A stretch of DNA of 40,000 nucleotides. Origin: Peribacillus sp. Aquil_B1 (GTDB lineage Bacteria > Bacillota > Bacilli > Bacillales > DSM-1321). The notes under the pieces were generated by a model, which did no database searches, was not told the DNA's origin, and saw nothing but the letters and a program-made list of their open reading frames with translations. A program made the position numbers and the translations under genes. Below, piece after piece: positions 1 to 40,000 of the stretch; positions within the stretch are counted from its first letter, which is position 1, and each line of letters starts with the position of its first letter. The DNA is taken from assembly GCF_022603275.1 (NCBI RefSeq), contig NZ_JAKXEE010000003.1:460960-500959 (forward strand), given 5' to 3'.

Positions 1-145
1 TATAGATTTCTTCGGGATCCTGTTCCGCCACGGAAGGAGTTGGACTGTGCAGAGGATATCCCCTTGAACAAGATTGGACAACCTCCCCCCTTTTTGAAAA
101 AAGAACAACCTTCGTACTCGTCGTGCCAATATCGATCCCCATCAT
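1..145 (-). CDS. gntK: Gluconokinase (FGGY carbohydrate kinase), N-terminal 48 codons; gene runs off the left edge
   Basis: Not in the ORF track (no stop in window). Minus-strand translation from ATG 145 (or 142) gives MMGIDIGTTSTKVVLFSKRGEVVQSCSRGYPLHSPTPSVAEQDPEEIY. This carries the GIDIGTTSTK..LF and AEQDPEEI N-terminal signatures of GntK/FGGY kinases. Confidence 0.75.
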   Translation of the reverse strand, partial: MMGIDIGTTSTKVVLFSKRGEVVQSCSRGYPLHSPTPSVAEQDPEEIY

Positions 146-287
146 ATAACCTGAATGTTCCATATATACATCATGCTCCTTCCTCTTAAACAATTGAATT
201 CAATAGTAAGATTAGGATAACGACTGATATAATCATTTCCATAACCGTTCAAGACAATAACGTTTGTGCGACTGTTAAATTAAATCT

Positions 288-839
288 TTAGCGACATGGA
301 TTATAAGCAACGGCTTCATCCACCCCGTTTGTGATCAATACCATTTGAAATTCACCGCACGCCTCGGTAATCAAGATGATGGAGGCAGTTGCGACGAGGC
401 AGACGGGCATGAATTGGTTTATTTCTTCTTTATTAAAACCTCTAGCGCATCCTAATGTAAAGAATGAAACGACCACAGAAATCATTAGGGCGATGATTGG
501 TTTTCCAATGAAGGCATTCCAATCATTACATGTTGAATCTTCAGCAAACAAAGCACCGAAAGCCTCGATCAACAATAATAAGACCGGTATTGCCATCATC
601 TTCCCACGAAATGTTATTAAACCGAAAATGAGTGCCATCTAACTAAGAGTATTACCTCCCCCTATCTGAACAGCATCTGCAACATCCGGAATATCCATAC
701 CTGCGATAATCGCTAAAATGACGGAAGCATAAAGTAACCCAATAAATGGGGAGATTTTGCTTTGGCTATGATAACGATCAAGAGCAAACCATTGTTATGG
801 CTAACAAACAATAAAAGTAAGATTAAATGAAAAAAGCAT
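288..839 (-). pseudogene. gntP: Degraded GntP-family gluconate permease remnant (in-frame stops, frame changes, large internal deletion)
   Basis: ORF 288..638 contains GKPIIALMISVVVSFFTLGCARGFNKEEINQF...ITEACGEFQMVLITNGVDEAVA. This resembles the central GntP block as I recall it from B. subtilis GntP (GDPV.A.LIA..FTFG.NRG.....IN ... IIGGGGAFKQVL.DSGV). The upstream frame 640..800 reads KISPFIGLLYASVILAIIAGMDIPDVADAVQIGGGNTLS, then TAG, then MALIFGLITFRGKM, which is GntP N-terminus-like. Further stops lie at about 800-839. Only about 200 of the roughly 450 expected codons remain. Confidence 0.6.
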
Positions 840-890
840 CGAATCAGTTCCTTTGTGAACCCAACTCGATACCTGATTCAGTCATGGGAA

Positions 891-1589
891 TCATTCTCCA
901 ATGAAAAGAGGACCGGATATATGCTTGATTTCTTTCTCCAGATGTTCAGGATAGGCAATGAGGAAGCAGGTGGATGGTCCTGATGATTTTTCGATATCGA
1001 CTTTATCACTTATATGCACAGAAACACCTTCACCACTTTGATCGAGGTGCTTCCATTCATATGCTATCCCTTTTGAGCCGATTGGAAGTGCCTGAACGTC
1101 TTCCATTTCACATAGGCTTTTATATAAAGATAATGGCGCGACCCAATCTTGCTGTTCCATTACTTCTTCTCCGACGAGCGGCCTGCCGATCAAAGCGATT
1201 TTCCGTGAAGGATGCTGCTTTTTAACACGTTCATTCAATCGCTTACCAATCACCATAAGACCAAGTGCTGATTGAAGAAGCGGCATGTTACTTTCTGTGC
1301 TGCCAGTAATGGGAAGGTCCTCCATTCCCAATTCACCCAGCCCCTTTTTGACACCCCTGGTCAAGTTTTCCCAGGCTTCATCACCGCAGAAATTATTTAG
1401 AACGACGGATACGGGTCTTCCGCCAATGCTTAAACACTCCATGACGGCAACCCGAAAGGAATAATAGCCAACGACCTCATAAGGAACATGGACGAGGTCC
1501 ATCTCCTTCAGCCCGATACCGCCGCTATTATCACTAGAAACAATCAATGAATCTGATTCGGAAAATGGCAAAATCAACGAATCACTCAT
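891..1589 (-). CDS. cblS: AIR-synthase/ThiL-fold ATP-binding protein, probable alpha-ribazole kinase (CblS-like)
   Basis: 232-aa ORF with a PurM/ThiL-like N-terminal motif (VSSDNSGGIG). Its start overlaps the stop of the upstream ECF S-component gene (ATGA-type junction at 1586-1589). It is the last gene of a B12 riboswitch-controlled operon. The cblT-cblS pairing is known from Listeria/Geobacillus. Confidence 0.55.
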   Translation of the reverse strand: MSDSLILPFSESDSLIVSSDNSGGIGLKEMDLVHVPYEVVGYYSFRVAVMECLSIGGRPVSVVLNNFCGDEAWENLTRGVKKGLGELGMEDLPITGSTESNMPLLQSALGLMVIGKRLNERVKKQHPSRKIALIGRPLVGEEVMEQQDWVAPLSLYKSLCEMEDVQALPIGSKGIAYEWKHLDQSGEGVSVHISDKVDIEKSSGPSTCFLIAYPEHLEKEIKHISGPLFIGE

Positions 1590-2080
1590 TCTACGAGTCC
1601 ATCTTTAAAAATCATTTTTTTCAAAACAGGCTCCAAGCGTGGCAGTAAAAGGGCAGCCAAAACTACATTTACCGCCGTCGCTGCCGTTAATCCCGGCACC
1701 AATAATGTGTAAAAACCAGGGCTGATCAGAAATGCGAAAGGCAGGGCTAAAACGAAGGCATTACCGATAAAGAAGAGGAAAAATGCGCCTACTTTTTTTC
1801 CGTGTATATATAAAATGCCAAACATCCATGCCAAGACTGCCATTTCGACCATGATCAAAAAGTGGAATGGCCCAAGCGGCATGCCGCCGATGAACGCTGA
1901 AATGATATGGCCAAGCCCAGCTACTATAGCCCCCGAAACCGGGCCAAGTATGACAGCCGCCAAAAGGGCCGGAAAGCTATCCAATGCGATGCTCCCGATC
2001 GGGGAAGGGATTTTAATCATTGCCCCTACCGCCGATAAGGCAATGAATATAGCGATTGCACTAATTTTTCTTACGTCCAT
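1586..2080 (-). CDS. cblT: ECF-transporter S-component-like membrane protein, probable alpha-ribazole (lower-ligand) transporter CblT
   Basis: 164-aa, very hydrophobic, multi-TM ORF with a Gly/Ala-rich helix pattern typical of ECF substrate-capture subunits. It is adjacent to and translationally coupled with the CblS-like kinase. Confidence 0.55.
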   Translation of the reverse strand: MDVRKISAIAIFIALSAVGAMIKIPSPIGSIALDSFPALLAAVILGPVSGAIVAGLGHIISAFIGGMPLGPFHFLIMVEMAVLAWMFGILYIHGKKVGAFFLFFIGNAFVLALPFAFLISPGFYTLLVPGLTAATAVNVVLAALLLPRLEPVLKKMIFKDGLVE

Positions 2081-2082
2081 GT

Positions 2083-2667
2083 TTACTCTTTTTCCTTTCT
2101 TTTCCCTCCACGGAATACATTTGCGCTGCGGATATATTCCACATCTTTCACTCCAAGACGGAAATTGATCACACGTGCAACAGCAAAGAAGTAATCCGAC
2201 AAACGATTTAAGTATTGAAGTGATAATGGTGAAACAGCCGCACCCGACTTGATCAATGAAACGACCAATCGTTCTGCCCTTCTTGTAACGGTTCTGGCAA
2301 TATGAATGGTTGCAGCCGCTTTTGAGCCGCCAGGCAGGATGAACTTTTCCAGTTCCGGCGCTTCAAGTATGAAGGCATCTATTCGTTCTTCCAAATAGGT
2401 AATGGCCTCATCCGTCAGCTTTTGTGGGGCTTTCTCGGAAACGGTTGCCAAATCTCCGCCGCAGTCAAATAACTCATGCTGGATTTTCTCTAGATCGGCC
2501 AGTATATCCGTAAATATCGCAGGATCCAATTCAGTCACCGCAAGACCGATATAGCTATTCACTTCATCCACCGTTCCATATGATTCAACACGGATGTCAT
2601 CCTTATCAAGCCGGCCTCCGATTACGCTTGTTTGTCCCTTATCCCCTGTACGTGTATAGATTTTCAT
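2083..2667 (-). CDS. pduO: PduO-type ATP:cob(I)alamin adenosyltransferase
   Basis: 194 aa. MKIYTRTGDKGQTS N-terminus and the TVTRRAER / LNRLSDYFF motifs are diagnostic of PduO/YvqK-type adenosyltransferases. Confidence 0.9.
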   Translation of the reverse strand: MKIYTRTGDKGQTSVIGGRLDKDDIRVESYGTVDEVNSYIGLAVTELDPAIFTDILADLEKIQHELFDCGGDLATVSEKAPQKLTDEAITYLEERIDAFILEAPELEKFILPGGSKAAATIHIARTVTRRAERLVVSLIKSGAAVSPLSLQYLNRLSDYFFAVARVINFRLGVKDVEYIRSANVFRGGKRKEKE

Positions 2668-2681
2668 CCCAATTGCCTCCT

Positions 2682-3146
2682 CTACTTTATTCGCTGGTTA
2701 ATTCCATACCAGATGATATCAACTCGCTTTGATATGGATGCTACATCTTGAAAGACCCATCCGCAGGCATCGCGCCATCTGCGATCTTTTGCTTCGATCG
2801 GGACAATGCCTTTGGAAATATCAGAACCGATCACAATGCAATTGTGTTCATCTCTTTCATTCTCCCATATTCGCCAATCAGCCATGATTTCCTTCCATCT
2901 TTTTCGAATCGAGTCTGAATCCATCTTTTCTGCATCTTGTTGAATCCATGCGTCCAACCCTTGCAATACAACTGTCCTGCCTTGGAAATCAATCAATTCC
3001 GGCTGTTCTTTTCGATAACCGGAAAGCCAAAGGACATCATTTTCCATACCATACAATTGCTTTACCCATTTGGTTTTGCCATTATAGGCGCCTCCTGTAA
3101 CAAAGTGCAGCGTTCTCCCCTCCTTATGCTGTTCCGGTCTTCCCAT
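2682..3146 (-). CDS. CobU-related P-loop protein (divergent, short paralogue of adenosylcobinamide kinase/guanylyltransferase)
   Basis: 154 aa. Has a degenerate P-loop (VTGGAYNGKT). Its C-terminus (VIGSDISKGIVPIEAKDRRWRDACGWVFQDVASISKRVDIIWYGINQRIK) parallels the CobU tail (NEVGMGIVPE..R.FRD..G..NQ.LA...D.V.....G...K). It lacks the H-x-x-D-R guanylyl-histidine segment. Its start overlaps the cobC 3' end by 85 nt. Confidence 0.5.
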   Translation of the reverse strand: MGRPEQHKEGRTLHFVTGGAYNGKTKWVKQLYGMENDVLWLSGYRKEQPELIDFQGRTVVLQGLDAWIQQDAEKMDSDSIRKRWKEIMADWRIWENERDEHNCIVIGSDISKGIVPIEAKDRRWRDACGWVFQDVASISKRVDIIWYGINQRIK

Positions 3147-3685
3147 ATCAGCTCATATCCCCTGCCATGGGAAATTCCCCAATCAAAAAAAGACTTTTCC
3201 CGCGGGGCATAGCGGACCAATAAATCACGAATTACCCCTCCATGCGTCATTAGGGCAAATCGGTTCTCCTTACAGGCAATCAATTGTTTCCAGCCATTAT
3301 TCACACGTTCGGAAAATGCCGGATAACTTTCACCCCCAGGCACCAGTGCCTCCATGGGACGTTCCAGCCAATTAAGATAATCTCCATCTGTCTTCAACTC
3401 ATGATACGTCCGCCCTTCCCAATTGCCGAAGTTCATCTCACGGAACGAAGCGTTTTTGACCGGAACTGCATTCGGAAACAGAAGTCGTACAGTTTCCACA
3501 CAGCGGGGCAAATCACTGCTGTGAATTTTTTCATACTGTGGGTAAGAACCCCTTAAGTCCAGTATTTCCTTTTCTCCTTCGATACTTAATGGAGAATCCG
3601 TCCAGCCTAAATAGGCCTTTCGTTCATTTGCCACTGTCAGCCCATGGCGAAGTAGTGTAATAGCCACAATATCAGCCATAACCAA
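3062..3685 (-). CDS. cobC: Alpha-ribazole-5'-phosphate / AdoCbl-5'-phosphate phosphatase (histidine phosphatase family)
   Basis: 207 aa. Has the RHG catalytic motif near the N-terminus (ITLLRHGLT), later THGGVIR, and sits in a B12 operon. A GTG at about 3667 is an alternative start. Confidence 0.8.
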   Translation of the reverse strand: MVMADIVAITLLRHGLTVANERKAYLGWTDSPLSIEGEKEILDLRGSYPQYEKIHSSDLPRCVETVRLLFPNAVPVKNASFREMNFGNWEGRTYHELKTDGDYLNWLERPMEALVPGGESYPAFSERVNNGWKQLIACKENRFALMTHGGVIRDLLVRYAPREKSFFDWGISHGRGYELIWEDRNSIRRGERCTLLQEAPIMAKPNG

Positions 3686-4440
3686 AGCTCAACCCCTTCC
3701 ACGGATGCCCCCAGTACATCCCCCGTTATCCCACCGAACCAACTGACGATTTTACGTTTTATATAAACCAGGAAAAACACCGCAGCCAGACACATGACGA
3801 AAAATAAGGTGACAAGCTTAAAATCGATGACCCAGGCAAACGCCAGACTTACAAGGATGTACAGCCAATAAATGGGCAAACTGCTTTTCGTTACTGCACT
3901 TTGAAAAAAAGCACCGAGCCCCTCTTTTTTAGCGAGCGGCATCCGGATGAGTAAATAACCCATCACACATTTGCTTAAGAGCGGAAGGGCTATGATCAAG
4001 AAGTATGTCCATTCATTTACCATTTGGACAATTTCATAGATAAATAGAAACCGGGCAGCCAACAGGACTATGACGGAAATGACACCGAATGCACCTGTCC
4101 TGGAATCCTTCATGATTTCCAAACGCCTATTCTTATCCTGATAGGAAAAAAAAGCATCACTTGCATCAATCCAGCCATCAAGATGCAAACCACCCGTTAA
4201 CGCCATCGTTAAAAACCAAAGGAAAAAGGCAATCGCAAGCGATGACAATGGGGTCCATTCCACTAGTGCATATAAAACGCCGCCCAATATCAAGCCTAGC
4301 AAAAGACCTACTAATGGAAAGGTCTGAATGGCACGGTGAATATATTTCTTCTCCATCGGAAGCTGCTTCTTTATTGGAAAGACCGTAAAGAACTGCAGGT
4401 TAATTAAAAATCCGATCACTCCGCTCATTCCTCCATGCAC
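3637..4440 (-). CDS. cobS: Adenosylcobinamide-GDP ribazoletransferase (cobalamin-5'-phosphate synthase)
   Basis: 267-aa polytopic membrane ORF with the CobS motifs GGLHLDGWIDASDAF and GGITGDVLGA. Confidence 0.9.
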   Translation of the reverse strand: MHGGMSGVIGFLINLQFFTVFPIKKQLPMEKKYIHRAIQTFPLVGLLLGLILGGVLYALVEWTPLSSLAIAFFLWFLTMALTGGLHLDGWIDASDAFFSYQDKNRRLEIMKDSRTGAFGVISVIVLLAARFLFIYEIVQMVNEWTYFLIIALPLLSKCVMGYLLIRMPLAKKEGLGAFFQSAVTKSSLPIYWLYILVSLAFAWVIDFKLVTLFFVMCLAAVFFLVYIKRKIVSWFGGITGDVLGASVEGVELWLWLILWLLHYFAMG

Positions 4441-5000
4441 CCTTTCTTCCGCAATGGAATTCCCGCTTCCACTTGATAGGCTTCATCGGCCTGCCTGACG
4501 ATCGTTTGATGAAGCAGGCCCAGTGTTTTTCCGTATATATGGAGGAAATCATCCTGGAAAATCGGTTCCTGTACCAATTCATTGCTCACGACTATTAAAC
4601 AGCTGGATTGTTTTCTTATCTCATTGATCCCGGTTATTATTTTTGAAAAAACACTATTTAAGAATTCTTCTTCAAGCGGAATGCCAGGGCCAAATAGCTC
4701 GTTATCAAGCAGGGTTGTCAGACAATCAAGCAGAATGATGGATTCATGATCAATGTCAGCCCCTATTCTTGTAATATCCGTTGCGTATTCAGAGGTCTTC
4801 CAAGCAATCGGGCTGCTTTCTCTATCTTTACGATGCCTAAGGATGCGTTCACCCATTTCAACATCACTGACACGGCCGCAGGCGAGGTAATGCAAGTTCC
4901 CATTCGTTTGGAGCGCAAACTCCAGTGCTTTTCTTTCTGCAAAGCTGCTTTTTCCTGAACGGACACCCCCGGTTATAAAACAGAGCCTTGCTTTCTCCAC
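4425..5000 (-). CDS. cobU: Bifunctional adenosylcobinamide kinase / adenosylcobinamide-phosphate guanylyltransferase
   Basis: 191 aa. Has the P-loop ITGGVRSGKS and a histidine segment ILRHRKDR matching the CobU guanylylation region. Confidence 0.9.
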   Translation of the reverse strand: MEKARLCFITGGVRSGKSSFAERKALEFALQTNGNLHYLACGRVSDVEMGERILRHRKDRESSPIAWKTSEYATDITRIGADIDHESIILLDCLTTLLDNELFGPGIPLEEEFLNSVFSKIITGINEIRKQSSCLIVVSNELVQEPIFQDDFLHIYGKTLGLLHQTIVRQADEAYQVEAGIPLRKKGCMEE

Positions 5001-6046
5001 TGTCTTACCCCCTCCATCAGTGCTTCGTTATCATGTTCACCCTTCACTGCAAACCGAAGCCACACTCCGTCCAAACCCGGAAAATTATAGGTATGGCGCG
5101 GTACGATTCCTTTTTTTAGCAAAAAGGGGAAAAGGGAGAGAGATTCATCCTTCACCAAATAGAAATTAACTGTGCTAGCGGAGACATTCAACCCTTGCTC
5201 CTCATAAAACCGGAATAGTTTTTGCTTTTGCCATGCAATATAGTCTCTTGTTTTTCTCATATAGGCTTCTTCCGCAAGACAGATTTTCCCCACTTCAAGC
5301 GCCACGTGGTTGACGCTCCAATGCGGCTTATAGTTTCTTACCCGTTTTATGATGTCAGGTGCCGCAAGCAAGTAGCCTAGTCTCAAACCCGGGATTGCAA
5401 AGATTTTAGTCATTGATCTAAGAATGAGTAAATGTGGAAATACATGGATTAAAGAAGCATAACTAAAGGCATCTTCCGTAAAATCATAAAAAGCCTCATC
5501 CAAGACTACCAGGCAATCCGCTTTTTGGCATTCCATGATCAATTCCCTGACTGCATCCCGATTAAATGAAACACCCGTCGGATTATTAGGCGTACATAAG
5601 AAAATTGCATCATATTCGGGTAATCGCGGAATCAATCGCTCCAAGTCCAATTGCCACTCAGGAGCATCAAGCTGGTGAAAATCAACCTTACATCCTGCTG
5701 CCAAACAAGCTTCAGCATATTCCGCAAATGCCGGCTGAATGATCAGCACCCTTTGATTGGCTAATCCGTTCGCTATCAGCATAATTATTTCAGCACCACC
5801 GTTCCCCACCAAAACGGATTGCTCAGGAAGAGCTTCTTTTTTTGCAATGGATTTTGTCAGTTCAATGGCATGCGGATCTGGGTACTGAAGGATTCCTTCG
5901 AAAAACCCAGACCACTGTTCCTTTATGCGTGAAGGCGGACCCAATGGGTTGATGTTAGCACTGAAGTCGAGAACCGCTTCAGGCATCTTGATTTTCAGCG
6001 CTTCATAAAGATAATGAGGATTAGAGCCATGAGAAGGTAATGTCAA
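4973..6046 (-). CDS. cobD: L-threonine-O-3-phosphate decarboxylase (class I/II aminotransferase fold)
   Basis: 357 aa. HGSNP start, DFSANINPLGPP, a PNNPTG pyridoxal-phosphate-family motif, and a position between cbiB and cobU. Confidence 0.85.
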   Translation of the reverse strand: MTLPSHGSNPHYLYEALKIKMPEAVLDFSANINPLGPPSRIKEQWSGFFEGILQYPDPHAIELTKSIAKKEALPEQSVLVGNGGAEIIMLIANGLANQRVLIIQPAFAEYAEACLAAGCKVDFHQLDAPEWQLDLERLIPRLPEYDAIFLCTPNNPTGVSFNRDAVRELIMECQKADCLVVLDEAFYDFTEDAFSYASLIHVFPHLLILRSMTKIFAIPGLRLGYLLAAPDIIKRVRNYKPHWSVNHVALEVGKICLAEEAYMRKTRDYIAWQKQKLFRFYEEQGLNVSASTVNFYLVKDESLSLFPFLLKKGIVPRHTYNFPGLDGVWLRFAVKGEHDNEALMEGVRQWRKQGSVL

Positions 6047-6986
6047 GTATAAGCCCCCCTAGCCATAGCATCAGCAGAAATAGAAAAGATGACCGATGCA
6101 TGATGGTAATCGTTTTTGGTATATGTTTTGCTTCCAATCGAACAAGCGGAACTCCCATCCTCGCACGGTCGGAAACAATTCCTTTGTACATATTACGGCC
6201 TCCAAGCTGTATTCCCAAAATCGCAGCAACGCCTGCTTCACACCACCCGCTATTCGGGCTTGGATGTTTTTTTGCGTCATTGAATAATATTTTCCATCTG
6301 GAACCAAATCCATGATAGCGGGATTTTGAGCTCAGTAACATCAGGTAACCGGTGAGGCGGCTGGGAATCCAATTCACAATATCATCGAGCTTGGCTGAAG
6401 CCCAGCCGAATTTCCCATATTTGTCATTTTTGTACCCTACCATGGAATCGCATGTATTAATTGCCCTGTACACCATAGCGAGCGGCGCACCGCCAATAGC
6501 TGCCCAAAACATGGGGGCCGTAATCCCATCACTGGTATTTTCCGCTACAGTTTCCACGGTGCCCCTGACGATTTCGGATTCATCAAGATCCGCCGTATCA
6601 CGGCCCACGATATAGGAAAGCTTTAGCCTCGCTTCAGGAAAATCGCGTTCATTAAGCGGAAGGCAAACATCCATCCCAGCTTGCTTCAAGCCCTTCTGAG
6701 CTATCGTAGTAGAAATGACAGCAGCTTCCCAAAGGATACCTGCAAGCGGATGGATTAGATAAGCCAAATAGACGGTAAGACCCGTAATCAATAACACCGC
6801 CGATAAGACGATGATCAGCATGAAGAGTCCATTCCGTTTCTTATATGCCCCTCTATTGAATGCCAGATCCAGCTTGCTTATCATCGTTCCTATCCATTTG
6901 ACCGGATGCGGCCAATTTGGCGGATCACCGATTAATAGATCAAGGAAAAATGCCAGCGTAACCGCAAAAAGATGATGATAGATCAT
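6021..6986 (-). CDS. cbiB: Adenosylcobinamide-phosphate synthase
   Basis: 321-aa membrane ORF. DLLIGDPPNWPHPV and NDAKKHPSPNSGW motifs are typical of CbiB. Confidence 0.9.
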   Translation of the reverse strand: MIYHHLFAVTLAFFLDLLIGDPPNWPHPVKWIGTMISKLDLAFNRGAYKKRNGLFMLIIVLSAVLLITGLTVYLAYLIHPLAGILWEAAVISTTIAQKGLKQAGMDVCLPLNERDFPEARLKLSYIVGRDTADLDESEIVRGTVETVAENTSDGITAPMFWAAIGGAPLAMVYRAINTCDSMVGYKNDKYGKFGWASAKLDDIVNWIPSRLTGYLMLLSSKSRYHGFGSRWKILFNDAKKHPSPNSGWCEAGVAAILGIQLGGRNMYKGIVSDRARMGVPLVRLEAKHIPKTITIMHRSSFLFLLMLWLGGLILDITFSWL

Positions 6987-8455
6987 AAATCCTCAATCCG
7001 TTTCCGATTATTCTTTAATGCTTCCACTGTACAATCATATACGCCGCGACTGATCAGCTTCCCTAACGGAGTGATGGTGCCTGCATATTGAAGCTTTGCC
7101 CCTCTTTGAGCAGCCGCAATCAAAATGCTGTCAGTCGATGTTCCTGTTGCACATGTATTTGTCACCCGATCCAGTACATGCAAATCATGAAGCGCTTTTA
7201 CTTTTGCCTCGGTCGCAGTAACGATACTGTGAATGAAAGCCTCTTCTGCCAAATGTCCATTTACGAATATCCATGTATTGATCGTTCCCGGAGCGGAACT
7301 CCAAGAATGCCGGTCAGCTAAAGAAGCGTCGATGGCATTCCCTACACCAGCCGTCACGATAATGAAAACAGAGAAATCTTCAGCTCTTAAAAGCTTGAAA
7401 GCAACCGTATCGAGAAAGACAGCTGTCATCATCCCTACCGTCTCCTGAGGTTCAAAACCATGAGTTCTTAAATAATCGGCCATTTCAACATGATGATCCT
7501 CGCAATCATAGCCATGATGGACGTGCCTATTCACAAAATGTTTATGCCAGCCCGTCCCCGAACCAGTCACTCCGGAAGACATCGTTCTAAGCGGGATCGG
7601 AGAATCCAATTGAATCATCTCAGGTCCGACTGTCAGATAAGATTCATCGATTTCCAATGAGATAGTATCATGGACATGCTTTTCCGGAACGATGAACATC
7701 TGCGGTTTCGGAAGGGCGGGATGTGGATGTTTTTCGATCGTCGTATGATATACACCCTGAATCCGTTCCTGCTGGAGCACTTCATTCGGCACATCAACAA
7801 CCTGAATTTTCCCTTTCTCAAGCAACATCAGCCGATCACAATATAACCCAGCCAAATTCAGGTCATGGAAAATTGAAATAACGGTCAAATTCTGCTCTTT
7901 TGCCATTTTCCTCATTAAATCAAGAAGGTCTTTTTGATAGGAAAGATCCAAGTGATTCGTAGGTTCATCCAAAAAAAGGATTTCAGGCTCTTGGGCAAGT
8001 GCCTGTGCCAGCAGGACCCGCTGCCTCTCCCCTCCTGATAATCGTTCAAAATGCAGATCCTGAAAATCGGCTACGCCCGTTTGTTCCATAACCCGTTGGA
8101 CAATCGCTTCATCTTCTGCGGACCAACTATGGAACCAACCTGATTGATGAGCATATCGCCCAAGTGAGACCGTCTCTTTTACTGTATAGGAGAAAGCTAA
8201 TGAGGAATGTTGAGGGAGCACAGCAATGACCTGTGCAAGTTGTTTTGACGAATACTCCTTCAAATCCCTCCCTCTTATCCGTACGCTTCCGCCCTTATAA
8301 TCGAGCACCCCGCTAAGCATACCTAAAAGCGTGGTTTTTCCGCTGCCATTAGGACCAAGAATCCCGAATAATTCTCCTTTATGTACATCAAAAGAGACAG
8401 AGTCCAAAACAGCTTTGTTGTCATACCCACCTGTTAACCCTTTAACTTCAAGCAT
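6983..8455 (-). CDS. btuD-cbiZ: Fusion protein: corrinoid ABC-transporter ATPase (BtuD/FepC-like) plus adenosylcobinamide amidohydrolase (CbiZ) domain
   Basis: 490 aa. N-terminal about 260 aa have Walker A (GPNGSGKTT), the signature LSGGERQR, and Walker B (ILFLDEPTNHLD). The C-terminal about 220 aa have CbiZ-like blocks (GTINTWIF, TATEAKVKAL, ATGTSTDS). Confidence 0.8.
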   Translation of the reverse strand: MLEVKGLTGGYDNKAVLDSVSFDVHKGELFGILGPNGSGKTTLLGMLSGVLDYKGGSVRIRGRDLKEYSSKQLAQVIAVLPQHSSLAFSYTVKETVSLGRYAHQSGWFHSWSAEDEAIVQRVMEQTGVADFQDLHFERLSGGERQRVLLAQALAQEPEILFLDEPTNHLDLSYQKDLLDLMRKMAKEQNLTVISIFHDLNLAGLYCDRLMLLEKGKIQVVDVPNEVLQQERIQGVYHTTIEKHPHPALPKPQMFIVPEKHVHDTISLEIDESYLTVGPEMIQLDSPIPLRTMSSGVTGSGTGWHKHFVNRHVHHGYDCEDHHVEMADYLRTHGFEPQETVGMMTAVFLDTVAFKLLRAEDFSVFIIVTAGVGNAIDASLADRHSWSSAPGTINTWIFVNGHLAEEAFIHSIVTATEAKVKALHDLHVLDRVTNTCATGTSTDSILIAAAQRGAKLQYAGTITPLGKLISRGVYDCTVEALKNNRKRIEDL

Positions 8456-8461
8456 TCGTTT

Positions 8462-9517
8462 TTACCCTTCTCTCCGTCTCTTTAATAAAATCAGCGCAAA
8501 TGCAGGTGCCCCGATAAGTGAGGTGATCACCCCGATCGGCAGTTCCGATGGGGCAATGACCGTCCGTGCTACAAAGTCAGCCAAAATTAGAAATCCGCTT
8601 CCTATCAGCAATGACAGCGGTAGCAAATGTTTATGGTCAGGTCCCCATAACTTTCGGACAAAATGAGGAATGACCAATCCTACAAAGCCAATCGCCCCTG
8701 AAACGGCAACCGCTGCCCCTGTCAAAGTCGAACCGGCTATCAAGATCCACATTTTCCGCCGCTTAACATTCACACCTAAGTGTTTTGCCCGGTCTTCCCC
8801 GAAAGTCATCGCATTCAATTCGCTTGTATTCATGATCAAGATCAACGAACCAAGAATAAAAAACGGCAAAATGATAGCAATATAATTCCATCCGCGCATT
8901 GAAACGCTTCCCATCAGCCAGCCGATGATTTGTCTTAATTCATCACCCGTCAGCGCAATCATCAATGAAATGAATGCACTTAAAAACGAGCTGAAAATGA
9001 TTCCCGTTAAAATGATCGTTTCCACTTTCATGGATCGATCCATTTTTTTTGCAAAAGTCAATACGCAGAGCATCGTGAGCACCGAGCATAAGATGCTCAA
9101 TGCCGGAAGAGTGTATAAACCGATGAACGGCAGTGATATATTCAAGAATATTGTCAATACGGCGCCGACCGATGCTCCTGATGAAATGCCTAATGTGTAA
9201 GGATCAGCGAGCGGGTTCCGGAGCAGCCCCTGAAATGCCGCGCCCGCAATCGCAAGCGATGCCCCGACCAAACCCGCAAGCAACACACGCGGCAAGCGGA
9301 TGTTCATCACGATATTCGTCAGCATCACATCCGGATCAGCAGAAATCGGCAAATGAAAGATCTCCTTGCCGATTATTTGTAAAAGTACGGGAATCGGTAC
9401 TGACACCGAACCAAAGGAAATGCCTATCGTCATTGCGAATAACAAAATTAACAACGCAATCAAATAAGCAACCGTCCATTTAGTTGTCAAATAGGTTCGG
9501 ATAGACTTTTTTGGCAA
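8462..9517 (-). CDS. btuC: FecCD/BtuC-family corrinoid ABC permease
   Basis: 351-aa polytopic ORF. RLPRVLLAGLVGASLAIAGAAFQGLLRNPLADPYTLG is the FecCD-family signature. TTG start. Overlaps the btuF 3' end. Confidence 0.85.
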   Translation of the reverse strand: MPKKSIRTYLTTKWTVAYLIALLILLFAMTIGISFGSVSVPIPVLLQIIGKEIFHLPISADPDVMLTNIVMNIRLPRVLLAGLVGASLAIAGAAFQGLLRNPLADPYTLGISSGASVGAVLTIFLNISLPFIGLYTLPALSILCSVLTMLCVLTFAKKMDRSMKVETIILTGIIFSSFLSAFISLMIALTGDELRQIIGWLMGSVSMRGWNYIAIILPFFILGSLILIMNTSELNAMTFGEDRAKHLGVNVKRRKMWILIAGSTLTGAAVAVSGAIGFVGLVIPHFVRKLWGPDHKHLLPLSLLIGSGFLILADFVARTVIAPSELPIGVITSLIGAPAFALILLKRRREG

Positions 9518-10451
9518 GTTCCTCTACTCCCTCTATCAAGCGTGGACCTGAACGGGTCACCAAGTCTGAATGGACATCAAAGACTTGGCCATTCTTAATG
9601 GCATTTACATCTTGCCATCCTTTTCGGCCCTTCACTTCACTTACTGCGTCTTTCGTATAATAACCATATGTTGTAATGATGACATCCGGATTTGCAGCAA
9701 TCATCGACTCTTCATCAATTTTTGCCCAACCGTCCAAATCAGCAGCAGCATTATCCGCTGAAATAATTTGAAGCATCTCATTCATGAACGTATTTTTTCC
9801 CGGTGTGTATATTTCCGGTGACGGCGAAACTTCCACTAAAACAGTCTTCCTATCCTCTTCCTTTACGGATTTGGCTTTTTCCTCGATATCCTTGAGCTTC
9901 GTTTTCATATCGGAAACGATTTCGTTTGCCTTATCATGTTCACCCGTTGCCTTTCCAATCATTTCAATAGACTCATAGACTTGGTCAAAGCTTTGTGCAT
10001 CATTGACTACGAGGACATCTATTCCAGCATCCTTAAGCTGCTGTAAACCCTCATTCGAATTATGGGCACTTGATGCATGGGCAAGAACAAGGTCAGGCTT
10101 CATGGAGACAATCAGCTCCGTGTTCATTTCCATTCCGCCGACTTTTTCTATATCTTTCGTTTCTTCCGGGTAATTATCATTGTCGGAAACACCAATGACC
10201 TTTTTACCCAAACCAAGTGCAAAGACCACTTCCGTATTACTTGGTATCAATGAAACGATTTTCTTCGGTTTTTGTTCTATCGTTACTTTTTCCCCAGTTG
10301 CATCTTTAATCGTAATCGGGAAAGCTTCGTGTTGAGCATGATTCGTTTGCTGCTTTTCTTTTCCTTCATCAGTAGTGTCACTGCAGCCGACCATCATGCC
10401 TGCAACAAGCAACATCAACAGTATCAGACCAAAAATTTTCTTCATTTTCAT
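9480..10451 (-). CDS. btuF: Corrinoid-binding lipoprotein of the ABC importer (BtuF-like periplasmic binding protein)
   Basis: Lipoprotein signal with a lipobox (LLVAGMMVGC). Cluster A/class III binding-protein pattern (KKIVSLIPSNTE, PDLVL). The ORF track starts at TTG 10460. ATG 10451 or ATG 10445 (GGGGA Shine-Dalgarno) are more likely starts. Confidence 0.8.
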   Translation of the reverse strand: MKMKKIFGLILLMLLVAGMMVGCSDTTDEGKEKQQTNHAQHEAFPITIKDATGEKVTIEQKPKKIVSLIPSNTEVVFALGLGKKVIGVSDNDNYPEETKDIEKVGGMEMNTELIVSMKPDLVLAHASSAHNSNEGLQQLKDAGIDVLVVNDAQSFDQVYESIEMIGKATGEHDKANEIVSDMKTKLKDIEEKAKSVKEEDRKTVLVEVSPSPEIYTPGKNTFMNEMLQIISADNAAADLDGWAKIDEESMIAANPDVIITTYGYYTKDAVSEVKGRKGWQDVNAIKNGQVFDVHSDLVTRSGPRLIEGVEELAKKVYPNLFDN

Positions 10452-10508
10452 TCCCCACAATCTTTTTATTTAATTTCTTTCCACCTAATAATCTCGGAAG
10501 ATGCCCCC

Positions 10509-10544
10509 AAAACAAAAAGCACCTCCCGTTAAACGGAAGGTGCT
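10509..10544 (-). terminator. Riboswitch-controlled intrinsic terminator
   Basis: Minus strand reads AGCACCTTCCG-TTTAA-CGGGAGGTGCT followed by TTTTGTTTT. The upstream GGAAGGTG (about 10582-10589) can pair with the CACCTTCC arm as an antiterminator. Confidence 0.8.
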
Positions 10545-10765
10545 TGTATGGCAACAATATCATTACGGACTTCTTATGGTCTGCCACACACCTTCCCATC
10601 CGCGTAGGTTACAGGTGTACGAATTTTGGCAGGTCTCCTGGCTCATGGTCATCGTCAACGGCACCTTCCCATATCTCATACAGTGGTACACAGCCGTCAG
10701 CTCCCATATACAGTGGCGGGACCGCGCTGGCATTTCACCAGCTTCCCTTTTAAGTCATTACGACA
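10545..10765 (-). promoter_or_regulatory. Cobalamin (AdoCbl) riboswitch
   Basis: Minus strand carries AAAAGGGAAGCTGGTGAAATGCCAGCGCGGTCCCGCCACTGTA, CCACTGTATGAGATATGGGAAGG, and the B12 box GAGCCAGGAGACCTGCC (10628-10644). It lies directly upstream of btuF. A TATAAT hexamer sits at 10803-10808 (minus). Confidence 0.92.
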
Positions 10766-10871
10766 CCAAATCGTTCATATGTATATAATTTTCACTGCCT
10801 TCATTATACACCATGTAAGAATCGATTATTATATGATTTTTCTGAACAGGTTCGAAATGATCCTTCCACCT

Positions 10872-11750
10872 TCAATGATTTGAAGCATTTTCAATCAGTG
10901 ACGCAAACCCATCGTCTGATAACCCGGGTGAAATCCGAACTCGATGCAGGGCATGCATCCCTTGTTCCCTTGAAGCTCCCCCAGGTTCGGTAGTGACTGC
11001 CATCTTGTATCCAGCTTCTTCTGACAGCCTGAGAGTCTCTTCGTTATACCGGCCAACCGGATAGGAAAGCACTGTCGTGTCCTGGTCGAGAATACGGTCG
11101 AATAGCTTCTTCGACTGGACCATTTCAGCTTCTTGCTGCTCTGCCGTCATGCGGTTCAGCTCCAAATGGTTGATAGTATGGCTTTCGATCGAAATCCCAT
11201 TCCCGCTCATCTCCATCATTTGATTTTCAGTCAGGTGAAGACCTTTATCAATGGACTTCCCGATCATGAAGACAGTTGCTTTCATATCATTTTCTTTTAA
11301 TATCGGGAAAGCCTCCGTGTAGTTATCTGTGTAGCCATCATCAAAAGTAAGCCAGACGCACTTCTCACTTGGCATCCGATTCTCGGTCAAAACGAGGAAT
11401 GCTTCTTCAGGGGATAATGTATAGTAACCATTCTCCCGAAGCCAAACCATCTGTGACCGGAATTCCTCTCTTGGAACCCGAAGGTCATTACCTTCAGAAA
11501 TGCTGTGATACATCAATATCGGGAGCTGGACCGGGGACTCAGCCGTTATCCAGTCTCCCGTATCGATTTGTCCCTCCGGATCCTGCCCGGTCCCATTCTC
11601 AGCCGCTTCGGCCACTTCAATTTCATCTTCCGCAATCGGTACAGCTGTCTTTGTGCCTATCCCCTCTAAAATCCCTTGTGAGCATCCAGATAAAATCAAA
11701 ATTCCCAGCAATGCCGCCATCATTAAAACTCTATATTTCCCCACTATCAT
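10872..11750 (-). CDS. Polysaccharide deacetylase (NodB domain) lipoprotein
   Basis: 292 aa. Lipobox ILILSGC. NodB motifs LTFDDGYTDNY and HTINH. GTG 11744 has better Shine-Dalgarno spacing (AGGAGA) than ATG 11750. Confidence 0.85.
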   Translation of the reverse strand: MIVGKYRVLMMAALLGILILSGCSQGILEGIGTKTAVPIAEDEIEVAEAAENGTGQDPEGQIDTGDWITAESPVQLPILMYHSISEGNDLRVPREEFRSQMVWLRENGYYTLSPEEAFLVLTENRMPSEKCVWLTFDDGYTDNYTEAFPILKENDMKATVFMIGKSIDKGLHLTENQMMEMSGNGISIESHTINHLELNRMTAEQQEAEMVQSKKLFDRILDQDTTVLSYPVGRYNEETLRLSEEAGYKMAVTTEPGGASREQGMHALHRVRISPGLSDDGFASLIENASNH

Positions 11751-11894
11751 TCTCCTAATTTTTTATAGTGAAATAGTACCAGAAAACTCGTGATTAATAA
11801 AGTATTCCAGTAAATGAAAAAAAGGGAAAGACGAGAGTTTAGTGACCTGTTAAGCATTTATGAGGATTTTTTTTCATAAGTATGTGCGATTAGC

Positions 11895-11923
11895 TTGAAA
11901 AGTTTGCCTATAAGAAATATAAT
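11895..11923 (+). promoter_or_regulatory. Sigma-A type promoter for tRNA-Arg
   Basis: TTGAAA (11895-11900), an exact 17-bp spacer, then TATAAT (11918-11923). It lies about 25 nt upstream of the tRNA 5' end. Confidence 0.65.
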
Positions 11924-11948
11924 AAATAAGTCGTCGACTTTTTTATAT

Positions 11949-12022
11949 GTCCCAGTAGCTCAGCAGGATAGAGCGACAGCCTCCTAAGCTGTAGGTCGTA
12001 GGTTCGATTCCTATCTGGGACG
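11949..12022 (+). tRNA. tRNA-Arg (anticodon CCU)
   Basis: Hand-folded cloverleaf. Acceptor GTCCCAG/CTGGGAC plus discriminator G. D arm GCTC-AGCAGGATA-GAGC. Anticodon arm ACAGC-CTCCTAA-GCTGT. T arm GTAGG-TTCGATT-CCTAT. No encoded CCA. Confidence 0.93.
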
Positions 12023-12069
12023 CTAATTAAAGAACGCTATGTTTTCGGTATGTTATCCGTACAATCAAA

Positions 12070-12151
12070 CGGTGACATATTCGGTGACATAGCGTTTTTT
12101 CTCGTGGTCTGTAGGACACCGATACGGCGAACGTAGGACACCGGTGACATA
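12070..12151 (+). repeat. Direct repeats between the tRNA and int: CGGTGACATA x3 and GTAGGACACCG x2 (candidate integrase arm-type sites / int promoter-operator)
   Basis: CGGTGACATA at 12070-12079, 12082-12091 and 12142-12151. GTAGGACACCG at 12111-12121 and 12133-12143. Inverted repeat AACGCTATGT (12033-12042) / ACATAGCGTT (12088-12097) followed by a T6 run. Confidence 0.5.
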
Positions 12152-12171
12152 TCCGGGAGGCTTATACGATA

Positions 12172-13221
12172 ATGACACGCAAATATATAGGTAGCCGAGG
12201 GCCTAAAGCTTCGGCGGATGTCCTAAAGACTAAGGTAGACCAAAAGCTTACGGAAGTACGGTACTCAATCGACGAAGCACTAGAAATATTCGTAAGGGCG
12301 AAGCAGGCGGAAGGAGTACGTCCGGGCACCGTTAAAGGATACCGCGACGTGGTTCGCTACCTTTCCGAATGGCTCGACGTAGAGGTAAGTTATATCGACG
12401 AAATTACTTCCGACATGCTCCGCGAATACATTAACTACCTTCGGACCGATCGGACTCCGTATGCGGAAGATACGCAGCGAATACGTAAAAGTAAAGGGCT
12501 ATCCGTTAGTACGATTAATATTCGGATTAGAACGCTTAAGACGATGTTTCGCTTTTTAACGGTCGAAGGATTGATTAACGTAAATCCTATGGAGAATATC
12601 GCGCAGATAAAAGGCGATGAACGCGAAGAGGTGCCGGGATTACCCGACGAGGAGGTCGATGCTATTCTCGCCTCATATGACGATAGCCAGTTCGCTCAAT
12701 GGCGCGATAAAACGCTGATACTCCTTTTACTCGATACGGGCATGCGAATAGGCGAAGCCCTGGCGCTAACCGCCGACCAAGTTGATTTCCGGCAGTTGTC
12801 CGTTTCGGTTCCTTCGCAAATAGCCAAGAATCGGAAGCATCGCGAAATACCAATCAGCCGCGAGATTGCGAAAAGGCTTCGGCAATTATTGGACGAAACG
12901 CAGTCATATTTCGGCGAAGAAAGTATGCTCTTTATGAATGCGTATGGCGAGCCGTTTACCGACGATGCTTTTAGGCGTAGACTTAACCGGCTGAAAAGGA
13001 AGCTCGGAATAGAACGACTGCACCCTCACCAATTCCGACATACCTTCGCACGTAATTATATTTTAAATGGCGGAGATTTATTTACCCTTCAACGGATCCT
13101 CGACCATGCGGATATAACGACCACGCGTAAGTATGTGCAAATGGATAGCGAACACGTTCGGGAACAACATAATAAATTCTCGCCCGTTCGACGCATCCTT
13201 AATCGGACGAAACGAGTTTAA
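12172..13221 (+). CDS. int: Tyrosine recombinase / phage integrase
   Basis: 349 aa. N-terminal SAM-like core-binding domain. Catalytic region with R (DTGMRIGEAL), HQFRHTFA, and TTTRKY (the Tyr nucleophile). Confidence 0.95.
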   Translation: MTRKYIGSRGPKASADVLKTKVDQKLTEVRYSIDEALEIFVRAKQAEGVRPGTVKGYRDVVRYLSEWLDVEVSYIDEITSDMLREYINYLRTDRTPYAEDTQRIRKSKGLSVSTINIRIRTLKTMFRFLTVEGLINVNPMENIAQIKGDEREEVPGLPDEEVDAILASYDDSQFAQWRDKTLILLLLDTGMRIGEALALTADQVDFRQLSVSVPSQIAKNRKHREIPISREIAKRLRQLLDETQSYFGEESMLFMNAYGEPFTDDAFRRRLNRLKRKLGIERLHPHQFRHTFARNYILNGGDLFTLQRILDHADITTTRKYVQMDSEHVREQHNKFSPVRRILNRTKRV

Positions 13222-13227
13222 AACAAG

Positions 13228-13249
13228 GCGGCCATTGCGGTCGCTTTTT
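13228..13249 (+). terminator. Candidate intrinsic terminator after int
   Basis: GCGGCC-ATTGC-GGTCGC (6 bp including one G.U pair) followed by TTTTT. Confidence 0.45.
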
Positions 13250-13343
13250 CTATTTAAGCCTCTAACGAAATGAGACGGGTTATTCGTATGTCAAACGAAA
13301 GTTAATTCGCTCTGAGGGCGCCCTACAAGCACCCGATATGTAT

Positions 13344-13367
13344 AAAAGCCAGCGCCGAAGCGCCAGC
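13344..13367 (-). terminator. Intrinsic terminator ending the minus-strand phage transcription unit
   Basis: Minus strand reads GCTGGCGC-TTCG-GCGCTGGC followed by TTTT. The two non-Watson-Crick positions are G.U only in the minus sense (A/C mismatches in the plus sense). Confidence 0.6.
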
Positions 13368-13385
13368 CGTTTTTCCAAAGATGCA

Positions 13386-14732
13386 CTAGATTACATCAAA
13401 CGAATAAATTTGAGGATAAGTAGCATGACCACAATATACTTTTCCTTTATAAATCATTATCCCTTCTGGGCTTCCTGTTAATAAAGGGTTGCCATCTTGC
13501 CCAATAGGGTTGTAAATAATCAAATCGGATTTAATTTGTCCGCTTTCTGATGACAAATATGTCTTACAAATCTTGTAACCTCCCGCGGTGTACTTGATCG
13601 GATACCACAAAGCACCGTTATAAAATTGCAAGTCTTTATTTCCAAATTTAACAACGTCTTGTGTATATGTTTTAACGATCTTGTACGTTCCGTTATACCT
13701 CTTTGAAGCGTTGTAATCGTAAACTCCGTTTTCGAGTTTGTTGGTTCCTACCCCTAACAGAAGTTTATGAACGTATTGGAGGTTTGTTGTGGTTAAATAA
13801 GCCATATCGTCCTCTGCTGCCCAGCACATTTTAGCTGTCGTTTGACCAGGGAATAACGCTGATAAAAAATCTAACTTGGTGTATAGTCCGCAATTATCAA
13901 ATGTTACTGTATTAGTTGAGTTTTTCCATTTATCTGCTTCATAAAAAATATAACCTTTCATATATTCTTCGGACAAGGAATTTGTAGAATTCCCCATAAT
14001 CAAAGCCCTCACATTTTGATTATAGTCGGATGCAACCAAACGCAATTCACTTGTGGTTAAATCAGCATTCGTTTCCACTAAAGACACATTAAACGATTTT
14101 ACAGGTGTTAAATCAGGCAACGAAAACACATTCGAAGCGCCCAAAGATGGCACTTCAAGCGTGATTAATTCATCATCACAAACGAACATAGAATGATAGG
14201 TTTTACCCGAACCAATTGATTTTTCATTAAATCTTAATGAGTATTCTTTTTCATATAACGGGTATCTTCTTTGGTATATACTAAAGACTATTCCGCCCGT
14301 TATTTTCCCATCCCAATTCATAGCGACTAATACGCTATCAAAAGGTACTTTAATCCCGCCTAACTGTGATTTAATCTGAAATCCGTTCGTTGCATTCCAG
14401 ACCATGTATTCTTTGTCTTGCAATACAAAAGGACTCGGTATAGTTTCCTGTCTAACGGTCCCATTTGAAAAAGTCACTACCATTATTCGATTTAAAGATA
14501 AATCCGCATTTAACGTTATTGTGACGGATTTATTCCCATCCGGTTTGAATAATATATCACCACATAGGACGAATGAATTCGTTACAAAATTCGCGTTCGT
14601 CGTTACGCTCCCGCCACCGCCTATGCTTCCGTCATCTATCGCCTGTTTCAATGTTTTAGTAGGTGAAATATAAACAGCTTCGCCTAATGTAACAGGATAT
14701 ACTCCTTCAATGACTTGGACTTTCGCCTCCAT
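13386..14732 (-). CDS. Hypothetical phage protein, beta-rich; possible distal receptor-binding or tail-spike-like protein
   Basis: 448-aa ORF, 11 nt downstream of the BppU-like gene. Asn/Tyr/Lys-rich with a beta-strand-like pattern. I recognise no family signature. Visibly more AT-rich than the rest of the prophage. Confidence 0.55.
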   Translation of the reverse strand: MEAKVQVIEGVYPVTLGEAVYISPTKTLKQAIDDGSIGGGGSVTTNANFVTNSFVLCGDILFKPDGNKSVTITLNADLSLNRIMVVTFSNGTVRQETIPSPFVLQDKEYMVWNATNGFQIKSQLGGIKVPFDSVLVAMNWDGKITGGIVFSIYQRRYPLYEKEYSLRFNEKSIGSGKTYHSMFVCDDELITLEVPSLGASNVFSLPDLTPVKSFNVSLVETNADLTTSELRLVASDYNQNVRALIMGNSTNSLSEEYMKGYIFYEADKWKNSTNTVTFDNCGLYTKLDFLSALFPGQTTAKMCWAAEDDMAYLTTTNLQYVHKLLLGVGTNKLENGVYDYNASKRYNGTYKIVKTYTQDVVKFGNKDLQFYNGALWYPIKYTAGGYKICKTYLSSESGQIKSDLIIYNPIGQDGNPLLTGSPEGIMIYKGKVYCGHATYPQIYSFDVI

Positions 14733-14746
14733 AATACCACTCTCCT

Positions 14747-16954
14747 TTATTTAGCTATCCAGAATGTTAGTCGATTATCTTTTAGATACTGTTTGACATT
14801 TACCAAATTGCAAGTAGGCATTTTACTTTGAGGAATCTTAAAGTTTAGTCGAGTGGTAGCGTTAACGTACCATGTTTCCTTGGTATCTGTTGTTGAAATA
14901 TACCTTCCGCAAATGGAGTTTACACCTGCTGTAATGGAAGTATTCGCCCCTAACCCTGCACTTAAATTCGCAAACCCACTATGCATTCCATTAACAACCG
15001 TGATCGTACTCAGTGACGGAATGGCATCAATGATGGCGTCCGTTATTACTACTGTTTCATTCGCTGGACCGTTTAATATAGGTAACCTATTCGAAATACT
15101 GAATAGAGCAAGTTGTATTTTATTTGAATTACTGGCGTATAGGGACGCAGGAATTCTTAGATAAACCGTGTTTTGATTGGTGATATAACAAACATCAGGA
15201 CAGTCAACCGTTCCACTTGTAAAGTTACTTAATGGTTGGGCGCCTGCGTATGGAATAACCCCATTGAATACATTGGCAGCGTTACTTTCTGTTGCTGCAC
15301 TTAAAGCTAAATTCACTTTTGTTAAAGTAGGGGACATGGAGAAATAAATGTGGCTTGGTTCTCCCTCTGGTCTTAATGCTATGTCTGCATCCAATATAGT
15401 CTCTGGATTTACATACATGTATGATCCGTTAATATAGGCATTTTGTGTACCGTCAAAATTGGTAACAATAATCGTATAACTACAAGTTGCTGTAAAGCCC
15501 CCATCTATTGTAGTTGCGGTAATGATTGCATTCCCTTCTGTTACACCCGTAACCAATCCGCTACTGTTTACCGTTGCAACGGCTGGATTAGAACTTGACC
15601 ACGTAACGGCTTTATTGGTTGCATCAGCTGGCGCAACCGTTGCGGTCAATTGGGATGTTGTATTTTTATTAATGTTCAACGTGCTTGCATTCAATGTAAC
15701 CCCTGTAACGGCTTTATTAACCACTTGTGCGGTCGCGGTAATAGTGAATGTCAATGTGTTACTTTGAAGACCTTCGGAATCCGTCACTTTTAACGTAAGG
15801 GTATGTGTTCCAGCTGCAAGTGTACCAACCACCCACGTATTTGCTCCCTTACTAATTGTTGCAGTTGTTGTTACTCCGTCAATGGTTTTAGTAAGAGTCA
15901 AACTTGCCGTTTTGTCATCCGTAACTGTATACGGAATAGAAACGCTTGTTTGATCGTCAATAGCTCCTGGAGTATATGAACTAGATATAACAGGCGCTGC
16001 GTTAGATGACTGAGCCGTTACCGCTATAGTGAAGGATAATGTATTACTTGCTAACCCTTCGGAGTCTGTAGCTTTTAACGTTAACGTGTGCGTACCAACA
16101 GCCAATAGCCCAACATTCCAGGTATTCGCCCCTTTGGATAGTGAAACCGAAGTGTTAACCCCGTCAATCGATTGAACAACAGTTAAAAAACCCGCTCCAT
16201 TATCCGTTATTGTATAAGGTATGGAAACGGCTGTTAGATCATCGGTAGCAGCAAGATTGAACGAACTTGATAAAACTGGCGCGGTGTTTGCTGGTGGTGC
16301 TCCACTTCCTATAGTGAATGATTCCCCAGTTGTTACGTCCCTTGTAACAATACCGTTTCCGGTACCACCTCCTGAAATTACTACATTCCCGTTCGCATCA
16401 GGTGCAACTCCGTTTACTGTAGAAATTTTACTGGCTAGTTCGTTCTTTGTTGCCAACCCCGCCACCTTCTCGTCCAGATTACTGAAGCTTTCGTCAAACT
16501 CAGTTCTTGACACGGTATTTTCAACGGTATCAGCGATCTCATCTCCATCAAACGTAGGCTTTCCGTTTTCATTCACACCGAATCGACTCCACACGCTTAA
16601 CGGTGCAGTGGACGGAGGTAGGGCCGGCTCTCCTGCCAATTTCTCCGTTACTTTAAATTTTTGCGCAATGTCAGAATAGACGGTTCCGTTTGCGAAAAAT
16701 ACCGTAGGTTGAAAATAGTATTGACCAGGGGCGGACAGATCCGCGTTACTTAGTACAAACCGGCATTTCCCGTTCGGGCCATCTATAATCTCCGCCTCTT
16801 TAACGTAGACCTGGTTTCCTCTTCTAATCGCCACCTCGACCGTTGCCCCGACGATAGGGACGACCAATCCATTATTTTTGACTGTGAAGTTAAATACGTT
16901 CCCGTTATTCCCTTGAACGAGTCCGTCGATATTAAGATTGAAATCAAACGACAT
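14747..16954 (-). CDS. Tail-fibre / baseplate-upper-protein-like receptor-binding protein (BppU-N-like domain, two Ig-like repeats, Big_2 domain, C-terminal head)
   Basis: 735 aa. N-terminus MSFDFNLNIDG...YYFQPTVFF resembles the BppU N-domain. NGVAPDANGNVVISGG is a fibre motif. Tandem Ig-like repeats of about 93 aa. Big_2 signature VTGVTLN...TWSSSNPAVATVNSSGLVTGV. GGAGG Shine-Dalgarno before the ATG. Confidence 0.8.
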   Translation of the reverse strand: MSFDFNLNIDGLVQGNNGNVFNFTVKNNGLVVPIVGATVEVAIRRGNQVYVKEAEIIDGPNGKCRFVLSNADLSAPGQYYFQPTVFFANGTVYSDIAQKFKVTEKLAGEPALPPSTAPLSVWSRFGVNENGKPTFDGDEIADTVENTVSRTEFDESFSNLDEKVAGLATKNELASKISTVNGVAPDANGNVVISGGGTGNGIVTRDVTTGESFTIGSGAPPANTAPVLSSSFNLAATDDLTAVSIPYTITDNGAGFLTVVQSIDGVNTSVSLSKGANTWNVGLLAVGTHTLTLKATDSEGLASNTLSFTIAVTAQSSNAAPVISSSYTPGAIDDQTSVSIPYTVTDDKTASLTLTKTIDGVTTTATISKGANTWVVGTLAAGTHTLTLKVTDSEGLQSNTLTFTITATAQVVNKAVTGVTLNASTLNINKNTTSQLTATVAPADATNKAVTWSSSNPAVATVNSSGLVTGVTEGNAIITATTIDGGFTATCSYTIIVTNFDGTQNAYINGSYMYVNPETILDADIALRPEGEPSHIYFSMSPTLTKVNLALSAATESNAANVFNGVIPYAGAQPLSNFTSGTVDCPDVCYITNQNTVYLRIPASLYASNSNKIQLALFSISNRLPILNGPANETVVITDAIIDAIPSLSTITVVNGMHSGFANLSAGLGANTSITAGVNSICGRYISTTDTKETWYVNATTRLNFKIPQSKMPTCNLVNVKQYLKDNRLTFWIAK
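15725..16288 (-). repeat. Tandem duplication (2 x about 280 bp) encoding two Ig-like domains inside the 735-aa fibre gene
   Basis: aa 223-315 (APVLSSSFNLAATDDLTAVSIPYTITD...THTLTLKATDSEGLASNTLSFTIAVTAQ) versus aa 318-410 (APVISSSYTPGAIDDQTSVSIPYTVTD...THTLTLKVTDSEGLQSNTLTFTITATAQ). Confidence 0.75.
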
Positions 16955-16976
16955 CGGTTATCCTCCTTTTGTATAT

Positions 16977-17002
16977 GAAAAAGGCAACCCGCTAAGGTCG
17001 CC
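16977..17002 (-). terminator. Intrinsic terminator immediately after the endolysin gene
   Basis: Minus strand reads GGCGACC-TTAGCG-GGTTGCC followed by TTTTTC. It lies 9 nt after the amidase stop. Confidence 0.7.
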
Positions 17003-17010
17003 ACAATCAT

Positions 17011-17808
17011 CTATTTTGTATATTTGACGTACTGCGCTGCGGCTGTGATGAAATTCCCTGATTTCAGTTTGTACATTTTCGAGCCACTGACTGTCAGGGA
17101 TCCGACTACCGTAAAAACTTCGCCCTTATTGACCTTCGCTTTCTTGGCATTCCAGTCGGCTTTATCGTAGAACCAAAGGCCATCGACTAAAACCTTAACC
17201 GTACCCTTAGCGCTGACTACCGGCTTACTTGCGGGCTTACTTAACGGCTTGCTTACGGGCTTAACTTCCGGCTTCGGCGTTTCTTTTATCTCTTTGCCCG
17301 AAAGTGATTCCGCAATCGCACGACAACATTTATCGAAGTTCTTAAGATATGCTTCGGCGTTTGTCGCAGTATCAACGAAACAAACCTCGATAAGAATAGC
17401 CGGTTTATGCGTGCCGTTCAAAAAGCCGAGGTCTTCCCGCTTCTTAGCTCCGCGGTCCTTAATCCCGATAGCTTCCGCGATTGCCTTCGATACTTTTGCG
17501 GCAATTGCTTTGTTTCCGCTAGAAAGATAAAGGACTTCCACGCCGCCGATTTCCTTCGTCCCTGCGTTAAAATGAACGGATACGTCCAGGTCGCGTTCCT
17601 TGCTGTTATGGTACCGTACGATTCCGTTAACATTATCGCGTTTAGTCCGCGAAGTATTATCGTGGTATTCGACTACGCTGCAACCTAATTCTTTCATATA
17701 GTCCGTTACCTTACTTACGACCCGACGCGCTTCGAAAACCTCGTTTAAAATGTCCACCGCTCCACTGACATACTTAGCATGACCACTCGAAATTACGAAT
17801 TTATTCAT
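17011..17808 (-). CDS. Endolysin: N-acetylmuramoyl-L-alanine amidase (Amidase_3) with a C-terminal SH3-like wall-binding domain
   Basis: 265 aa. Motifs ISSGH, DVSVHFNA and ILIEVCF are typical of CwlA/Amidase_3. Pro/Lys linker KPEVKPVSKPLSKPASKP. The start overlaps the holin stop (ATGA). Confidence 0.9.
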   Translation of the reverse strand: MNKFVISSGHAKYVSGAVDILNEVFEARRVVSKVTDYMKELGCSVVEYHDNTSRTKRDNVNGIVRYHNSKERDLDVSVHFNAGTKEIGGVEVLYLSSGNKAIAAKVSKAIAEAIGIKDRGAKKREDLGFLNGTHKPAILIEVCFVDTATNAEAYLKNFDKCCRAIAESLSGKEIKETPKPEVKPVSKPLSKPASKPVVSAKGTVKVLVDGLWFYDKADWNAKKAKVNKGEVFTVVGSLTVSGSKMYKLKSGNFITAAAQYVKYTK

Positions 17809-18317
17809 TTTGTCGGCTCCTTTTCGATTGTTTTAGTTTCGGTTATCTCTTCGATTGTCGTAGTTTCCATCTGTACTCCATCTTCGCCCTGCTTAACGAT
17901 TATCTGCTCGACCTGTTTTACTTCGATGGTGTCCGCCTTTTCCTTCAAGACAAGTAAATATTTTTTAATAAACGAAGGTAACGGAACGCCCATTAAGCCT
18001 AAGTTTTCGAGGATACTTAAGCCCTCCATGCCGATATAAAACGAGATTACTGCGGTTTTAGCCACCGGCATACCCGCGAACATTACGATATCAAGCATAT
18101 TTGCGATTATGAGGACTACGATAATCCCGGCTTTCCGCATCATGCCTTGTGACATATTCCGGCTTCTAAGTGCTTTATCGTAAAATCCTTTTGCGACACC
18201 TGTAAGGATGTCTAATACGATCATTACAAGCAATACGCCTAGTAACGGTGTCCACGCTCCGAATAAAAAGGTTAACGGAATTCCGACCATGCTCGAAAAA
18301 AGTGTAAGCTTAAACAT
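17805..18317 (-). CDS. Holin (phi LC3 / toxin-secretion holin family) with an acidic C-terminal tail
   Basis: Three predicted TM helices with a DILTG motif. It lies directly upstream of the amidase. ATG 18317 (MFKLTLF) has an AAAGGAG Shine-Dalgarno 8 nt upstream. The track start at 18341 is a GTG without a Shine-Dalgarno. Confidence 0.8.
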   Translation of the reverse strand: MFKLTLFSSMVGIPLTFLFGAWTPLLGVLLVMIVLDILTGVAKGFYDKALRSRNMSQGMMRKAGIIVVLIIANMLDIVMFAGMPVAKTAVISFYIGMEGLSILENLGLMGVPLPSFIKKYLLVLKEKADTIEVKQVEQIIVKQGEDGVQMETTTIEEITETKTIEKEPTK

Positions 18318-18386
18318 TTTATTTGCTCCTTTCTGTTGCACTATTACACCGCCTTTAGTATATTTAGGTAGTGGTTCAAGCCACGC

Positions 18387-18429
18387 AAAAAGGTCGCCTC
18401 TCTCTTCAACGGTAGGGGCGGCCTTTTTT
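18387..18429 (-). terminator. Candidate (bidirectional-looking) terminator between the tail and lysis modules
   Basis: GGCCGCC / GGCGACC arms (7 bp, one mismatch, 18-nt loop) flanked by an A-run and a T-run. Confidence 0.4.
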
Positions 18430-18446
18430 GTGCGTTTATTTAAGTC

Positions 18447-18560
18447 GATTAAGCTTCGTCCGCGTCAAGTAGAGCTTGCACTTCCGCTCTCCAACGTACC
18501 GGAACCTTTTCGATAGTCCTTAGTCCTGCGTGAATCAAGTCGTAGTATATTTTCACCATA
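18447..18560 (-). CDS. Small XkdX-like phage protein (37 aa)
   Basis: Below the ORF-track cutoff. GGAGGTG Shine-Dalgarno 7 nt before ATG 18560. Peptide: MVKIYYDLIHAGLRTIEKVPVRWRAEVQALLDADEA. Small proteins with the IYY...G..T.E.VP motif commonly follow fibre genes in Xkd-type tails. Confidence 0.6.
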
Positions 18561-18561
18561 A

Positions 18562-18915
18562 TCAAGCACCTCCCGATATTAGTTCGGCTAATTCCGCTAT
18601 AGCCAATTGAGTTTCGTTCCGATCAGCTTCTCTTTCTTCCGCCATTTCTGCGATTACCAACTTCAATCCGAGATTTTCCTCTTTTAAAAGTTCCATTTCC
18701 GTAGGTGCGTTTTTCGCTGCTTCTTTCTCTGCGATTAGACTTTTTTGATATTCGGCATCCTTCACTAGCTTTCCGTTTGAATACGTGAAAATGAACGGAT
18801 TCCTTAAAAGTTCGTGGTCGTCTGTAACTACTACCTCGATATCGGAGGCATTACCGCGAGTACTTCCCCAACCGCAAACACGTTTATCCTTGTCGACATT
18901 TATGAAAACCTGCAT
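18562..18915 (-). CDS. XkdW-like fibre-associated protein
   Basis: 117 aa. Sits after the tail fibre gene. C-terminal coiled-coil segment (ELLKEENLGLKLVIAEMAEE). Confidence 0.55.
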   Translation of the reverse strand: MQVFINVDKDKRVCGWGSTRGNASDIEVVVTDDHELLRNPFIFTYSNGKLVKDAEYQKSLIAEKEAAKNAPTEMELLKEENLGLKLVIAEMAEEREADRNETQLAIAELAELISGGA

Positions 18916-18931
18916 TTATTCCACCCCTTTT

Positions 18932-19837
18932 TTAGAACGATATGATACGACGTAAGACTGCATCGTCAGATTTCGCGAAGCTGTTTTTATTTATGTCGTT
19001 GCCTTTTATCGTTGAATCGGTAACTGTTATCTGCTTAATCGTTGTTTCGAGCTTATCTTCACTTATAAAGCCGGGTATAGAGCAATACATACTTGCGCCA
19101 ACCCCTGGGAACATGTTCGGGAATTCTTTCGGAATGAAGGTCGAAACAAATTGATAATCGTTAGACCCCGCACCGACATCGTAATCGCTCCATAGCAATA
19201 TCCAACCGGTACGACATTCGGATAATTTTTTCGCAGGTGTAACAGTATCGGCGGCCATTGGATAGACTCCGCCAGACCATAAAACTTCCTGAGTATAAAG
19301 CTCCGCTCTCAATGCGTTTACTTTCGCTTGCGCTCCTTCGGTTGTTTCGAGTTGCTTCCACGCTGTCCAGGCCCCGTTAGTTTGGTTACGCATGAAAAGT
19401 TCCATATAAGCAGTATTCGAGTTTCGGAAAGACATCTGATGCCTTGCGTTTACGCCATACTTCATATTGATGACGTAATAAAGATTCGCAGCGTTCGGGG
19501 AGTTTGTTAGATTAGTTCCGATATAAAATCCTGTAGCATCTAAAGCGTTTAAATCCGTATTCGTAATAACTTTTGCAACATCGCCTAGACCGAACGACTT
19601 AGCGAAATTAATTGCGTTAGTCTCAGCCGTACCCGCTTTACTTGTCGATCCCGAAGTCGTTTCTATAGATGCCGGTATCTGAGTTGTTGGTACTTTTCCG
19701 CCAGTATCTAGCGTAGCCAATCCGTTCGCGACTCCGACTTTCGCATCGACTCCGTTTGCTAGTGCGTTCATATCCCGCACTACATCCGCTGTCATATTGT
19801 CCGTGATTATTGGCAGTCCTAATTTTGTAGTAGCCAT
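18932..19837 (-). CDS. Tail fibre protein (conserved N-terminal fibre motif plus knob-like domain)
   Basis: 301 aa. GLATLDTGGKVPTTQIP is a fibre motif. TDLNALDATGFYIG...WTAWKQL resembles the pyocin-knob-type domain. Confidence 0.75.
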   Translation of the reverse strand: MATTKLGLPIITDNMTADVVRDMNALANGVDAKVGVANGLATLDTGGKVPTTQIPASIETTSGSTSKAGTAETNAINFAKSFGLGDVAKVITNTDLNALDATGFYIGTNLTNSPNAANLYYVINMKYGVNARHQMSFRNSNTAYMELFMRNQTNGAWTAWKQLETTEGAQAKVNALRAELYTQEVLWSGGVYPMAADTVTPAKKLSECRTGWILLWSDYDVGAGSNDYQFVSTFIPKEFPNMFPGVGASMYCSIPGFISEDKLETTIKQITVTDSTIKGNDINKNSFAKSDDAVLRRIISF

Positions 19838-19852
19838 GTTCCGCCTCCTCTG

Positions 19853-20422
19853 TTATTTGTCCGTTAATATAAATCCGTACGTTTTGGCGCTTGTTTTTAA
19901 TGCCGTGTAGCTCGCGTACTTCGCTTTAAGCTGCGTATATGTCGCGTAGGTAAATTCGAATGCTACCGCCAAGTGTGCCGGGATAATGTCGCGTAAAGCT
20001 TTCTCAATATCCGGCTGATTATCAGGCACGCCGAGCTTGCCGACAAACCTGACCGTTATCTTATAATTGGCGTTGTCCTCAATAATCACGACCTCGCCGT
20101 TAACGTAGGATTCCGCTACACTCTTAATCAAGCTCACCGTCACCATACCAACGCCGCGAATCTTTGACTTTACGAATCCCCTACGCTGGCTTAACGGCTT
20201 GCTTTCGTCCACGGGCACGCCAGCGAAACGTTCCCAATTCGCTAGGCCCCACGTAGCCGTATCGATAAAGAATTGATCGAGTACGTCGTTCGTATCTGCA
20301 TTCAGTTTCGCAATAACGGCCGACTCTGCGTCGATAACCGCATTAGCTTCACGAATCTCGTCATAGTAGCGTGGTATATAGTCGTGCATGGCTTGGTTTA
20401 TATCGCGTATGTTCCTGTTCAT
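19853..20422 (-). CDS. XkdU/YmfQ-like baseplate/tail protein (DUF2313-like)
   Basis: 189 aa. Sits immediately after baseplate J. WGLANWERF motif. Confidence 0.7.
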   Translation of the reverse strand: MNRNIRDINQAMHDYIPRYYDEIREANAVIDAESAVIAKLNADTNDVLDQFFIDTATWGLANWERFAGVPVDESKPLSQRRGFVKSKIRGVGMVTVSLIKSVAESYVNGEVVIIEDNANYKITVRFVGKLGVPDNQPDIEKALRDIIPAHLAVAFEFTYATYTQLKAKYASYTALKTSAKTYGFILTDK

Positions 20423-21462
20423 GTGAATGTCACCACGCCCGTTATACCTACTTGGTCCGCTGTCGGCGTTATATTTACGATTCCTCCGTTAACTTTTAAG
20501 TTTGTATAGTCAATAACTTCGGGAACATCAAGGACTAGATTTGCAATACGTGTATAACGGATCGCCTCGCCAGTAAATGCGACGGACTTTAAGTATTCCG
20601 TAAGCCCCTCGTTAAATTGCGCTGTGACATTCGCTAACGAAGACCCGGCTTTTAACGTAAGCGTAGCCGTAACGCCGATAGCAAGTTCGCTCGCCCCGAC
20701 TACGGTAACAGTTGCTCCGATAGGGCGATTCGTTTCGATATAGTCCCTTACCTGAGTAATAACGCTCGCCGAAGGTGCCGTTTTTTCTGTATCAAGTAAA
20801 ACGACCTTAACCGTGCCCCCGCCATTCCAAACCGGATATACTTTCGCATCTCCAATCCCTGCCACTTCTAACGCCCATTGTCGATAGTGATTCGCGTTGC
20901 CCGAAGTAACTGGCTTTTGTACGCGGTCCTTAAGCCGTGTTAGTAGCGATAAATCGTCCTCTTCATCCGATCCCCCGTCGAAGTTAAACTCATTGTATAC
21001 CGTAACTATTCCGTATAAATCGCCAGGCGCTAGCGATGTAATGTCGCCAGCCGCTACGTTCCCGTCAATTCCTCCGACCTCTGCTTCGACCATAACTGCA
21101 GCTGGCAGTACATCGTCCTCAAGTGTGACGAAAAATATCTCCGAATCTGTTTGCACTCGCGTTCCTGCCGGGATTGGTAAATCCTCCGGACCCCTTAGTT
21201 CAACAACGCCCTGCGCTTTAACTGCCGGCTTTCGTACTACGCCAAACTCGCTCGCCCGCATATCGAGGAAAATGCCCTCCGTTGTTTCTGCGAATCCTAG
21301 GCCGAGTACTGAGTCAAGTTCGACGTAATTATTTGCGATTTCGATTGCAGCCGGAAATACTAAGTCGTGTGCGACCGATCCTTCCCGCTTATCTATTGCC
21401 GAATCCATGCTATCGAGCATTGTTTCGAGTAGTTGCTCCGGTGTCATTTCTTCGTAAGCCAT
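20419..21462 (-). CDS. Baseplate J-like protein (XkdT-like)
   Basis: 347 aa. Size, position and N-terminal pattern (REGSVAHDLVFPAAIE) match the baseplate J family. Confidence 0.85.
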   Translation of the reverse strand: MAYEEMTPEQLLETMLDSMDSAIDKREGSVAHDLVFPAAIEIANNYVELDSVLGLGFAETTEGIFLDMRASEFGVVRKPAVKAQGVVELRGPEDLPIPAGTRVQTDSEIFFVTLEDDVLPAAVMVEAEVGGIDGNVAAGDITSLAPGDLYGIVTVYNEFNFDGGSDEEDDLSLLTRLKDRVQKPVTSGNANHYRQWALEVAGIGDAKVYPVWNGGGTVKVVLLDTEKTAPSASVITQVRDYIETNRPIGATVTVVGASELAIGVTATLTLKAGSSLANVTAQFNEGLTEYLKSVAFTGEAIRYTRIANLVLDVPEVIDYTNLKVNGGIVNITPTADQVGITGVVTFT

Positions 21463-21882
21463 TTATATCGCCACCTCCTCCGTAAATTGCGACACGCCTG
21501 CAACGGGAACGACTGTAAAACTTACATATAGCTTGTCGCCGCTGCGTGTGTATTCTATATCCGCTATATCTTCTATTCTTTCGTCATACGCGAGGGCTTC
21601 GTACACCATTCGCGGGATTTCGGAATCAAGTAGCGCAGGCGAAAAGTCTTCGCCGACTAATTCCTGCAGTTCGTTTCCGTAGTCATCCGAATAGATAGCG
21701 TACTTCGACCGCTCTGTTAGAAGTGCCTTAATGACAAACTGCCGCAAGGCTAACTCCTCGTCGATATAGCCGCCAATCGTACCGTTCGCGAAATCAATCG
21801 CCCACGTTTTCGAAGGCTCCGTTATCTCTTCCGTTTCCTCTTCGTTAGTTTCCGGTATAAAACTTTCTGGTGTTAACGCCAT
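21463..21882 (-). CDS. XkdS-like baseplate protein (DUF2634-like)
   Basis: 139 aa. Synteny between the XkdR-like and XkdT-like genes. PSKTWAIDF motif. Confidence 0.65.
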   Translation of the reverse strand: MALTPESFIPETNEEETEEITEPSKTWAIDFANGTIGGYIDEELALRQFVIKALLTERSKYAIYSDDYGNELQELVGEDFSPALLDSEIPRMVYEALAYDERIEDIADIEYTRSGDKLYVSFTVVPVAGVSQFTEEVAI

Positions 21883-22163
21883 TAAATCACCGCCTTATCG
21901 ATTACGAAATAAAACTGCGTGTCGTCGTCGCTGATTACGATAACTGCATCGCCCATCGCGAGCCCTCTATCGGCCACCGTTTGCGATACGATTAAGTCGT
22001 CAGAGTCGAGCACTATCCCGTCAACATTTACGGAAAGGCTAGGCGATGGCGATACGACCGTTCCGACCTCGATTGTTATATCCTTGTTTCGTCCGTGCTT
22101 TCGCATTAATTGTATTATTTGACTAGCCGGTGAACCTTCGATTTTATTCATTCGTTTTTCCAT
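21882..22163 (-). CDS. XkdR-like small baseplate/spike protein (DUF2577-like)
   Basis: ATG 22163 (MEKRMNKIEG) is preceded by GGAGGGTG. The track start at 22205 would overlap the upstream gene by 40 nt. Confidence 0.65.
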   Translation of the reverse strand: MEKRMNKIEGSPASQIIQLMRKHGRNKDITIEVGTVVSPSPSLSVNVDGIVLDSDDLIVSQTVADRGLAMGDAVIVISDDDTQFYFVIDKAVI

Positions 22164-22165
22164 CG

Positions 22166-24025
22166 TTATAGCACCCTCCTTATCTCCATGTAGTGACTCC
22201 CCCAATAACCTGTCGTATAGCTGTGCTCTTTACAGCCGGATGATGCTAAGCTCATGCAGTAGCCCGGCCTTGTTACGATACCAACGTGCGAAACGCCCGC
22301 TCGATACGTACCTTTGAAGAAAACTAAGTCGCCAGCCTGTGCGCTCGCTTTCGAAACTTGCCTACCTTTTCGTATTTGAGTCGAAGTTCCGTGTCCGATA
22401 TTCATGCCGATAGCACGATTAAACACGTAGTACGTAAAGCCTGAGCAGTCACCTGTTCCGTTTACGATGCTTTTACCTCCGAATACATAACGAATTTGAC
22501 CTTTAAAGCTTCGCGCTAATCTGACTACGTTAGCCGCTTTATCCATCGAAGCACTTCCGGATGCTGCGCTGCCCGAAAGTTTCTCAATCCATTTCCTTTC
22601 GATACTGCTCCACTTACTCGCCTTGCTCCGTGCATCTGAGCGCCCTTTCCCGCGTTCTAGTACTTTAATTTGTACATTCCGAACGCCGAACGCCATCGCT
22701 TTCGAGGCTTTAACGGCAATATCAATTCGCTTATTCTTAATCGCTCCACCGGTGTCTTCCGCAAGATATAAGCCGGAATACTCGTTTGCACTCGGTACAT
22801 AAATCGCGACAATTGATCCGTAAGGGATAACGTTAGGGTCGACCGCAATTGTCCGCCCTTCTACTACCTTCGTACCGCTAGCCGTTAAGCCGGTTCCGCT
22901 GCTATTAATTCCGCCAAGTGAAGGGGCGTAAGCTGTAGCCACGTACCCGCCTGTATAAGCAATACCGACGATTTTCTTTCCTTCGGCTGCTACGTACTTG
23001 TCTTGCGGCTTATCCTTCGCAGGCTCCTCCGGTGGCTCGTATTCGATTTCGTTAAGTTCTAACGTTTTCGAAACTTGTAGCGACATCCGATGCAAGCCGT
23101 TAGCATCTATCGAATGAGAATCGGTTATAACGTAAAATCCCCCGCTAATTCCGGTCATCTTTTCGCTTACCTGGACCATGCGGCCTGCGATAATCGAATC
23201 GTCTCCGATTGCTTCTACGCTCGAATCTTTCTCGACTTTGTTGAGCTCCTTAAGTAGTGCGTTGGCAATCGGTTTAAGCTGCGAATCTGTCTTCTCGCTT
23301 TCGTGCTCTTTTTCCCGCATTAAGCCGTACTTCTTAACGGATGCCGAATCGCTTACTGTAACGCCCTTAGATTCCTCGCCAGTTTTTCCGGTGATTCTCA
23401 CGCTGTTACGTAAATCCTCGATTGACTCCGAATAGGAAGCACTAAGCAAGTTCGCCCCATCTTGTATAATTAATCGCTTGACCTGCGTTTGGCGTTCGCG
23501 AAGTACTAGCTTTCCGCCTTCATTTCCAAGCAAAAAAACCTTGCCGGTCTTCTTTCGAGTCTCGGTCAAGGCTATAGTGATCATGTCGTAAAGCGTTTTG
23601 CCGCGAAGTATTAGCTTCGGGATAACGTAGCCAGTATCGTCGATATGGCCGTAAGGAATATCGTACCGTTTGCATATTGTTTTTATAATCTCCGAGGCTT
23701 TATCCTTAACGAATTTTATCGAGTCTGTATTCTTCGTAAGGTAGTAATTGTAGTCCCACGCCGTAAACGAAAAGGATCCCTTGCTTTCGATTTGAGTCGA
23801 AAAGACAACGCCCCGAAATATCTCTTTGCTGTTGTTATACAAACGAATCTCTTTTCCGACCTCTACGTTAACCGCTTTAGTTGTACCGTTAATCGTATTG
23901 TGCATAGAGATATCGACTTTACGGCTTACTTGCGTAGTCTCACCGGACCACGTTAGCGAAGTTATAAACTCGCCCAATCGTGTATAGCTCGACGAACTTT
24001 CGTAATACCGAACTGAAAAACTCAT
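22166..24025 (-). CDS. XkdQ-like baseplate hub protein fused to two peptidoglycan hydrolase domains (3D/RlpA-like and NlpC/P60)
   Basis: 619 aa. The N-terminal about 330 aa are XkdQ/late-control-D-like. The 3D-type block is GRTIAVDPNVIPYGSIV...LAEDTGGAIKNKRIDI. The NlpC/P60 block is YVFGG...GDCSGFTYYVF...GDLVFF...SHVGIV. Confidence 0.8.
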   Translation of the reverse strand: MSFSVRYYESSSSYTRLGEFITSLTWSGETTQVSRKVDISMHNTINGTTKAVNVEVGKEIRLYNNSKEIFRGVVFSTQIESKGSFSFTAWDYNYYLTKNTDSIKFVKDKASEIIKTICKRYDIPYGHIDDTGYVIPKLILRGKTLYDMITIALTETRKKTGKVFLLGNEGGKLVLRERQTQVKRLIIQDGANLLSASYSESIEDLRNSVRITGKTGEESKGVTVSDSASVKKYGLMREKEHESEKTDSQLKPIANALLKELNKVEKDSSVEAIGDDSIIAGRMVQVSEKMTGISGGFYVITDSHSIDANGLHRMSLQVSKTLELNEIEYEPPEEPAKDKPQDKYVAAEGKKIVGIAYTGGYVATAYAPSLGGINSSGTGLTASGTKVVEGRTIAVDPNVIPYGSIVAIYVPSANEYSGLYLAEDTGGAIKNKRIDIAVKASKAMAFGVRNVQIKVLERGKGRSDARSKASKWSSIERKWIEKLSGSAASGSASMDKAANVVRLARSFKGQIRYVFGGKSIVNGTGDCSGFTYYVFNRAIGMNIGHGTSTQIRKGRQVSKASAQAGDLVFFKGTYRAGVSHVGIVTRPGYCMSLASSGCKEHSYTTGYWGSHYMEIRRVL

Positions 24026-24684
24026 TTCGGAATCACCAACTTTTGACCAGGATAAATCCAGTGCGGATTCCTGCCGATTACTTTCCTATTCGCCGGAACA
24101 TTATAGATTTTACGCCACTTCATCGCATCGCCGTATATAGACTTCTTCTTCGCGATATTCCATAGACAATCGCCTTTCTTGACTACATACATCTTTGGCG
24201 GCTTCGGCTTCGGTTTTGGCGGTCGTGGTTTCGGTTTAGGCTTCGGTTTTGCAACCTTTACCTTTTCGACCTTTACTTCGCGCCACTCTTTTAAGGGTAT
24301 CGTAAAGTATATATCGCCAGGATTTCCGGCCCGTTCCGGCTCGATTTGAAAGTCGCGAATTGTAACCTCGACATTTATTCCGCCTGCCCCCGTTACAACG
24401 TAGCGAATAGGCTCGCGATCATTACGCCATGAACCGATTTTCGTAACGAATGCACTCGGCTTAATAAAATCCTTGTATCCGCAATAGGAAGGATTATACT
24501 CGCGGGGCCAGAATGAAGAGATTTCGAACTCCCGTAAGCCCCGTTTCTTAATCGTTGTGATTTCGCCTAACCCTTCGACCTCGACCTCCTCGTACCCGAA
24601 CGGAGATATATACGCATTACTTACGGGATTAACGGGCAGGCGAAGCTTATCTTTACCTTTGATTAACCAGTATTCATTGCTCAT
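24022..24684 (-). CDS. XkdP-like tail protein with a C-terminal LysM domain
   Basis: 220 aa. (KP)n linker. LysM block YVVKKGDCLWNIAKK...IYPGQKLVIP. Confidence 0.85.
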   Translation of the reverse strand: MSNEYWLIKGKDKLRLPVNPVSNAYISPFGYEEVEVEGLGEITTIKKRGLREFEISSFWPREYNPSYCGYKDFIKPSAFVTKIGSWRNDREPIRYVVTGAGGINVEVTIRDFQIEPERAGNPGDIYFTIPLKEWREVKVEKVKVAKPKPKPKPRPPKPKPKPPKMYVVKKGDCLWNIAKKKSIYGDAMKWRKIYNVPANRKVIGRNPHWIYPGQKLVIPK

Positions 24685-26765
24685 TATGCACCTGCACCTC
24701 CCGCTGCTTGTACTTCGTCCGCAATATATTTCATTATTTCTTGCGCTGCTTCTTTCGAACTGCCGACTCCGTTTACGTTAATATCGCCGGTGAAGTTGTA
24801 GGTAGCCCCGCCTCTTCCGCTTCTGTACTCTTTATTTTCTTGCTTAGTTAAAACCGCCTCGCCTTTGTGAAGACTGGCTCCGTAACCATCTTTCGGGACA
24901 TACGATAAACCGCCCGCGTGGGAAGTCTGTCGTCCTTGGCCCCTTGATGCGCTGTACTCAGGTGCGCTTGTAATATTTCCCCAATTGACCATAGGTACAA
25001 TGGGTATATTTACGCCCGGTATTTTGTTTAGAACGCCGATCATTTTATTCACGTTCGATATGACACTGTTTACCATCGTTCCGGCTTTCGATTTAATCGT
25101 ATCGAAGTTTTGATATATCTTAACTGCCGCGAACGCGATTTGCGCGAATGGCCCGAGCATTGCGATTACTGCACCCTTTAGCACGCCGAGTTTATTCCAT
25201 AGCTCTAATGTTTTCGCCTTCACCTTATCCCAATTGCGATATACGTAGACTCCGCCTGCAACCAGTAAAGCCAAAGCTGCTACGACTAGCCCGATTGGAT
25301 TAGCGAAAAGCACTCCGTTGAGTAATGCCTGCGCTGTTGTCGCGCCCACTGTCGCCGTTCTGTATGCTTTCATCATCGTAGTTACTGTCTCGATAATTGA
25401 CATCGCTACTAATCCGGCTTTAAGTGTGACTAATCCGGCGCTGATGGAAATAACGGTTTCCTTAATCGGTCCCCAATTGTCCTTTATCATGATTGCGAAA
25501 TCTAACGCTGATTGTGCGCTCGTCTTAATGTTTTCGCCCCACGCCGCAATCGTCTCCGGCTTTAAGTTTGATACCCATTCGGACATCGCATTCGCCCCGT
25601 CTTTGATAACAGGTAATAACGGCGTTAGTACGGATATTTGTAACGTTTCGAGTGCGCCCTTAAACTGCTCAACTGCGCCCGCCGCGTTGTTCATTTTTTC
25701 TTTCGCCACGTCTAGCGCGGTTACTTTCGACATTTCCGCGTTAAAGTCTTTTACTCCACTGGTTCCTTCTGCGTAGAGGATATTCGCAGCCCTTATCGCA
25801 TCGCTTCCGAATAGTGTTTCTAGTGTAGACATACGTTGTTGATCTGTCATACCTTTCATTGACTTCTGTAATAGCCCGGATATGTCGCTTAGGCTTTTTA
25901 GTTCACCCTGCGCATTGAAAAAGGCATTCGCTCCATTTTCAGCCATTAAGCCGAGGTCGAAGAAAGCCTCCGTTTGCGCTTTAGTTTTCGGCTGTAAATT
26001 CGATAACATCGTTTTAAGTGACGTACCTGCATCGGATCCCTTAAGCCCGTTATTGGCGAATAGTCCGAGCGCTGTATTCGTATCTTGAAACGACATCCCT
26101 ATGCCGGCCGCTACTGAGGATACTTGCGATAATCCGTACTGTAATTCTTCGACCGATGTAGCCGAAGCGTTTGCGGTTCCTGCTAGTATGTTCGAAGCTT
26201 GCTCCGCACTTAAAGCATCGTCTTTAAACGAATTTAGTGCCGTGGACATGATTTCGGAAGCTTTCGCTAAATCTAATCCGCCCGCTGTTGCGAGGTTTAA
26301 GGCCGATTCGAGTCCGCCCGCTTTTACTGCCGCTGGCGTTAGTCCCGCCTTAAGTAATTCTTCGATACCTTGCGCCGCTTCTAGCGCTGAGTATTTCGTT
26401 TGCGTACCCATCTTAAGCGACAAGTCCGTCATTTCTTTCATTTCTGCGCCGGAAGCTCCGGTTAATGCTTTGATACTCGACATCTGACTTTCGAAGTCCA
26501 TCGCCTTATTAACGGATGACATCGCAACGCCTACCGCTCCGGCTGCGCCCGCAAGTCCTAACAACGTTCCCGACATCGCGCCGAATGTAGCATTTGCCCG
26601 CCCGCCCTGGTTTACGAATCTGCCGAATTCATCCCGTAGCTTTCCGTTTGCATCACGTGTCTGGTTCGTTGTATTGCTAAGACCTTTTAGGCTTGAAGTA
26701 ATCGATCGTATTTGCGAGCTCATTTGGTCCTTCATCCGCAGTATAGCCGTTAACTCGTAGCTCAT
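24684..26765 (-). CDS. Tail tape-measure protein
   Basis: 693 aa. Ala/Gly/Leu-rich helical sequence. TP901-type core pattern (LKALTGASGAEMKEM..., QYGLSQVSSVAAGIGMSF). Hydrophobic central segments. Confidence 0.9.
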   Translation of the reverse strand: MSYELTAILRMKDQMSSQIRSITSSLKGLSNTTNQTRDANGKLRDEFGRFVNQGGRANATFGAMSGTLLGLAGAAGAVGVAMSSVNKAMDFESQMSSIKALTGASGAEMKEMTDLSLKMGTQTKYSALEAAQGIEELLKAGLTPAAVKAGGLESALNLATAGGLDLAKASEIMSTALNSFKDDALSAEQASNILAGTANASATSVEELQYGLSQVSSVAAGIGMSFQDTNTALGLFANNGLKGSDAGTSLKTMLSNLQPKTKAQTEAFFDLGLMAENGANAFFNAQGELKSLSDISGLLQKSMKGMTDQQRMSTLETLFGSDAIRAANILYAEGTSGVKDFNAEMSKVTALDVAKEKMNNAAGAVEQFKGALETLQISVLTPLLPVIKDGANAMSEWVSNLKPETIAAWGENIKTSAQSALDFAIMIKDNWGPIKETVISISAGLVTLKAGLVAMSIIETVTTMMKAYRTATVGATTAQALLNGVLFANPIGLVVAALALLVAGGVYVYRNWDKVKAKTLELWNKLGVLKGAVIAMLGPFAQIAFAAVKIYQNFDTIKSKAGTMVNSVISNVNKMIGVLNKIPGVNIPIVPMVNWGNITSAPEYSASRGQGRQTSHAGGLSYVPKDGYGASLHKGEAVLTKQENKEYRSGRGGATYNFTGDINVNGVGSSKEAAQEIMKYIADEVQAAGGAGA

Positions 26766-26769
26766 GCTT

Positions 26770-26961
26770 TTACCTCCTTTCTTGTCTTAGTGCTTCTTTC
26801 TTGCGCTCTAGCTCTTCGGCTTCGAGTGTCATTTCCATCGAGGCATATAAGAACGCTCTTTGGCGAGGTTGTTTATTGTGAATCTCGTCCGGAGTAATGT
26901 GGTGCCTTTGGAATATGGCGTGCAAGAGCCACGCTTCACCGCCGGCGCGGATTAGTTTTTT
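26770..26961 (-). other. Programmed -1 ribosomal frameshift site (A AAA AAC, 26961..26955) and 62-codon -1 frame extension of the tail chaperone
   Basis: The zero frame ends GAA TCA AAA AAC TAA. The -1 frame continues KKLIRAGGEAWLLHAIFQRHHITPDEIHNKQPRQRAFLYASMEMTLEAEELERKKEALRQERR and stops at 26772-26770, inside the tape-measure Shine-Dalgarno. Confidence 0.7.
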
Positions 26962-27317
26962 GATTCTTCCACCTGCGTAGTCATGTCGTTAAATCCGCTA
27001 ACTTCCATAATCGCGTTAACCAACTTCAGAACTTCACCTGCAAGTAAGCATTTTTGTACGCAGTCAGCCGCATCCGAAGCCTCGAACTTTTCAAGCATTT
27101 TCGTGTCGCCGAAATCCATGTTCGTACATGCGTGAGAAACTAAGACAGCTCCGAATAATTGCTCATCCATTTCTTTTCCGTGTGTAGCTTGCGCTTGAAG
27201 TCTTGTAAGTGTTTTGCTATCGATTGCCTTAACGATTAATTCTCCGTCAATTCTTTTTAGGTAAACCGGCTTCTCAATGTTTAAATCCGTTTGTAAAAAT
27301 TTGCTTAGCATATCCAT
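26952..27317 (-). CDS. Tail assembly chaperone (XkdN-like), zero-frame product
   Basis: 121 aa, between the tube and tape-measure genes. Confidence 0.8.
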   Translation of the reverse strand: MDMLSKFLQTDLNIEKPVYLKRIDGELIVKAIDSKTLTRLQAQATHGKEMDEQLFGAVLVSHACTNMDFGDTKMLEKFEASDAADCVQKCLLAGEVLKLVNAIMEVSGFNDMTTQVEESKN

Positions 27318-27355
27318 CTATAAAAACCTCCATTTGGTTTGTTTTCGAATTTAAA

Positions 27356-27373
27356 GCGAGCCCGAAGGCCCGC
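27356..27373 (-). terminator. Stable UUCG-capped hairpin after the tube gene (attenuator / mRNA stabiliser)
   Basis: Minus strand reads GCGGGCC-TTCG-GGCTCGC (7 bp including one G.U pair) followed by TTTAAATT. Confidence 0.45.
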
Positions 27374-27379
27374 CGAATG

Positions 27380-27817
27380 TTACGATTGTTTAATTGCGTC
27401 TAATAGGTCGAATCCGCTGAACGTAAAAGGAAGCTCTTCCTCAACGATTGCGTTAAGTTCGAAGCTTCCAAGTGGGATACGGTCGAATTGTACTGCTTTC
27501 AAGCGAACGCGTTCTGCTCCGAATGCTGCCGGGTCATTTAGTTTCATAATAAGCTCCGTAACATAAGGCTTTTTGTCGTCGTATGCCGCCGCTCCTACCA
27601 ACTTAATAAAGTCGGAAGTTACTTTGTATCCTGTCATGCTGCCCGATCCTGTAAGGCTTGTTACTTTGTGTCCCATCCAACGAGTGCCCGATAGTGGAAT
27701 TTCTTCTTTGTTGATTTCTACCATTGCCTCGGCAGATTTGATATTTGTTAACCATTGTCCTTCGTGATAAACTGCGCCATATGAGCCGTTAATTGTCCGA
27801 CTAGAATCTAATACCAT
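27380..27817 (-). CDS. Tail tube protein (XkdM-like)
   Basis: 145 aa, immediately after the sheath gene. INGSYG...GTRWMGHK pattern of XkdM-type tubes. Confidence 0.88.
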   Translation of the reverse strand: MVLDSSRTINGSYGAVYHEGQWLTNIKSAEAMVEINKEEIPLSGTRWMGHKVTSLTGSGSMTGYKVTSDFIKLVGAAAYDDKKPYVTELIMKLNDPAAFGAERVRLKAVQFDRIPLGSFELNAIVEEELPFTFSGFDLLDAIKQS

Positions 27818-27834
27818 AATTTTTCACCCTCCCC

Positions 27835-28884
27835 TTAAACGTTAATTGTTAAGAAAATGCGTTCCATTGAATCGATTTCCGTGAATGAGATTGACAAGTA
27901 AACCGCATCGCCTACTGATTCGAATTGCGGATCAATTCCGACTTGAATCGCTGTAAGAACGTTGCTTGCTTCTAATTGCTCTAGGTAGCCTTTAATAGCG
28001 CTAATAAGTGCCGCGTGTCCATCGGCGTTATTGTCAAGTGCTCCGATGTAGCTGTCGCGTGCTGTTTTTTCCACGTCTGTAGCAACGGCTTGACGTGCGC
28101 GAACTGTACGGATTTTCTTTACGCCTGACGTGATCCCTTGCTCGACCTTTACTTTTTCGCCATCGTTAACAAGAACGAAAGAACCTGCTGTAAGGGCAGT
28201 AACGATTTCGCTATTACGTAAGCGTTTTGTTACGTCGTCTACTTGTACCTGCGTATAAGTAATCGACCTATTAATCGGAGTACTTGCGATAAGTCCTGCG
28301 ATAAACGATGCGTACTGCCCACTTGAATAGTTCACTCCGCCGATAGTTACGCCAGTAATCAAGTTAACGATTGCTTCGTCGTTAAAGCCGACTGTACGTG
28401 TATTTCCTGTAGCCGGTACTTGGTCGTCCGCCGCTGTGCCGCCTGCTACGAACATGAAGTGCTTTTTCTCTGTGCGATTAACTGCAAGCCACGCCTTCGT
28501 ATTTGTCATTTCAGCCGAAGATGCTTCGCCATCAAAAACGAATACGTTAAACGGGCGAGCTTCGAAAGCGTTCCGCATGTCTACGTAATCCTGTACCGCT
28601 GGCGTTGCCGGCATTGTGTAAACTAGGATTTCTTTAGCTCCACCTTGTAGGGCGAATTTAATCGATTGGATATTCGCTGAGCCGAAAAGTTCAAGCGCCC
28701 CTTGCTCGTCACTGACCGTATAGAATTTCTTAGCTGCCGCAGTTCCGCCGGAGTAAGCTTTTAAAGGCATGGCGACTATACCGCGTGTGCCTCCTTTGAT
28801 TTGTAGCGCCGCAGCTTCTTTGAAGTTTGTATAAAGACCTGGGCGAATTGGTTCGTTTGCCGGGTCCCATTGTTGAAAAGCCAT
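27835..28884 (-). CDS. Contractile tail sheath protein (XkdK-like)
   Basis: 349 aa. Matches by size, position and N-terminus (PGLYTNF...). Confidence 0.88.
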   Translation of the reverse strand: MAFQQWDPANEPIRPGLYTNFKEAAALQIKGGTRGIVAMPLKAYSGGTAAAKKFYTVSDEQGALELFGSANIQSIKFALQGGAKEILVYTMPATPAVQDYVDMRNAFEARPFNVFVFDGEASSAEMTNTKAWLAVNRTEKKHFMFVAGGTAADDQVPATGNTRTVGFNDEAIVNLITGVTIGGVNYSSGQYASFIAGLIASTPINRSITYTQVQVDDVTKRLRNSEIVTALTAGSFVLVNDGEKVKVEQGITSGVKKIRTVRARQAVATDVEKTARDSYIGALDNNADGHAALISAIKGYLEQLEASNVLTAIQVGIDPQFESVGDAVYLSISFTEIDSMERIFLTINV

Positions 28885-28905
28885 TTGACCGTCCCCTTTC
28901 GTAAT

Positions 28906-28932
28906 AAAAAAAGCCCGCTATTAGTAGCGAGC
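28906..28932 (-). terminator. Intrinsic terminator-like hairpin between the head-completion genes and the sheath gene
   Basis: Minus strand reads GCTCGCTA-CTAA-TAGCGGGC (8 bp, one G.U pair) followed by T7. The 5' arm overlaps the last codons of the upstream gene. Confidence 0.6.
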
Positions 28933-29364
28933 CTCCACGTTTTGTATTTTCGTTGCTTGTTCGTAGCTTCGTGCTTGCCGTATTGAGACTTCCACGATTC
29001 CGATAATTGCGTAAATGCCTGTCGTTTCCGTTTGAAATGCTTGCGACAACGAAAAAGACTCGATACCTAAGTACCGAGACTCGTCGCCCTCTAAAGGAAT
29101 TGATACTTTATCACCGAAAAAATGCTGTACTTGACCCATCTTCGATATACAATCCAAGTCGGAAGCGCCGTAATAAACTATCTGAAAAGAATGATCGAGT
29201 CGGTAATGGAAACCCGTTTCCGATTCGGTTGAACCTTTTACAAAACGGATTAGGAGGTCGCCAGAATTATACTTAATGGGCGATTTCTTTAGGATTTTAA
29301 CCTCGGATAGATTATCCGAAATATAATCCGCTAGACTATCGACCTCGTTTTTAATATCAATCAC
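28921..29364 (-). CDS. Tail-completion / neck protein (XkdJ/YqbJ-like)
   Basis: 147 aa. GTG start with a GGAGGGGTGG Shine-Dalgarno. Synteny supports the call. Confidence 0.6.
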   Translation of the reverse strand: MIDIKNEVDSLADYISDNLSEVKILKKSPIKYNSGDLLIRFVKGSTESETGFHYRLDHSFQIVYYGASDLDCISKMGQVQHFFGDKVSIPLEGDESRYLGIESFSLSQAFQTETTGIYAIIGIVEVSIRQARSYEQATKIQNVEARY

Positions 29365-29367
29365 CGT

Positions 29368-29787
29368 TTACCACCCCTCCCCATTTAACTCGCTCTTAAT
29401 GTTCTCTTCTAGCCATCGTTGCCATTTCGCCTCGTCCTGCGATTCCTCCAAGAACTTCTCGACCGTGCCGGCTGTGCGTAATGATTTCCCATCCTCGGCC
29501 ATATGTCCTTCGTGAATGTAGTACGCGTAGTTGAAATCTTTTCCTCCGTAGTTACCCGTAGCATTTGCCGCGACAATAACCTTCGCATCGAAGCCGGACC
29601 CCGTTACTTCCCCGTCAATCTCTCGCCGTAAGTTCGTGGTGTTTAACGGAGCAATATTACGGGCCTGCTCGACCCAATCGTCCTTAATCTCATCTAGCGC
29701 AAGTTTCGCGCCCCTTGCGACTGCTTCCGGTGTTTTCCGTATGAGGTCTTCAAGTGGTCCTAAGTCTAGCGTAAATTCTTTAGCCAT
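29368..29787 (-). CDS. HK97 gp10-family head-tail joining protein (XkdI-like)
   Basis: 139 aa. NLRREI and YAYYIHEG motifs are typical of the HK97 gp10 family. TAATG-coupled start. Confidence 0.7.
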   Translation of the reverse strand: MAKEFTLDLGPLEDLIRKTPEAVARGAKLALDEIKDDWVEQARNIAPLNTTNLRREIDGEVTGSGFDAKVIVAANATGNYGGKDFNYAYYIHEGHMAEDGKSLRTAGTVEKFLEESQDEAKWQRWLEENIKSELNGEGW

Positions 29788-30107
29788 TACGCAAACACCG
29801 CCGTTTGAACGACCTTACCGTTTATCATCCTTTGGGGAGTAATGCGAATAGGACTGCGGGTAATCGTTTGGTTAAGCTCGTTTGTATATTCGATTTGATC
29901 CTCGTAACGTATATCCGCCAACTTATCGAAAATAATCTCCATTCCCGCGACTACTTCCTTGCCTATCTGATTTTGTACGAGTTGGCTGTCTTCGTTTAAA
30001 TTGCATTTCATTCGAATACGGTTAGGGGGCGTATGATGCTCGCCCCACTCGTCCGCTTCCCCTTGCCGAATGATTGTTACGTATTGATTCAAAGGGATTA
30101 ATGCCAT
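29787..30107 (-). CDS. Head-closure / head-tail adaptor protein (YqbH-like)
   Basis: ATG 30107 overlaps the upstream stop (TAATG). The track alternative is GTG 30128. Confidence 0.6.
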   Translation of the reverse strand: MALIPLNQYVTIIRQGEADEWGEHHTPPNRIRMKCNLNEDSQLVQNQIGKEVVAGMEIIFDKLADIRYEDQIEYTNELNQTITRSPIRITPQRMINGKVVQTAVFA

Positions 30108-30490
30108 TAGCGCACCGACCTTCCCCACCGTATTTTCGATACCGTGATTCCGCCGTTCGCATCGCTGATTAAGCCGATTGAGGTTGCCGGAATAAGGGAC
30201 CTAAGATCGGCCTCCCCATTTCTAAAGGCATACGCGATTCCTTTGAAGGAAAGGCTCTGTACGCCGTACTGTTGCATTTTGTACGTATCGTTAAAGACCG
30301 CTGCAAGTTTAGGAACAAACTCGTAAACGGCCTCGTCTGGAATTACGCAATCCTTGTAACGGTCGGATATCGTCCTACTCGCAACGTTAATTATCCGTTG
30401 CTTTTTCTCGTCGTCCGCGTTCTCCCAATCCTCGATATCGATAACATTTTGCGAAACATAATCGTCAGCTTCGAATATTGATAAAGCCAT
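30107..30490 (-). CDS. Head-tail connector protein (YqbG/gp6-like)
   Basis: 127 aa, the first gene after the capsid module. Confidence 0.6.
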   Translation of the reverse strand: MALSIFEADDYVSQNVIDIEDWENADDEKKQRIINVASRTISDRYKDCVIPDEAVYEFVPKLAAVFNDTYKMQQYGVQSLSFKGIAYAFRNGEADLRSLIPATSIGLISDANGGITVSKIRWGRSVR

Positions 30491-30507
30491 CTAAAACACC
30501 TCCGTTT

Positions 30508-30615
30508 TTATTTTTCGGAGGGCTTAGCTTTCTTCGGCTTTTCCTCCGCCTTTTTCGGTTCGTTCGCTTTTACTTCTTCTTTTAAACGTAAATCTTTATG
30601 TCGTCTTAGTAACAT
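30508..30615 (-). CDS. Small Lys-rich hypothetical protein (35 aa)
   Basis: Below the track cutoff. GGGGTG Shine-Dalgarno 6 nt before ATG 30615. Peptide: MLLRRHKDLRLKEEVKANEPKKAEEKPKKAKPSEK. It fills the gap between the capsid and connector genes. Confidence 0.4.
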   Translation of the reverse strand: MLLRRHKDLRLKEEVKANEPKKAEEKPKKAKPSEK

Positions 30616-30634
30616 GTAAATCACCCCTTATTTA

Positions 30635-31441
30635 TTAAGCTTTAGTTTGTAATTTAACTACTTTTGAATCGTCTTTAAGTGCAGCCACGTAATGTTCGTG
30701 AGCAGCGATAACCGTAGTTCTAGCAAGTACATCGCGATCGTCTTCGACTTGTACATCTTGCTTAAGATAGATTGCAAGTGCGCCCGGCTTAACGATGTAG
30801 TTAGTGTAAACTCCTGCGTTGTTAGGGACTTTATTCGAAGCTACTACTTGGCATCCTGCGATTTCACCGATTGTGCCAGTCATGAAAGCATTAGGAACGT
30901 TCGCAATGAACTGAGGGTCTTTACGTAAAGTTCCTTTTTGTAGTGGGTGGATGAATAAGATTTTTTGCTCATCGTCTTCTTCTTGGAACTTGTCAACTGC
31001 ATCAACGATACCGCCATAAGAGATAACAACCGTGGAAGCATTTTGTAGCAAAGTAGCACCGTTTAGAGCTGTTACAAGGTCTTTGTCTACTTTTGCAGCG
31101 ATTGAGTCTTCTAATTGACGACCTGCTTCTCCAACCGGATCACCGTAACCAGAAAGTACGGCTTGGTCAGTGATTTCAACGGCCTTACCTGCTTCTTTAA
31201 TTGTTACTTGTTGAGTAGTAGTAGTAAGTACGACTGTACCCATTGCTACTCCCTCAGTTAAATCGTCCGCATCTCCGATATATCCGTATTTTGGAATTGT
31301 AATCGTATCGCCAGCTTGACCGACTAAAGTTGTATCAATTACTGCTAAAGGTGAGAATTTAATTTTGCTTGGAAGTGAAGCCCCGATCATGTCTGCCATT
31401 ACCTTCGGGTTTACCATATTAGTTAATTTTGTTTGTGCCAT
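30635..31441 (-). CDS. Major capsid protein (N4-gp56-like / HK97-fold family)
   Basis: 268 aa. N-terminus MAQTKLTNMVNPKVMADMIGASLPSKIKFSPLA is characteristic of this capsid family. It follows the scaffold gene. Confidence 0.85.
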   Translation of the reverse strand: MAQTKLTNMVNPKVMADMIGASLPSKIKFSPLAVIDTTLVGQAGDTITIPKYGYIGDADDLTEGVAMGTVVLTTTTQQVTIKEAGKAVEITDQAVLSGYGDPVGEAGRQLEDSIAAKVDKDLVTALNGATLLQNASTVVISYGGIVDAVDKFQEEDDEQKILFIHPLQKGTLRKDPQFIANVPNAFMTGTIGEIAGCQVVASNKVPNNAGVYTNYIVKPGALAIYLKQDVQVEDDRDVLARTTVIAAHEHYVAALKDDSKVVKLQTKA

Positions 31442-31510
31442 TTTAAAACATCTCCTCGTTTTTGGTTTTTTGTTTTGTTAATAAAAAAAGCAGCTAGCTT
31501 TTACGGCTAC

Positions 31511-32137
31511 CTACTTACTTGTCAATCGGTTATATTCGTTCGGATTGTCTGCGAAAAGTTTCATTCTTTCCGGGTATGACATTTTACTAAATTGTTCTTT
31601 CGTAATTCCTGTCTTGTCGCTCCCGTTCGTTTGTTCTCCGACCGGTTGCTGTGGTGCTTTGCTGAATAACCCTTTTGTCTCCGCTCTGTTTATCCATTCA
31701 AGCTTCGACTCTGGCGTTAAATTTTCCGGAATTAAATCTCTGTAATCTTCCGGAATTGACTGCAGTTTAGTTTCGAGTAGCCCGTTAATGACTCCTTCGA
31801 GTTGTTTGTTTCGGTCCTCAACGCTTGAATACTGCGCTTTAAACTCGGAAAATTCCTTCGAAGTTGTTTCGTATAACGACTTAAACTCTCCCGATTCTTC
31901 CTGCGCTTTACGATCCGCCGACTGCTTCTCCGCGTTAGCCGCATCTAGCTTCGCCTGCGCATCTTTGTATTTCTGATTAATCTCGTCGAAACGGCTTTTC
32001 GGAATCATTACTTTTTCTTGCTCCGTTTCGTTTGGAGTTCCCGCTTGTTCTTCCGTATTTTCCGCCCCGTCAGGCGAGCCAGCGTTTTCCTCCGCAAAGA
32101 ATTGTAAATCTAAATTTAGTAAGTCCTTTTTAATCAT
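31511..32137 (-). CDS. Scaffolding protein
   Basis: ATG 32137 (MIKKDLLNLDLQFFAEE) is preceded by AAAGGAG. The LNLQFFA-type N-terminus and acidic coiled-coil body are typical of scaffolds. The track start at 32209 is unlikely. Confidence 0.8.
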   Translation of the reverse strand: MIKKDLLNLDLQFFAEENAGSPDGAENTEEQAGTPNETEQEKVMIPKSRFDEINQKYKDAQAKLDAANAEKQSADRKAQEESGEFKSLYETTSKEFSEFKAQYSSVEDRNKQLEGVINGLLETKLQSIPEDYRDLIPENLTPESKLEWINRAETKGLFSKAPQQPVGEQTNGSDKTGITKEQFSKMSYPERMKLFADNPNEYNRLTSK

Positions 32138-32212
32138 GTGTTTTGCTCCTTTCGTTTTTAACGTGCAACGACACGAATTTACGTCTTTTAATGACTTCCG
32201 CCAGGTCAAATA

Positions 32213-33040
32213 TTAAACTCGTTCGGGCTTGCGTTTGGGCGTTATAAGATGCCGACAAAATGGATGGAAAATTTCGTTCTTCGGGAGGTCGCCGATAAAC
32301 GGATAATCTCCGGGCGCTCCTCGCGTAAACTTTACGACCTTGCCCTCCCATTTGGCGCAGGCATCTTTCGCTCCGTGTTTGCTGATAATGCCGTAAAGTA
32401 CCTCGCGGCTAAGTGCTTCGTTAACGGTCGCCTCTTTGTGGGCTTCCATCATTTTCGAACGTACTAATACATTTACGTATTTTTCCGGCCTCCACTTGCG
32501 GCCCGCAGCATCGATTATTCCGGTATTAACCGCTTCGCCTAGTTGCTTTCGTAACTCTGCGGTGATGTCGCGGCGTAGCGTAGCCGTTGCGTTAATTCCT
32601 CGCGTTAGATTGTTCCGCATGACTTCCGCACTTACTTTCTGCACGGTTGCCCGGATTTTCTTGTCTACGTTTAGCGAGCAGGCGAGTAAATCCTTTTGCG
32701 TATCTGCTACGACTGCCTTTACTAACTCCTTATTGACTCGGTTAAAAGCGACTATATTCTCGGCCTCTGCGACTGTCTCAACGACTCCAAGCGAAATAAT
32801 CGCATTGATTACGCCATCCTTCGCGGCCTTTTCGATACTCAGCTTCGCAAGCTCTCCCGCTTCTTTGTTTAGCCCGTTTAATATTTCGCCTACGGACTTT
32901 AAAGTCGCCAGTTGATTCGCCCGGCTAAACTCCGATAAGTCCATTCGTTCAAGCTCCCGTAAGATATCGTCGATTGCCTTTTGATATGCTTTTACTAATA
33001 CTTCGGAATCGTAATCATAGTTAGGCGTTAATTCTGGCAT
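32213..33040 (-). CDS. Minor head / head-morphogenesis protein (SPP1 gp7 / Mu F family)
   Basis: 275 aa. C-terminal HPFCRH motif. Sits after the portal gene. Confidence 0.8.
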   Translation of the reverse strand: MPELTPNYDYDSEVLVKAYQKAIDDILRELERMDLSEFSRANQLATLKSVGEILNGLNKEAGELAKLSIEKAAKDGVINAIISLGVVETVAEAENIVAFNRVNKELVKAVVADTQKDLLACSLNVDKKIRATVQKVSAEVMRNNLTRGINATATLRRDITAELRKQLGEAVNTGIIDAAGRKWRPEKYVNVLVRSKMMEAHKEATVNEALSREVLYGIISKHGAKDACAKWEGKVVKFTRGAPGDYPFIGDLPKNEIFHPFCRHLITPKRKPERV

Positions 33041-34509
33041 TAGTTATCGCCTCCGCCCTCCGAATTAAATACGTCACTATCGACGAAACTTTCGGATGCT
33101 TCTTCTTCGTTAATCCTTGCGAGCTCGATCCTTGCTTGCTCTTCGGTGTATCCGTGTGTCTCCATGATTGCGTGCAACTGTGATTGCACCGGCTTACCGC
33201 CTGTACGTATTTGCGTAATCTGCGCTTGCTCGTACGCGTCCTCCGGCAATCCATCTTTAAACTTGATTTTCGGGACCGTAACTTCGTAATCTGGTTTCTG
33301 GCTCGACTTGGCATGCTCCAATAATTGCGCAATGAGTAGAACGTGTTTAAGCGCTTTGTCGTAGTACTGGCGTTTCCTGCTCACCTTCGCAAGCAATGGA
33401 TTTAAGCGCCATTTTACGGAGAATCCCGATGCTCCTGACGTGCCGCTATCGGTTTTACCTAGTGCGACCGGAGGTATTTCGGAAACGATTAAAAGATGCT
33501 CGAGCAATAGTTCAAGCTGCTTAAAAGCTGCGTCGAGTTGCCCGTTCCATGTTACGTATTGCGGTACGACTTCGCTTTTATCCATTATTTCAACGACTTT
33601 ATGCTCGCTTGTTTTGAATGTCGGATTACCTTGCGCATCTTCGCCGAGTGTTCCGGAAGGTACGATAAGCAATGGATCCGAATGTTTGTCGAGAATTTCT
33701 GCGATTCTACTGAGGCGGTTGTCAATCTCGGCGAATAACCCTTCGTTCTCACTGATATCGTCAATCCCTTGCCAATCCTCGTCGGTCGAATAGTTGGGAA
33801 CGTGTACGAGTAATGGAAAAGGTACGTCCGTAGATATTTCCCTTTGTTCGTTTACGATTTCGCTTTGAATCTTCCACTCAACGACCGCGTTCTCGAAACT
33901 GGAATTCCTAAAAGGGCTCATCCGGTATTTTGAATACGTAATCTTGCCAGGATAATGCGATTCAACGTTCAATATCCAATCTTGGTCGCCCGTGCCATCG
34001 ACTACCTTCGGCACCGCGATATGGTACGCATATATGCTCGTATCGTCTCCGGCTAAAGTTTCGGGAAATACGTACCCGGCTTTCTGAGCTTCGATAAACA
34101 CTCGATAAGGGTCCGTGTCTTCGTTTAATAGCCCGCCGTATTTCTGGCCCCAACGTATCTTATAGAAGGAATCCCCACGATAAGCATTCGATAAAGCCGA
34201 TTCGTAGTTCGTAATGTGAAGGTCGTTTTCCTCGACTAATCGCTCGATAGCCTTTTGTTCCTTCGAGTTTGAATCCTTGCCCGCGCTATAAACCGGCGTT
34301 TCCATGAAAAGAAAATCCGCTGACTTTTTCGCGATAGTGCCCGGTAAATTGGACGCGATAAAAACGAGGCTTGCTTGTTCCCCCGTTAATACGTCGTTAT
34401 TGAATAAGCTGTGATCCCCTTTAAAAATCAGTTTATTTTTTCGATACCGCTCTACTCGTTCCTGGTGTGTTTGTGGCGGAAAATACTCGCCGACATTAAA
34501 TAGACTCAA
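33040..34509 (-). CDS. Portal protein (SPP1 gp6-like)
   Basis: 489 aa. Follows terL. TTG start with a GGGGGTG Shine-Dalgarno. Confidence 0.88.
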   Translation of the reverse strand: MSLFNVGEYFPPQTHQERVERYRKNKLIFKGDHSLFNNDVLTGEQASLVFIASNLPGTIAKKSADFLFMETPVYSAGKDSNSKEQKAIERLVEENDLHITNYESALSNAYRGDSFYKIRWGQKYGGLLNEDTDPYRVFIEAQKAGYVFPETLAGDDTSIYAYHIAVPKVVDGTGDQDWILNVESHYPGKITYSKYRMSPFRNSSFENAVVEWKIQSEIVNEQREISTDVPFPLLVHVPNYSTDEDWQGIDDISENEGLFAEIDNRLSRIAEILDKHSDPLLIVPSGTLGEDAQGNPTFKTSEHKVVEIMDKSEVVPQYVTWNGQLDAAFKQLELLLEHLLIVSEIPPVALGKTDSGTSGASGFSVKWRLNPLLAKVSRKRQYYDKALKHVLLIAQLLEHAKSSQKPDYEVTVPKIKFKDGLPEDAYEQAQITQIRTGGKPVQSQLHAIMETHGYTEEQARIELARINEEEASESFVDSDVFNSEGGGDN

Positions 34510-34528
34510 TACCGCACCCCCTAATGAT

Positions 34529-36355
34529 TTATGTTCCTGTTGGCTTCGTTTTATATGTCCTGCGCATCCTCCCGCCGCCGATTACGCTGATTACTCCGGC
34601 CAAACTATCCGGTAAATCGTCATGCTGGCCCGTTGGGAATTGCTCTAATTGCTCTAATAACAAGCTGTGATGCTTATTGAAACGCAAAAAGCCACTTTCA
34701 CAAAGAGGCTCCAATGCTTCTATTCGCTTTTCTTTCTGTGTTCCGTGGTGTCCGATTGGCTTAAGTTTTGTACGAAAGTAAATACGTTCCTTCGCTAATC
34801 GTTCGCTTAATTGTCGGTGCATGTCGTGTCCAAGGCCGATCGTCTCTACGGCAAAAACAACGTGCTGGAATTCCTTTATTTTCTCGACTGCCTTATCAAG
34901 CGCTTTGTGTGCGAGGCACTTTTGCGCCCAAGCGTCCACGATATAGATAACGCCAGTCACTCGATTCCTTGCTATCGTAACTATCGCGTTATAATCTGAG
35001 CGAGAATTCTTGCCGGCTGCGATGTCCCAATAAGCGTAATAGTCTAACGGCATCCTGCGACCGTTATCGTATAAATCAGACTCGTCGAAATAACGGAACG
35101 TGCTCGGATTGAATATTTGCGATTCCTCATCGCGCGGCTCGTTCTGATATTCCGTATTAAAGGCTTTTGAGCCATTCGACCACTTCCATGTTAATAGCTT
35201 CCATATGGACTGTACTTCCGGCCATAGTACCTCGACCCCTTCGTCCATTTCCGCTTTGTTTGCCTCGTAGAATTCGCGGGCTTTTGGTTCGCGTTCATTA
35301 ATCGGAATGGAATCGCTTTGATATATCGATTTGCATTCGTCCCATAAGTCCATACGGTCCGGCTCTTTAATAAGAGCGCGATACTTCTTCGATTGGAAGT
35401 CGGCGCGATTGTGTATTAAGTCATTGAGCAAACTTGCTTCGTGTACGACCGTTCCCATTACGATAAAGGCCGTCTTCTCGCCTTTCGCATCTCCTAACGG
35501 CATGACCGTCTGAGCCATCCAATCCTTAAGCTTTTCGCGTTGCTCGTTCGTGCTTGCGTTGGTCTTAATATCTTCGAGGTCATCCCCGATAATTAAGTCC
35601 GGACGTACGCCCTGCCAATTTCGGCCCCTGAGCGCTTGGCCCGTGGATGCCGCTTGAACCATCGTTAAAAGCTTCGGCGTTCCTTCTTTGCCCTGCGGCT
35701 CCCATGCGATAAAGCTTGTCGTATTATCCTTCGGGTTTAATTGTTGCTTCGGCGATAATAGAGGTCCGAAATCCTCGCGAAGCTTTGCGTTATTTTTAAG
35801 CTGCGTTGCCAGCCATTCAAGATTCGGTTCCGATACGGAAGGAGTTTCCGAAATGATGATTATATATTTACGCTTGCGAAAACAGGTTTCTCTCAGTGGT
35901 GCGGCCTTACTTAAATACGAACTTTTTCCGTGACTTCTAGGTGCTGCGCGTGCAATCTTGGCGTTTTTATTCTCGTTTGATACTTCGTCAATACTGGCGC
36001 ATATTTCACGGTGAAACTCCGCCCCTGCTTCCGCTGACTCTAATTCGAAACCGTCCCAATTCCCACCATTTCCGGGATTAAAGGGCTCGCTAAAGTATTC
36101 GAGTGAGAAGTAAAGCAAGTCGACCTCTGCGCGATGTATCCGTTTAAGTCGTTCTAGTTCGTCCATAAAGCCTTCAAGTTCTACGTAATCGGCCGGAGTA
36201 AAGTCGCCATCGCTTTCCTTTGCGAGCATGATATCGATTAACTCTGCCGTGCTGTCGATTAATTCTTGGCGTTCTTCGCGCCCGATCCATTTTCCGCTAA
36301 CCCATGCGATAGCGACCGCCTCCTTTCCGTTTAGTTTTATTACCGCTGAAATCAC
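34529..36355 (-). CDS. terL: Terminase large subunit (start codon uncertain)
   Basis: 608 aa. Walker A-like APRSHGKSS. Walker B LIIGDDLED. C-terminal RNase-H-like nuclease region (WDIAAG...). GTG 36355 has no Shine-Dalgarno. The first in-frame ATG is 36229. A strong Shine-Dalgarno at 36319-36328 precedes an in-frame ATC at 36310. Confidence 0.88.
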   Translation of the reverse strand: MISAVIKLNGKEAVAIAWVSGKWIGREERQELIDSTAELIDIMLAKESDGDFTPADYVELEGFMDELERLKRIHRAEVDLLYFSLEYFSEPFNPGNGGNWDGFELESAEAGAEFHREICASIDEVSNENKNAKIARAAPRSHGKSSYLSKAAPLRETCFRKRKYIIIISETPSVSEPNLEWLATQLKNNAKLREDFGPLLSPKQQLNPKDNTTSFIAWEPQGKEGTPKLLTMVQAASTGQALRGRNWQGVRPDLIIGDDLEDIKTNASTNEQREKLKDWMAQTVMPLGDAKGEKTAFIVMGTVVHEASLLNDLIHNRADFQSKKYRALIKEPDRMDLWDECKSIYQSDSIPINEREPKAREFYEANKAEMDEGVEVLWPEVQSIWKLLTWKWSNGSKAFNTEYQNEPRDEESQIFNPSTFRYFDESDLYDNGRRMPLDYYAYWDIAAGKNSRSDYNAIVTIARNRVTGVIYIVDAWAQKCLAHKALDKAVEKIKEFQHVVFAVETIGLGHDMHRQLSERLAKERIYFRTKLKPIGHHGTQKEKRIEALEPLCESGFLRFNKHHSLLLEQLEQFPTGQHDDLPDSLAGVISVIGGGRMRRTYKTKPTGT

Positions 36356-37175
36356 GGCTATGTAAGACTGCCACCGGTCCGCTTCGTTGAGTGGCGTAGG
36401 CAGTTCGATTATTCCTACCGTTAGGCATGCGATAGGAATTCAGAGTTTAAAAATGATGCGCGGATTAATTCTGCACTAATCCTAGGAAATCGGAAGGCCC
36501 GACCCCCTTGCGGCCCCCTCTCGGATCGTCTTGCGGAGGGCACCCGGCGGCCATTCGTTAATAAAAATTAATTATAATAACGTTTTATTATTTATTTTCT
36601 CGCGTACGTACGTATATGCCACGCTATCCCTTGCGTATGGATGCGGTAGGGCAGGCGGTCGGCAGGCGCTAGGCTTGCGGTGTGCTTGCTTCGTCGGCCG
36701 GCGCAGTACTGTCGAGTGTGCATGCGATGTGTAGCTCGGAGCTGTGCGGTACTGCCAGTCGGTAGCCCTGCGGTGTGCAGGCGGTAGGCTTATCGTAGCC
36801 CCTGCGGATATGCACCGACACTCCCTCCGTTTATACACCGGCATACACTCGGTATTCAAAACCTTGTTTACATAATAGATATACGCGGTAGTTCTCCGTT
36901 TGCACAAACGCTGTCGTACCGCCGTTCTTCGACTGCACATTTATTATCGAATATACACCGTTATATACATCGTTGATATAGCGCGGTTTATGGCGCCGGT
37001 GTTCGCATCGTGCCGCCGATTGGACTGCATAAAGGAAACGCCGAAAAGTTTCGAGGAGGGCACGCGTCAGATACCCGCAACCGATGTAATCAGCCGAAAG
37101 TATATCCGTAATGCACAACGTTAAACAGTCCGATATAAGCCACCGTGACAAGTTCCTTCATATATAATAGTCCGC
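36356..37175 (-). other. 820-bp non-coding, GC-rich, repeat- and hairpin-rich spacer between terS and terL (function unknown)
   Basis: No ORF with an ATG or Shine-Dalgarno. Decamer family ATAT(A/G)CACCG (plus sense) at 36614, 36808, 36831, 36879, 36951 and 36963. Permuted 22-nt unit at 36662-36685 and 36768-36791. AT island at 36558-36600. Hairpins at 36412-36438 and 36462-36482. Confidence 0.6.
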
Positions 37176-37574
37176 TTATTCCTCCGTTGTGGATTCGTTA
37201 GTCTTACGCATTGCTGCTATCCTCGCCTTAACTGCATCGAGGCTCTTATCCGTACTCACTTCCGCATTAACTTCGACTCTATCCGTAAGCATATCGTTAG
37301 CTGTAAGGATTAGCTTGGCGGCGGCTGCGTTCCTATCTTCGACTACTGCGTTAATCATTGCGTCCATCATCTCCGGTAATCTGTCCTGAGTACCACGTAT
37401 AACCTCACGTTTAAATTCCCTTTCGAATAACGGATCCTTCCGCCAGTTAAGCAAAGTATTAACGTGTATGTCGCACTCCTTCGCAATCTGTTCGAATGTT
37501 AGACCGCCACGTTTAGGCGTAGCCAGTAGCGCCATTGCCTTATAATGTTCTGGTCCTAGTTGTGATAATGTCAT
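37176..37574 (-). CDS. terS: Terminase small subunit (phBC6A51-type HTH protein)
   Basis: 132 aa. N-terminal HTH (LTFEQIAKECDIHVNTLLNWRKDPLF). Sits at the head of the packaging module. Confidence 0.75.
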   Translation of the reverse strand: MTLSQLGPEHYKAMALLATPKRGGLTFEQIAKECDIHVNTLLNWRKDPLFEREFKREVIRGTQDRLPEMMDAMINAVVEDRNAAAAKLILTANDMLTDRVEVNAEVSTDKSLDAVKARIAAMRKTNESTTEE

Positions 37575-37718
37575 CGTCTTTCCCTCCTTTGATTTCGTAC
37601 TCCTTGCGAGATATATAGCTTAATGAGTAAACGTTCTAGTGCGTTCATTGCGTTAACTCCTCCGTTTAGTAGGTGCGATTTCATATACTGCATAGTTAGG
37701 TTTTAAGGTGCAAAAAAT

Positions 37719-37776
37719 AATACACTGCTTTTAGGGAACAAAATCCCGGAAATACACTGCTTTTAGGGAACAAAAT
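37719..37776. repeat. Two perfect 26-bp direct repeats (AATACACTGCTTTTAGGGAACAAAAT) spaced 32 bp start-to-start, next to an AT-rich tract
   Basis: Copies at 37719-37744 and 37751-37776. An AT-rich tract follows at about 37770-37870. All of this lies inside the 476-bp intergenic region between the 310-aa gene and terS. Confidence 0.85.
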
Positions 37777-38050
37777 AAAAAAGGTAAAATCACTATATAT
37801 GGTATGATTAACGTTTATATTACAAGGTTTATTTACTACATATTGTGTTTTTGCTCATTTATTCAGAATTCTATCCCTCTTAATCAGTACTAACTCTAAG
37901 GGCTTGAACCCTGCGCTCCATGAACAAAGAGCATGTTCATTTCGCGCCAAATGTTTTCTCTTTTAAGAACCTACGAAAAGGGAATATATATAGGGCAAGT
38001 AAGGCACGTTAGGGCCGGCTTGCAATGTCTTAGGTCGGAACGACTTACGC

Positions 38051-38983
38051 TTAGTTAAACATCGCCTTAACCGCTTTTAATGACTCGGCGTTACCTGCGT
38101 ATACTACCCGTGGATTAGCGATTATCCTGCGCTGCCTCTTATCGTTAACATTCGGAGGCAACCAAAACACCGGCTTACCGTCAACCTTTGCGGCTTCGAG
38201 CGCAACCTTAAGCTTATGCGTATCCTGGTAGCCAAGCGCAGCCGCTACGTTTTCCAACGACATCGGGCGCAGTTCATCTCCGTTATTCTCCTGCGGATTG
38301 AAGCACGCTATATTCGTATTGAAGTTGAGGAACGGAAGGACCGCGTATATTACCGCTAACTGAGCCGTTTTCTTTCCTTGGTGTAATTCGTATAAGTCCC
38401 GGACTGTCTTGCGGAATAACCGCGTATGTCTGTATTCGTCGAGCTTATCGAGTTTGGCCTCTTTAAGTGATCCGCGATAGAACACGCTAGGATTAACGAT
38501 AATCTCTTTCCCGACTTCCTGTACGATTTGCTCGGTAATCAGCTTTTTAAAGAACGTGCTGAACTTCGGCCTACTTATTCCGATTAGCTTTTCGAGCCCC
38601 TTGCGGTCTATTACGCGACCGTTATCGTATTCCAGGCGACCTGAGCGCCATCCGGTGTATGTCCCGACGAACATTAAGCGAGCTAGGTCCGCCTGTGTTA
38701 ACGAAGGGAAACGCCCGGCCATCGTCGTACACGTCTCGAATAAGGCGAACACAAAGCCGCCGTTCTCCGCTTCATGCTCCTTAAGTTCGTCCGTTACTTG
38801 TTTGCCTCTGCGTTGCTTCTCCGTAGTCTTTACCGCTATCTCTGCGCGATGCGACATGTCTTCGCCGTGTTCGTTGTATACCTTGCCGTCCTTTACGATT
38901 GCGTTTTCCTTAATCGCCATGAAGCCCTTTTTCTGCGGTATCGTTAAGTTATTCCACGCCTGTAGTTCCGTTTGTCTCGTCAT
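38051..38983 (-). CDS. Putative DNA-binding protein with tandem winged-helix-like regions (replication initiator or regulator candidate)
   Basis: 310 aa. Segments LTQADLARLMFVGTY...LEKLIGISRPKFSTFFKKLI and MSLENVAAALGYQDTHKLKVALE look HTH/wHTH-like. I recognise no firm family. Confidence 0.35.
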   Translation of the reverse strand: MTRQTELQAWNNLTIPQKKGFMAIKENAIVKDGKVYNEHGEDMSHRAEIAVKTTEKQRRGKQVTDELKEHEAENGGFVFALFETCTTMAGRFPSLTQADLARLMFVGTYTGWRSGRLEYDNGRVIDRKGLEKLIGISRPKFSTFFKKLITEQIVQEVGKEIIVNPSVFYRGSLKEAKLDKLDEYRHTRLFRKTVRDLYELHQGKKTAQLAVIYAVLPFLNFNTNIACFNPQENNGDELRPMSLENVAAALGYQDTHKLKVALEAAKVDGKPVFWLPPNVNDKRQRRIIANPRVVYAGNAESLKAVKAMFN

Positions 38984-39468
38984 TTTGGAGCCTCCGTTTC
39001 AAATATGTTAATCGTGTTTAAATATGGTTCGTCAATTTCGATTAGTTCGCCCGTAGACATAACGAAAGAACCGCCGCGAATACCGGCGATTTGCTGAAAC
39101 GATTGTTTACTGGCAGGTACGTTGTACTTAGTCGCTAGCCCTGCCGTTTCGATTGCGGCTTTCTTCGTGCTTGCTCGGACGATGTAATGCGTATTTAAGA
39201 AGGATTTATATACGTAGTAGTTTTCGTTGTTGAGGTCGATAACCAGCCCTTTGTTGAGCCGCGCTATCATTTCGATTAATGCCGTTTTAACTTCGGCTTT
39301 CTTGATGCCGTAAGTTGCTGTCGGCGAATATTCTTTGCAAAATAGGATCGTCATTTTTTCGTAAAAGCGATTCGTTGAGTCTTCGCTTAGCTTGTCGAAA
39401 ATGGCATAGTGTACGTTTTGCTTTACGAAATGCTCGAGTCTAAGGCGTAGCGCCCTTTCGTTGCTCAT
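38980..39468 (-). CDS. Hypothetical phage early protein
   Basis: 162-aa ORF, overlap-coupled to both neighbours. Confidence 0.5.
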   Translation of the reverse strand: MSNERALRLRLEHFVKQNVHYAIFDKLSEDSTNRFYEKMTILFCKEYSPTATYGIKKAEVKTALIEMIARLNKGLVIDLNNENYYVYKSFLNTHYIVRASTKKAAIETAGLATKYNVPASKQSFQQIAGIRGGSFVMSTGELIEIDEPYLNTINIFETEAPK

Positions 39469-39731
39469 AGCCCGCTTGGCTTAGCCGCAGAGTATTGTTT
39501 CAAAACGTTATCAAGCCCCGGCGTACGTTGGTAGGCCCAAAACTGGCGGCTCGTGTTCTCGCTTAGCCCCGTACAAAGGAACTTAATCCCCGAAGCTTTA
39601 ATAAAGCGATATTGTGGAGGAGAATATGAAAAATACAGGTCTTTCGTCGTTAATTCTGTCATTACGTTTGCCCCCTTGAATTTAGATAAGTATTTTACGC
39701 CGGTCAGCTCGCCTCGAAATTCTATTTTCAT
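39465..39731 (-). CDS. Hypothetical small phage protein
   Basis: 88-aa ORF. An internal ATG (MTELTTKDLYF) is an alternative start. Confidence 0.45.
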   Translation of the reverse strand: MKIEFRGELTGVKYLSKFKGANVMTELTTKDLYFSYSPPQYRFIKASGIKFLCTGLSENTSRQFWAYQRTPGLDNVLKQYSAAKPSGL

Positions 39732-39782
39732 TCGGTGCCGGCGTGTTTTAATGCTTGTTTTATATGAGTTTGTATGGTATTG

Positions 39783-40000
39783 TTAAGATGCGGATTTATA
39801 CGATAATTTCTTATAAGCGCGCAAAGAAACATCGCCCGTCGATTCGTAAGCCCAATCGTAAAAGTCGCGATACTCGGCCGGTGTCATGTCGCAATGATCC
39901 GCCAAGTGCTTAACGAGCTTATCGAAACGAACCGAATCAACTCCGGCAGTCTCCGCCCATTTAAACAGGTGCTTCGTAAATTTCGAACGATTAAGCGTAG
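39783..40000 (-). CDS. Hypothetical phage early protein, C-terminal 71 codons (gene starts beyond the right edge)
   Basis: Open minus-strand frame from the window edge: ...KFTKHLFKWAETAGVDSVRFDKLVKHLADHCDMTPAEYRDFYDWAYESTGDVSLRAYKKLSYKSAS, stop at 39783-39785. Absent from the track because it has no start in the window. Confidence 0.5.
   Translation of the reverse strand, partial: TLNRSKFTKHLFKWAETAGVDSVRFDKLVKHLADHCDMTPAEYRDFYDWAYESTGDVSLRAYKKLSYKSAS

Follow-up and report, generated by a model that had tools for sequence, protein, structure and literature searches.

A predicted direct terminal repeat between the terminase genes of a Peribacillus prophage

Terminase genes and the spacer between them

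The window analysed here is a 40,000-nt stretch of DNA from Peribacillus sp. Aquil_B1 (contig NZ_JAKXEE010000003.1, positions 460,960 to 500,959), and the prophage in it carries the genes of the small and large terminase subunits in a part where all genes lie on the minus strand. The terS gene (37176..37574, minus strand) encodes a small terminase of the HTH type with matches to PF13022 and to terminase-small-subunit PHROGs (phrog_2538). The terL gene (minus strand) encodes the large terminase, with matches to Terminase_6C and phrog_38; its ORF covers 34529-36355, and the gene covers 34529..36310 when read from its likely ATC start. Counted from the boundary of the terL ORF at 36355 to terS at 37176, the gap between the two genes was 820 bp, and the gene coordinates confirmed the distance given in a preliminary description of this DNA. 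Because terL most likely begins at the ATC at 36310, the true gap is probably 865 bp. This likely start codon (36308-36310) and a GGAGG ribosome-binding site (36319-36323), which together span 36308..36323 on the minus strand, were placed by the aligned start position across relatives. At that position, 45 of 60 distinct contexts carried ATC, while ATG was present in 8, TTG in 4, and GTG, ATA and ATT in 1 each; no canonical in-frame start was found upstream of it in L015 or L016. Within the terS/terL family of the window, the start of terL was mostly ATC, and terL of phage C7Cdelta starts with ATG.

Both proteins were compared with those of characterised phages. Aligned across 100% of its length, TerL shared 60% identity with the TerL of the Halcyone cluster of Paenibacillus larvae phages, and it was 51% identical to those of Sporosarcina phage Lietuvens and Bacillus subtilis phages 268TH002/007, and its farther relatives included Mu-like phages. 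TerS was 45% identical to that of C7Cdelta/Halcyone, 41% to Lietuvens ORF99 and 34% to 268TH002 gp98, and it matched a named Peribacillus protein at 100% identity. The closest relative in our collection, L002, had a TerS of 79% identity.

The preliminary description had reported no credible gene in the gap, with long ORFs that lacked an ATG. None of the four long ORFs matched a Pfam family above threshold, which agrees with the first part of that claim, but the ORF at 36572-36940 (minus strand) does begin with an ATG. In one assembly, a 106-aa gene is annotated within the terS-terL gap. A blastx search of the gap against all 948 ORFs of the relatives' spacers gave matches in multiple frames and on both strands, to the closest relative only. 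Since these matches fell in several frames on both strands and the frames differed between relatives, conservation lies at the DNA level and not at the protein level. The gap was also described as GC-rich; its overall GC content was 51%, compared with 45% for the window, and only 36601-36830 reached 63%.

Conservation of the spacer and the virion ends of relatives

We compared the region with the contexts of TerS homologues (L002-L014), with a genome relative (L001) and with 80 TerL relatives from viral contigs (L028-L107). The results showed that terS and terL lay 409-2821 nt apart in every locus that held both genes (approximately 70 loci examined), and adjacent terS and terL genes were found in none of these phage and prophage loci, the minimum spacing being 409 nt. 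No long or homologous ORFs were found in the shortest spacers (409-607 nt). The longer spacers held variable cargo, for example an opposite-strand 183-aa tyrosine recombinase gene, genes for serine recombinases of 237-243 aa, a 185-aa invertase-like resolvase gene and small ORFs. Read along the terS/terL strand, the spacers shared one architecture: directly after the terS stop, TATAWT-GAAGGAAC ... ACGTTGTG ... TTACATCGG; then CTGRCGCGTGCC..CCGAAAnTTTTC; then CGNTGYATAW repeats, a block with G5/C5 runs and, lastly, YTRGYG-N7-AATCCGCGTATCAAAAATAACGTTTGAC. These results indicate that the spacer and its blocks are universal in this terS/terL family and ancestral to the whole family. The region had earlier been regarded as an insert that splits terS from terL, which proved wrong: the spacer is conserved family-wide in blocks, and only its central 347 bp are specific to this prophage.

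When the gap was searched by blastn (distant mode) in 50,697 phage records, no match was returned; homology is confined to the short blocks. The TerS-based scan of viral contigs yielded no match, and the pattern scan of viral contigs for Module A mainly picked up unrelated coding sequences by chance, with genuine matches only in L022 and L025, both duplicates of loci already collected. The Module C pattern scan of metagenome contigs gave zero matches.

The virion ends of several relatives are known. Tripp and the Halcyone-cluster phages of P. larvae have direct terminal repeats (DTRs) of 377/378 bp, seen as sharply delimited double coverage (PMC4706335, PMC6070908), and B. subtilis phages 268TH002/007 have 310-bp DTRs determined by PhageTerm (PMC9476937). 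In the sequence record of 268TH002 we found the exact 310-bp terminal repeat, and the Lietuvens record carries an annotated 437-bp short DTR. A single copy of the repeat was reported by Abraham et al. in a Tripp-like P. larvae prophage. In these free-phage relatives terS is the final gene ahead of the right virion end; in the linear maps of the Halcyone-cluster phages, Lietuvens and 268TH002/007, terS comes last and terL is among the first genes, and the virion ends therefore fall between terS and terL once the genome is circular or concatemeric.

Alignment to these experimentally determined termini placed both boundaries of a predicted 603-bp direct terminal repeat in the window (36479..37081, minus strand), and the predicted repeat sequence was present there in a single copy, as expected of an integrated prophage form. 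The stretch of spacer that separates the stop codon of terS from the predicted left end (37082..37175, minus strand) contained the conserved blocks TATTATATATGAAGGAAC, AACGTTGTG and GATTACATCG, which follow terS directly in all relatives. The left virion ends of C7Cdelta and Lietuvens lay directly after the position equivalent to CATCG. At the left boundary, the joined record ends of C7Cdelta read ...GATTACATCC|CTTGCGCAGTCCTGACGG..CCTCCGAAACTTTTCAG, the window read GATTACATCG|GTTGCGGGTATCTGACGCGTGCC..CTCGAAACTTTTCGG, and the Lietuvens repeat started in the same alignment column as the left boundary of C7Cdelta. The left-end block GTTGCGGGTAT-CTGACGCGTGCCCTCCTCGAAACTTTTCGG (37041..37081, minus strand) kept its primary sequence in 52 distinct loci and is a candidate recognition or cut signal of the terminase for the left end; the CTGRCGCG core follows the cut position of 268TH002, and the predicted one of the window, at a distance of 11 nt.

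At the right boundary, the C7Cdelta repeat (377 bp) and the Lietuvens repeat (437 bp) ended in one shared column, directly 5' of the YTRGYG...AATCCGCG block, and the window read GGAT|TAGTGCAGAATTAATCCGCGCATCA. The right edge of the predicted repeat was formed by a G-run block, GGGGGCCGCAAGGGGGTCGGGCCTTCCGATTTCCTAGGAT (36479..36518, minus strand), which was 94% identical to L002 and corresponds to the G5/C5-run blocks found family-wide. Beyond it lay the right-flank block TAGTGCAGAATT-AATCCGCGCATCATTTTTAAACTCTGA (36440..36478, minus strand), with the consensus AATCCGCGTATCAAAAATAACGTTTGAC in 59 distinct loci, which the terminase may recognise when it makes the right end. This block read ATCATTTTTAAACTCTGA in the window and its closest relatives and diverged from the family consensus ATCAAAAATAACGTTTGAC. 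Both ends of the 268TH002 repeat were located at matching offsets from the two blocks, the right one directly 5' of the right-flank block. Profiles of the boundary blocks matched approximately 50 loci, recovered each of the three known repeat lengths with an error of at most 1 nt, and predicted the repeat of the window at 37081 to 36479. Predicted repeat lengths across the family clustered at 268-440 bp, and those with a serine recombinase gene or other cargo between the boundary blocks reached 766-1269 bp. At 603 bp, the predicted repeat of the window exceeds that of typical cargo-free relatives (268-440 bp), owing to its 347-bp centre; it is in this middle part that repeats vary across the family, its content in relatives ranging from approximately 70 nt to an entire recombinase gene.

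Repeated motifs, RNA structure and the central segment

A family of decamers had been described in the gap, with six main and three weaker copies. Exact matches to CGNTGYATAW numbered four in the 40-kb window, all of them on the minus strand of the gap, at 36808, 36831, 36951 and 36963. The copies at 36614 and 36879 were degenerate, each one or two positions off this pattern, and the weaker copies at 36841, 36976 and 37101 were poor. All patterns listed in the preliminary description were nevertheless present where it had placed them. Two of these formed a pair, CGATGTATAT / CGGTGTATAT (36951..36972, minus strand), whose members start +110 and +122 into the predicted repeat, counted from the left, and the pattern search placed the further exact iterons CGGTGTATAA (36831-36840) and CGGTGCATAT (36808-36817) within 36808..36840 on the same strand. 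Across the family, the density of CGNTGYATAW was 0.66 per kb on the sense strand of the spacers compared with 0.02 per kb across 428 kb of flanking DNA (approximately 30-fold), with 51 copies in the sense and 10 in the antisense orientation. Where present, the iterons fell inside the predicted repeat, between +65 and +130 counted from its left end, and were often paired 11-12 nt apart, as in Lietuvens (+110/+121) and the window (+110/+122). The resemblance of the decamer to the CGGTGACATA repeats at attL found no support: the attL copies are a separate exact triplet that adjoins a tRNA.

Because the iterons are helically phased, the primary sequence of the blocks is conserved and consensus pairing is absent from the two boundary blocks (RNAalifold, 52-59 aligned sequences), we infer that a protein recognises the DNA, the simplest candidate being the HTH-type TerS. 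On the 3' side of both predicted cut positions, at a distance of 11-12 nt, lay a block with a CGCG core and then an A/T dyad, and this shared placement suggests a single recognition mode for both.

The hairpin arms noticed earlier at 36462-36482, 36412-36438 and 36367-36404 were present as described. For the hairpin at 36412..36438 (minus strand), which has a 9-bp stem and the loop (A/C)AUGCCUAA and lies approximately 100 nt upstream of the terL start and outside the predicted repeat, we assessed covariation in 8 loci. The results showed that 90% of cells were paired, that all 9 pairs changed on both sides, and that 0 of 500 shuffles reached the observed value. The loop AAUGCCUAA was invariant, and G.U pairs formed in the sense strand only, with A.C mismatches on the other strand, as had been claimed. 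This 27-nt hairpin is the one element that behaves like RNA, a small cis element and not a large RNA, and it points to some function at the RNA level near the predicted repeat. In some relatives, small CUUUA...UAAAG hairpins also followed the right block.

The large structured RNA in the spirit of GOLLD/ROOL that had been proposed for the gap was weighed here together with a possible new class of RNA, in either case transcribed along with the terminase genes. The region lies between co-oriented genes and is probably transcribed, the covarying hairpin forms its G.U pairs in the sense strand only, CUUUA...UAAAG hairpins occur in some relatives, and a weak match to GA-cis (RF02987), the only one in the gap at E<=10, was obtained at 36503-36603 (minus strand); this match scored 20.7 bits against a gathering threshold of 34.7 bits (E=0.17) and was placed in the window-specific segment missing from relatives. 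However, the Rfam search returned nothing at the gathering threshold in the gap or in 11 relatives, and the GOLLD, ROOL, HEARO, group I and group II models gave no match in the gap even at E<=10. The minimum-free-energy z-scores of the gap against shuffles were -0.55 for the sense and +0.28 for the antisense strand, so the gap, previously called hairpin-rich, is not so beyond chance. By RNAalifold, the two most conserved blocks were free of consensus pairs and there were almost none after terS, where pairing between the conserved blocks was rejected, as it amounted to a 6-pair helix of negligible energy. In addition, the conserved blocks coincide with DNA ends, and the middle of the region is freely swapped among relatives, protein genes included. 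A large RNA is therefore very improbable. That an intron or homing element, atypical or decayed, was inserted in front of terL, as also proposed earlier, is more improbable still, to the point that we give it hardly any weight: relatives' spacers do hold mobile-looking cargo (recombinases and small ORFs) and Lietuvens has an HNH endonuclease gene directly after terL, but no intron model matched, terL has its own Shine-Dalgarno sequence, its own start and a complete conserved N-terminus, and the ancestral spacer was present in every relative, with no intron-less allele. A promoter reading of the TATAAT-like block after terS was likewise rejected, as the scan of 1.7 kb found one weak promoter-like site, fewer than in shuffles; no terminator-like site was found in the same 1.7 kb.

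The central segment specific to the prophage (36519..36865, 347 bp, no strand assigned) contained two phased plus-strand GCGGT arrays (36643-36687 and 36746-36791), a palindrome (CGTACGTACG, 36603-36612) and an AT island (36558-36600, 7% GC) beside it; both the island and the palindrome had been correctly described. GCGGT was 12-fold enriched on the plus strand, in two clusters (36644-36678 and 36747-36782) with 11-13 nt spacing. The unit of approximately 22 nt recorded earlier is a genuine repeat family (36655-36676, 36666-36687 and 36770-36791) that resolves into these plus-strand GCGGT clusters. The segment was identical in three other Peribacillus assemblies; these copies represent the same prophage and are therefore uninformative on selection. 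By blastn, no homolog of 36519-36865 was found in L002 or any other locus on either strand, and blastx against the 948 spacer ORFs of the relatives gave no sign of the remains of a cargo gene. The idea that the centre represents the relatives' G-rich repeats in inverted form was unsupported, as the blastn search of both strands found no homolog; the scan for inversion with the 14-mer CGGTAGGGCAGGCG gave more than 120 chance matches and was uninformative.

We read the centre as lineage-specific DNA occupying the part of the repeat that varies between relatives, and it may serve as filler, as extra binding sites or as a separate module such as an origin. A separate functional module, either an iteron-type replication origin or a recombinase/partition-like site, would be compatible with a terminal repeat but is unlikely. 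The enriched GCGGT motifs in two opposed phased arrays, the adjoining 43-bp AT island beside the palindrome, the 100% conservation in the three assemblies and the recombinase genes at the corresponding position in relatives are consistent with it. Iterons and an AT island are present. No initiator was recognised nearby, the PHROG search of the genes upstream of terS matched only families of unknown function, and no recombinase gene adjoins the segment in the window. The AT island and GCGGT arrays were absent from all relatives, no locus held a homolog on either strand, and the identical copies are those of one prophage.

Interpretation and comparison with known systems

On the alignment of the relatives' measured ends to the blocks of the window, we conclude, with a probability of about 85%, that the terS-terL spacer is a DNA-packaging junction that holds the single prophage copy of a DTR flanked by terminase cut sites. 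The exact end coordinates, 37081 and 36479, are probably correct, with somewhat lower confidence. The earlier proposal of a packaging recognition region with iterons was essentially right and can be sharpened: by homology, this is the concatemer-junction/DTR region of a DTR-packaging phage, with both virion ends predictable. A packaging site that works by headful (pac) packaging or another mechanism without a defined terminal repeat is improbable. Three points would fit such a mechanism: the ends in the window are placed by homology, the right-flank block has diverged in its sub-lineage, and the farther TerL relatives include Mu-like phages. Against it, both boundary blocks are in register, and three DTR lineages, each from a different host genus and all with ends at the same aligned positions, have TerL proteins of 51-60% identity to that of the window. 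A broader proposal is that the region combines a previously undescribed bipartite terminase signal shared across Bacillota DTR phages (cuts 11-12 nt 5' of CGCG-core dyad-like blocks and a CGNTGYATAW pair at about +110) with RNA-level control of terL through the AAUGCCUAA-loop hairpin and the AUC start, and with the 347-bp centre as an extra module (origin or recombination site) inside the repeat; we regard this combination as rather doubtful.

The packaging-junction reading suggests the following mechanism. After induction, replication would produce concatemers in which terS and terL are separated by one copy of the repeat. TerS, an HTH protein, may load on the helically phased CGNTGYATAW iterons, on the dyad-like blocks beside the boundaries, or on both, and TerL would cut 11-12 nt 5' of the CGCG-core block at each boundary. 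The repeat would be duplicated so that each packaged genome has it at both ends, as in T7/T3 models. After infection, the two copies would permit circularisation, and for this reason the prophage would keep a single copy.

The DTR reading removes the tempting false lead of a giant phage RNA or an intron, and it accounts for the constant "hole" between terS and terL in prophages of this family, in which gene callers sometimes place spurious ORFs. With the two boundary blocks, virion ends and repeat length become predictable from sequence for dozens of uncultured relatives. The blocks also offer specific sites that the terminase may recognise, in a family of DTR phages for which no such sites are known to have been mapped, and the ATC start of terL and the recombinase genes in or beside the repeat bear on the control of terminase dosage and of genome circularisation.

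Compared with known systems, the region resembles GOLLD, ROOL and HEARO RNAs and group I/II introns only in its prophage context and absent coding potential, and it differs from them in lacking a covariance-model match, excess folding energy and a consensus structure. The R sites of lambda cosB, the hexamers of P1 pac and the pacL/pacR boxes of SPP1 are likewise helically phased short repeats by a cut site near terminase genes, but those systems produce cohesive or headful ends and not DTRs, and TerS binding to the iterons of the window is putative. T7 and T3 have a short DTR in one copy per concatemer junction, with sequence-specific cuts at both repeat ends, and repeats of the T7/T3 type are only 160-230 bp. 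From this established knowledge, the T7/T3 concatemer junction shares with the window the working principle of a DTR with pac signals, but there is no sequence or protein homology, and the T7-type terminase and podovirus context are different.

The phages 268TH002/007 (310 bp) and Lietuvens (437 bp) are closer. Their TerL proteins show the 51% identity given above, and the distances of their ends from the CTGRCGCG and AATC..CG..ATCA blocks equal those predicted for the window; unlike the window, they have a 183-aa tyrosine recombinase gene just beyond the right boundary, and the interiors of their repeats are unrelated to that of the window. The Halcyone cluster (Tripp, Halcyone, C7Cdelta and others; 377/378 bp) shares with the window the order terS, repeat, terL in the circular map and both boundary blocks base for base (C7Cdelta GATTACATCC|CTTGCG, window GATTACATCG|GTTGCG), and a single repeat copy has been reported in a related P. 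larvae prophage. The cluster differs in its host genus, in its measured ends, those of the window being predicted, and in the ATG start of terL in C7Cdelta compared with ATC here, and the 603-bp repeat of the window has a private 347-bp centre. These comparisons indicate that the spacer is most likely a known kind of feature, the short-DTR packaging region of a Halcyonevirus-like phage, which is ordinary though rarely annotated.

Translation start of terL and the hairpin upstream

In the phage family to which the window belongs, the start codon of the large terminase gene, terL, is most likely the non-canonical ATC. Both in the window (36308-36323, minus strand) and in the aligned related loci L001-L107, which come from prophages and viral contigs, the ATC is located 7-9 nt 3' of a strong AAAGGAGG. 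The codon at the aligned position was compared in 60 distinct contexts: it was ATC in 45, ATG in 8 and TTG in 4, with GTG, ATA and ATT found once each. No upstream canonical in-frame start was present in L015 or L016, and in the window terL probably does not begin at the GTG at 36355. For C7Cdelta, a related Halcyone-cluster phage of Paenibacillus larvae, the annotators marked 'difficult start call'. Additionally, an out-of-frame ATG (gcATGg) begins 4 nt 3' of the ATC and opens a mini-ORF of 2-3 codons (window 36299-36307, minus strand). This mini-ORF reads ATG GGT TAG in the window and ATG GGT TAA, ATG GGT AAA TAA or ATG GAT TAA at the aligned positions in L001, L015 and L016, and is probably a by-product of conserved Ala-Trp-Val/Ile codons.

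At 36412-36438 (minus strand), the window contains a conserved hairpin whose AAUGCCUAA loop is invariant and whose stem covaries. It likewise occurs in L006, L009, L011, L012, L028, L060 and L066, positioned 5' of terL or of its cargo. G.U pairs are possible in the sense strand only, and the hairpin has no entry in Rfam.

Gene call in the spacer and DNA around terS

One public assembly (L117, 3424-3744) carries a 106-aa 'gene' call within the terS-terL spacer, corresponding to window 36831-37151 (minus strand) and spanning the left boundary and the packaging iterons. This call is probably spurious, because its frame is conserved in no relative.

Upstream of the small terminase gene, terS, lies an AT-rich gap of 476 bp (37575-38050), within which two direct copies of a sequence of ~25 nt (ATACACTGCTTTTAGGGAACAAAAT) occur ~32 nt apart (~37700-37780) in DNA of 28-35% GC. 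This is likely a regulatory region for the terminase operon and may contain a late promoter or an operator.

The Metabacillus loci L013 and L014 (4001-8390) also contain a homologue of terS, with 56% identity. Beyond it come a terminator, a pair of small ORFs and then host-like pyridine-nucleotide oxidoreductase genes; terL was absent from this interval. The locus may represent the end of a prophage, a prophage remnant or an element resembling a satellite, with terS only.

Prophage end and recombinases at the predicted terminal repeat

Directly 3' of a tRNA gene (11949-12022), three exact plus-strand copies of CGGTGACATA start at 12070, 12082 and 12142 (span 12070-12151). The motif differs from the packaging iterons, and its copies plausibly serve as arm-type sites for the integrase at this end of the prophage. 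The host DNA beside the prophage contains a cobalamin riboswitch (10611-10785, minus strand; 112.5 bits).

Many relatives carry small site-specific recombinases at the predicted terminal repeat, grouped as L001, L003, L006, L011, L012, L110 (Lietuvens) and L111 (268TH002); L004, L007, L009 and L028; and L008. A tyrosine recombinase of 183 aa is situated directly outside the right boundary in relatives including Lietuvens and 268TH002, and serine recombinases (237-243 aa) are encoded between both boundary blocks, inside the predicted repeat. No such gene is present in the window. In the relatives that carry them, these enzymes could conceivably have a Cre/lox-like role, circularising terminally repeated DNA.
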